Under the pieces are notes generated by a model that saw only the letters and a program-made list of their open reading frames with translations, searched no databases and was not told where the DNA came from. Shown in pieces: positions 1 to 61,958 of a DNA stretch of 61,958 nucleotides. Position 1 is the first letter of the stretch; every line of letters starts with the position of its first letter. The position numbers and the translations under genes are program-made. The stretch comes from Emiliania huxleyi CCMP1516. Its lineage: Eukaryota. Where the stretch lies: NCBI RefSeq assembly GCF_000372725.1, contig NW_005202427.1, positions 701,090 through 763,047 of the forward strand. The letters are read 5' to 3'.

Positions 1-197
1 AATCCCGGCGCCCACCCTCCGCGTCGTCCTGCTCATCGTGCGCGTCGAGGGAATTCTCCATCCTCCTTAGTCTCATTACAAGAATTCTCGAACAAAAAGA
101 AACTCCGTTCGCCGCGCTCGTCGCGACTCGCGCTCGTCGCGCTCTGCGTCGCGCTCGTCTGCTACACTTGCCTCCAGACCACTTTACAGCCCCAGCG

Positions 198-1098
198 ATG
201 ATCAACCTCCTCCCGCTCAAGCTGCGCCTCTGGCTCGAGCAGCGATACGTCGAGCGCCTCACGCCGACCGGCCACGGCGAGAGGAAGCTCGGCCAGTTCT
301 CGGGAGCCACGGTCGTCGACCATCAACTGTGGGACCAAGTCCTCAAGGCGCACCTGACCGAAAATGTCACCATTGGCGACGTGGCAGGCATCAGCACTGT
401 CGACTATGCAGCCGTCGCGAGCGACGGCCGCTTCGACCAATACCTCGCTCAGCTCGCCGCGGTCGACCTCGACAAGATTCCGCCGGCCGAGGAGTTGGCG
501 CTGTACATCAACGCGTACAACGCGTTGACGGTCGGGCTGATCGTGGCGCACGAGCGGCGCGGCGGGCCAGCCCTCGCGTCGATCAACGAGATGAGCACGC
601 CAGCTGCCAAGGTCCAAACTCCGCTGACGCGCGCCCGGCCAGCCGAGAGTAAGCAACCCCCGCCCCGTGCCGCAGGTGTGGGACGTGCCTGCGGGGCAAG
701 TCGGCGGCGAGCAGCTCTCCCTCGGTGAGATCGAGCACCACAAGCTCCGCGCCCGCTGGAACGAGCCAGCGCTGCACGCCTGCATCGTCTGCGCCAGCGC
801 CTCGTGCCCCAACCTGCGGCGCGAGGCGTTCTGCGCCGCCCGGCTGCGCGAGCAGATGGACGAGCAGGTTGCCACGTGGTTTGCGAACCCGACCAAAGGG
901 CTCGCTTGGGACGCCGGCCAGCTGACGCTCTCGAGGATCTTGCTCTGGTTCTCAAAGGACTTTGGCGGGCGGCAAGCGGCGGCCGACTTTGCGCTGCGTG
1001 CGCTCGGCACCTCGCACGCAGCCGAGCTGCGCAAGCGGTCGAGCTTCGCGACCCGATACTTTGAATACTCGTGGCGGATAAACAGGACTCCGAATTAG
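198..1098 (+). CDS. DUF547 domain-containing protein (2 exons)
   Basis: Motifs ELALYINAYNALT and EPALHACIVCASASCPNLR...LSRILLWFSKDFG are typical of DUF547. A GT-AG intron at 612-675 joins ORF 168.. and ORF 667.. in frame. Confidence 0.85.
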
Positions 1099-2398
1099 CT
1101 AGTTTCGAATGTTGTTTGTTTTCCCGCCAGCCTGTACCGTACTTTATGTCCCTGCACGCATTCCGTCCTCGCCCTTCGCCACAAGCCGACAACAGAGAAG
1201 AGCGCGGCAAGAACGGGCTGGACCACAACAACTTCCATGACAACTTCACACAATCTTCTCACAGATGCGAGATGGGCATACTGTCCGGACCGGCGCGCGG
1301 CGCTCGGTGTGGAGCAAGCAAGACACACCCACCCCCCATCGGCGCGCGCCCGAGCTTTGAACGGCCGCCAGGAGCACCAAGAGGACTCCTCATGGCTGTG
1401 CCCAAGTGGGCTTCGACCGGCCTCGGCTGGGGGGGCGGGTTGTCCCGGTTGCGGACGCGTTGCAGCCCCCTGGGCGTGGGAGGGTCAGCTAGCAGCTCAG
1501 CACCCCAAAACTGCCCCCTCGGCGGCATACAGCACTGCCAGCCAGCCTCTTCCTCCTCCTCAAGGGCTGTACTATGGCCATATTGCGCCGCCTCCTACTG
1601 GCAGCCGGGCGGGCGCGCGCCGGGCGCGCCTCGGCGCGCGCACGGCTCGCAAAGTTCGAGCGAGTACTGCCGCCTGGCCGCCTCGAGGCGGCCAGGCGGC
1701 AGTACTGAGGCGGCCAGGCGGCAGTACTCGCCTCGCAAGGCGCGCACCGGCTGCTCTGGCTGCTGCGCCGGCGGCCGCTGCGCTGGCCGCTGCTGCGCTG
1801 GCCGGCGAGCGGTACGACCGCCGGGCGGCCGCTGCACCCGCGCCTTCCCTCGCAGGTGCCGTCGCGCCGCGCGCGCCCAACTCTATCCCTGGCACACGGC
1901 ACGCGTCGTCACTCAGCCGCGGAGAACAGGCGGTGCAGCGCGCGAAGCGCGCGCGATCTGTACTTTTAAGGCTGGATCCGGCCATTCCAAGGGTATACCT
2001 TTGAGAATCCCCAGCGTCCCTCCCTCCTAGTCACAATCCGCTCAATATCTCGACTCTCGAACACGAAGTGCTGCGATCGGGGTTGGCCGATTTCTTTTTT
2101 ACTTTCTTTTTTGGGGCCCTGTGGGCACCCTAATCCTTTTCATTATCAGCTACATACACGCGCTCGGCACCGGGCACCGCCTCGGTAAAAATGCGCCTGC
2201 GGGCGGACCCTCACAGATCACAGATCACACACACCAAGCCCGCCACGCGATCTCTACAAGGAAGAACACGATCTCTCATTGGAAAAGGGTGCACCACCAA
2301 CTAAAAAACTCGGTCCCGTCAGCGCTTATAGGAAGCGAACGTGATCATCAGTTGGTGTGCTCGCGCGGTGCTGCTGAAGTATCCTTTTCGCCGCCGCG

Positions 2399-3725
2399 AT
2401 GATTTCGACTGCGAGCAAGAATGAGAGCCGTCCAGGCCAGATCGGGTTCAAGCTGACCCTCCTCGCCGTTATCGGCACGCAGCTCTCATCAGATGCCGCA
2501 GTTGCGCGGCCTCTGATTCTGTCACCGCTTGTTTCGTATAGGCGCGCTTTTCGTTGTCAAGTCGATGGGCGCTGGTGTCAGGCACATGGCTTTGGATTCG
2601 GTGAGAAGCGATGCAGGTAGCATCTCTAGCATCCCCCCCCCCCCCCCTTCACCGCCCATCCGCAATCTGCAGGAGGTGAATGCGAGAGCGGCGCAGGCCG
2701 TCTCCCACGGAAAGATTCGGGACCTCATCAACTACATGTCGCGGGCGGTCGAGTGCGAAGAGGAGGAGGCGCCCAACTACACGCTCGGCTTCGTTCTCAC
2801 CTTCGTGGCCGGATCCGCGACCACGCTCGGCTCCCTGGCTATTTGCTTCGTCAAGGACAGTGAGAATCCCAAGAAGATGACCGCGGCGGCACTGGGCTTT
2901 GCTGCGGGCGTGATGACTTACGTCTCGTTCGTCGACGTCCTCGGCGCCGAGTCGCCCGAGTTCTTTGGCTCGCACTTCGCGCCCGAAGGGTGCGAGCGGC
3001 GCAAGATGCAAGAGGCTTTTGGGCCCGAGCCGGGGAACGCTGGGCCAGTGGTCGAGGAGGGAGAGACCATCTGGGTCCGGGTGTGCGTGGCTGGCTTTTT
3101 CTTCCTGGGCATCATCCTGGCGATGGGACTCGACGTGTGTGTGGACTGCCTCTTCTCTGGCGGCCACGGCCACGGCCACGGCCACGGCGGCCACGACCAC
3201 AGCCACGACGAGGAGGCGAAGGGTGACACTGTGACCCCCGATAAGGAGGAGGAGAACACGTCGCTGCAACGCATCTCGATGGTAACCTTCTTCGCGCTCG
3301 CCATGCACAACTTCCCCGAGGGCATCGCGACCTTCTTCGGCGGCGGCACCGGTTCCTTCACCGTGCCGATCGCCATTGCAATGCACAACATCCCGGAGGG
3401 CATGGCGATCGCCATACCGTGCTACCAGGTCACCGGCTCGTTCTGCACCGCGGTACGCAACACCTTCATTGCCGGACTCGCGCAGCCAATCGGCGCGGCG
3501 TTCGGCTGGTTCCTCATCGTGCAGCTGCAGATCGATGACCTGCCCGCCTTCACCTACGGCGCGGTCTACTCCCTCACCGCGGGCGTCATGGTCTGCGTGT
3601 CGATCATGGAGCTGCTACCGGAGGCCTTCGCCAGCGCTCCCGCCAACTACGTCATTTGGTTCGTCTTTGCGGGGTTCGTGATGATGGAGTTCAGCATCAT
3701 CTGCCTCGACCTTGCCGGCGTTTGA
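2399..3725 (+). CDS. ZIP (ZupT/GufA-type) zinc/iron transporter
   Basis: Contains AMHNFPEG and AIAMHNIPEG signatures, a His-rich loop (GHGHGHGHGGHDHSH) and multiple TM helices. A predicted GC-AG intron at 2475-2541 gives the N-terminal hydrophobic segment FKLTLLAVIGALFVVKS. Confidence 0.92.
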
Positions 3726-3967
3726 GCTGAAGAGAGGCGCTGCAACCCGCACCAAACTCACCGTGCAGCAGCTGCTCGGCATACACACGTTAGTAATGCC
3801 GGGAAGGTGAAGGGGGTTGCGCACGGTCGGGTGGTGGACCTGGACTGGAGCGCACGTCGGAAAGATTTCTTTGAGTCCGGATGTGCGTGAAAAATGATGC
3901 TCGCTTCACCACCTGTTGCCCACGCATTGATAAAGGTAAATATCAGCGATTAAGACAGAGCGATCTT

Positions 3968-4423
3968 CTAGACATCCCCGCAGACACTCTGCCGGCTCTC
4001 TGGAGAGGGGACGACGGGCGTCATTGCGCTGCGCGGCGTATCCGGCATTACGATTAACGCTCGTCGCTCCGGTGCCGCGGCTCTCGCATCAATCGGCGTC
4101 GCCTCTCCTGCGCGCCGTGCTGCAACGTCGGCTGCTGCTCTGAGTCTCGCTTCGGAAAGACAGCGATCGAGCCGCCTCCGCGTCTCAGAGTGAAACTCAA
4201 GGTACCACGGCAATGTCCGGAATGGCTGTGCGTCAAGATCAGAGAGCGTTCTGACGTTTTCCACCGCACAATAGACCGCGAGGGTCCGGAACGCAACCTC
4301 AGCATCAGCAGCCGTGGTGAGGTCTCTGAGCCATTTGAGATCCTCGTCTGCCGTGCAACTCGAGATGATCGAGAGAGCTGTGGCGGTCGAAGCGCTGTAC
4401 ATTTTGCCGTAGAAGCGATTCAC
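3968..4423 (-). CDS. hypothetical protein (weak)
   Basis: 151-aa ORF with non-low-complexity composition and no recognised domain. Confidence 0.25.
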   Translation of the reverse strand: MNRFYGKMYSASTATALSIISSCTADEDLKWLRDLTTAADAEVAFRTLAVYCAVENVRTLSDLDAQPFRTLPWYLEFHSETRRRLDRCLSEARLRAAADVAARRAGEATPIDARAAAPERRALIVMPDTPRSAMTPVVPSPESRQSVCGDV

Positions 4424-4808
4424 GTCGGCGGGCAGGAGTCGCGGTGCTCAGTGCGCACAATGTGGACCGATTGCGGGCCGAGCCTCACAGCGCACAACAA
4501 CTCCCACAAATAATGTATATGTGGATGGCCGGGTCCGCGTTCTGATCGTGCGGAAGGTCGGACATATTTCTTTTGCGCTAGGCCTTTATATGGCAAACGC
4601 CAGGCTACACACACGGGGAGGCACGTAGTAACGCAGGCAGGGGAGTCTAGCGACGGTGGCCTCCTCCCCGACGCCGAGGCGAAGCGTCATTTTTTTTCTG
4701 CGCGCGCTGCCCTCGGATCAGGCGCCAGCCTCTCACGCTAGGGACCCTCACTTCTCAGGCCGGTAAACAACACCCGGTCTTCTCACGGCCTCCCAGGCCT
4801 TAAAGCGC

Positions 4809-6007
4809 ATGGCAGCGGTCGGCTGGCGCAACCTCTCCCTCGCCGACGCCAAGGTCGTCGCTCCCTACGCAGTCGCCTTTGCAGCGATCCCCACCCTCGC
4901 GGCGGCGGGCGGACGGGAGCATTATCCGCCCTGGCCTGTGCTTCCGCTCTCCACGACCACGCTCTTGAGCCACTTCACGTTCGTCCGCGCCAAGCTCCCG
5001 GCGCGCTGGTGGTCGCTCCTCTCCTCCGCCTTCACCCACCTCGACGCCAACCATCGCGACAGGTGTCCACGTGCCACAAAGCCGCTCCGCCTCCGCCCAC
5101 GGTGCAATGAGGGAGGGTAACACCTCATCAAACAGACTAGAATCTCGTACTCACGCGCCTGCCCGTGCGCGGCGTGTGGCTGCCGAGACTTCGCGATTGA
5201 CTGAGCACCAGCACACACCAGCGCCCCAGCGGCCCTCGCTCTTGCCCTCCCGTCACGAGTCGCCTTCCCTCTCGGCGCAGCAACCTGCTCTCGCTCCTCT
5301 TCTCCGCGCTGCCGCTCGCGCGGAGGCTCGGCTCGCGCGGCATGGCCGCCGTCTTCCTCGGCGGCCACATCGCCGCCGCGCTCAACACGCGCGGACGCGT
5401 GCTCCAGCTCGAGAGGTACGCCGAACCCATCCTCCCCTACCCCCACGGTACCCGAACCCACTCTCCCCCTATCGAGAGGTACGTCGACCGGAGCACGGGC
5501 CGGCTCGCGCCGTCGTGGCTCAGCGCCGGCGTGGCGAAGCTCTTCAACACCGCCTCGCCGCAGGCGGCCCTCGGCGGCTCCGCGGGCGCCTTCCCTACCA
5601 CACCTCCAGAGTATCGAACCCAGTGTGGGTTCAGTCCCGTGGGTGGTGCGGTAGGTGTGTTCGCGCTCTTCGGCTTCGACTTGTGCCTCGGCGTGCGGAG
5701 CGGGCTCGACCTGCTGCGGCGCGGCGCGAGCGAGGAGCAGGTGGTTGGCGAGGGGCTCCGGCTGCTGCTCGGGCTGCTGCCCGTCGTCTCGATGGTGCTC
5801 AGCGAGCACCGGAGCCTCGAGGCGGGCGAGAGCCTCTCCGTCGCCCACGCGGCGCACCTGACCGGCTTCGCGTGGGGCGTGGCTTGCTGCGTCGCCAGCG
5901 CCCTCTTCGGCGGCGGCGAGGAGACACGGCAGAGGGGAGTCGGCGCGGCCCCGGCGAGGGGACGATTCGGCACGGGAGTGGCGGGCCGCCGGCTGGGCCG
6001 CGAGTGA
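4809..6007 (+). CDS. rhomboid-family intramembrane serine protease (4 exons)
   Basis: Motifs RWWSLLSSAFTH..H..N, GGSAG (catalytic Ser) and HAAHLTG (catalytic His). Predicted introns at 5063-5280, 5416-5478 and 5586-5654 (GC-AG). Confidence 0.8.
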
Positions 6008-7677
6008 GTCGCGACGTCAGCTGTACGTACGATAGTCGATACGCACACATGTATCATGTTGTGGGTCGCGTGCACGTGTCGGCGGTGTTTTTCGTGATGT
6101 ATGCATTGATCTGATGTGTGTGTGTGCGGCCGACTGCACGCTCAAGGCTACACGCTCGCACACCACTTGCAGAGTGGCTCTCCCGGGTGCTCAGCCCACG
6201 GCGGAGGCACGCCAGGCCCCTGGCAGCCGGCCGTCACTCGCCTAAGCGCCTAAGCGGCCTAAGCGGGGGGTGCTTAGGGTGCTTAGGCGCTTAGGCGGCC
6301 CTTGCGAGCGTGGCGGCGTGGTGGTATCGTAATACAAGTGACTCCGATGACACACATGATGCTCCTGCTAGTGTCATCGCTCAGAGAGCAGCCTCACCGC
6401 GTCGAAAGTCTACCACTGGCCCTGGTCGCACACCGCCGCTGAGCTGTGATGATGCCCACAGCACCAGCAGCAAAGGCGGGCGGGCCGACCCCGCGGCCAT
6501 CGCCGCCGCTGCCGCCTCCTCCGCCGCCGCCGCCGCCCCCTCCGCCGTCGCCGTCACCTTGGGCTGCATCACCCGCGCCGCCGCCGCGCACCGGCTCGTG
6601 CTCATTCAAAGGCGCCTCGAGTTGCAGGCCAGCGGCACTGGCGTTGTCGTGGTCAGGCTGCCCAACGTCGGCGCGGGAGGGAGGGGGCAAAGCCGTTATG
6701 AAGAGCGCGAGAGCGAGCGCCGACGGCCCAGATTATGAGCAGCAGCCCGCCTGGTCATGGGCCACTTGCCTACGTGCGTCCAGCTTCCACTATTGGACGA
6801 ACGTCGAAGTTTGCTCCGCGTGCCGAGCGAAACCTTTTCCTTCGAAGCTCAGCGACGTAGCCGGGCGAGCGGAATAGGGCAGCCCTAGAGAGCACCTTGA
6901 GGCCATTCAATAGAGCCCGTGTTATAGTCGAGAGTCGATCGCCGGCCGGCGCAGTGCTGCTCTGACCGCTCCGCCGGGCCGCCTCCGGGCCGCCGCCGCG
7001 GAGACGTGCACATAGGCAAGTTGGTATTTTCATATATGAACTTCAAAATACCATTGGCTAGTCTAATCCTACTCATCACAACTCGCCAGAAACACCCCCA
7101 CACTATAGGGTCATTGTGTAGCCCTGCTTAGAAGGAAAAGGTTTTCTGCAAGGTCCGTACTCTATGGCTCACCGTGTAGTCGGCCGTGCAAAAGCTAGAA
7201 AGTGTCAGCAGTCTGGCACACACTCGAGTCTCGACGACACACCGCACTCTGGGTGGCCGCTCTGCGCTCTGATTCACTGCTGAAACCTGCTCCCGCGAAA
7301 ACAGTGCACACTCGCACAGGAGAGAGGTGCATCTAGATGCATGCGAGCTTTTTCAGAGAGAGTCTGGTGCGCTTCTCAAAGCGATCTCGCGCGAAAAGGC
7401 GAAATCCCACACTGGTGGATTTTGGGGCGCTGTGGCTGCGGATCCTATACAGTGCCACTCCCACACACACACCGAAATCGGGTGTGACAAACACACACCA
7501 TCACTCACCCACACGCATCACATCTCATGCAGCGCAATCCGTAGCTCGTCAGGCGGCGCGGAGTCCTCGTCCGTCAGGCTCTGAGCGCTGTCGACTAGAT
7601 TGCGCCAACCTCGCCCCCCCCCGCCCCGCCCCCACGCACCACCACGCTGCCGCCTGTCAGCTGCGCTGCGCGGCGAG

Positions 7678-8766
7678 CTACTCCCAGTCGCCCCTGGCGC
7701 GCGAGGCGAGCGGATGCATGAGAAGAGGCGGAGACCGCGGTGTGGAGGAGGAGCGGTGTGGAGGAGGAGCGGTGTGGACGAGGGGAGGAGGGGCGGAGTG
7801 GAGGAGGGGAGGAGTGGAGGAGGGGCGGAGTGGAGGAGGGGCGGCGTGGAGGAGGCGCGGAGTGGAGGAGGGGCGGCGGCATGGCTGCGCACCAGTCCTC
7901 CTCCTCCTCGCCCGGAGGCGGCTGCAGCGTGAGCGAGCAGGCGGAGTGGAGCGGCGGCGGCTCGGCGCACTCCTCGGCGCCGCACGAGACGGTTGACGCC
8001 TCCTCCCACGCGTCCTGCGGGGCAGGTCAGGCGCAAGTCACGGACGTGTCGTCGACATGTCGTGTGCACGCCTCCTCCCACGCGTACTGCGGCGGATGGC
8101 AGAGCCTCGGCAGGGCTCGGCAGAAGCTCGGCAGAGGCTCGATCTCGGCGCATCTCGATCTCAGTCCTCTCTTGCACACCCCTCTCTCGGCGCATCTCGG
8201 ACGGGGGTGTACCTCGGATGGGGGGTCGATGAGCGACGCGGACGAGGCGAGCGAGAAGTCGTCCTACAGCAAAGCTCCGAGAGAAGGCTCGTGGACGGTT
8301 CCGGGAGGGGTGCGGGGCGAGCGAGAGGTCGTTCCGAGACGGTCGACGCGGCGGAGGAATGCGCCTAGTCAATCATGTACTGTTTTCATTCCTCATAATT
8401 CATTCATTCGCGGCGGAGGAGCGCGCCTGCGCCTATGTAAGAGTGACCCTGCTCGTCCTTTGCCCTTTGACATTCCAATATGTTGCGCGGCCGACGAGTC
8501 GAGGGCAAGGGGGCCGTGCGCCTTCTTCCCGCCCGGCCTTGTGCTGGGGCTCCTCGCCTACCAACTCCACCCCGACCCTGCTCACTCCTCGCCCCGCAGC
8601 AGAGGGGCCTCGCGCCGCTCCAGCGCTGCGCGCGCCGCCGCCCGCTCGCCGCCCGCCCGCTCGCCCTGCGGCGGCACCCCTCCTCCCTTCGCGCCCTCCT
8701 CGCCGGCCTGCCTGGCCGCTGCAGCCGCCGCGCCGACAGCCGCCCCTCCTAAGGCTCCTCCTCCTC

Positions 8767-8805
<39 letters not shown>

Positions 8806-10326
8806 CCGCCGCCGCCGCGCCGCCCGTAGCAGGTGGGGCGGCCTCATAGCCCTGCGCCGCCGGCTCGGCTCGGCCGAGAGAGCGGCGCGGCAGTGGGCGG
8901 GCAGGCTGGCCGTGCGGCTCGGTGGAGGCTGCTGCTCGGCTGCTGACCGCCGCCGTCGCAGCTATCGGGTCGAGCCCTGTCCGCTCGCTCCTCGCCACGG
9001 GCGCGGGCGCGGGCGGGAGAGGGAGAGGGAGAGGGACGGGCGACGGAGAAGGTTTGGCGGGCGGAGCCTTCTTCGGCAGCGGTGCGGGCAGCTTGGCGGG
9101 CTGCTTTGTGCGCGGTGCGGGCTCGTCGGACCTTGGAGACAGAGGGGCAGCTGTGAAGAGGCGCAGAGGCAGAACCGAAGAGGCGCAGAGGCAGGTGCGA
9201 AGAGGCGCAGCGGCAGGTGCGAAGAGGCGCAGCGGCAGGTGTGAAGGGCTAAGGGTCGTGACGTGCAGGCGATGTGGTCGTCCCACGAGAGTGTGGGTTG
9301 CATCCTACGTGCACCACACCACGAGGCGAACGGGTCGTCCTCGCCCCAAGAGGAGAGCTGCGGTGCGGGCTGCGCCTGCGGACATGTCCCGGACGTGTCA
9401 TGGACGTGTCCTGGACAGGAGAGCTGCGGTGCGGGCTGCGCCTGCGGACATGTCCCGGACGTGTCCTGGACGTGTCCTGGACAGGAGAGCTGCGGTGCGG
9501 GCTGAGCCTTTGACGGCGGGCGAAGCAGCGCCTGCCGCTTCTTCTCCTGCCGACGCGGGGCAGGCGCGCGTCTGGGGCGCCGCGGGGAGAGGAGGGGAGG
9601 AGCGTTGCAGGAGCGATGCAGGGGAGGAGCGTTGCAGGGGAGGAGAGCGGGAGGGCGGAGGGAAGGGACGAGCGGCGGCGCCCCCGGCCCTCGCAGGCGC
9701 AGTAGCACCTGGCGCTGCAGCAGCTCCACCTCGTAAAAGTACCGCTCCCAAAACACACGGTAGGAGAGGACCGCCGGGACCAGGGCCTGGTGCGTCGCCC
9801 GCAGCGGCGGCTGCTCGCGCAGCAGCGCCTCTATCCTCTCCGTGTGCGCGAGCAGCTCGAAGCCGTCGCAAAAGGCGGCAAAGCCGGCCGCGTCGGCGAC
9901 CGGGCGGGTCCAGTTGGCGTGGTTGGTGGCGATCGCGCGCTCGCGCTCGCGGTGGCGCGCGCGGGCAGCCTCGGAGTTGTCCGCTCTCCCACCCTCCGCG
10001 CCGCCGCCCGCGCCGCCGCCCGCCACCCGCGCGGCAGTCTGCTCGAGCAACGCGCCGACCGCCACGTCGGCCTGCGTGATGGCGCCCTCGAGGTCCTTGA
10101 AGACGACGGCGCCCAGCTCGAGCAGCCGCGCCGGCTCGAGGTGCTGCCCCAGACCCGACGCCTTGGAGGCGAGCGCCTGCCGCGCCTTTGCGAGGTCGGC
10201 CGCCTCGGCTGCGCCGCGCACCTTCTCGACCTCCTGCTTGGCGGCCTCACGCACAACCTCCGTGTCCTCGCGCAGCTGGCTCGTGAACTCCTTGAAGCCC
10301 TCGGAGAGCTCTCCCCAGAGGCCCAT
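7678..10326 (-). CDS. BSD domain-containing protein (multi-exon)
   Basis: LRATHQALVPAVLSYRVFWERYFYEV is a BSD (FW..YF) signature. Downstream exons splice to an acidic EEEEDWGDWE* end. Internal exon boundaries are approximate. Confidence 0.75.
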
Positions 10327-10999
10327 CAACAAGCCGAAGAGCGGGCCCTTGGACGGGAACAAAGAATTTTACAAACAAACTCGGTCGCACGACACTGGGC
10401 ACAGCGAGAAGCGGCGAGAGACTGCGAAGAGAGCTAGGAAGAGGCAGACTCCCTAGGGTGGGCGACGGCTAGCGCATCACACACCTCTCCTTAAAATCCC
10501 TGTGTGTGGTGGCGGTGTGCCGTGGTCCTCCCATCCCTCCCTTGGTTGTATGTTTTCTTTCTTTCTTTACACTGGGCACGGGACTGGCGTGCGCTGGCGC
10601 TAACAAGGCGCAGACGACGGCTTTCCTTATTAGCACAGTGCGAACAAAGAATTTTACGAGCGACTGCGCACGGGACTGGCGCTGCCGTTCTCCCATCGTC
10701 GGGAACCGTCAGGATCATGAGCGAGAGAATCGGGTAGACTCCGATGGCGATCCGCGGGTCGAACCAGGCGGGGAACGTGTAGCCGAAGAGCGTGTACCCC
10801 TCGGCCGGCTTGATGAAGATGACCATGATGGTGAGGTAGAGCGCCGAGAAGAGCAGCATCGCCTGCACAAACAGCTGCCCGCCGTGCACCGCAGCGTGGC
10901 GCTGGTCGTGCCCGCCGCCGTGCCCGCCGCCGTGCCCGCCGCCACCATGCCCGCCGCCGCCACCATGCCCGCCGTCGCCGCCGTGCCCGCCGCCGCCGC

Positions 11000-11446
11000 A
11001 CCGCCACCGGAGGCAACCCCGGCTCCGTTGGAGACAAGTTCGCCTTCGGCAACACCGAAGAGCGCGCCCGACTTGCAAACATGGGCTGCAAGCAACGCGG
11101 GTTCTGTGGTCAACGGGCGTTCGACCACACCACCGGCCAAGGCTACGTCAAGTCACAGCGTGGCCACTACCATGATGGGATCTTCACCAAACGAAACAAG
11201 TTCAACCTGCTTCTCCACGAGACATTCGGCGGCGGCTTCTCGCCGCCTGCAGTTGCAAAGATCAACCGCCTTGCGCGCAAGGCTCAACGCTCGGGCGTTG
11301 ACCGCACCGCGTACCCTCCCCACTCCCGCCTCTCATTTGTGCCACACCACGCGGAACGCATCTCCATCGCTTCGGTGAAGGGGGTGAACCGCGCCATCCT
11401 CGATCGCCGTGCAAAGCTCGCTTCCGAGCTCTCACGCCGCGCGTAG
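11000..11446 (+). mobile_element. 3' fragment of RLE-type non-LTR retrotransposon
   Basis: GGNPGSVGDKFAFGNTEE...GCKQRG...FDHTTGQGYV...LLLHETFGG...DRTAY...SFVPHHAERIS aligns by eye with the fragments at 52507-53090 and 51260-51720. Confidence 0.7.
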
Positions 11447-12705
11447 GGCCCTTAGGGGCCTAGAGAACACAACCCCCTCTCCCTTTTCTCCCAGTAAGCT
11501 AAAAGTACGTACTTCTGACGTATTCGCCACCCCCCTTGTATTCCGTACGTATTCTCGGAGCGGAAGCTTCGTTCGTGCAGGACTGGCGAAGGGGGCGACT
11601 CGAGTCGACTCTCAACATAAATAACGCTCTCTAAGATGAGACAGACAGGCCAGAGCGTGCGAGGTGGGTCACTTGGGCTACGGCCCTCGCTCCTATGTAA
11701 ATAGGTGTGGCGTGGTGCTGGGCACGATAAATGGCGACGCGAGGCGGCGGCGCGGCGCGGCGGCGGGCGACGCAGTGGGCGGGGAGGTGCACGGGGGAGG
11801 TGTCTCCCTGTCCCCACCGGACGTGTGCGAGGCTGTCCCGGCGTGCCATCCTCCTGCGACCAACACCCCGACCGGCGGCCCCGTCGGTTGCGGCGCCGAT
11901 CGGATCACCGACGCTCAAGGCGCCCGAGTCGAACGACAGGCGGCACGCGAAGACTGGTTCCAATCCCGCGGACCGACAGGCCGCGGGATGATGTGTGCGT
12001 GGTCATGTAGTGGGTTCTCGGAAGCTCCCACCGCCGTGTTTGGCTTTGGCCTTAAAGCCGTACCGCTATACAGGTAAGGTAAGGTAAGGTAGGGTAAACG
12101 TCTTCACACACACAAAGTGGTGGGGCAAGGGGGGGCGACCCTCGCATCTCCACGCCCGGACACGGGCAGGAGCCCCACGGCATTCAAAGTGCAAGCACCG
12201 GCCCGGTGCTGTGGGTGAGCAATCTGCACCCCACTCCCTCTCTCCCAGACACAGGACCCACACACAACCCCCAGCGTGTGGACGACTGCGTGTTCAGAAA
12301 CACCAAGCAGCGAGGCGAGGGTGAAGGGGTAAGGGGCTGCGTGTGGGGCAGAATCTACATCTGACTACTCCATCTAGCCTGGGGGGTCGGAGGAGGGGGG
12401 GGCAGAGTGTGGGTAAGATATGGGTGAGGCCAGCTAGTCGGACACCCTCCTGTCGTCGGAATACTCCTCGGAGCGGTCGGCGTCCTCGTCGTCGTCCTCG
12501 GTCCTCGCCCGACGGCGACGCGGGAGGACGAGGTCGGGCGAGAGGTCTGCTATACATACCTCAGTCGCAGTACCACCAACTGAGATATAGTGTGTGTATG
12601 TATTGAAGTGTGGTTTAGTATCGCTTCGAGACATGAGACGCGAATATCCACCTCTCTCTCTCTCTCTAGCCTCCCAACCCCAATCATCAAAACGGCCCTC
12701 ACGCG

Positions 12706-12956
12706 TCACTTCTTTGCGGCCGCCGCCTTTGCACTCTTCTTCTTCGCTGCCGCCTCGGCTGCTTTTTGCTTCTTCAGCTCCTGCAGCCGCTTCTCGCGCG
12801 GGTCCTCCACCTCGATCTCGCCAGCCTCGATCGCCCGCATCCGCGCCTCCTGCTTCTCCTTGCGCGCCGCGATCGCCGCAAAGAGCGCCGACTGCGGGTC
12901 CGAGCCGCCGCCGCCTCCCCCCCCTCCCCCACCGCTGGGTGCCGGCGCGCCCCCTC

Positions 12957-12987
<31 letters not shown>

Positions 12988-15900
12988 AGGTGCACGCGGC
13001 GGCGGCGGAGGCGGCGGGGGCGCGCGCGGCGGCGGGGGCGCTCCCGGTGGCAGCGGTGGCGGAGGCGGCCCCCCTCGCCCACCCGGCAGTGGCGGTGGCG
13101 CCGGCGGCGGAGGCCGGGGGGCGGCCGGAGCCGGCGGCGGCGCCGGACGAGGCGGCGCGGCGCTGGCTTTGGCTGGCGGCGCTGCAGCCGCTTTGGGCTT
13201 TGGCGCCGCCTTGCCCCCCGCCCCCTTGCCCGGTTTGGCCGGCTTGTTCTCCTTCAGCTCCCGCAGCCGCTTCTCGCGCGGGTCCTCCACCTCGATCTCG
13301 CCAGCCTCGATCGCCCGCATCCGCGCCTCCTGCTTCTCCTTGCGCGCCGCGATCGCCGCAAAGAGCGCCGACTGCGGGTCCGAGCCGCCGCCGCCTCCCC
13401 CCCCTCCCCCGCCGCTGGGTGCCGGCGCGCCCCCTCCAGGCGGCGGCGGCGGCGGCGGCGGCGGCGGAGGTGCACGCGGCGGCGGCGGAGGCGGGGGCGG
13501 TGGCGGCCCCCCTCCTCGCCCGCCGGGCGGCGGCGGCGGCGGCGGCGGCGGCCGAGGCCCGCCCGGGACTGGCGGCGGCGGCGGCGGCGCCCGCGCCCCC
13601 GGCGCGCGCGGTGCGCCTGCGCCGCGCCCGCCCGGCGGCGGCGGCGGCGGCGGCGGCGCCTTGGCGGCGCCCGGCGGGCTGCACATGGCGAGCACCTGCG
13701 CGTCTGTGGGGCTCTTTGTGCCGAGCCGCGCGATGATCATCTTTTTGAACTCGTCGGCCTGGCCGGGCATGCCCGGCTCGCCGAGCCGGACGAGGAGGCA
13801 GCGCAGCTCCTGCTCGGTGAGGCCGGAGCAGCCCATGTTTCGCCAGTTGTACGGCGAGATCTTCTTGATGTCCTCGGTGCTCGAGACGAGCAGTCCCAGC
13901 TCAGGCTTACGCCGGAAGCGGCGCACCTCGGACACGTCGCCCTCGCCGTTGCTCAGCGCGGCCCAGTACTTCTTCATCGAGCTGGCGATGCGGCCGTTGA
14001 CTGCGACCTGCGCCGCCATCTTCGCCGCCTCCTCCTTCTCGCGCTCCTTCTTCTTCAGCAGCTCCTTTGCCTGGTCCTCCTTCTTCTTCTGCGCCGCCTG
14101 GAACGCCTGGATGCGCACCTGCCGCGGCTGGTCCATCAGCTCGCCTATGGACATGTCTCGGACATGTCTCGGACATGTCATGGACGTGTCCTGGTGAGTG
14201 GTCCATCAGCTCGCCCAGCTTGATGGTCATCATCTCCGCGAACCCCACCTGTTCACAGCAAGAGGTGTGAAGAGACGCTGTTCACAGCTTGATCGTCATC
14301 ACCTCCGCGAGCCCCACCGTCGTCTCGTCGGGCTCGCCTGTGGCGAGGAGGGGAGGAGGAGGAGCGCGGTCGGCGCGGGCGTGCGGCGAGGGCGTGGGGT
14401 GCCGCCTAGAGGGCGCGCGCCAATGCCGAGCCGCTCGAGGACGGCCTCGTCGTACTCCTCGACGTAGATGAGCATGAAGCTCGAGTAGAGCTCGCGCAAG
14501 TGCTCGTCCGACAGCTGCACGAGCCCGCCTGCCGGGAGGCGGGGAGATCTAGCCGAGATCTAGCCGAGGCAGAGCCGAAGTAGAGCCGAGATCTAGCCGA
14601 GGTAGAGCCGAGGCAGAGCCGAGGTAGAGCCGAGATCTAGCCGAGGTAGAGCCGAGATCTAGCCGAGGTAGAGCCGAGATCTGGCCCGCCGTTGTACTCG
14701 TCGAAGAGCTGCTGCTCAAACCGCCCCTCGGAGCGCATCTCGAGGACGGCGCGCAGCTTGACGAGGAACTCCTGCAGCACCTTCTCGTCCTGGTCCGCCG
14801 AGAGCTCGCCCCCCGTCTGCAGCTTGAGCTCTCGGTTCTCGTTGCGCAGCGCCTCGAGCTGCTGCCGCATCTCCTCGAGCTGCCGCAGCTGGTCGCTCAC
14901 CAGCCGGTTCGAGCGCGGCGTGATGGCGCCCGCCGCCGCCGCAGAGCCCTGCCGCGGCGTCGCGAGCTGTATGAGGCCGGCGACCTGCTCCGCGTCGCCT
15001 ATGGGACGTGGCGCAGAGGCGTCCTGGACGTGTCCTGGACATGTCACCGGAGCACCTGCTCCGCGTCGCCTATGGGACATGTCTCGGACATGTCCTGGAC
15101 GTGTCCTGGACATGTCACGGGAGCACCTGCTCCGCGGCTCGCCCATCACGGTCTCGATGCGCTTGGCGAGCGGCAGCACCTATAGAAAACAGAAAACACG
15201 CCTCGAAAAAAGGAAAACCGCCGGCCGCCTCGGCGAGCGGCAGCACCGGCTTTGCGTGCGTCACGAGGTCACGCCCCGAGATGCCGAGCTGGAGCGGCTT
15301 GGGCGCCTCGGCGGCGGCGCTGTCGGCGTCGTCGTCGTCGTCGCTCTCGCTCGCGCTGTCGCTCACCTCGGCGAGGGGGGCGGGCTCGGCCGCGCTCTTG
15401 GCGCCGGCGCCGACCTTGGCCGGGCTCGAGGCTGGCGACTCTCTCGCGGGCGACGTCGGGGCGGACGAGGAGACGGAGGAGCGCAGCGAGAGGCGGACGG
15501 ACTGGCGCCGCTCCTTCTCGGCGTGGTACTCCTCGCCGATCGCGTTGACGATGTTCTTGTGCAGGTTGCGCGCGGTGGCGAGCGGCTTGGCGAAGCCGTC
15601 CGCGCCGCCGCCGCCGCCGCCGGCCGGCCCGCGCGGCGTCGGCGCGACCGCCGCCTCGGGGTCGAATATGGGGAGCGAGTCGAGCCAGCGGCGCATCTCC
15701 TTGGCGGTCGGCGCGGCGAGCTCCCACTGGCCCTCGTCGGGCGTGAAGATCGAGAAGCCGAACGGCTGCGACGGCGACGGCCTCCGCGCGGCCCACTTGA
15801 CCTCGCCGTGCGCGCGGTACCCCGGCTGCTGGTAGATGTGCGCGTCTGCAAAGGTGCCCGCCGAGTGGGCGACCAGCGGCTGGGCGCGGTAGATGCAGAG

Positions 15901-16181
15901 CTTCTTGCAGAGGGGCTGGAACAGGACCCACCGCCGCTTCCAGCCCCTCCGCCCCTTGATCTGGATGTAGCCAGAGATGGCGCGCGACGTGATGGCGTCG
16001 AGCGACCGCTTCCAGCGCGCCGCCTCCTCGGCCGACGCCGCCCGGCATTCGAACGCCTGTGCGAGACATGCCACGGACGTGTCCTGGACGTGTCCTCGAA
16101 CGAGCCGCCCGCCACTCGAGCGCGGCTGCTCTTCACCTCTCTATCGGGATGTGTGGAAGCCCAGCTGGCGGAGTATCTTGT

Positions 16182-16231
<50 letters not shown>

Positions 16232-16964
16232 AGTCCGAGCCTCTGGCTGCTCTGCACCCACCTTCCAGACTAACTGACGAGCTAGGCCGCGAGGGAAGGG
16301 AGTCGGGCTGCGGGGCGCCGTCTCTCGGAAGTGTCTCGGAAGTGTCTCGCGCCTCGCCCTCGTGCGACTGGACATGGAAGAGGTCGGGCGTCGCCGGCGC
16401 ACCGTCGGCGAGTGCGATGGTGCAGCTGCCGTCGGGCCGCTGCCCGTTGCTCGGCGCCTCGGTCGACGCCGTCGCGTACCAGGTGAGCACGCACGTCTCT
16501 TTGCCCAGCACGCAGTAGCGCGGCGCGGGCTTCTGGCCGCGCTTCTCGGCGCGCCGCACCTGCAGCGGCCCGTAGACATGCTCCGTCTCGCTGAGACGGA
16601 GCGCGGAGAAGCGCGTGCCCGCCGAGGCCGCCGGCCGGCGCGTGAGCGAGAAGGCGCGACGCGGCCCCGAAAACATGCTCGTCGTCCGATCCAGATCCTC
16701 GTCGTCTTTGCCGCCATCGTCGCTCTGCCGCGCCTGCTTGTTTCTGCGGCCAAAGCTCAGCACCCGCGTCAGCGTGCGGCCCAGGTCCTCTGGCGCGGCG
16801 GCGGTCGCGTCGTCGGGGACGTCGTCCGCACGCTCCGACGCCGACGGGTCCGTCTTCTTGGCCTTCTGCCTCGCTCGCCACGAGAAGGTTCGGACCAGTC
16901 GGTCCACGGGCCGGGTGAGCTCCGGCGCGTCGAGCTGGACCGTGTCGTCGGGGGAGTCGTCCAT
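12706..16964 (-). CDS. PH-domain protein with coiled coil and duplicated polyproline/WH2-like modules (multi-exon)
   Basis: Two PH-like segments (YGPLQVRR..PRYCVLG..LTWY; SGYIQIKGRRGWKRRWVLF...EMRRWLDSL), a coiled coil, and two copies of polyPro followed by PQSALFAAIAARKEK. Exons are separated by repeat-filled introns. The C-terminus could extend to 12434. Confidence 0.65.
12772..13492. repeat. intragenic duplication of ~240 bp at 480-bp offset
   Basis: 12772-~13012 is nearly identical to 13252-~13492. Confidence 0.9.
16179..16228. repeat. (GT)n microsatellite in intron
   Basis: Seen directly. Confidence 0.95.
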
Positions 16965-17393
16965 TGGCCCGAGCGCCGAGTTAGGCCCGGCGAAACGTTG
17001 CGGGAGGATGGAGTTGAGCGCGCGGAGAAGGAGCGCGCCTCGCGCGCTCGCGTTGGACGGGTGATGTCCGAAAACAAAAAAAACGTCGTGGACGGCCCTC
17101 AGACAGCCTTGAGTTATGTGTACGCCTACTCAGGGTGTGTGGCAGCCCGCTGGCTGTGTGTCTTGTGAGCTTGTTTGTGTCTGTGTGTCGCTCGTGCGTG
17201 TCGTCATCATCTGTCCAGCGTCCACCCATACCGCGTTGGTGTCCAGTCCGAGCCTGGCTGTTCTTCACCTTTCTACCTACCTACCTACAGCATGTCTCTC
17301 TTCGTTCTCGCGCTCCTCGCTCGGCCGGGCGGCGGCAGGGGTGGTGCGGAGGCGTCGCCGCCGCGCCACGTCTGGCATGCACTCTAGGGCATG

Positions 17394-18760
17394 TCACACC
17401 CCACCTCCGCTGAATACCCAGCGCTGCCCTGTCTCACCATATGTCCAGCCCGTGGCAGTGTCGACCAGCCCCCCTGCCCGCTGCACCGCGGGGTCGCACG
17501 CGCCGACGCACTTCCTGAGCGCCTTCACCGCGTATGCCCCGCGCAAATCGGCGGGGGAGCGCGCGTGCGCGACAAGGCTGCGGTGCGCAAACCACAAATT
17601 GCGTCCGCGCTGGTAGAGCAGCCTGTACTGCCCGGTAGATCCCATCAGCGCGGTGACTTGCGCCTTGTACGCGTGTTCGCGCGTGCCGTAAGGCGAGTCC
17701 GCCTCAATGACGAGGATACCAAAGCGGACTCGCTCCCAATCCACCGCACGCAGGACGGCGAGCTCCGCCCCCTCTACGTCCAGGATGCCGAGGGCAAATG
17801 TGTGCACCCCCACAGCGTCGAGGATGGCCGCGAGCGGACGGCAGGCCACCGGGTGCACGTACATCGTGGTGCCTGTCCGTCAACAGCGATGGCTTATCAC
17901 GGGTCGCACGAGGAGGGAGGGAGGTAGGGGGGGGGGGTTGCTATTGGCTAGGGGGGTCGCCAAGCTTCGTCCAGTTGACGGACGCCCAGTCGCCTCGCGC
18001 CTCCTGCAGCGCAGCTGCCAGCGGTGCGTTCTTGCGCACCATCGCCTCCGGCTGCAGCTCCGCGATGCCCCCCATAAGCTCCAAGTTTCTTGCTGCGGAC
18101 GCGGGGAAACGGCGTCAGGAGGCACTCGCAAGGAAACTACTCGTCTAAATGTACTCACGGAGCCGGCGCGCGATTCCTGGTGCCACGCCAGGGACCACGT
18201 AGTGCACCTTTTGCGCTCGCTCACAGACTGCAGAGCGGGCGAGCGGGTCCCAGAGTCAGCCCCTTCGTAGCCCGAGAGTGGACGGCAGTGTATCTGACGG
18301 CCGTGGCGTGGCGCCTGCTGCCGTGACGCCAATTGCGTCGGGGCTGCGCGCCAGACGAGCAGCCCGCCAGCGCGGGTTGGCTTCGATGAGGAGTCGGCGG
18401 TAACTCTGTACCCCAAAACACCAAGAGATCATCCCGAGATAAGCCGGGATCTGGCCACAGTGAGAGGAGGCCCGGCCAACTGCTTGAGCACCAGCGACTC
18501 AGAGCTTGCATGGCCGTCGAGCCCGCCCATCTAGCCGATATTATCGACTCGTCAGCCGGGATCTATAGCAGAGATCTTGCAGAGGTCTCTAGAGCCGAGA
18601 TCTGCGTGTGACCGCCCCGAGATCTCTGCGATCTTACGCACCTCGAGCACGGTGTCTCCAAACGGACTTTCAGCCGGAGACCGGTCTTGAGCGCAAAATG
18701 GTAGGAGAGCTGTCCGATGCTGCGCATCGCGCCTGCGTATGCGCGTGGACCGCCGAGCAG
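17394..18760 (-). CDS. FkbM-family methyltransferase (multi-exon, 5' end unresolved)
   Basis: Spliced motifs VLE|MGGLDG, LLIEANP, AVCE and LGILDVEGAELAVLRAVDWERVRFGILVIE. Confidence 0.8.
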
Positions 18761-19234
18761 TGCGGCATTGGTGGGCGTTGGCGTTGGCGGTGGCGAGGGC
18801 CCCCCGGGGGGGGGGGGGGGGGGGCAGACGCAAACACAGCGGAATTGAGACGCAAGCAGAAAGAAAGAAAGCCCGGCGCGAACGCGGCCAAAGGAGATGC
18901 ACCTCGAGAACCTCGAGAGAGACAACCCAAGGGAAGAGCGCGCCGAATAATTCTTTTAGACGGGCTTGTGGTGGCAGAATTCTTTTACGAACGAGCGACC
19001 GAGCCTTCGTTGGCCCGCTTGGCAGGTTGCCTCCCACCCAAACGCGCGATTCTTGAAGGCCGTGCTGCGTGCTCCCGCGCAAACTGCGTGCCGTCGCGCC
19101 GCGCCCGCGTCAAAAATCGCGCGCTCCCCGCCGCCCGCGCTGCCGTGCCTCTCGAGTGAACCAGCTGCTCACCACCCCAGCGAAGCCACTCGGCTCGGCT
19201 CCCCACTCACTGCTCGCTATCCGCTCCGCTCAGG

Positions 19235-22200
19235 ATGGCCCTGAACGGCCTGACCTGCAACCACTGCGGCGGCACGGACATCGAGCTCGATGCGGCGCGC
19301 GGCGACGCGGTGTGCATCCAGTGCGGTACCGTCCTCGAGGAGAACACTATCGTCAACGAGGTCACCTTTGAGACGTCGGCGGGCGGCGGTTCGGGCGTGG
19401 TTGGCCAGTTCGTCCCGTCCTCCGGGCTCCGCTCGTCGGGCCTGGGCTTCGCCAAGGAGTCGCGCGAGGTCGCCCTTTCCAACGGCAGCGCCACATCTCG
19501 CAGCTCGCAGACGAGACCTGTCCAGGACACGTGCATGACATGTCCGAGACACGCCCCATAGGCCAGCGCCACATCTCGCAGCTCGCCAACGCGCTCCGCC
19601 TGTCCGAGCACCACCAGGACGCAGCCCAGCGCCTCTTCCAGCTCGCCGTGCAGGTGACACTTCCTAGACACTTCCTAGACACTCCCCAGACACTTCCCAG
19701 CTCGCCGTGCAGGCGGGGACACGCTGAGACAGCACACCCGCCCTCCCTCCCCTCCCCTCCCTCCCCACCCCTCGGCCCCACCCTTCCCTCCCGCCGCAGC
19801 ACAACTTCATCCAGGGCCGCAAGACGCAGCACGTGATCGCCGCCTGCCTCTACACCGTCTGCCGGCGAGAGAAGACCGCCCACCTGCTCATCGACTACTC
19901 GGACGTGCTGCAGACAAACGTCTACATGCTCGGCGCGCGCGAGAGATGGGGAGAGGTGGGGAGAGGTGGGGAGAGATGCTGCAGACAAACGTCTAAGGCT
20001 CGGCGCGCGCCTCTCGTCGCGCCGCCGCCGCGCCGCTCCCCCCTCTCACTCGCCCCTCCCCCCACCGCCACCGCGGGAGCGGTGCTTGTGACGGGTCCCC
20101 ACAAATCGGTCTATNNNNNNNNNNNNNNNNNNNNNNNNNNNNNNNNNNNNNNNNNNNNNNNNNNNNNNNNNNNNNNNNNNNNNNNNNNNNNNNNNNNNNN
20201 NNNNNNNNNNNNNNNNNNNNNNNNNNNNNNNNNNNNNNNNNNNNNNNNNNNNNNNNNNNNNNNNNNNNNNNNNNNNNNNNNNNNNNNNNNNNNNNNNNNN
20301 NNNNNNNNNNNNNNNNNNNNNNNNNNNNNNNNNNNNNNNNNNNNNNNNNNNNNNNNNNNNNNNNNNNNNNNNNNNNNNNNNNNNNNNNNNNNNNNNNNNN
20401 NNNNNNNNNNNNNNNNNNNNNNNNNNNNNNNNNNNNNNNNNNNNNNNNNNNNNNNNNNNNNNNNNNNNNNNNNNNNNNNNNNNNNNNNNNNNNNNNNNNN
20501 NNNNNNNNNNNNNNNNNNNNNNNNNNNNNNNNNNNNNNNNNNNNNNNNNNNNNNNNNNNNNNNNNNNNNNNNNNNNNNNNNNNNNNNNNNNNNNNNNNNN
20601 NNNNNNNNNNNNNNNNNNNNNNNNNNNNNNNNNNNNNNNNNNNNNNNNNNNNNNNNNNNNNNNNNNNNNNNNNNNNNNNNNNNNNNNNNNNNNNNNNNNN
20701 NNNNNNNNNNNNNNNNNNNNNNNNNNNNNNNNNNNNNNNNNNNNNNNNNNNNNNNNNNNNNNNNNNNCTCCTCCGCCGCAGCTCCGCGACCACACCGCCC
20801 GCGGAGCCCGAGCCCACACGCTGGATTCGGTACTCTGGAGGTATGGGACTAGCGGCTCCTCCACACGCAGGTCCGCCCTCCGCCTTGTCCAGCGCATGAA
20901 GCGCGACTGGATCCAGACCGGCCGCCGCCCGTCCGGCATCTGCGGCGCCGCCCTCCTCATCGCCGCGCGCATCCACGGCTTCCGCCGCACACAGCGCGAG
21001 GTGCGGCCGCCGGTTCCGCGGAGACACTTCCGAGACACCTCCGAGACACCTCCGAGACACCTCCGAGACATTTCCGACTGCAGCGCCCCCCTAGCTGCCT
21101 CTCCGCAGCCACCTCCCCTCATGTCACACCCTCGGCCACCACCTCCACCTCTCCGGCGCGTCGCCCTCCCCGCAGGACCCAACCCCCCCCCTCCCCTCCC
21201 CCCCCCCCCCTACCCCCTCCTCTCGGCCCCGCAACAGGTTGTGCGCGTCGTCCGCATCTGTGACGTTTCGCTGCGCAAGCGGCTGATTGAGTTTTCAGAC
21301 ACCTCTCTCGGCCAGCTGACCGCGAACCAGCTCGGCGACAACGAGTTTGACCTCGAGTCGTATGGCGCCGCACCCCCCCCCCCTAGAAGCGGAACATCTC
21401 CCCATATCTCCCCACATCTCCCCATATCTCGGGCCCCAGAAGCGGAGCACGCAGTCTTGTCTCCCCACCTCCAAACCAGCGCTCGAGAGGACACGCACTC
21501 CGCGGCACTCGGCCGCATTCACCTGTATGCACCCGTCTTCACCCCCCCCGTCCTCACGCGGTGCTCTGCAGACACTGCACAACACCGCCCTCCCGCCCTC
21601 ACGTCGGCGTACTCGCAACGTCGGCCCCGCGACCACACCGCCTGAGCCCACACACTGGATTCGAGACCCTGGAGGTATGGGACTAGGCGCCGCCGCCGAC
21701 CCGCCCTCGTTCCTGCGCAACCGGCGCGCCGACGAGGCAGAGCGGCGGCTGCTGATGGACCCGGAGGGGGAGGGGTCGCGCCAGCGGCGGGAGGGCGAGA
21801 TCCGGGCACTCAAGATGCCCGCGCTGCGCCGCCGGCTCCTGGCGCTCGGAGAGCCCACCGACGGCGCGCGGCGGCGGCGGGGAGGGAGCGGGGAGGGGGG
21901 GGCTCCCCTTCTTGGCCGTTGGGCCCGGGCCCCAGGCGGGTGGGGGGTTCTCGCGGACGCTTGTCAGGCCCCCCCCCTTCTTCCTTGGCTCTTGCCCCCC
22001 CCGCGTCCTAACCCCCTGCTCCCCCCTTGGCCCGCCCGCCCGCAGGCCGCAAGCGGGAGCTGCTGGCGCGGCTGCTCGAACTGGAGTGCCCAGAGACGGA
22101 GCTGCAGCTGCCGGAGGGCGGCGAGGGCGAGGGCGAGGCGCCGCTGCTGCTCGAGGGTCCGGCCGAGGGAGAGGGAGAGGGAGAGGGCGAAGGTGAGGGA

Positions 22201-23755
22201 GAGGGCGACGAGGCGACGCAGCGGCAAGGAGAGGGAGAGGAGGACGGGGACGAGGCGACGCAGAGGCAAGGAGAGGAGGAGGAGGAGGGCGGCGGCGGCG
22301 GCGGCGGCGGCGGGGGGCGGCGGCGGAGGGTGACGTTTGGCGCCGACGTCGAGGCTCGCGCGGCGGCGGAGGCGGAGTCGCACGGGCTGGAGGCGGAGGT
22401 TGAGGAGGCGCTGCGGAGCGAGGTGGTGCTCCAGCTAGGGCACAGGCAGGGCGAGGGGACCGCCGCGGGCAGCAGTTCGGCGGGCGCGGCGGCGGGCGAG
22501 GAGGAGGAGCGGCTGCCCGCTCCTCCGACGGCGTGGGAGGTTGCGGACGCGATATCGTGTCGGGTGGGCGAGGAGGAGTACGACGAGGAGGAGCAGCAGG
22601 CGCGGCTGTAGTGGGGGGTAGCTGGGAGGGCGAGGGCGAGGCTGGCAGGGCGGGGCGACATGTCCGCGACACGTCCGCCCAGGCGCTGATGGACGAGCTC
22701 ACGCCATCTCCCGCATCTCCCCAAATCTCCCCCAATCTCCCCATATCTCCCTATATCTCCCGCCCAGGCGCTGATGGATGAGCTCAACACGGACCTCGAC
22801 ACCCTCGACGATGAGGTGGAGGGAGAGATGGGGAGAGATGGGGAGAGATGGGGAGAGATGGGGAGAGATGGGGAGAGATGGGGAGATCGGCTCGACGATG
22901 AGGTTCGGTACTGTGGGGTAGGGGACGGGTTGGGTACTGTGGGGGTATGGGTGGAGGGCGGGCCGCCATCACCCACGAGGCCGGAGCTCACCCGAGCTCA
23001 CCCGAGCTCACCCGAGCTCACCCGAGCTCACCCGAGCTCACCCGAGCTCACCCGAGATCACCCGAGCTCACCCGAGATCACCCGAGCTCACCCGAGATCA
23101 CCCGAGCTCACCCGAGATCACCCGAGCTCACCCGAGCTCACCCGAGCTCACCCGAGCTCACCCGAGGGTAGGTGGAGGCGTACCTCATCACCGACGAGGC
23201 CGAGGTCGCAACCAAGGCGAAGGCGTGGGACGAGATGAACAAGGAGTACCTCGAGGCCCAGGCGGCGAAGCAAGCGGCGCGCGAGCAGATGGCGGCGGCG
23301 AGGGGGCTCGACGGGGAGACGGCGGAGGCGCTCCTCGCCGCCGGCCAGCGCCGCCGCCCAAAAAAGCGCGCGCGCCGCGGCGAGCAGGGCGGACGCGGCG
23401 CCGCGTCGTCAGCGGCGGAGGCAGTCGAGGGCGAGCTGCGGCGCAACAGGCGCGCCCCCGTGCGCGGGGCCGGAGGCGGCCGCGTGCTCTGTCGACCCCC
23501 CCCCCCCCCCCCAGGCAGCTCTCCTCGCGCATCAACTACGACGTGGTCTCGCTGCTCGCGCAGTCAGTGCCAGAGGACGCCGCAGCCATGCCCGGCGGCG
23601 GCGAGGGAGGAGGCCTGCTCGGTGCCGCTCGGATGCCTCGCCGTGAGCAATGGCTAATTGACAGGAGTGAACTCGTCATCAGGCGGAGGCCTCTCGGTGC
23701 CTCTCGGCAGCCTCGCGCCGCCGCGCTCGCCGCGCGAGGAAGAGCGCTTCTCTGA
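19235..23755 (+). CDS. BRF1: TFIIIB subunit BRF1 (TFIIB-related factor), spans N gap
   Basis: Zn ribbon (CNHCG...[14 protein letters not shown]), cyclin repeats (QGRK...[34 protein letters not shown]), DPPSF, and C-terminal WDEMNKEYL and SSRINYD. Confidence 0.93.
20115..20767. other. assembly gap (N run)
   Basis: Run of N. Confidence 1.
22986..23166. repeat. 10-bp tandem array (CACCCGAGCT/CACCCGAGAT)n in BRF1 intron
   Basis: About 18 head-to-tail copies with no spacers. Confidence 0.95.
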
Positions 23756-24677
23756 GACGCTCTCCGAGGGCGCCTCGCGCGGCTCGCCCGGCTACTACTG
23801 ACCGGCACTCTGACCCGGGGTCCACTTCGGCCCCCCAGCCCCTTGTCCATGCGTGCCGTCCTCGCTCTCTCTGCTGTGCATCACAGCACACACGCCCGCG
23901 TGGCGGACCGTCCCGCGCGAGGGCCTCTCCGCTGCCGCCCCTCGGCTGCACACCCTCTCCCGTAGCGAGGTGCGCCAGTACCTCTTGGGAGGCTGGGAGC
24001 GCGCTGTGTTTCCCTATCTGCAGAGAGCGCGCCGTGTTGTTGAGTCCACACGCGCGGCGGGGTGTCCCGTGAGCCGTGTCCCGCTCGCGCATGTGGATGT
24101 GTCACTGTCACAGAATCGTTTTCAGAGCGGTCTTTTGTGCTTGTGGCCGGCAAAGTCCGCTCCGGCTTATCTGGCTGTGGCTCTAGTTCTCTGCCAAGTT
24201 CTGGCTGTTGTCCCTCGTCAAAATTAGTTTTGTATCGGTACTGTGTAGGGCGGCTGGTCGTGGTGTTAGGGCGGCGGTGCGAGCTGCGACCGGGTCGCGG
24301 GTGGCGGGGACCGGGGTGGCGGCGGCCACAATTTCAATTACGACCCAACTAAGACCTCTTCGTTAGGTCCTAAAACGATAAAACCACATCCTGAAACGTC
24401 ACCTTCCCGGCACTCAAATTCCCCATTGCGTCCCTTGTGGCGGGGAAAATAGGGGACGGACACTGGGTCACTGGCAACATCGCTCTCGACACCACAGACA
24501 TCCCGCACACACGCGAGGAGACTGTTTTTTTTCAAGTGATCTGGCGCGCGGCGGGCTCCCTCCCGGCTTTGAGGGCGTGAAGGGCGGGGGGACAGCGCGG
24601 GAGCAGCGTCAGGGGAGCAGCGCGAGCGCGCCGATCAACAATGATTGCCCTGGCGTGCTTGCTTGCCGGCTTCAGCC

Positions 24678-24850
24678 CAGCAGATCTCCATGGCGGCGGT
24701 GGCGGGCGACGCCGACAACATCAACAAGCAGGCGCGCAAGATGCGCACCAACTGGGTCAACTCCCCCCTTGAGCGTGCCAACTGGGTCAACGACGTCAAG
24801 AACAAGCAAGCGGCAAACGGCCTCTTACCCTCGGCCCCAGGGCCCCTCCA
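24678..24850 (+). mobile_element. very short 3' fragment of the same non-LTR retroelement family
   Basis: The DNA encoding QQISMAAVAGDADNINKQARKMRTNW matches the reverse complement of 52576-52653. Confidence 0.8.
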
Positions 24851-25283
24851 CCCTTCAAACGTACGACCTCGTCGCTTATACCAACAGTGTGCGGAAAAAC
24901 TCACTCGCACGGCCACGTTTTGGCAAGGCTCAAGCTCGATGGGACGCCTCGCCGCGTCAGCAGGCTGGACGCGTCGCCAACCAGAACACTATCTGGGCAA
25001 ACATCTCGCTTCCCAACAGTGTTGGGATTGCCCAGAACACGCCGACGGCCCTCAAGACGTACCTCCAGCCCTTGGGCTCTGACTGTGGAGCTGCAGCGCC
25101 GGCGTCCGTTTATATCTCTATGTCCACATCTATCATGTATCGCCTAGCATGTATCGCGAGCCTGTGCCTAGCGTCTATCATGTCTAGAGCGTCTCAGGTG
25201 GCCGAAGTCAGCGCGCCTTGTGCCTTGACAGCAGCGCCAGCGTCGATACGGCTTCCCGCTCGCACGGCTCGCGCCCTCAGTCC

Positions 25284-28200
25284 TCAGGCCTTGCTGCCAT
25301 CGGTCGTGTACGCCGAGCCCATGATCGGGCGCGCAATGACCTTGGTTGCCAGGAACCCGATGAGGATGCCGGCGACGATGCAGCCGACGGCGATGCCGGC
25401 AACCGCCCCGCCACCGAGTCCGTCACCATCGTCGTCGTCGTCGTCAGATGCCGGCGGCGGCAGCGGCGGCAGCGGCGGCGGCGGGAGGAGAGCCGGGCAC
25501 CAGCTGTACTCGATGGCCGGCGAGGCGCAGGCGTAGGCGCCAGGCGCCAGCCCGGTCGTCCGGTAGTGCTCGCCCTCGACGAACGGGACTTGCACGCACG
25601 TGGTCTGCACGCGAGGGGGGCGGCGGGTGTTGGCGCACACAGTTGTGTCTGATGCCAGCCGCTACGCGTGGGGGTGCTAGCCGAGCGCCACGCACATCCG
25701 CTGGGATGAGCTTGGCCGCATCTTTGAGCTTGTTGCCCACGGTATCGAGGATGCTCGAGGCGTGGCCGTACGAGTACTCCAGGGTGGTGATCGGGTACAC
25801 GGCGTACTGCTTTGCGGCGACAGCCGGGTGCGGCCACGCGACGGCAAAGGCGTCGCTCGTAAAGTCGAGGGCGACGCGGGGCTCGTAGAGCCAGAAGTCG
25901 ACATGGTACGGCACCGGCACGCCAGTGAGGCTGCCGCTCGACATCAAGTTGGTCGCCGACATGTCGCCAGTGTAGTCGGGCCAGCCTTTGGCGAAGTGAG
26001 CCTCGTAGTAGTTGCCTTGCGCGGTGTCGGTGTGGAGGATCTGCATGCCGAGCGCCTCGAGCATTGTCAGAGCAGGGTTGCGGTCTGGCGACTGCAGCCA
26101 CCCGCCAATGTCGCCCGTCTCCTGGTCTGGAGTGCCGAATGGGACGACGCCCGCAAGCGCCCGGACGCCGCGCTCCGACGCCGCACGTGCCGACTCCTTG
26201 AACTCCTCGGCACTGCGGCAAAACGCCTGCTTGGCGGCAGCGGTGGCCGCCCGCGTGTCTGCGCCAAGCGCTGCAGCCAGTTCCTCGAAGCGCTCCGCGA
26301 TCTCAATGAAGGACTTCTTCTGCTTGCCCGCCGCCGTGTCGTCGAGCAGGATGATTGGGACGCCCCGCTCGGCGGCCTTTGCGGTGACCTCGTCGTCGAT
26401 GATGAACGCGGCAAAGAGCGGGCCCGCGACGATGATGTCGGGCCAGCCCTGCTCGTCGAGGATCGTCACGTTGAACTCGGAGCACCAGTCGTTGGCGCCG
26501 GAGCAGCTGGGCGAGACGTCAATCTTCTGCGCGAGGAGCGCCTGCTCCTCCGCCGTCGGGTCCGTCGGGAAGTGAGGCGCGGCGTACGGTGAGGCGGCGT
26601 GATCGACGCCGTAGGTGACCTTGTTGTAGTTGGCGTACACGCCGTTGACGTTCGAGCCCGACGTGCCGCGCTCGCCAAACGTACCAATGACCTGGCTCGC
26701 CGGCAGGCCCATGTCGATGAGAGTGAAAGCTTGGAAGGCGCCAGCGACGACAGTCGGGTTCGACGTCCACCAGACGTGCGTCGTCCCGTGGTCGTCCGTG
26801 AATGTGCCGGTGTGCGGCGGGGGTGACGGCGACACAGCGGCGCATGCGCCGTCGACGAGCTCATAGCCGGCCTTGATGCTCCACGCAGTAGCGGCCGCCT
26901 CTGGCGAGCAGTACTGACAGCTGCTGAGGACTTTGTTCGAATGCGTGCGCCTCTGGGTGAACAGGCGCGCTTCGTCCTCCCAGCAGATGCCGTCAACAAA
27001 GCAATGCGTAGTCCCCTGGCTCGAGCCGGGAGTCCACTCCGTCTGGCTGCTCGCTGCGTCGCACTGGTGGCACGGCGCGCCGAAGGCCTCAGCTGTGTCG
27101 CCATCCAAGTAGCACACGCCGTCGATGAAACAGGAGCCGCTCGTGATCGTGGCGGTGTCGGTCGTCCCAGAGCATGCGGAAAGGCACTCCGGCACGGCCT
27201 CCTCCGCCGACGCGAGCTTCGCCACGAACAGGTGCGTCTCTTCCGATGTGACCGGCGAGGTCTTAGTGTCGTCGGCCTGGCCGCCCTGCTCGAGGTTCCT
27301 GGTCTGCAGGCCGCCCGGCCCGGCCCAGTTCATCACGCTCGACTTGGTGTACCCCACGCTGTAGGTGTTCCCCTCTGCGTCCACCACCATATCGTAGACG
27401 CGGTCAGACAGCCCGCCGCCAGAGTGGAGGACGTATGCGCCTTGGCCGGCAGCGGTGGTCAGCTTGGCGTGGTAGATGCCCCAGCGCTGCGAGCCGAGCC
27501 CCCCGGCGCGAAGGTAGCCTGGAAGCACGCGGTCACCAAAGGTGCGCCCCGACTCCGGCCAAGAGTAGTAGTACCAGCCCGTTGCCATGATCGACTTGCC
27601 GTCGGGCATCACGGCGAGCCCAGCCACCATCGGCAGGTCTTTGGACCACACGGGCAGGCCGGTGTACTTGTGGTACTTGACGATGCAAGCGTCGCCGTCC
27701 GTCTTGTCGCCGCAGAGGACGTAGGTCTTTGCGGCGGCCGCTGGGACGGCATCAGCGTCTGTCTGCGCGACAAAGGTGGAGCCCGGCGGGCAATCGTCGG
27801 CGGTGATTCGCTTGGACGTCGAGATGTCCATCTCGTACTCGGGCGTCACGGCCCCGTCGGCCGCCTTGCAGCCCGCGTACGGAGTCCCGGCGTCCAAGGT
27901 GACGGCGCCTATCTCTGCTGCGTCGTCGAAGGCGGCGTAGAGGTACGGCCCGTCGGCCGGAGCCGCGAGCTCGATGTCGCCAGACTGATCGAACACGCCC
28001 CAGCGTGGAGAGGCTTGGAAGGTGCGAATCCAGTCGGTCGTGCCGTCGCTCGCCGACAGACGCGCGGTCACGGCGCACGACGCGTGCTCGCAGTTGGCGT
28101 GTGCCTTCCCGTTGGCCGAGCCGCCATAGGTGGTCGTGGCGGTGAAGTAGATGGAGTCGTCGCTCGCGTCGTGCTTGAGCCAGAGGGCCGCGCCGAGGTC

Positions 28201-29357
28201 GCTGAACTTGCGCTCCCAGGCGACAGCGCCGTCGGCCGCGGCGAACTTGGCGACGATGCCGTGGCACATCTTGGCCGTCTCGCCAGCCGCCACAGCGCAC
28301 TCATAGCCCGAGCCGTACACGTTGCCGCTCGCGTCGACGTCGACGCCGACGATTTGCGCGTCGCTGTTCGATTGGGGGTAGTGCACGATCCAGTGCGCCT
28401 TGCCGGTCGACGCGTCCGCCTTGATCACGAAGCCGTCGTCGACGCCCGTGTGCGCCGACGCGTCCCTTACGTTCGGGTGGAACTGGTCCGCGAGCGCTGG
28501 CAGGTCGCCGGGGGGGACGTTCGAGTTCCGGATGGTTTTCTTCGTCCCGTCGGTCATCTCGGCGGAGAGGTTGCCTGTGAAATGGCCTGAGACGGCGAGC
28601 ACATTGCCGGATGCCGCCATGCCGCTCGCCTCGTCCATGCCATCCCCGCCGTAGACGAAGACGTCAACCTGAGGGGGGTTTGAGGCGGGAGGCAGGATGG
28701 CGGGAGGCTGGATGGCTGCAGGGAGGCCGGAGGGCAGGCAGCGAGGCCAGAGGGCGGCAGCGGCAGGGCGGCAGGAGACCGGAGGGCAGGCAGGCCAGAG
28801 GGCGGCAGCGGCAGGGCGGCAGGAGACCGGAGGGCAGGCAGGTCAGAGGGCGGCAGCGGCAGGGCGGCAGGAGACCGGAGGCAGGCAGGCCAGAGGGCGG
28901 CAGCGGCAGGGCGGCAGGAGACCGGAGGGCAGGCAGGCCAGAGGGCGGCAGGCCGGCAGCGGCAGGGTGAGAATAGGAGGGGGGCAGTGCTGTATCGCGG
29001 GTGATCGTGGGGTGGCGCACAGGCTCTCCGGTGGTGATATCGATCTTTGCCACGCCAACTTCGTACGCACGCCATGAGCCGCCAGCATTCTCCTTTGCGC
29101 CGCCGCTCGTTGGGTAGGACTCGAGGTCCACCTCGACAGTTGTGGCGTTGGTCCCGTCCGGGTCAATGGTGGTGAAGGGGCCCGTGATGCCGTAGTCCGC
29201 TGTGCTCTCGACGAATCCGTCTGCTTCTGGGTTAAGGGTACTCTTGAGGAACCCTCCCGCAAAGATGTAGTCGCCGGCAATCGCAGACGCCATGCCGTAC
29301 ATACGCCCTGTGGTGTAGGTGCCGTAGACGGCCCACTCGAACTCTGGCACCTCACAT
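25284..29357 (-). CDS. large single-pass surface protein: beta-propeller + Cys-rich linker + periplasmic-binding-protein-like (Fe-siderophore/B12 type) domain + C-terminal TM
   Basis: Propeller-type repeats (VDVDASGNVYGSG, MVVDAEGNTYSVG), CFIDGVC repeats, TFTDDHGTTH..PTVVAG..LIDMGL start of an SBP-like domain, PDIIV, AWPHPAVAAKQ, and TM GAVAGIAVGCIVAGILIGFLA. The signal-peptide exon is unresolved. Confidence 0.7.
28715..28950. repeat. intronic minisatellite (~45-50 bp unit)
   Basis: CAGAGGGCGGCAGCGGCAGGGCGGCAGGAGACCGGAGG(G)CAGGCAGG repeated about 4 times. Confidence 0.9.
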
Positions 29358-30242
29358 GCCTTGAAGAGAGGGAAAACCCGGATGGGAGGGCCGAGACCAC
29401 CCTAGTTCGTCATCCGCAACGCTTGTTGCATGTTGGCTTCTAAAAAAACTCTCTCCGCTTTGTGTATTATCGAGACCTCGAGCAGTCAGCGCTTTGATCC
29501 CAATCACGACACATGTGTGACTCGCCTAGTGTGGAGACGCCGTGTACCGTGGGGCCTTGTTGTCCCTGCACGGGAGGCCCGGTGGAGGTAAACAGCAGCA
29601 GCAGAGACCTGAAGCAGAACACATCGCAACCGCATCGTCCGCACTGCCATCGGCATGCCGCGCCCGCCGCTTCGCCGCAGCCGCCTTAAGACACGCATAG
29701 CGGCAGCACAAGGAACGGTGCGCGTACTTGAGCAGGAGTTGCGCGCCGCAAGTAGCGCACTGGCCCTGGGACAAGGCGATATGGCGTCGTGCGCGGCATA
29801 CGTTGGTCGGGACCGCTTCCGGAGACCACCACGGAAGGCGAGAAGGTGGTCACGCTCTCACTGAGGAGGCCGACAAAGCAGGGTGGAAACCCTGCGGTGC
29901 GGCTGAAGACGCTGCGGGCCGGAAGTACCATCCATTCTGCCTATTTGAGTGCCCTTTCCAAGAGCATAGGGAGCTGGGAGGCCGGGAAGCCCGGCTACGA
30001 ATTCTGCAACATGGAGATTGCAGGAACCAATCTGGGTTTCAAAAGCAGTTCCCGCTCAATGTCAAAGAGTACATGTACATGTGCATGTGCATGTCATGTG
30101 TCCAGCGCAGGAACACGTTGGACAAGCACAACACGGACTGTCGCAAACGCACCGCGCGAACTTTCCGGACCTTCATGGCGAGCAATAAGCGGGAGAGACC
30201 TGTATGGTCCTCAACATCACGGAGTCGCCTGTCTCGCCAACA

Positions 30243-30638
30243 CAGCGCGTCGCGGGTGATCTGGCCCGCCTGCGGCGCCGCGGGCGGCGTGAGCAGGCCG
30301 AGGGCGGCGCCGGGAGAGGGCGAGGCGGCCGGCGCAAACGCCGTCTGCTGCCACCCACGGCGGCGAGAGGCGAATGGGCGGCGGCGGCGGCGGCGAGGGC
30401 AGGCGGTGTGCGTTGTCGCGGGCGGTCCGGGCGGCCGCGCCTCCAGAAAGTCGCCGGACTGCAGCGCGATCGAGAGAGGCACGTGGTCAAAGCCGCAGTC
30501 GGACTCGAGAGCCGGCGGCGTCTCAGGCATGACCGCGGCGCACACCATCCGAGCAGACGAGACGCGCGGCGGCGCGAGGCGGCTGGCGGGCGCCGTGAAG
30601 GCGAGGCCGAGCGTCACGAGGGCGGCGACTGTCGTCAT
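30243..30638 (-). pseudogene. GUN4: 5' part of a plastid-targeted GUN4-like gene, apparently truncated
   Basis: Bipartite-like leader (AALVTLGLAF...RVSSARM), then LESDCGFDHVPLSIALQSGDFLE|AGQITRDAL. No further GUN4 motifs are recognisable downstream. Confidence 0.6.
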
Positions 30639-32223
30639 ACGTGTATGGGGTGGTCCGAACGGACAGCGAGTACGCGATGGCGTGTGCGATGGGGATAATT
30701 TCCCCGGGGGAGAACGCACAACTAGCGAGCTATCTTCGAGCAGCGTGGCGGCATTTAGCGTCGAGGCACGAAGTGACATGGAGACACGTCAAGGGGCACA
30801 GTGGTCATAGTTGAACGACTACGTCGATAAACAAGCTGACCTCGGCAGGAGCGGAGCGAGGGATTGCGGGTTTGCGGCGCGCCGGAGTGGCAAGACGAAT
30901 ATCCCAACGAACGCAGACGACGGGGAGAGCGCAGCACCGTGGGCGACGACATGCCTATCAACGGAGGAGGTACAACCATCCCACTCGACGACATTGGTGA
31001 TGGGGCCTCTAGTTACGCCGATGACCCACCCGACTCCCCCCCGTTTAAGCGAACCGCCGCCTAGCGCCCCACCCTCGCCGCCTATTAAAGCGCCCTCCAG
31101 TCGTGGAGCAGGGGGTGCGAAAAGTTTCACCCATCGCGCGGGCAAGCTAGGGCTCCAAAAAAATCGCGAAAAGGAAAACAGGCGCGCGCCACCGCCAGCG
31201 CGCCGCCGCCGGCGCCCAAAAGAGGCGCAAGGGCGTACGATCCCACAATATTTCCCATGGCTAGTTCCAATTCACTCTGACACGCTAATCTTGAAAACGC
31301 GTCCAACGGAGCTCCGTGTTGCTCCCAGCGGAATCCCCCGCGCTTCCTGCGGCCATGGCCGATGATACTAGTATGAGAGGTCATCTGGCTACCGCGAGCG
31401 GCCGCGACTCAACTCGCCGACGTCGTCCGATGATTGTGCCTCAAAGTCAGCCTTCGGAGGCTATCGTGGGGTCGAGCCGGCGGTAGCCGTGACATGTGGT
31501 TCCACCACCCCTCGCAGGCTTTGCCTCTGACCGCCACCGTTCCCAGGCTGCCTAATGGGATGGAAAGGAAGGCTGGGCGAGCGTATAGAAGCGTGCTCGA
31601 CCTCGTCGTGGCAACCTGCACGGCAGCGCTGGTAGGCGCGATGAGCGTCGTGCCACCTGACCCAAGACGGGTCGCAGGCGTCGTACCGAGCGTGTCGAGA
31701 CCGTGTCCTGATGTGATCTGCACGGGTGAGTCACGTCGGCGTCAAAGGAGCGACGTGCGACCTGTCAGAGCTTGATCTCTCCGATCTCAGCGGCGTCGAG
31801 TCGTCTCCGGCGCGCGACAAAGCATAAGGTACATACCCAGGACGCGCAGAGGCAGCTGCGACCCAGCGGAGTGGACGGTAACACACCGCGCCACCTGCTG
31901 TGTGTTACCGTCTACTCGGCGGGGACGCAGCTGCCTCTGGAAGGCACCGAGAGGTACCTTTTTGCGCAAATGGTGACAATCAAGAGGTTTTGTAACGCGG
32001 GCTGTGCCATAGTGAAATGGAACTAGCCCATGCTCGATGATGGGTTGAGTGTTGAGAGATACTGGTAACTAGAATTTATCTAGTGTATGTAGGAATGTAG
32101 GCGCCACCACTCTTGAGACACCCCGGGGCCTTGAGCAGGAGCTCCCGCGTTGTATCCGTAACGAGAGAGCCCGCGAGCCCACGTCTTGAGAGAGGGGCGC
32201 TGTGTGGCAGCTGCCCCGCCGGC

Positions 32224-33927
32224 TCACTTCCACCGGAAGTCGGGCGGCACGACCTTGGCCTTGGTGAGCTTCTTGTCGGCCTTGAGCTCGTTGCGCAGCT
32301 GCACCGACTCGGAGGCGGGCACGAACCTGCAGGGTGGGCGGGCGGCGGGTTCTTCAACAAGCGGGGAGGCCATTTTGGACCCTCCCCCCCCCCCCCCCCC
32401 CTCCCCCCTCGCCGCCCTGCCCCCCCTCGCCGCCGCGTCCCCCCCTCGCCAGGCGACCCCGCGCTCGCACTCGATGCTCGAGATCTCCCCATATCTCCCC
32501 ACATCTCCCCATATCTCCCCATATCTCGCACTCGATGCTCGAGATCTCCCCATATCTCCCCACATCTCCCCACATCTCCCCATATCTCGCACTCGATGCG
32601 AGATCTCCCCATATCTCCCCACATCTCCCCACATCTCCCCATATCTCGCACTCGATGCTCGAGATCTCCCCATATCTCCCCACATCTCCCCACATCTCCC
32701 CATATCTCGCACTCGATGCTCGAGATCTCCGCCTCCGCGGCGGCGGTGTCCGCCGAGACGGCGTGACTCAGCTGCGCGAGCATCTCCAGCAAGTCAACCA
32801 CGACCACCTGATGTCATCGCTGACGACGGTTTCATGAGCTATTACCAGGACAATCACGACCACCTGCACAGCGCCGCGGGGAGGATGCCCTCTCTCCGCC
32901 GGCGAGATCTGGGGAGATATGGGGAGATCTGGGGAGATCTGGGGAGATACGGGGAGGATGCCCTCTCCCCGCCGGCGAGAGAGCGGCCTCGGCTGCCTCT
33001 CTCGGCCGCGCCGCGCGCCTCCTGCTTGACGCCCGCGCCGTCGGCGGCCGCCGCCGTCTGCTCCATCGCCGCGGCCGCGTCCTTTTGCGAGAGGAAGACG
33101 GGTCGCACCTGCGGCGCACCGGAGGGCGGCTGGAGGAGGGAGGCGCCCGTCTCCGCCCCCCCCCCCTCTCCCCTGCGAGGCGCCTCCTTCCCCCGCTTGT
33201 CGTACGCCAGCCCGTTAACCATGTACGCCGGCAGCTTCGGCGCCACCGGCGCCTTCATCGAACGCACCATCAGCGCCTGCGCCGCGCGAACCTCGGCCGC
33301 GTGCGGCGCAAACTGCCACACCATCGTGAGCTCGCGGTTCGTGACCTGCGAGGCGCGCCGGCCGACGCGTGGGCGCCCGCTCCCCGCCCGCCCTCCCGTG
33401 CCCACCCCTCCCCGCCCCTCGCCCGCGGCGTGCGCCTGGTCACGGAGCCCCGAGAAGGAGGGCGGCTTCGAGGCGAGCTGGTAGGCGCGCTCCAGGTTGG
33501 AGATGGTGATCTTGGCGCCGGACGAGGCGCCGTTCGGCGCCTTGAGCACGCCCTGCAGCATCTTCTGCGCCTCGGCGGGGAAGAGAAACAGCAGCGCCGA
33601 CTGGTCGCCGCCCGGGATCTGCGAGAGGAACGGCGAGCCGCCGTCGTTTGTGACGACAAAGACGGGCACCTTGGCGAGCTTGGAGCGAAGCTGTAGCCGA
33701 CAGCGCTTCTGCAGGGCGGCGCTGCCCGCACGCGAGGCGGCCGCCTCGGCCACCGGCGCCGCGATCGCGCCACCGAGAGCCCTGCCGCCCGCAATCAGCT
33801 CTGGCGAGGCCACGCCGGCGAGCACCACCGCCAGCGCCGTCGCGATGCGGCCGCCGGCGCCGCTCATCGAGGCGGTGGCAGCAGACGGGCTGCAGATGGA
33901 GCGCCAGCGCGGCTGGGCGAGCACCAT
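32224..33927 (-). CDS. TIC22: Tic22-like plastid protein-import chaperone (multi-exon)
   Basis: KLAKVPVFVVTNDGGSPFL, LERAY, WQFAPHAAEVRAA, PVFLSQKD, VVDL and FVPASESV match the Tic22 layout. Confidence 0.8.
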
Positions 33928-34949
33928 ACCCGGGTATCACGTGCTTGCGGGAGGTGGCGGCGAGAGAGCTGCGAGGGAAAAGAATTCTTCGCGGGTTCAG
34001 AAGCCCTGATACAAGAAAAAAACTTTGAACAGCGCTTCATTCGAATGGCGTTCGCCTCGGACGGCCTGCCGCCGCCGGCGCACAACGCTGCCGCTGCCGA
34101 GGGCGCGGCGCGCGGCCGCGACGGCGCGCAAGCGGCCGATGATGGCCAGAGACCCGGCGTCAAGCGCCGACTCGACGGCGAGCTCGCGAGCGCGCGCGTC
34201 GGCGTCGACGACGCCAAAGGAGGCGACACCATTATGGTGGACGCCACGCACATGGCCGCTGCGGCGGCCGCCGGCACCGACAGCACCACGAAGCGCCTGC
34301 TGCACGTCGCGCTCGCGGCGCGCGACGGCACGCACATCCCTGACATCAAAAACAAGACGGCGCTCGTGGACTTGCTGCTGGTGCTCCTCAAAAAAATCCC
34401 CGCCGCCGCATAACTGCACTCCAAGTGCTCCAAGTGCCGCCCTCTTCGCATTCGCCCTTTCTGCCGCCCCCCTTCCCGCCGCCCCCCTCTCGGTCGCCTC
34501 CATCTCCGCCGCCCCCCTCGCCGCCGCCGCCGCCCTCCCCTCCGCCGCCCCCCTTCGCCGTGCCATGGCTGTGCGGGGCGTCCGTGCTGCTGACGGTCGC
34601 TGGCGGAGCAAAGGTCGGGACGGCGCCAGCCAGGTCAGCGTGCTTGCTGGACCTGGTGCGAGGTGTGACGGCAGAGGCGGCCAACGGCGAAGAGCCGCCA
34701 CCGCCCCCTCTTGCGGGCTGGGGGTGGGCAGTGCTGGCGGCGCCGTTGCTAGCCTCGTTGGTGGCGCTGTGCAGCTGGCTGGCCCGGATTGCGCGAACAT
34801 GGATGTCACAGGCACGCTGGAGGATGCCGAGCGCAGCGGTTGCCCCCTCACCGCCGGGGAGCCCCCCGGAGCACGCGGGAGCCTCCTCGACCGCAACGGA
34901 CCACGGCACGATGCCGAGTCTCGTCGACGTTGTCGACGTGGAGGATGGA

Positions 34950-36760
34950 GACGAATGGCAAGTCGTGCGAGGCTTCGCGGCGGCACGGCCAGCTAGGGAC
35001 CCTTGACGCCCTCCTGGAGTACGCAAAGGGTGCGGTGCGGCACGCCGAGGACCTCGTGGGGCCAGAGAGACTCGAGGGGATCACGAGGGCGTCGAGGAGG
35101 AAGCTGCTCCACTTCGAGGGACGGCCGGAACTTGCGAGACAGGCGAGGCAGCTAGTGCAGATGGTGCTGCCGCACGTTGGCCTGGCGGACGAGCCGATCG
35201 GCGTCGTAAGGGACGACGGCAGCGTGGCGGGGGTCAGTTTGATCGTGACCCTGCCGGGGGCAGAGCAGCAGCCGTCTCACCTGGACGCGGACGTAGAAGA
35301 CGTCCACTCCGTTCTCGTGCCCCTCAACCAGCGGCGGCTCCACGTCGTGTCGCGGCAGGAACCGATCATGCTCGGACCGGGCGACGCCCTCGTCTTCAAC
35401 GCGGGCAAGCTTTGCCACGGCGGCGACGGGCTCGACCTGGGCGAGGACGTGAGAGTCGCACTCTTCGCATACGTGGGAAACGGTGTCACCGTGGAGGTCG
35501 TGACGCAGAACTTCGAGTGCGAGTGGGGGTCGCTGGCGCAGTGGGCGCGAGCCCTGCGCCCATGGAGGGGTTGGTTGCGGCGCTGCGGAAGCTCAAGGAC
35601 GAAAAGGTGGGAGAGGTGATCACCGAGTTACACGGCCGCCTGCTCACGGGGGACGCGGCACAGCGGCCCAGGCTCGGGGCGGGGGCTGCGGTGACGGTCC
35701 TGCGCAGCCTCGGGCGGGTGGCGGGGCGAGTGGCGTCGCCTCCGGTGCTGGCTGCGGTAGGAGCGGCCGCACATTGCTCGGTACCCCCCCTGCACTTCTA
35801 AGCCCGTCCCTGCTGCTAGGGGGGGGGGTCTGACCCCCCAGCCCGACCCCCCCAGCAGCCGAGCGCACTGGACCCAGCTCCCGCCTCCCGCCGCCCCCCC
35901 TCCCGCCCCCTCGGCTCGTGTTTGAGCGGTACGCTCGAGGCAGTTGTGTTCACCGCGCCTTCGAGCCCAATACACCTTCGTCGTGTCGAGTGCTGGCGTT
36001 TTACTAAAGACTTGTGACCATGGTGAGTCTATCTTGTACTACCACACAACACTCGGTGTCAGAGCGTCGCGCCTTCATCAATAGTCTCATCAGCGAGTGA
36101 TTGCTGGCCTGTGGCGTATGACCTCGCACGGATATCACCAACGACGAGCATGCGAAGATATTGAGCACTATCCGATGGACTTGTACAGCCCGCTGTGCTC
36201 TCCGCTGTGCCACGGCGTATGATGGGCTGCGAGAGCCGTATCTTCCCTCCTTGACGCAGAGGCGCCGCGAGGCACGAGAGGCGTAGAAGAGAGGCTGGCG
36301 TGCCCCGCACCGCCCGGTTGGCAGTAGGAGGCCCCGCCGGTGAGACCACTGATTTTGATGCCGACCATAAATTCTCGCAACTCGAACGCATGCTACTTAC
36401 AGCTGCTGTCTGTACACAGAGATGCCAGCACCCCCCACAGGCAGAGCGCTGCTGCTGGGGGGGGGGTCCCGACCCCCCCAGCAGCAGAGCGCTGCTGCTG
36501 GGGGGGGGGGGTCCGAACCCCCCAGCAGCAGAGCGTGCTGCTGGGGGGGGGGTCGGCCATGGGCTTAGGTGTGCAGGGGGGGTACCGAGCAGTGTGCGGC
36601 CGCTCTAGAGGCGGGGAGGTGGCCATCCGAGGCGCCCACCATGCTGTACAGCGCGCGGCTGGCGGTGGCGGTCGCGGACACGCTCGACCGCGTTGGGCCA
36701 CCCTCGCGTCCACCGGCCGGCAGAGCACCGCTTGGGCGACTCAGACGGCCCGCCCGACCA
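34950..36760 (+). pseudogene. 2OG-Fe(II) dioxygenase (PhyH-like) pseudogene, frameshifted and MITE-interrupted
   Basis: SLIVTLPGAEQQPSHLD (HxD) ... LGPGDALVF...HGG...RVALFAY. Frame changes occur near 35000 and 35540, and the downstream frame is split by the element at 35761-36605. Confidence 0.6.
35761..36605. mobile_element. non-autonomous DNA transposon (MITE) with ~45-bp TIRs and 3-bp TAG target-site duplication, PIF/Harbinger-like
   Basis: GAGCGGCCGCACATTGCTCGGTACCCCCCCTGCACTTCTAAGCCC at 35761 has an inverted copy ending at 36605. TAG occurs at 35758-60 and 36606-08. Confidence 0.88.
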
Positions 36761-38292
36761 GCGCGTTCGATCGTGCCGCCCCCACAGCGTCAGTGGCGTG
36801 CGTGGGGTGGCAGGCGGCGTCAGCGCAGCCCCTCGTGGGGGTGCCCACCGCTCTCCTCTCACCGCTCCCCCCCGCCCGTGGCACCCCACACACTCGTCCC
36901 TCCTCAGGGGCGCAAGGCGGCACGGCACGTTCAGCGCTTGCCTCGGCCCACCTCGCCTTCACGCCCGCCACCGCGACCAAGGAGGTGGCCTCGGCGGCCC
37001 AGATGAAGCCCGTGCGGCTCGTTTGGGAGCCGCATGCCGTCCCTCTCTCGCCGGCGCTGCTCACCACGCCCAAGCCTACGCCGAGGAACCCGTCGCGCCC
37101 GTCGCTCACGAGCTGGTGGCTCGCATCGACCGAGCCGTCCAGCTTTCTCACGCCCTGCCCACGATCAAATTCGAGACGACCAACATCCGACCACAAAAAA
37201 GGCCCGCGCGTGCTGCGCGGGCCGGCGAGCGACTAGCGAGCCAACCTGCTAGTATGGGACAAAAGCGTCGAAAATGTCCCAAAAAAGCGTGTCTCGAGTT
37301 TGTTGCAGCTCCGCAGCCTGCGCGCGCTGCCGGGTCGCACCGCTTGCTGGATACACGCACTCCCTGGGTCCCAGGGAGTGCGTGTATCCAACTGGAGTGA
37401 GTAGGCTCGACGCCGTACTCGAGATGGAGCTGCAGAAAGTACGCCGCCGAACGTGCCATCGAAGGCGTCCCGGCGGAGGTGATGGAGTGTGAGACCTGAG
37501 GCTGCGGAGGTGACGCCTGAGGTACCGGCCCGTGCACAGCGACTCAGCCGGCGACCGCCACGGGCTCAGACGAGACTTGTCGACTCGTTCCGGCTCAGCT
37601 TCACCGTGGTCATCGGGCGTCTGTCGACGTCAGGACCACCCATACAGCTCGCGGGTTTGAGGTCGCAAGAGCCAAGATGGTGGCGTTTGGACATCCCAAC
37701 CATCACACAAGACAGCCTGTAGGTGATGGCGGGACGGCGCAGTGTTTGTGGCACTCGGCAGTAGGCACCCGCGGCACGGCCCCGCTGTCGGCTCTCGCGG
37801 GCTGCAGAACCGGCCCCAGAAGGGGACGTTCCGGGCGAGTGTGGCAGCTCCTTCGCTAGTATGGGCACCCTCTATCATAGCACTACTGATCCTGGTCATT
37901 AGAGCTGCCAGGGATAGCGTCAGGAAACCCCTCATATTTGAGACATCGTGTCCCATATACTCGCACAACATGCCGTGTGTGGAGAAGTTTACCTTACCTT
38001 ACCTTACCCTTGGCCCGTCTCGACCATGGCTGATGAACTCAATTGACGGCCAAGAGCCAATAAATGATCAACTCATATATTCATTAACTCCCTGCCGTTT
38101 TCTATACATGTAGCTGCGCAGATACAGATCCCGACTGTTCACAGTGGGGATGAGAGAGAGTCGTCTCTAATATGTTAGCTCGTCGTTACGAGGAAGCCTC
38201 AGCATGTTACATGCCAACGCAGCGCACTCCTGGAAGTGGGGAGCGCGTCCAACCCTTGCCGCTTGAGCCGAACTGCAAGTTGCTCGTCACCT

Positions 38293-41200
38293 CTACACCT
38301 GCTCCACCTCTGGCACCTGCTCCAGCTGCGAATCCTCCTCGGTAACGACTGGGTCGGACGTCGTCGAGCCGCGAGGCACGGTAGTGAAGCGCCCGATATT
38401 CGAAAGCGAGTCGCGGATGCTCGAGCGAGCGCTCACCGGGGTTGCGCCCAGAGCCTTGGCCAGCAGCACGAGCGACACCTGTGAGACCGGGGGTGCAAGA
38501 TCAGTCGCTTCAGGAGGCGGGCGCTGTGGCAAAGGTGCCGCCGGGGGAGCGCACCTCATGGTGCAGGCCGGGGAAGCAGGCAATGGCGAGGGCGTTGTAG
38601 AGCCCGGCGTTGATGAGCTCCTGCGGCGGCGGGAAAGGGGGGCATGGAGCGGGCGGGACATAAAAGATCGACCGCTGATCGGCAGCGTTCCTGCGGCGTG
38701 GTCTCAAAAAACTTGGCGAACTCACAGCCGCCGCGGTCGAGGTCGTTCTCGTGCGCCATGACGATCTTCAGCCTGTCCTGGCGCGCCTGCTTGACCTGCT
38801 CGGCCAGCCGCTCGTCGGACCAGGTGTCGGCGTTCAGATAGAGCAGCATGTGCGTGGCGTCGCCCGCCTCCTCGGCGGTGGAGACGGTGAGACCGGAGAA
38901 ATTGGTGGCGAGCTCGGTGGCCAGCTCGTCTGCGCCCTCATCGAACGGCGAGGCCCAGAGCACGACGGACTTGGAGAAGGAGATCGGCTGGCCCTGGACC
39001 TCGCCCGGGATGAAGAGCGGGAGGGAGGTCAGGTTCAGGTAGTGTGGCGAGCAGAGGAGGAGCGCCTGAGGGTAGGTGCGAGGGGGCGGCGGTCAAGGTC
39101 GAGGCGACGGCAGAACAGCTGCAGGGAGTCGTCCGTGGCGGCACCTCGGAGATGATCTTAAGCGAGACACGCTGATACTCGTCGATGCGGTGCCACGTCG
39201 TCTGCGCCCACCCACTGTCAAAGATCTCCGGCTGGAGGACCTCCGGGCACTGTGCTCGCAACTCCTGCAGTCGTGCAGCGACGGTGTGCGTGAGTGAGTG
39301 CTGGCGTGCGGCGGCGGCGGCGACACCGCCCCTCAGAGCCGTGTGTGGCGAGAGCAATCCCCGCAGGGTCATCGAGCTGGGGGCGGGCGGGGAGCGCCTG
39401 CAGCGTCCCGCCGCCCTTGGCCGGGTCCGCCTCTTGCACGAGGACGAGCGGCTTCCTCTTCTCGAGCGACGTCTGAATCTCGCGCAGGCAGTTCTGCAGG
39501 CAAGGAGCGCACGAGTAGTCGTGGGCGACACAGCGAGGCACTCTCGGAAAGGGAGGGGCTGGGGGAGTGCCTTCGAGCGGAAGTAGCCCTTCGACAGGAA
39601 GAAGAGCATGACCTGCGTGCGGTCAACGTAATCCTCCAGCGACCCGATGTCCTTCAAATCGTCCACATCGAGGAAGATCTTGATGCCGGGGATCAAGAGC
39701 TTAAGCTCATTCTTGATGACCGCGACGGCGTCTTGGCCGGTGGACCTATTCGGGGAGTGGCGGGTCGTCTGGCGGGTTCCTACGCCGCGTCTCCCTCTGA
39801 CCACAGGACTGACCAGATGTGCGAGAGGAAGAGGTGCCACGTGAGGCCGTCCACCAGAGCCAGCTCGGGGGGCTGCTTGGTTGAGACGAGGCGAATCGTG
39901 GGGACCTTGGCAAGGCGGCGGATGGCGATGATGGTACCCACGAGAAAGATCAGGAGCGCAGCCGCAGCAAGGACGAGCATCCAGTTCACCAGTCCATTCT
40001 CAGACCTGAAGCCGAGGACGGCGGAGGCCGACTGCCCCGGCTCGTCCCCGGGGAATCGCAACTCGATGTTGAGGAAGATGGTGGTCCAGCTGGCACCGAG
40101 GAAGAGGAGGAGGAGGACGAGGCTGGTGGCCTGCAGTGCGAGCCGCGTCCGTTGGGCTCAGAGTGGACTGCAGTGGCAAGTGCGTGTGTGGGGTGGGTGA
40201 TGGACTGGCGACGGCGATCCAAGCGTGTGCTGAGAGCTGCAGCACAAGCAAGCGCAAAGGGCGTGTGGGATTGGGCGAAGGGCGCACCACGGCGAGGATG
40301 TTGTCCTCGAACCGCTTGTAGGGCTGGACCAGGGCGATCGCGACGGCGTAGCACGAACACACGAGCACCGCCACGACGAGACGAACAAAGGAGTCCTCCT
40401 CCTCGGCAACCAGCAGCACGAAGCCCGTCAGAAAGAGCTTGCGCGCCAGATCGGCCGCCTCCCACCAGTACCAGTTCCTTTTGTACTCCCGGTGAAGGAA
40501 GGCGGTGGCCTTCGTCAGCGCGTTCGGCGACTTGGCCTGCAGCGGCTTGTAGCATGCGAGAAGAAGGGCCGAGTAGAGGACTAGCGAGCCGACCGGCCAG
40601 ATGACGACGAAGCCGATGGCGAGTCTCGTGATGGAGTCGTGCTCGTCGGTGCCGCACTCGACGCTCGCGTCCTGCCGCATGTACTCGACCAGAGCGAGCG
40701 TCTCGCCCGGCGCAGAGGTGGTGTAGCCCTGCGCACGCACATCGACACAGCTAAGGGTTTTTTTGGGGGGGGGAGGGGGGGGGCTTGTTTGTTAGTTGTG
40801 GCTAGCACCTGGCACGACCACGCGCGCAAGATCGTGGCGCTCACAGACGGCACGAAGAGAAAGATGAGCACGAGACCCGCCGGCGTGAGGTCGAGGAGGC
40901 CGAGCGCCACCTCTGCAGGCCATGAAAAGACCGCCGCATCGTCAGTTTCGGCCAGCGCCGTCGGTGGCTCCGCAGCTGAAGACGATGGTGGCTCCTGCAG
41001 CTGTGCTTCGCCACCGAGAACGTTGCTTGTCGCGCCGTCGACCTCGGAGCCGCTCTCGCAGCCAGCCCCTCGCCGAGCACGCCGCCAGCGAGCACAGAGC
41101 CGCAAGACAATGCCAGCAAAGAGGAGCAGCGCGATGACGCCGATGGGAGAGATCGCGACGGCGACGAGCCGGGACTTGTGCGGCAGGCACTGCACCGGCA

Positions 41201-44200
41201 GCACGATGCCCGACCAGTCGATGAAGACGGCTTCGGCCAGCGCCTCCGTCCAGCCCGTGTACCGTTCCGGCAGCCGCGCCGAGTAGGTGGTGGAGAGGAC
41301 GAGGCAGACCTGGTAGAAGCCAAACAAGATCTTGAACTTGGGGATGAGGCCGATTTTGTAAATCGCGTCACCGGTGCGGTCGGCGATGCGCAAGGGAAGT
41401 CCGATGAAGCGCTCCTTCCTCCACTCGGTTTGCCCGCGCTGAACTGAGTACGCCAACGCCACGAGGCCAAACGCGACGCAGAGGCCGAGGGCGGTGCCCG
41501 CCATGCGCCCCGCCGCCGTGCCGACAGCGACGCACTCGTTGCAGGCGGCGCCGTCGGCGTCCAGGTAGTGGTTCGGCTCGCGGCAGAGCTGGCACTCGGG
41601 GCCGGCGAAGGCGTCTGCGCAGTAGTCCAAGCCGGCCTCCTGCACCCTCCGACCGCTAGCCTCTCCCGGATCAACATTGCCGACACACCGCGCCTGGCCC
41701 GCCTGGCCATCCCCTCCAAAGGCGCGGCACTCTGTGAGCTCGGCGCTGGAGAAGCTGGCGCGCCAGAAGCCGGGCGGGATGCCGAGGGTCTCGAGGGTCG
41801 TGCCGACCGGGCACGCGGCGTCCGATGGGCATGGCTTGCAGTAGTCGGTCGGGGAGGAGAAGACGTCGGCCGGGTCGGCGCTCGCCTTCAGGTAGAATCC
41901 CGCCTTGCAGACGGAGCAGGTGACGCTGCCAGTGCCGCTAGCAAGAGGGTAGGGGCAGGGGATGCACTCGCCCTGGCCCTCGTTGGCGGAGTAAGTGTCG
42001 GCAGCGCACTCGTCGCAGGAAGAGCTGCCGGCGCCGGAGGACGTGCCGCGAGGGCACCTCTCGCAGATGCTCTGTCCGGCGAGGGCGGTGAAGGTGCCTG
42101 GCGCGCAGTCGATGGCGTCATCAGAGCCGGTCGGGCAAAACGTGCCGGCCGGACAGGTGATGCAGTCGTCCTTGCTCGTCATGAGGTCGAGGGAGGCGTT
42201 GATGCGCGTCCCGGCGGGGCAGGGAAGCGGCGCAGAGGCGCCCTCGGCGCAGTAATGGCCCGGCACGCACGCGATGCAGTTGGTGGCGCCGCTCGAGTCC
42301 TGATATTCGCCGGCGGGGCACTTCTGGCAGATGCTCCGTCCGGCGAGGGCGGTGAAGGTGCCCGGCGCGCAGTCGATGGCGTCATCAGAGCCGGTCGGGC
42401 AAAACGTGCCGGCCGGACAGGTGATGCAGTCGTCCTTGCTCGTCATGAGGTCGAGGGAGGCGTTGATGCGCGTCCCGGCGGGGCAGGGCAGCGGCGCAGA
42501 GGCGCCCTCGGCGCAGTAATGGCCCGGCACGCACGCGATGCAGTTGGTGGCGCCGCTCGAGTCCTGAGATTCGCCGGCGGGGCACCTCTGGCAGATGCCC
42601 TGTCTGGCGAGCGCGGTGAAGGTGCCCGGCGAGCACGGCGTCTGCTCGGTGGAGCCGGTGGTGGCGAAGTAGCCCGGCGAGGCGTCGGTGCACTCGCTCG
42701 CGTCGGAGAGGTTGGTGGCGCTCGAGTAGCTGCCAGCCTCGCACGGCAGCGCCGCCGCCGCGCCAACAGCGCAGTAGCCGCCCGCCTCGCACGGCTTGCA
42801 CGCCGTCTGCGCCTCCGCGTCCTGGTACGTGCCGCCGGCGCAGGGCGTGCACTCGCCCTGCCTGGTCTCGTTCGTGTACGACCCCTTGGTGCACGCCGTC
42901 TGCTCGGTGGAGCCGGTGGTGGCGAAGTAGCCCGGCGAGGCGTCGGTGCACTCGCTCGCGGCGGAGAGGTTGGTGGCGCGCGAGTAGCTGCCCGCAACGC
43001 ACGGCAGCGGCGCCGACGCGCCCTCGGCGCAGTAGCTGCCCTCCACGCACGGAAGGCAGCCCGTCGCGTTCGACTCGCCCTGGTACGTCCCGCCCGCACA
43101 GCTGGCGCACTCGGAGAGGCCGGCCGTGGCGGCGAAAGAGCCCGGCGAGCACTCGGAGGGCGGCGCCGCCCCGCCGCCGCACGACGAGCCGGCGGGGCAG
43201 GGAAGGCACTCGGGGTCGCCGCTCCGGTCGGTCAGCCTGGCGTACGTGCCCGCCTCGCACTGCGCGTCCAGCTCGCGCGACGACCCCACCGGGCAAAACT
43301 TGCCGGGAGCGCAGCGGACGCAGGCAGCGGCGGCGGGCTCGCTCTGGTAGTAGCCCTGGCCGCACAGCTCGCAGGCCTCGCTGCGCGCCTTGGCGGCGAA
43401 GCTACCCTCGCGACACGGCGTCTGCTCTGTGGAGCCGGTGGTGGCAAAGTGGCCCGGCGAGGCGTCGACGCACTGCGAGGCGGCGGTGAGGTCCGTCTTG
43501 TCCGAGTAGGTACCCGCGTCGCAAGGCAGTGGCGCCGACGCGCCCTTGGCGCAGTACCGTCCCTTCTCGCAGTCGCGGCAGGACGTCGCGCCCGTGTCGT
43601 TCTGGTAACGGCCCGCAGGGCAGTCCGTGCACTCACTCAGCCCGGGCTCGCCGCCAAACGTCCCAGCACGGCAGCTCGCGCAGGTCTCGCTGCTGTTTGC
43701 GCCGGTGATCGGGCTAGAGGTACCGGGGGGGCACTTCTGACAGGCATCTGGTGAGCTGCTGCCGATCTTCTCGTTGTACCTCCCCGCAGGGCAGGGTGTG
43801 AAGCCGCCACCGCAGTCATCTGTAGCCTTGCAGTATCCACCCGCTTCACACGTGTCGCATGCCGTCTGTCCGCGCTCCGCCTGGAACTCGCCAGCAGGGC
43901 ACTGCATGCACGCAGCCTGGCCGGTGAGGTTCTGGTACTGCCCTGCGGCACAGTCGAGGGGCTGGATGGTGCCTGCATTCGGGCAGAAGCGTCCCGCGGG
44001 GCAGTCGGTGCAGCTGGTGGCATTGAGCTGATCGGCGAACGTGCCGGGAGGACACTCGTCGCAGGGACGGTCCGTGCCGGCTGTGGACTGGCTCGTCCCC
44101 GGAGAGCAAGGGAGGCACGACTCGGCACTGGCTGCGCCAATCACGGGCATGTAGAAACCCGGAGCACACGGGAGCGGTTCCGCGGTGCCCTTGGGACAAA

Positions 44201-46743
44201 AGTGGCCTCGCTTACACGCACCATCGCAGGAGGAGTTGGTGAGGCCGCTCCTGTTCCCATAGTAGCCAGCAGGGCAGAGGTTGCACTCGGGGACGCTGAA
44301 GTCGCCAAAAAAGGAGCCCTTGCGCGGCATCCAGCTGCCCAAGCGGCAGTCCCAGTTTATCGGCGAGATGACTACTGCCTGTATCGTGGCACCGTCGTTG
44401 TCGTCGCCAGCGGTGTTGCCGGTGAAGGAGGCGGCGCTGATCGAGGGGCGTTGGCGGAGTCCGTCCAGGTACAGCACCGAGCCGGACATTCCCGCTCTGT
44501 TGTCGATGAAGTCGACACCCGCGATGGAGAGGGACTCGCTGTTCGTCGCGTAGACGACGCCGCCCTCCTTCTGTTGCGAGGAGAGAGCGGGGTGAGGCAG
44601 CCGTGGCCCTCTACATTTCTCGCCCCGCTGCCGTGCGGCGCTGCAGGAGTGCGGCTAGCTCTACGCGGCGCACATTAGCAGAGCAGCCCGTCACGGCCGA
44701 GCCGATTATCGAGACCGCACCGCTGACATACGCGTGGACGACGCCGCCTTTCTGCGGTTGCGAGGAGAGAGCGGGGTGAGGCAGCCGTGGCCCTCTCCAT
44801 CCCTCGCCCCGCTACCGTGCGGCGCTGCTGGAGGGAGGCTAGCTCTACGCGGCGCACCCAAGCAGAGCAGCCCGATACGGTCGAGCCGCTTATCGAGACC
44901 GACCCGCTGTTCTGAACCGTGTCGACGACGCCGCCGTGCTGCGGTTGCGAGGAGAGAGCGGGGTGAGGCAGCCGTGGCCCTCTCTATCTCTCGCCCCGCT
45001 ACCGTGCGTTGCTGCTGGAGGCCGGCTAGCTCTACGCGGCGCACAGTGCCAGCCGAGCAGCCTGTAACGTTCGAGCTGGTTATCGAGACCGCACCGCTGC
45101 TAGACGCGAGGACGACGCCGCCGCCCTGCGGTTGCGAGGAGAGAGCGGGGTGAGGCAGCCGTGGCCCTCTCCATCTCCCGCCCCGCTACCGTGCGGCGCT
45201 GCTGGAGTGCGGCTAGCTCTACGCGGCGCACGTATTCAGCAGAGCAGTCCCTCACATCCGAGTCGATTATCGAGACCGCACCGCTGACATACGCGTAGAC
45301 GACGCCGCCGGACTGCGGTTGCGAGGAGAGATCGGGGTGTGAGGCAGTGGCCCTCTCCATCTCTCGCCCCGCTGCCATGAGGGGCTGCAGGGAGGCGGCT
45401 AGCTCTACGCGGCGCACATAGCCAGCCGAGCAGTCTCTGACCGTCGAGTCGATGATCTCGACGTCACCTGCGCCGTCCGCGTACACAACGCCGCCGTAGT
45501 CCCCCATCCCGTTGACGAGGTTCAGCCCCCGCAGGGTGAGGCTGCAGCCGCCCGAGAGGTCAAAGAGCCCGATCTGTCCCCGGCCGTCGAGCGTCGCGCC
45601 CTCGCCGCTGCTCGCGACGGTCACCTTGATGTCGGAGGAGCAGCTGATCTGGCTGCCCAGCTTGAAGTCTGCCCTGGGCGGCAGGTAGATTGAGACGTCG
45701 GCTTGCGAAACAGCAGCCTCCGCGATCAGGGAGCGGAGCTTAGCCTCGCTCGACGCGGCGACAAAGTCCGGGGAGAGCGGCGGCAGAGGCGACAGAGGCG
45801 GCGGCGACGGAGAGGACGGAGAGGACGGTGGGAGGGGGGCGAGGATGAACGTTTTGCTGGTGCCGGAGGATCCGGAGTCGAGCGTGAACGTATAGCCCGC
45901 ACCCTTCCACTCGTTGCCGGTCCAGCCGTCGTCGTACGAGTCGTACATGTCGAGCGTGCACTCGCCGGGCGGCGCGGACAGGGTGCGAGAGTAGGGGGCC
46001 CCTCCACTGCCGATCAACGCGCCGCTGCACACCAGAGTCCACGACACCTCGGACGGGTAGCTGCCGCCACCCACAGTGACCTGGAAGTCGATTGAGCCAG
46101 ACGTGTGGTCTGATGGTGCACATGCCAGTGGGAGCAGCGCGGCGAGAATCAGCAGCCACGCGCCACGCCTCGCCCCCGTCCGGCACCGCACGAGGCGCCC
46201 CGAGCTGCTCCTCCGCACCGAGGGCAGCACGCCGCCGCACGCTCCGAGCAGCACGAACAAGGCGGCCCAAAACTGACAGCGCTGCTGGGTGCGGACGGGC
46301 GCGGAAGAGGAGGGTCCGCTCATGAAGGGAAAGTGGAACGGGGAGGGCAGGTCGATGGAGAGCTTGTCGACCGGCGCGTTCGCGGGCGGCTTGTCGGTCT
46401 TGGAGCGCTCGTCGGTGAGTGCGTGGTGAGGCTCCGCATGCCACGCAACGGGGGCGGCGCAGCGTGGCTGCCGGTCGGCGCACACACGTGAGACGGAGGA
46501 GATATCGGACTGGACCGAGTTCGAATCGGAGATCTGAGCGGCACGGACCTCTGCAGGCCATGCCGGCTCCGCGTGAGCGTCGGCGGACCGCATCTCGGGC
46601 GACGTGCCGTTCACGGGCAGGACGGTTTCGCGAACGATGATCCCCGATCTGCTGCTGTAGACGGGACCGATAGAGTCGATCTCGGGCTCGCCCTTGCGCT
46701 CCATGGTGTTGCGCGAGGCCGGGGCGGTCTCCAAATCGGCCAC
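38293..46743 (-). CDS. giant multi-pass receptor: beta-helix (GGVVY) repeats + Cys-rich GCC2/ephrin-receptor-like repeats + ~9 TM + two TIR-like domains
   Basis: Many CPAGxY/C repeats; TM block with WYWWE..RK..QPY..N; TIR1 WHLFLSHIW..IFLDVDDL..LFFLSKGYFRSK|NCLREI; TIR2-like HMLLYLNADTW..IVMAHEND. Splice sites are consistent. Confidence 0.85.
42068..42600. repeat. 264-bp (88-aa) in-frame tandem duplication in the Cys-rich stalk
   Basis: Near-identical sequence at offset 264 (e.g. 42121 vs 42385). Confidence 0.92.
44571..45417 (-). repeat. tandem exon-intron array (5 near-identical ~105-bp introns, 4 internal 78-81-nt exons)
   Basis: Introns at 44571-44673, 44752-44857, 44939-45044, 45126-45231 and 45313-45417. 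All start GTGCGCCGCGTAGAGCTAGCC and end ...CTCCTCGCAAC(CGC)AG. Confidence 0.9.
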
Positions 46744-46821
46744 AACCTACACGCCAACAACAGGCACAATCCGGAACCGGATTACAAAGCTCGCACATAG
46801 AAACAGCCAGAGGGGCGCTCA

Positions 46822-48259
46822 CCGGCTGCTTCTCGTAAAGGTCCTTGACGGACGCCGGCGGCTCGCCAATTAGGTGCAACGGCTCGCCCACCGCCTCTTT
46901 GATCGCTTCCATCAGTGCTTCCCACGAGGGCCCGTCCTCGTGTCCGCCCTGAACGGCGCGCGGGCTGTTAGTCGCGAGCTTGCGGATACTAGCACGCGCG
47001 AGCGAGCGCGCACCGGGTGGTTGGCGGGCGCGCTGTCCGACGACACGATGGCTGCAAACGAGCTGGTGTCGTTGCCGCCAACCTCGCAGAATCCGTTGGG
47101 CGATGCCGGCGTGAACGGCTTCGCGACGGTTGCGGGAGGCGATGTCGGCCACGGGGAGTCGTACCGCTGCGAGGAGAGAAGCGCGGAGGTGGCAGAGCAC
47201 GAGGAGTGCGCAAACGCGGCTCCGAGGCAGATCAGCGCGAGGATGCCAAAGAGGCGGAGCAAGTTGTAGGACTTTGACCACGGGAACCGGCCGGCGGCAG
47301 AGCCCTCGGGCGTGGTATTCGTGGTCGTCTCGACGTCGACCGTCGCGCCCTGAACAAGAGGGCGCGAGACTGGCCGTGTGAGAGCGGCGAGCGAGGGAGG
47401 AGGCCGCATAAATGCAGGCGGCGCGCACCGAGTCTGCGGTCGGCGGCGTGGAGCCGCCGGTCACCTTGCCGGTGCCACCGAGGATGCCCTCGTTGCCGTC
47501 CGTTCCGAGCAGGGCCCCGAACCTGTTCTTGCCGCCGACCGGGGTGATGCTCTTGGTGCGGACGATCGGGGCGGACGCGCCCTTGCGCCCGTTCTTGCGG
47601 CGCGGGTTCGACGGGGTGGTCCAGTCGGCGATGCCCTGCGCGCGCGCAAACGGTGGGTGCGTCATAGTTGGGGCTCCGCGTGTGCACCGCAGCGTGCGAG
47701 CCGAGGCGCACCGAAGGGGCGGGCTCCTCCGCTGGAAACTCCTTGGTCGACGGCAGCGTCTCGCCGCCGGCCGCCGCCGGCTTGACAGCCGTGGCAACTT
47801 TGGCGACCGGCTCGAGCGCCGGGCCGTTCTTGGTGACGCCGTTGGGGGCCGTCGGTGGGTCGGTCGAGCGCGCGAGCTTGGACCAGAAATCGGCGTTCGC
47901 GCTCGGCGTGTGGGCGGAAAACATGGCCTTGGCCCGGTCCGAGTCGACAGTCTCCGCGGCGGTCGCCCCTTCCGCGGCCAGATCTTGCTTGAGGATGCTC
48001 TCGTCGAGGGCGGTCGCCGCGCCGGACACGGCCACGGTGTCGTCCTCAACGGGTGCGTTCTTGGCGCCGCTCGCCTGTCGGCGAGGGAGAATGGGGAGCG
48101 TGCTGGGAGAAGGGTGGAGATCTGCGACAGCAAGCGCACACGCAGCGCCTTGGCTACGAGGGGCGGAGGCGACTTCGGCGCGGAGAAGAAGACGACCTTG
48201 ATGCTGCCGTCTTCGGCCGGCATGATGCGGGCCTTCACTTCCGTCTTGTTCTCTGACAT
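46822..48259 (-). CDS. upstream exons (low-complexity N-terminus with a TM helix), probably spliced to the receptor gene
   Basis: MSENKTEVKARIMP... and later segments in different frames are bounded by GT/GC..AG. The last one, KDLYEKQP|gtgagc, can join tag|GTT GTG GCC GAT near 46746. Confidence 0.5.
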
Positions 48260-49401
48260 GTTGTTGATCAAGTTCACTCGTACCTATGATCGGGGTGTGT
48301 GTGATATTCACGCTCGGGCGCCGGGGGGAGGGGGGCGCTCCAAATTTAGGTCAAATTCCGTCAATTAAAATTAATTGACGAAACTTGATGACAATCTCGG
48401 GCAATCTCGGGTGGCGCATCAGAACGAGCGATAGAGCGCCTCCACAAAGAGGTGCGGAAGTGTCATACCGGTCTCGGAAGCGATCTCGGGTAATCTCGGC
48501 GGGCAATTATTAAGCTAATTGACGAAATCTCGGGGTGATCTCGTCAATTTAGTCAATTTGTGACCAGTCAATCTCGCCCCAGGGCAGATCCACGAATTTC
48601 GTCAAAGTTCCGTCAATTATGTCAATTGACGAAATCTCGGCTCAATCTCGCTCAATCTCGGCTAATCTCCTGCTCTGATTGCTGCACATCGTGTTCCGGG
48701 CCACCAGTGCTGCTTCTCTCTGCTCCGAGAGCGTCTTTGAGGGGGGGAATCGAGAGGAAGGGGGGCTCAAGAGGGCCGCACCTACTCGCAGCGCACGCAG
48801 CTTGAGGCCCGGCACCAAGGACACCGCGGCACGCCCGTCTCGCCCACGTTGTTTTGGATCTGCGAGAGCGCAGGAGGCGGCGAGCGAGCGTCAGAAGCAT
48901 AAAATGGGACGAGCACGGCGCGGGCTTGTTTTGGGGGTCGCGGGGGCGCAGTAGGCATGAAGGCGCTTCGCGGCTGCGCGCTGGGCCGTCGCTCTGCCCG
49001 CGATCCGGGTGTGCGCCAGATTCGTGTCGCTCGAGCCTCGGAACGAGCCGCGCGCGGGGCGTTTGCAGCAAGGGGGGCACTGGCACGAGCGCGCTGCAGC
49101 GCATGGGATGGGGGGCGAAGCGGCCGGGCACGCTCGCGCAAAGGCCAACACGCGCCGCGTCGCGCGGGGCGCGGGGAGAGGGAGGGACTGGGGAAACCTG
49201 AAACTCCGTCGTCTGATCGAAGGGTGTCCGTCTAACGTGCAGTATCCAGGCGCCGTGGCATCGTTGAGCTTCGGTGTGGAAAACATTCGCAACAATCTCG
49301 AGGTGGATATCCTTTGGCGGCGTTGGGTAGCGAGGATTGATGTGACAAAGTGAAGGGCATGCCCTGCCAACCGACCTTGACCTGCTGTGAGGGGTTTGAG
49401 T

Positions 49402-49521
49402 GACCCGAAAGATGGTGAACTATGCCTGGGTAGGGTGAAGCCAGAGGAAACTCTGGTGGAGGCTCGTAGCGATACTGACGTGCAAATCGTTCGTCGAATC
49501 TGGGTATAGGGGCGAAAGACT

Positions 49522-49557
<36 letters not shown>

Positions 49558-49849
49558 CCCTCAGGATAGCTTGAACGCAACGGTTTTGTCAGGTAAAGCG
49601 AATGATTAGAGGCCTGTGGGCTGAAACAGCTTGCACCTATTCTCAAACTTCAAATGGGCAAGAGGTCCGGGATGCTTGAGTGATCCCGGGCGGCGAACGG
49701 CGCGTTCAAAGTGGGCCATTTTTGGTAAGCAGAACTGGCGATGCGGGATGAACCGAACGCCGCGCTAAGGTACCCAAGTGTCCTCTCATCAGATACCACA
49801 AAAGGCGTTGGTACCTCCAGACAGCAGGACGGTGGCCATGGAAGTCGGA

Positions 49850-49886
<37 letters not shown>

Positions 49887-50126
49887 GTACTAGCCCTGAA
49901 AATGGATGGCGCTCAAGCGGACCACCGATGCGCGGCCGCCGGCGCGAGCGCGAGGCGCCGGCGAGTAGGAGGGCGCGGGGCTCGCGGCGCAGCCTTGGGC
50001 GCGAGCCTGGGTGAAGCGGGCCCCGGTGCAGATCTTGGTGGTAGTAGCAAATATTCAAATGAGAACTTTGAAGACTGAAGTGGAGAAAGGTTCCGTGTGA
50101 ACAGCAGTTGGACACGGGTGAGCCGA
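49402..50126 (+). rRNA. isolated 28S (LSU) rRNA gene fragment
   Basis: Universal LSU motifs GACCCGAAAGATGGTGAACTATGC, GGTAAGCAGAACTGGCGATG and GCAGATCTTGGTGGTAGTAG. It ends abruptly at GGGTGAGCCGA, and there is no other rDNA in the window. Confidence 0.95.
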
Positions 50127-50509
50127 CGATCAAGCGTCCCGAGCGGCGAGAACTCGAATGACAGTAGCTCGCCCAGCGCGTCGAAGGCCTTGAGCCGAAT
50201 GGCGCAGGCGATCGGGTGATGGCAGCATGACGTCGGGTTCTCATCCGCGACCTTCGTCTTGGGCGCCCTCTTCTTCTTGCCGCCTGCTGCGCCGAGTGCT
50301 GCTGCTGTTGCCGATTCCTCGCAGCGGCTCGCGAGCGCTCCACCTCCTTGCGCACGCGCTTGCTCTCCGCCGCCCTCCGCTTGTGGAACTCGCGGAACTC
50401 GCGCTCCATCCGACTCTGGCCTCGTCCTCTCCCTCTGCCGCGCTCCCGTGGCCCGGTGCCTCATCCGCCTGACCCGCGGCATCCTCGTCGTGCTCGGAGA
50501 GCATCCAGG

Positions 50510-52020
50510 AAGCCGTCTGGTGAGGTGGTCGAGCCGCTGGGTGCGACGGCCCTCGGCATTATGGTGCACAACAGGGCTGTTTGGCGTCTCGCGGGCAGGG
50601 GTTGGGCGTTGCGCGCACATGAGGAGCCATGACTTCGTCTACTGCGAATTCTTACAGCAGGCGCAGCGGCGGTACACCTCCGGCGTACACCATCGCAACT
50701 GGCTCGCCCTCGCCGAAGCCTTCGTCAGCGAGGCATCCCGGCGGGGCGGCCGCTACAAGACTGGCAGGTGCAAGAACCACAAGTGCTGGCGCGAGGCGAT
50801 TCGGTTCGTCGCAGTCAGCCAGGAGGGGGCTGGCGCCTTCCTGAATGCGATCCCCATGCGGGATGATATGAAGATGGAGACGTGGGCGATGCGCATTACA
50901 GTTCAGCGCCGCCTCGGCCTCCCGCTCGATGTTGCCTGCCAGGCGGTGGAGGCGGGCAAGAAGGCGCCAAACGGCAAGCCGCACGAAGAACTCGGCGATG
51001 CCGCAATGGTCAACCCGCGTGCGAAGCACGCGACAAGACACAAATACCTGCGCAAACGACTCGTCAAGACCCTTCGCTCGGCGTGGGGCATGCTCATCGA
51101 GATGGAGCCGACTGCACACCTCAGTTACAGTAACCCAAAACAACCTGACGTGGCGGCGGCGAACATCGGCAAAGGGCATGTGCGCCTCGTTGGCGACTTG
51201 AAACTTACGAGCTCGCTTGCGTGCAAGGGTGGCGATCGGCTCGGCTGGAAGGGGGCTTTTGTCGCCTTCGGCAACACCGAGCGGGCGCTGCTCGACTTAG
51301 TGTTAGGGCATGCTGCATGGCCGCGGCCGGAGGGGGGGGGGGAGGGGGGGGGGAGGGGGGGGGGGGAAACCGAAGATGCAAAGGCGGAGGCGGCGGCGGC
51401 GGAAGAGGAGGAGGAGGAGAGTGAGGGGGAGGCGGAGGCGGGGCACCTGTGACGGCCCCCTACGAGAAGGGCGACTACCGGTTCGCGCGGGAGAAGAATT
51501 GCGACCTGCGTTTGCTCGACTTCGAGACGTTCGGCGGCTTCGGGAACGGCGTCCGCAAAATTCTTCGGCAGGCGGCGGACCAGCTGAGTAACAAACTTTC
51601 GCACGCTCAGCACCTCGATGAGGTCACATGGACCACCAAGAACTGGCACGGGCTGCATCTGCAGCGCTTGTCTGTCGTTCTCCACACCGCCGTGGCGTGG
51701 CAGACGGTGAACGAGCTAGCGTGCGGGACAGCGGCATTGATGTGCACGGTGCTAAGTGCATTGCCGCTCTTAACGGAGTCGCTTAGGCGGCTCCGGTGGT
51801 GTGCCTGTCTGTGATAGTACTAGCACGCGCCAGTTCGCACCTGTGTCGAGCCTGTCTGCTGTGAGAGAGACTTATTTTGTTTACATTCTTCTTTTGCACA
51901 ACACCTGGTGTACCTGTGTTAGTGCCAGTGCGCGCCAGTCCCGTGCCCAGTGTTGTGCGAGGGAGCTTTGTTGTAAAAATTTTCTTCTTTTTTTGAGAGC
52001 GCCTTCGTTGTTAATAATAA
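50510..52020 (+). mobile_element. 5'-truncated, frameshifted non-LTR retrotransposon with restriction-like endonuclease (CRE/R2-group-like), plus 3' UTR
   Basis: GAGAFLNAIP...QRRLGLP...HATRH...PDVAA..GDLK (PD-D/ExK)...AFGNTE, then a shifted frame with FETFGGFG...LQRLSVVLH. No RT domain is present. Confidence 0.8.
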
Positions 52021-52506
52021 GACAGACAGACGGACACTTGCTGTAGCCACATGACACGCACACACACACACTCACACCGCACCGCACCCCGCACCCACGC
52101 CCCCCCCCCGCCTCGCCTGAGTTGGAAGGAGATGGGAAGCTGGAACAGCCCGAGGAAAGGAGCGAAACAAACACGTATGGGAGGTTGAAATCGTGCACCA
52201 CGCTGCCCGGCGTTTCTCACTTTCCGGGACAGCCCCGCCCTTTCGAGGCAGGAAAGTGGTGGCTACCCCGTACGTCCAGCCCACTACGACCCCCTCGCCG
52301 ACCGCCCGGACTAAAATTCTTCTTTTGATCAAGACGCCAGCCTCTTACGAACATACCCGTAGGTGAACTGCTGACAGGATTTTGATAAAGAGAAAGCGGA
52401 TACGAAACAAGAACACAACGCAATCTCTCACATGACAAGCGATCCCACGTCAGCGATTGTGGGGACTACATGATTACACGAAGGGTGGGGGGGGCCGTCC
52501 GCAGAG

Positions 52507-53090
52507 CTAGGCGGCGCGGGCACCCCCCACTGGGGCCGAGCGTAAGAAGCCGTTTGCCGCTTGCTTGTTCTTGATCCAGTTGGTGCGCATCTTGCGCGCC
52601 TGCTTGTTGATGTTGTCGGCGTCGCCCGCCACCGCCGCCATGGAGATCTGCTGCGTGTGGTGGACGACGAAGGAGGAGGCGCTCGCCGACGCCGCCCCGT
52701 ACTCCGTCCGGTCCGTCTTGCTGCCCGCCGCCTCCTTGGCGAACACGTGGAGAAACTGCTTGGTGGGCGGTGCAATGCCACCCAAAGTCTCAACGAGCAC
52801 CAGCCGCGTTATGGCTTTCTTGACCCACTTCGCGTCGTAGTACTGCGCCCCCGTCCACTTCCTTGACCCATTCTTCTCGACCCATCCGTCTCCATACGCA
52901 TGGTCTTTGACCCATCCCTTTCCAGTCGAGTGGTCGAGCGGCCCGTCCACCTGCCGGCCACGCTCCTTGCACCCCACGACCGCCGTCAACGCCTTATCCA
53001 GCGTGTTTCCAAACCCGTATGGCCAACCGATGCCACATTGCCACCCTTTTCCCACGAGCCTCTCCCCGACGTCGTGGACTTTCAAGAAAG
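52507..53090 (-). mobile_element. 3' fragment of RLE-type non-LTR retrotransposon
   Basis: YGFGNT...GCKERGRQVDGPLDHSTGKGWV...LVETLGG...DRTEYG...SFVVHHTQQIS. Confidence 0.75.
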
Positions 53091-53124
53091 AAAGTGTAAC
53101 CTTCGGGGCTCGCCCGGCTCCAAG

Positions 53125-55491
53125 ATGCGCCGCAGCCGCCGCAGCCGCAGCACCTCGACCCCGTCTGCTGGCGAGCCCGCTGCGAAACGGCGGCATGCCG
53201 GCAGGGCGGCTGCGGACGGCGGTGCTGCGGCGGCAGCGGTGGCCGATGTCGAGATTGAGGATGCCGACGCAGCGTTGGCGGCGGCGGCCGACGGCAGCCA
53301 TGTCGAGCGCGAGGACGCCGACCAAGTTGCCGGTGAGGCTGAGCGGGAGTCTCATCCCGCCAACCGGCCGCGGCGCGCTTCCAGCCGAGCAGTCAGCAGC
53401 GCCAGCGAGGGCAGCCGACCCGTGCCAAGGGTGGTCCTCAAGCTTGCGGGCTTCGAGGAGTGGGCTGCAGCGCGGGTGGGCGGACGCAGCGGCCAGGGCG
53501 TGGCCTCGACGGCGATGGTGCCGTTCGAGGCCCACCCCGAAGAGGGGGAGGGGGAGGAGGAGGAGGAGGAGGAGGAGGAGGAGGAGGAGGAGGAGGAGGA
53601 GGGCAGGCAGGTGGAGGGCGGGGCGGCGGCCGAGCGGCTCGCGCCGCGCTGGAGCGTGCCTGTGGGTCCGAGCTGGCGTGCGTACGGCAGCTTCGAGGAC
53701 GCGGGGCAGGACGTGGTCCACCGCGGCGGGCCCCTCGACCCGGCCACGCCTCTGCCAATCGACGGCGGCGCTCCCGAGGCTGCGAGCTTCTGGCGCGGCG
53801 GCGGCGGCGGCGGCGGGAGCGGCGGCGGCGGCGGCGGGAGCGGCGGCGGCGGCGGCGGGAGGAGCGGCGGCGGCGGCGGGAGGAGCGGCGGCGGCGGCGG
53901 GAGAGGCGGCCGCCAGCCGCATGCCGGGCGGATGCACTGCTGGCACCCGGTGCCGTCGGGCGTGTATGCGCACGTGCTCGACCAGTGGCGCGACTTTCGG
54001 CGGGCGAGCGACGCGCATCTCGGCAGCGGCGCGAGGGAGGGCGCGGCGAAGGCAGCTGCGGGGCGGGGGGCGGCGCGGGGGCGCGACGGCCCTCCGCCCA
54101 ACCTGTGGGAGTGCGTGTCCGAGGAGGAGCTCGGCGGGGTGGTGGGGCCGGCGGAGGGTCCCGCCGAGTCGGACGGGGCCCTCCGCCGGCCGCAGCATCC
54201 CGACCCGCAGCAGCCCGAGCCAGCCGGCTCCGCCTCCGCCGCCGTGCGGGCGGCATACGCGCCGCGCTGCGAGCCGCGCTGCGCGCCGCGCTGCGAGCCG
54301 CGCGAGAGGGCAGCCGCCGCCGCGACGCGGACGGCGCCGGCGGCGGACGCCCTCCTCCTGGCCGCACCGCAGAGAGACCACGAGCTGTCGGCGGTCTTCG
54401 AGCAGGCCGCGCAGTGGAGCTCGAAGGGCGTTGTCTTCAAGGCGCTCTCCTCGTTGCAGTACCTGAAGCAGCAGAAGCAGCAGCAGCAGCAGCGCGACGA
54501 GCCGCTCGCCGACGACACTTCCTCGCCGCTCGCTCTCCGCCACGCGCCGCCGCCCGCGCCGTCGTCCGCCGCCGACCTCGCCGCCGCGCGCCGCGCGACG
54601 TACCTAGTCGCGCCGCCGAAGGGCGTGGCGGCGGGCGGCACGTTTCTGGCCGAGGTGGCGGGGCGGCGCCTCCTCCTCCGCGTGCCGGCGGCGTGGCGGG
54701 GAGGGGGCCTCGCGATGCGGCTGCCGCCGCTGCAAGAGGACGGCGCGGCCGACGTGCCGCGTGTGCCGCAACTCGACGCCGCGCGCAGCCAGGGCCCCGC
54801 CGCAGCCGCTGCAGCCCCCTCGTGCGCCGGCGACACGTTCGAGGCGCGCGCGGGCGGCAGGTCCGTCGCGGCCGGCGGGCTGGTGATGTCCGCCCTCCCC
54901 GCCGGCGAAGGGCGCGCCGCCGAGCTGGTGGCGGTGCCTCTGCACGCGCCGCTCGCCGCCGGGGGCTCGGTCCGCTTCTCGCCCGCCCCGCTGCCGCACC
55001 CGCTGAGCGAGCCAATCGGCACTGGCCGCCTGCCCGAGCCGGTGGCCGCCACTTCCGCGGTGCACGCGGGCCAGCAGCGCGTGGCGGTCAAGGTGCCGGT
55101 GGGCGGCAGCGGAGTCGGCAGCGTCCTGCTCGTCCGGGTGCCGCCCGGGTGCGGTTCACGGCAGGATTGCGAGCCCGTGGCGGGCGGCAGCGCGCCCACC
55201 CTCGCCGCCCTCGTCGTCCCCAGCGCCGGCTGCACCAACCTGACCCTCCTCTGCTCGCCGGGCTGGGGAGACGCGCCCGCCGGCGCCACGCACAGCCCGC
55301 AGCCCTCCTACTTCGAGGCGGAGGTGCCCTTGCAGTCTAAGCCCGGCGAGTGGCTCCTCGCGAGCGCGGGGGACGGCCGCCTGGTCAGCTTCACGGTGCC
55401 GAAGGAGCTGCCCGCAAGCAGGAAGGTGGTGGTGCAGGCGGAGGCCTCGGCTGCACCCGCGTGGCGCGGCAGGTGCGCGAGGGCCGTCTGA
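53125..55491 (+). CDS. hypothetical protein (788 aa; acidic/Gly tracts, C-terminal V-P-rich beta modules)
   Basis: Long uninterrupted ORF from ATG 53125 with protein-like segments (FEAEVPLQSKPGEWL..VSFTVP). Confidence 0.55.
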   Translation: MRRSRRSRSTSTPSAGEPAAKRRHAGRAAADGGAAAAAVADVEIEDADAALAAAADGSHVEREDADQVAGEAERESHPANRPRRASSRAVSSASEGSRPVPRVVLKLAGFEEWAAARVGGRSGQGVASTAMVPFEAHPEEGEGEEEEEEEEEEEEEEEEGRQVEGGAAAERLAPRWSVPVGPSWRAYGSFEDAGQDVVHRGGPLDPATPLPIDGGAPEAASFWRGGGGGGGSGGGGGGSGGGGGGRSGGGGGRSGGGGGRGGRQPHAGRMHCWHPVPSGVYAHVLDQWRDFRRASDAHLGSGAREGAAKAAAGRGAARGRDGPPPNLWECVSEEELGGVVGPAEGPAESDGALRRPQHPDPQQPEPAGSASAAVRAAYAPRCEPRCAPRCEPRERAAAAATRTAPAADALLLAAPQRDHELSAVFEQAAQWSSKGVVFKALSSLQYLKQQKQQQQQRDEPLADDTSSPLALRHAPPPAPSSAADLAAARRATYLVAPPKGVAAGGTFLAEVAGRRLLLRVPAAWRGGGLAMRLPPLQEDGAADVPRVPQLDAARSQGPAAAAAAPSCAGDTFEARAGGRSVAAGGLVMSALPAGEGRAAELVAVPLHAPLAAGGSVRFSPAPLPHPLSEPIGTGRLPEPVAATSAVHAGQQRVAVKVPVGGSGVGSVLLVRVPPGCGSRQDCEPVAGGSAPTLAALVVPSAGCTNLTLLCSPGWGDAPAGATHSPQPSYFEAEVPLQSKPGEWLLASAGDGRLVSFTVPKELPASRKVVVQAEASAAPAWRGRCARAV

Positions 55492-55832
55492 GCGGAGACC
55501 GCCCGCCGACCTATCTCTCTCTCTCTCTCTATGTGGTCTCTCTATGAATGTGCGCATCTACTTGCCGGATGCCGCCATGATGTTCCTGTGTAATGATTGT
55601 GTAAAGCCGTGCTGTGTACCCTTCAAATTCAGATCACCTAAAAATGGTACCTGGAACGCCCGGCTGACCGGAGAGGATAACCAGAAACCACGGCGCGGGG
55701 TGGGTCGGAGGGGTGTGCGAAAAGGCTCACTCTGTACCTCAGTCCTCACGCTCCTTAACTTCACTCACACTGCTGCTAGTTTCTTTTATCAAACATCCAT
55801 TACGTACGCATTAGGAATCCTTCCTCGCCACG

Positions 55833-58050
55833 TCAACGGAGCGGCGGCAGCGACTTGTACGCCTCGGTATTCTTAATGGAACCCCAGCAATTGTGACCGT
55901 GCACGCTTTGGCAAGCATAACTGTAGCCCCAAAAATTCGTGCTCCACTTGGCGAACTTGCCCGACCGGTCGATTCGGGTCGACATCGGGCAGTATGCCTC
56001 CTCGGGCAGCACAAGCACGCGGAGCCGGGGGTGGACCCCCCTAGTCCATTCAAACCACATCATCTCCTGGTCGCCCTGTCGCACTTCGGGCTTGGTGTTC
56101 TCCCCCTTATCCGGTCCATCGTCGAGGCGGGTGTGCTGCCGCCAGAGCAGTCGTTTCGCTGCGCCCACAAAGAAGCTGCGCACGTCAGCTGAGGAGCTGT
56201 TGAATGCAACGATGCAGCTGCATAGAAGCGGGGCGCTGTGATTAGCGAAGGGTTGCTTCCTTCGGTTTGGATCGAGAGGCGCGGCCACGTCGGCGACTGA
56301 AAGTGACTTGGCGAGTAGATTGTGGACAAATGTGGGCTCCATGACGAAGACGTCGCTGTCGAGAAAGAGGGAGCGCTCAAAAGGCGAGAGGAGGTAGGCT
56401 GAAAACTTGCCCAGATAGAAGATGAGCATGCCTTCTTGTGCGCGTGCGTTGTACGAGGTTTCGTTCGAGGTGCGCAGGTCATCAATCAGCGCCGCCAGCT
56501 CCGGGGCGGTGCGCTCGCCGCGTGTCAGAGGCACATGCAAGTCCCACAGGTGCTGAGCGTTAGCCGCCTCCAGCAGACTGGCTGCCTCGCTGTTATGGAC
56601 GAGCGCCATGGGGTACATTGGGCTCATTCGTGCACGAAGCAAACGTGCCGCGCCGATGGTCTCGTCAAGCGCGCGGCGCGCCGAGGGGGGGCCACCCTTC
56701 CGCTGCTTAGCGACCACTACATTCATGACGACACCAGCGTGCGGAATCGGTGTCTCTGCACCCGAGTGAGAGATTGGTTGGCTTGCAAGACCCGGTGAGC
56801 GGGTCGACGTAATCGGGGGTGACGTCGCTGTCCGTGTCGACCGTGCCCTCCTCGGCGTCCGGGATGTTGTCACCATCTGACTCGAGGTCGAGGTAGACGG
56901 GGGTGCTTTGCCAGGAGCTGAGCGCCGCGTCGGGCTCTTGCTGGACGCGCTCTTAATCGCATAAGAGCTGTTGCCCGACAAATCGCGCATCGCCGACCAC
57001 GATTGCAGGATCGTCAGCACAGGCCGAAGGTGTCCATGGGATGCGCGATCCTCGGCAATGGCTCGCTCGATGATGGCGAGGATTGCATGCGCAATTTCAT
57101 TCCGCATCTCATCGCGCGCACGCTTCTTCCATGCTGTCGGGGCCCGGAGGGAGGCGGGGAGGGGTTGATCGAGGGCAGGGGGCCGTGTGTGGTGGGTGGG
57201 GGAGGGGTAGAGGGCGGAGGGGGGGTCCGCCTGTCACGTGCAGGACGGTCGCGCCGGCCTCCACAAGCGCTCGCACGTGCCAATCCCAGCCAAGGCTCGG
57301 GGCCCAGCCAAACTTGCGCCAAGGAAAGGTGCGCACATCAAGCGCGCCAATAAGTGCACTAGGATGCCTTGCCATGTATTCGGTAGGCCAAACGCACGAC
57401 GCGTAGTCCCAGTTGTTCACGCCTTTGCGCCATGAGCCTGTACGCATATAGCGGAGCCAGTCCTTCCCGAAGCTAGTGCCTGGCGGCGCAAGCATAGCGC
57501 CATTGTTGAGTTTGCCGGACCACGAGTCGTTGTTTGCTATGTTTGGCCTCCCGTCGGCACGACGCGGAGGTTTGGCACGATCGTGCTCAGTTCCCAACAC
57601 AAAAACGCGGCAGCGACGATACCTTTGCACGTCCCTGCTCACAACAAACGCGTCACCGTCGAGAAACCAGCCGCCATACTGATGCAACACCATTGCACGA
57701 TGGGCGTCCGCTTTGTGGGCAGCCAGCTTCAGCTGCTTTGGCAGGGCAGTCTCATCGATGGCCAACTGCTGGAAGCTGCGGTTTGCGAACAGCATGCCGA
57801 AACCGGTGCAAGTGGACAATGCAGGCACATCCTTCCCGACGTGGTACTTGATGGCGGAAGGCTGGAGAAAGACCGTGGCCGCGAGCAATGAGAGCAGATC
57901 CTGCATTGGCGGGCAAGTCTCTCCGATCCAAATCTTGTGCAAGACGTTGGGGATAACTTCTGCACTTCCTCCGCATAGTGGTGGCGCTGCGTCGGCAAGC
58001 AGCGGCATTCGGCGCACGCACGCGGAGCCGTGTGATGTTGCTGTATGCTG
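55833..58050 (-). CDS. two-domain glycosyltransferase: GT32-like DxD domain + nucleotide-diphospho-sugar transferase (GT8/GT77-like) domain
   Basis: First domain: IPNVLHKIW..HKADAHR..GGWFLDGD..LNNGAM. Second domain: KFSAYLLSPFERSLFLDSD..GDQ. A GC-AG intron at 57134-57230 joins them in frame. The 5' exon is unresolved. Confidence 0.75.
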
Positions 58051-58548
58051 ATACACAAACTCTCTTTTCTAAATCCCCTCTCTCTCGTTTGTGAGCACTT
58101 GAGCACGGCAGGGGTCCGCCAGCAGCTCAAACTCGCCTTCAAACATTAAGCGCGGAAATATCAGCACCGGGACGGCGGCAAACAAAGCTCTCGCCCTATG
58201 AAAGTAAATTTAAATGTAGCTGCATGCCTACTCTGGGTGTTCGCCGCCGCTATAAAGGGGGGAAAAAAGTGAGAAGAGGAATGGGGGAGGGGGGGAAAGT
58301 GGTGCGTGGTGGGCGGCAAGGGCGGGGGGCGCGGGCGGCCCTCCCCCTCTCTCTCGGCCCTGACAGCTGACTCCACACGACACCCTCCAAGTAAGTAACT
58401 CCGCTAAAGCCGTACGACCTCCGTTCTTCCGCCTCTTACAATAACTGCTACTCTTTTTGTGGCCTTGGACAATATCTCGCCCGATCGACTGAACTGCAGC
58501 TGAACCGTCTGTGAATCTCAACACGAGACTCCAATGCATTATTGTCTC

Positions 58549-60145
58549 TCAATCCCGACTCCGGAGCCCCTCCCTTCCCCAATCCACGGACGCGTCCCAA
58601 CTCGAGGCGCGGGCCCGCGTGGTGCCCGTGAAGCTGCGGCTGCGCCTGAGCCGCAGCCCCATCCGCACGGCGTCCACCCCCTTCCGCACGGCGTCGGCCC
58701 TCCTCCCAGACGCCTCCTTGAGCTCGCCAATGATCTCCGACAGCCGTCGCGCCGTCGCGTCAAAGTGGCGTGGCGTGCCCGTCTTGGTGCCGGCCGAGGC
58801 GACACGTCGAGGGCCAGCCGAGCGCGGGTCGCCGGCCAAGTCAGCGAGGTCGAAGACGACGCACCTCGGGTCGCCTCGCTCGCGCAGCTCCCGCTTCCAC
58901 CGCGCCAGCTCCTAAGATTGTCGGGGGCAGGGTTGGTGAAGAGACGCCGCCCGCACGCCCAAGCTGGTCCGGGCGGTGGGCCTCGGTGGCGTGGATGTAG
59001 CCAAGCCTCTGGATCTCGGAGAGGGCGGCGTACTGCAGCAGCCCAAAGTTCTGGACGGCCGGCCGCAGGTAGAGGTCGGCGTGCACGTCGCGCGCCTCGT
59101 CGCGCTGCCACTGAGCGGGGTCTCGAACCGGGCGGGGTCAAGGAGAGCAGGGTTGTCGAGTCGCGGGGCGCGGGGCGTCTCTGTCGGCGCTCTGCCGTCT
59201 CTCTGTCGGCGCTCTGGGGAGGGGCGGGCGGTCATAGCCGCCTCGGACGAGACAAAGGCCAGCTGCGACGCGATGGCCGCCATCGACGGCACGTCGCCCG
59301 GCGCCTGCTCGCCGGCGATCCACGCGCGCAGCCGGCGGAGGAGGAAGGAGAGGCCGCCCAGCGAGGCGCCGTAGTTGGGCGAGAGGAAGGGCGTCTCGGA
59401 GCGCACGTCGACGGCGATGATGGTCGACGCGCCTAATTAGTAACTAACACTAATTAAACATTAATTAACACTAATTAATTAATTAGCGACGATGGTCGAC
59501 GCGCCGAGCTCCCGGCGCATCACGTCGGCGGGCAGGTTATTGACGTAGCCGCCGTCGCAGAGCAGATGCACGACCTCAGTGCCGTGCTCGTCGACAATCG
59601 CGTCGCAGACGGGTGNNNNNNNNNNNNNNNNNNNNNNNNNNNNNNNNNNNNNNNNNNNNNNNNNNNNNNNNNNNNNNNNNNNNNNNNNNNNNNNNNNNNN
59701 NNNNNNNNNNNNNNNNNNNNNNNNNNNNNNNNNNNNNNNNNNNNNNNNNNNNNNNNNNNNNNNNNNNNNNNNNNNNNNNNNNNNNNNNNNNNNNNNNNNN
59801 NNNNNNNNNNNNNNNNNNNNNNNNNNNNNNNNNNNNNNNNNNNNNNNNNNNNNNNNNNNNNNNNNNNNNNNNNNNNNNNNNNNNNNNNNNNNNNNNNNNN
59901 NNNNNNNNNNNNNNNNNNNNNNNAGGGGCCGTTAGGGACCACCGAGGTGCGGGGGGGGGCGGCCGTTCGGTGTAGAGTGGCAGCTTGAGGGCGAGGCGCT
60001 ATCAGGTCGTAAAGCGCCCGCGCGCTTGCGAATGCGCGGCAGAACAACGGAAGCGGGGACAACCCCCGCGTCCCCGAAAGGTGAATAGCAGGAAGGCCCC
60101 GCCTCGCCCCCTCAGCCACAACGACACGCGACCCGCAGACTCCCC

Positions 60146-60194
<49 letters not shown>

Positions 60195-60865
60195 GTGTAG
60201 TGCGTGGCAGCCCGCGCCCCCGCCGCCGAGGACGAGCCCAAACGTCATTCCGGCGAGCGAGCGCGCCAGCCGGTGCACGTCCGAGAGGTAGTGCTGCGCC
60301 TAGAAGGTTCCTAGAAGGTGCCTAGAAGGTTCCTAGCCGGCGCACGTCCGAGAGGTAGTGCTGCGCGTCGTACGAGTCGTCGCCGAGGTGCAGCCGTACG
60401 TGGTGGTGCCTACGGCTCGGGCGAGCCTTCTAGGAGACTTCTAGGAGACTTCTAGGAGACTTCTAGGAGACTTCTAGGAGACTTCTAGGAGACTTCTAGG
60501 GGCGGTGTGCCTACGCTCGAGTGGCCTCGGCTGATCTCAGCCAACCTCGCCGTCGAGGTGCAGCCGCGCGGAGGGGGGGAGGGCGGTGCGTCCGGATAGC
60601 GGAGCGCTGCTCGAGCCAGGCGCGCGTCCCCTTTGGCCGCGCGTGCTGCCCGCGGTGCAGCAGCACAAGCTCGCGGGCCGCGGGGGCGCGGTCCTCGTTG
60701 AGAAGCGCCTCGATCGGCTGCACCGCGTGCGGAGGCAGGCCGCCGCCGCCTAGAAGGCACCTAGAAGGCTCCTAGACGGCTCCTGGAAGGCCGCCGCGTG
60801 CGGGGGCGGGCCGCCGCCGCCGCCGCCGCCGCCGCCGCGCATCGCGCGCAGCACCTCACGCAGAA

Positions 60866-60898
<33 letters not shown>

Positions 60899-61958
60899 CG
60901 AGCGAGGAGGAGCTCGTGGTGGCCCCATGCGCCGGCGCGGCGGCGGCGTCGACGTCGACGTCGGTGGCGAGTCCGACGAGGAGGACGAGGTCGGCGTTGC
61001 GCAGGCAGCGGCGCGTCCAGTCCGAGGGGAAGGGGTCGGCGCGGCAGAGGAGGAGCTGGTGGCGGGACTCGAGGGCGGCGAGGTGGAGGGAGAGCTCGAT
61101 CTCGCCGAACGGCGCGAAGGTGGCGAGCGCGATGTCGAGCTCTTCGTGCAGCGAGCCCGAGGAGAGGAGCAGCGTCCGCACGCGCATCAGCTGCAGCGCG
61201 CGGTGCAGCGCGCCACACCTAATTAACAGTGAGTTAACAGTGAAGTAACAGTCAGTTAATAGCGCGCGGTGCAGCGCGCCACACATGTAGTCGAGGGCGC
61301 GGGAGAGGTCCTTGCCGGAGGAGAGGGGGAGCAGGCAGACGGTCCGCACGTCGCGCGCCGGCGCGGGCATCCCCGCCGGAAGCCCCGCTGCCGGCGCGGG
61401 GCCGCGGGCGCGCCGCGCGAGCCGCCGGCCGAGGGCGAGCAGGAGCTGCGGGTGGCCGACGGCGGCGGCGCGGATGACCGAAGCGGAGAGGGAGATGACC
61501 TGCGTGTCGCGCACGGCCACCGCCCTCCGCGCGCCCGAGCGCGTGTTGAGGAGCACATCCTCCTCGCCGTATCTGCAGAGGACAGAGGGGGGCGGGCCGG
61601 TCCAGAGGAGGAGAGGGCCGACGGTGGACAGCCGCGCGGGGGGCGGCGCACTAGTCACGCGCGAGCAGCTCGGACGAGACATGGGGAGAGAGGGGGGGAG
61701 ATGGGGAGAGATGGGGAGAGATGAGGAGAGGTGGGGAGATACGGGGAGATATGAGGAGATATGCGCACGAGTCACGGGCGAGCAGCTCGGACGAGCCGCT
61801 CGGGGGCGCGCCTCCCGCCGCCGCCGCCGCCGCGCCGTCGGCAGGCTCGTTCTCCGAGGCCGCGAAGAGGCGCAGCCGGCCGCACTGCACGATGAGCACG
61901 CTCGGCTCGCCGTCGAGGTCGTCGGTGGCCTGCCCGCGGCCAGAGGGAGTGAGGCGCT
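58549..61958 (-). CDS. NTE/PNPLA6-7-like lysophospholipase (cNMP-binding + patatin), 5' part outside window
   Basis: WTRRCLRNADLVLLVG, RLARSLAGMTFGLVLGGGGA, LLCDGGYVNNLPADV, IIAVDV and LYLRPAVQNFGLL. Confidence 0.9.
59616..59923. other. assembly gap (N run)
   Basis: Run of N. Confidence 1.
60148..60193. repeat. (GA)n microsatellite in intron
   Basis: Seen directly. Confidence 0.95.

What the first reader, a model, noticed from the sequence alone, without database searches (positions are those of the whole stretch)
44490..45510. Variable phase-0 cassette exons between near-identical introns in a TIR receptor ectodomain
Seen: four internal exons (44674-44751, 44858-44938, 45045-45125, 45232-45312; 78 or 81 nt, all phase 0) each encode one beta-helix-like rung. 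In gene order they read SGGVVYAYVSGAVSIIDSDVRDCSAEY, GGGVVLASSSGAVSITSSNVTGCSAGT, HGGVVDTVQNSGSVSISGSTVSGCSAW and KGGVVHAYVSGAVSIIGSAVTGCSAN. The framework (GGVV, VSI..S.V..CSA) is fixed and the other positions vary. By eye, the five flanking introns are more alike than the exons, the reverse of normal. Inference: conserved introns serve as recombination handles or allow exon skipping, so ligand-binding rungs can be shuffled, analogous to LRR exon shuffling described in brown algae. Together with the TIR output this is a candidate diversifying immune-receptor system in an alga.
Basis: partly seen in the sequence, partly recalled or inferred. Interest (0 to 1): 0.88.

Follow-up and report, generated by a model that had tools for sequence, protein, structure and literature searches.

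The report
Shuffled-rung receptor family in Emiliania alga
A gene of the bloom-forming alga Emiliania huxleyi, one of at least 25 related gene models, encodes each turn of a predicted surface binding domain on its own small exon; the turns differ in number and at four key residues from gene to gene, which likely gives the alga a fast-changing set of immune-type receptors.

Summary
The array is real. Four phase-0 exons (78-81 nt) lie between five GT-AG introns that are 91% alike; the exons are 77% alike. The window matches E. huxleyi CCMP1516. The gene predicts a beta-helix, Cys-rich repeats, seven membrane helices and a TIR domain. It is one of a family: 25 of 27 named CCMP1516 models retrieved carry such rungs (66 rungs, 65 different). 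Two models identical at 778 of 779 residues downstream have 6 versus 2 rungs. The intron recurs in 15 metagenome loci, always beside rung exons. RNA contigs of relatives join rung to rung in frame (10 of 10 tested). One correction: the introns are not unusually conserved. They diverge like silent exon sites (0.09 vs 0.10), while four codons per rung are near saturation (0.75). These positions likely line the binding groove. Best reading: a receptor family diversified by unit duplication, unequal crossover, short conversion and probably selection, like fungal NWD repeats and brown-algal LRR exons but on a new scaffold. Not shown: exon skipping, immune role, ligand, this gene's own transcript. 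A recombination test was negative, and selection could not be separated from rate hot spots.

The parts
38293..46704 (-). Predicted 14-exon gene, 2381 aa from the first ATG at 46704; the true start is uncertain (ATG at 46324 is an alternative)
   Evidence: Open frame without stops after joining the predicted exons in a script; phases and splice sites
45418..46704 (-). Exon 0: hydrophobic N-terminal stretch, small N-terminal domain, Pro-rich linker, beta-helix N-cap and first rung
   Evidence: no Pfam hit; homologues
45313..45417 (-). Array intron I1 (105 nt, GT-AG, phase 0)
45232..45312 (-). Rung exon E1 (81 nt)
45126..45231 (-). Array intron I2 (106 nt); 98% identical to an intron of locus L009
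45045..45125 (-). Rung exon E2 (81 nt)
44939..45044 (-). Array intron I3 (106 nt)
44858..44938 (-). Rung exon E3 (81 nt; one extra loop codon)
44752..44857 (-). Array intron I4 (106 nt)
44674..44751 (-). Rung exon E4 (78 nt)
44571..44673 (-). Array intron I5 (103 nt)
40809..44570 (-). Large exon: last beta-helix rungs, Cys-rich Ephrin_rec_like repeats (14 stretches), first membrane helices
   Evidence: Pfam PF07699 E 3.7e-52; hydropathy
39921..41504 (-). Seven predicted membrane helices (model residues 1559-2007), over three exons; coordinates approximate
   Evidence: Kyte-Doolittle windows; weak TRP match E 0.078, below cut-off
39145..39839 (-). TIR domain, split over four exons; coordinates approximate
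   Evidence: 70% and 69% identical over 135 aa to P0030 and P0053, which match TIR_2 at E 3.8e-6 and 1.6e-7

Best explanation
This is one member of an Emiliania huxleyi multigene family in which each rung of a predicted extracellular beta-helix is a separate phase-0 exon, and rung number and four residues per rung vary between genes, likely through duplication, unequal crossover and short gene conversion of the 187-base exon-plus-intron unit plus selection for new residues, giving likely non-self receptors that would signal through seven predicted membrane helices and a TIR domain. Shown: the array, the family, the four hypervariable codons, variable rung number in gene models, splicing in relatives. 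Predicted: the fold, and that positions 1, 6, 8 and 9 (plus the variable exon tails) line one sheet and its two flanking loops. Inferred: the recombination mechanism, selection, ligand binding and an immune role. Phase 0 means any gain or loss of a unit keeps the frame. The exon junction falls in a predicted groove loop, so a new neighbour also makes a new loop.
For: Family: 25 of 27 named CCMP1516 models retrieved have rungs, 1-6 detected per model, 66 rungs, 65 distinct, 62 distinct four-residue sets, 8 with a TIR. P0049 and P0059 match at 778 of 779 residues downstream of the array but have 6 versus 2 internal rungs; rung 2 of P0059 equals rung 2 of P0049 except at positions 8-9, which match rung 6. 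15 of 15 metagenome loci with the intron motif have it beside rung exons; 25 of 26 parsed internal exons are multiples of 3 (duplicate locus L008 left out). Divergence at codon positions 1+2 of sites 1, 6, 8, 9 is 0.61-0.75 against 0.09-0.19 in introns and 0.10-0.16 at silent framework sites. Between units paired by nearest intron those codons show 104 amino-acid changes and 1 silent change in 124 comparisons; 42 of 42 rungs have a different four-residue set. M2a beats M1a (LRT 76 and 101). Mean intron distance within loci equals that between loci (0.187 vs 0.185; permutation p=0.52). RNA: run X14 has zero depth in 8 of 8 intron-only bins; 10 of 10 short joints tested link rung to rung in frame. 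Model pLDDT 86, right-handed beta-helix matches Z 16.6 and 16.2.
Against: PHI test gave no recombination signal in 12 of 12 settings (p 0.11-1.0). A model with fast sites at omega=1 fits better than M2a on both trees (lnL -1228.1 vs -1234.0; -1272.2 vs -1278.9), so selection is not separated from hot spots or multi-base conversion. Introns do cluster partly by locus (nearest neighbour in the same locus 9 of 27, expected 8.6%), and the tree is mostly unresolved. P0049/P0059 is protein-model evidence only; gene calling or assembly collapse could contribute, and some 'paralogues' may be alleles. RNA contigs are from wild relatives, none spans the array, and runs X10 and X13 also cover introns. 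No atomic coordinates were available, so the one-face claim rests on strand order. None of 18 family model numbers searched in the virus-resistance study's supplement gave a true rung-family hit (21 numbers tried in all; the one match, cogent12692_i1, has a different TIR and four helices).
Confidence: 0.68

Rival explanations
1. The rung exons are alternatively spliced cassettes, or are rearranged within clonal lines, so that one gene yields many receptors (Dscam-like, or as reported for brown-algal ROCO LRR exons).
For: All exons are phase 0 with near-identical splice signals. RNA joints exist that link the exon-0 rung directly to an E4-like rung (44748 to 45421 in X11, 44752 to 45420 in X10). 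Splice variants are reported for Ectocarpus ROCO genes (PMC11378527, section 15).
Against: Those joints come from wild populations and fit paralogues with fewer rungs equally well. Introns are short (103-106 nt). Intron retention exceeded exon skipping in all but one species of a survey that included E. huxleyi (PMC6142364, passage). UniRef proteins P0004/P0009 show a retained intron rather than skipping.
Confidence: 0.13
2. The array is a minisatellite-like expansion under relaxed constraint: framework residues are conserved for folding, and surface codons drift or are overwritten by conversion without selection. The proteins could be adhesins or general sensors with no immune role.
For: The omega=1 hot-site model fits better than M2a. 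The same gene has other recent internal duplications (264 bp at 258 of 264 identity). No ligand or infection response is shown for a rung-family gene.
Against: Neutral drift cannot by itself make four codons diverge 3-8 times more than adjacent introns and silent sites. Codon pairs that keep the amino acid at those sites show an ordinary silent rate (38 of 251 vs 534 of 4036). The sites are the same across 14 loci.
Confidence: 0.15
3. The near-identical introns are mobile introns (Introner-type elements) that inserted repeatedly.
For: Near-identical short introns; very many matching contigs in two runs of organism A (1381 and 1409 laid).
Against: All five window copies lie in the array and no other full copy is in the 62 kb. 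In 15 of 15 loci the intron sits at the same point between rungs. No terminal inverted repeat or target duplication is evident on inspection.
Confidence: 0.04

Closest known systems
Podospora anserina nwd gene family (het-d, het-e, het-r) and other fungal NLRs with shuffling WD/ANK/TPR repeats (PMC4986451, passages read)
   Same: Repeat-number polymorphism, exchange within and between family members, four diversifying positions per repeat mapping to the binding surface, a TIR-related effector in some members.
   Different: Here the repeat is a predicted extracellular beta-helix rung on a seven-helix membrane protein with a C-terminal TIR and no NOD domain. Each repeat is its own exon. Rungs are less alike (14-19 of 26-27 residues) than the 85% rule for those repeats.
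Ectocarpus ROCO LRR and NB-ARC-TPR exon shuffling (PMC3341825, passages; PMC11378527, abstract and section 15)
   Same: One ligand-binding repeat per same-phase exon, multigene family, near-identical loci that differ mainly in the repeat domain, variable residues on one face.
   Different: Different repeat (beta-helix, phase 0, 78-81 nt vs LRR, phase 2, 72 nt), membrane receptor with TIR instead of cytosolic ROC-COR/NB-ARC, short homogeneous introns, no inverted orphan copy in the window, different lineage.
G. huxleyi TIR genes responding to EhV infection (PMC12489294, passages, section 20, Tables S2, S5, S7, S8, S9 in part)
   Same: Same species. Several have multiple membrane helices before a TIR of the same subfamily: cogent2074_i1 matches the window TIR at about 49 of 82 residues and cogent9830_i1 appears to start with a similar N-cap (both compared by eye).
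   Different: The main text has no occurrence of 'exon' or 'polymorphic' and describes no rung array. No listed gene was shown to be a rung-family member; its nucleotide cells are cut in the copy held.
PMP-like right-handed beta-helices (Pfam Chlam_PMP, Beta_helix; Acinetobacter Rhombotarget A; PL6 lyases)
   Same: Fold: Z 16.2 (rmsd 2.4, 181 aligned) to 9cdu and Z 16.6 (rmsd 2.3, 181 aligned) to 7dmk. Distant sequence relatives carry Chlam_PMP.
   Different: The rungs here do not hit Chlam_PMP. Shared fold shows no function; identities are 13-16%.

Membership tests
Brown-algal exon-shuffling receptors (ROCO-LRR, NB-ARC-TPR) | One repeat per exon, all introns in one phase | tested here: met
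Brown-algal exon-shuffling receptors (ROCO-LRR, NB-ARC-TPR) | LRR or TPR repeats with ROC-COR or NB-ARC | tested here: not met
   No such Pfam hit in the six window pieces or in the paralogues scanned; fold is a beta-helix
Brown-algal exon-shuffling receptors (ROCO-LRR, NB-ARC-TPR) | Alternative splicing of repeat exons | not testable with these tools
   Only short contigs of mixed populations were available
Fungal NWD-type shuffling repeats | A few diversifying positions per repeat | tested here: inconclusive
   Four hypervariable sites; M2a significant but the hot-site model fits better
Fungal NWD-type shuffling repeats | Repeat-number polymorphism between near-identical copies | tested here: met
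   6 vs 2 rungs with 778 of 779 identity downstream; protein models only
Fungal NWD-type shuffling repeats | Exchange of repeats within and between genes | tested here: inconclusive
   Mosaic rung in P0059 and equal within/between distances, but PHI negative
Fungal NWD-type shuffling repeats | NACHT/NB-ARC domain and WD/ANK/TPR repeats above 85% internal identity | tested here: not met
TIR domain (Pfam TIR_2) | Profile match above the curated cut-off | tested here: inconclusive
   Single window exons gave no hit; P0053 (69% identical over the TIR) scores 32.3 against cut-off 28, P0030 (70%) 27.8
TIR domain (Pfam TIR_2) | NAD+-cleaving activity via the conserved Glu | not testable with these tools
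   A Glu is present in the CLRE motif; its catalytic role is recalled and consistent with PMC12489294 section 20
Right-handed parallel beta-helix | Three-sheet helical fold | tested here: met
   Predicted model pLDDT 86.3; 154 chains at Z 8 or more, top rows all beta-helices
Chlam_PMP repeat family | Pfam PF02415 match | tested here: not met
   No hit for P0012 or P0034; Atlas score 0.86 is a lead only
Introner-type mobile introns | Copies inserted at unrelated sites | tested here: not met
   5 of 5 window copies and 15 of 15 loci are beside rung exons; the whole genome was not available

The most novel reading that the evidence does not exclude
E. huxleyi carries an anticipatory receptor repertoire: rung exons are re-assorted within clonal lineages (by mitotic unequal crossover or splicing) fast enough to change virus or bacterium recognition during a bloom, and signal through a seven-helix TIR enzyme.
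Probability: 0.15. Interest if true: 0.95.

Novelty: new variant of a known kind. Interest (0 to 1): 0.76.

Why it matters
E. huxleyi blooms end by viral lysis, strains differ in resistance, and TIR genes were recently tied to that resistance, but no variable recognition module is described in the papers I could search. This family offers one: dozens of loci, a modular groove with four hypervariable sites per rung, and a TIR output. It makes strain-by-virus specificity testable by genotyping rung arrays. It also adds a third scaffold (after LRR/TPR exons and fungal WD/ANK/TPR repeats) on which repeat-shuffling receptors arose.

Tried and rejected
No whole genome was held, so genome-wide intron counts were not possible. 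The intron motif was absent from viral contigs (0 matches). My first exon comparison lacked the E3 gap and understated exon identity (redone). My first site-model fit did not converge (redone, where the 'both free' fit on the intron+exon tree also stuck in a poorer optimum). PHI found no recombination. Summed contig depth was not used as copy number, and joints in X1 and X7 were not read as alleles because paralogues map at 82% likeness. The apparent link to virus resistance through cogent12692_i1 (best hit EMIHUDRAFT_110524) was rejected: different TIR, four helices. Foldseek gave no match at E 0.001 or better. The Atlas gave leads under 0.9 only. A diversity-generating retroelement was considered and set aside on inspection, as the variable codons change at all four bases; no reverse transcriptase was searched for. 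Three look-ups of earlier scan findings returned nothing. Literature searches that found no description of this array; the library lacks most subscription papers, and bioRxiv supplements are closed.

Full report
Observation. The region is a 187-base tandem array of 4.7 copies. Introns average 0.907 identity and exons 0.771. The gene's other eight introns average 0.46. Read without splicing, no frame stays open across the array.

Source and gene. The window matches the named record EMIHUDRAFT_199605 of Emiliania huxleyi CCMP1516 at about 100% in long segments. That model calls the same four exons but fuses upstream DNA and stops early. My 14-exon model gives 2381 residues without a stop: N-terminal region, beta-helix, Ephrin_rec_like repeats (E 3.7e-52), seven hydrophobic helices and a TIR region 69-70% identical to paralogues that match Pfam TIR_2. 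Single TIR exons of the window gave no Pfam hit. The start codon is uncertain.

Splicing. In polyA run X14 all 8 intron-only bins have zero depth while exon bins are covered; X11 is near zero there (0-4.2); X10 and X13 cover introns too. Of 12 joints listed with their letters (47 more not shown), I tested the 10 short ones and all 10 join rung to rung in frame with no intron. These contigs are from wild relatives, so they show splicing in the family, not this gene's transcript. P0034, a continuous 232-residue ORF on a 1037-base contig, has consecutive rungs with no intron translation.

Family. Among 27 named CCMP1516 models retrieved carry rungs: 66 internal rungs, 65 different, 8 models with a TIR in two subgroups (62-70% and 39% identity to the window TIR). 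N-terminal domains differ (MAM, CUB, LamG, Kringle). These are lower bounds and depend on gene models; some may be alleles. An exact 20-base intron motif found 15 metagenome loci from two assemblies (L004 and L008 are the same locus). In all 15 the intron lies beside rung exons, with one to eight or more internal rungs. Odd units include a double rung without an intron (L014), long rungs with a doubled first half (L006, L007) and a rung with a stop (L015). Of 142 further representatives from a search of 1.84 billion proteins, 1 matched the close rung pattern; more distant ones carry Chlam_PMP or Beta_helix, some with Ephrin repeats and TIR (19 proteins scanned).

What varies. In 51 aligned rungs, positions 1, 6, 8 and 9 take 13-15 amino acids each, while G2, G3, S18 and C23 are invariant. 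For the 31 rungs with a parsed upstream intron, divergence is 0.187 within and 0.185 between loci for introns, 0.156 and 0.140 for fourfold framework sites, and 0.61 and 0.64 for first and second bases of the four sites; in the window 0.093, 0.104 and 0.75. So the introns behave like silent sequence of young units. The anomaly is in four codons. Silent sites may themselves be held by codon bias, so this does not prove the introns are free of constraint; their ends are better kept than their middle (0.96, 0.84, 0.93).

Selection. My own codon models favour a class with omega above 1 over M1a (LRT 76 and 101; sites 1 and 8, plus 6 and 9 on one tree), but a class of fast sites with omega=1 fits better. 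Between units paired by nearest intron, the four sites show 104 replacements and 1 silent change, and 79 of those 105 codons differ at two or three bases. This fits selection, codon-scale conversion, or both.

Recombination. P0049 and P0059, on scaffolds of different length, are identical at 778 of 779 aligned residues after the array, yet have 6 and 2 internal rungs; the second rung of P0059 is P0049's rung 2 with positions 8-9 of rung 6. Window intron I2 is closer to an intron of L009 (98%) than to its own neighbours. Against this, PHI gave no signal in 12 of 12 settings, introns cluster partly by locus, and only 1 of 28 inner branches is well supported. I could not see the DNA of P0049/P0059.

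Structure. The predicted model of the rung region has pLDDT 86 with three strands per rung and aligns to right-handed beta-helices (Z 16.6 PL6 lyase, Z 16.2 Rhombotarget A). From the strand order, with the two-residue turn between the second and third strand, the VYAY strand would be sheet PB1, sites 6 and 8 would point outward on it, site 9 would start loop T1, and site 1 and the exon tail would form loop T3. This assignment is my inference from recalled nomenclature; no coordinates were returned. PB1 with T1 and T3 forms the binding groove in GH28 beta-helices (PMC8952511, passages).

Comparison. It works most like the Podospora nwd repeats (PMC4986451, passages) and is built most like Ectocarpus ROCO LRR exons (PMC3341825, passages; PMC11378527, abstract and section 15). 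It belongs to neither family. The virus-resistance study (PMC12489294; passages, section 20, supplement rows) lists multi-helix TIR genes of the same TIR subfamily by my by-eye comparison, but no rung array; its sequence cells are cut in the copy held, so a hidden member is possible. Six searches found no description of the array. PMC6142364 was read in passages; Rhombotarget A papers were seen as a listing only.

Verdict. Real, family-wide and apparently undescribed. A diversifying receptor family is well supported; the mechanism (germline unit recombination with selection) is likely; an immune role is plausible but untested; exon skipping and within-clone rearrangement remain open.

Noticed in passing
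window 49297-50182: Partial eukaryotic LSU rRNA (model positions 665-1888 of 3401, E 7.8e-215) about 2.6 kb upstream of the gene.
   Followed up: no
window 46800-48100: The DNA upstream of the gene is shared with the loci of P0019 and P0030 (up to 96% protein-level identity in their fused models), suggesting that family members are copied with over 1 kb of upstream sequence.
   Followed up: partly
window 42052-43113: Recent duplications inside the large exon: 264 bases at 96% and 258 bases at 85% in the Cys-rich repeats.
   Followed up: partly
window 39570, 39397, 38690: The predicted TIR-region introns use GC, GC and GA donors.
   Followed up: no
window 45232-45312: Rung E1 looks mosaic: its first half matches E4 and its second half resembles the exon-0 rung.
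   Followed up: partly
L014, L006, L007, L015: A 165-nt double rung lacking the intron (L014), 129- and 126-nt rungs with a doubled first half (L006, L007), and a rung with an in-frame stop (L015).
   Followed up: no
P0056 and P0060: 97% identical over 146 residues after the array but sharing no rung (4 vs 2 detected).
   Followed up: no
window 20115-20767 and 59616-59923: Assembly gaps (runs of N), outside the gene.
   Followed up: no
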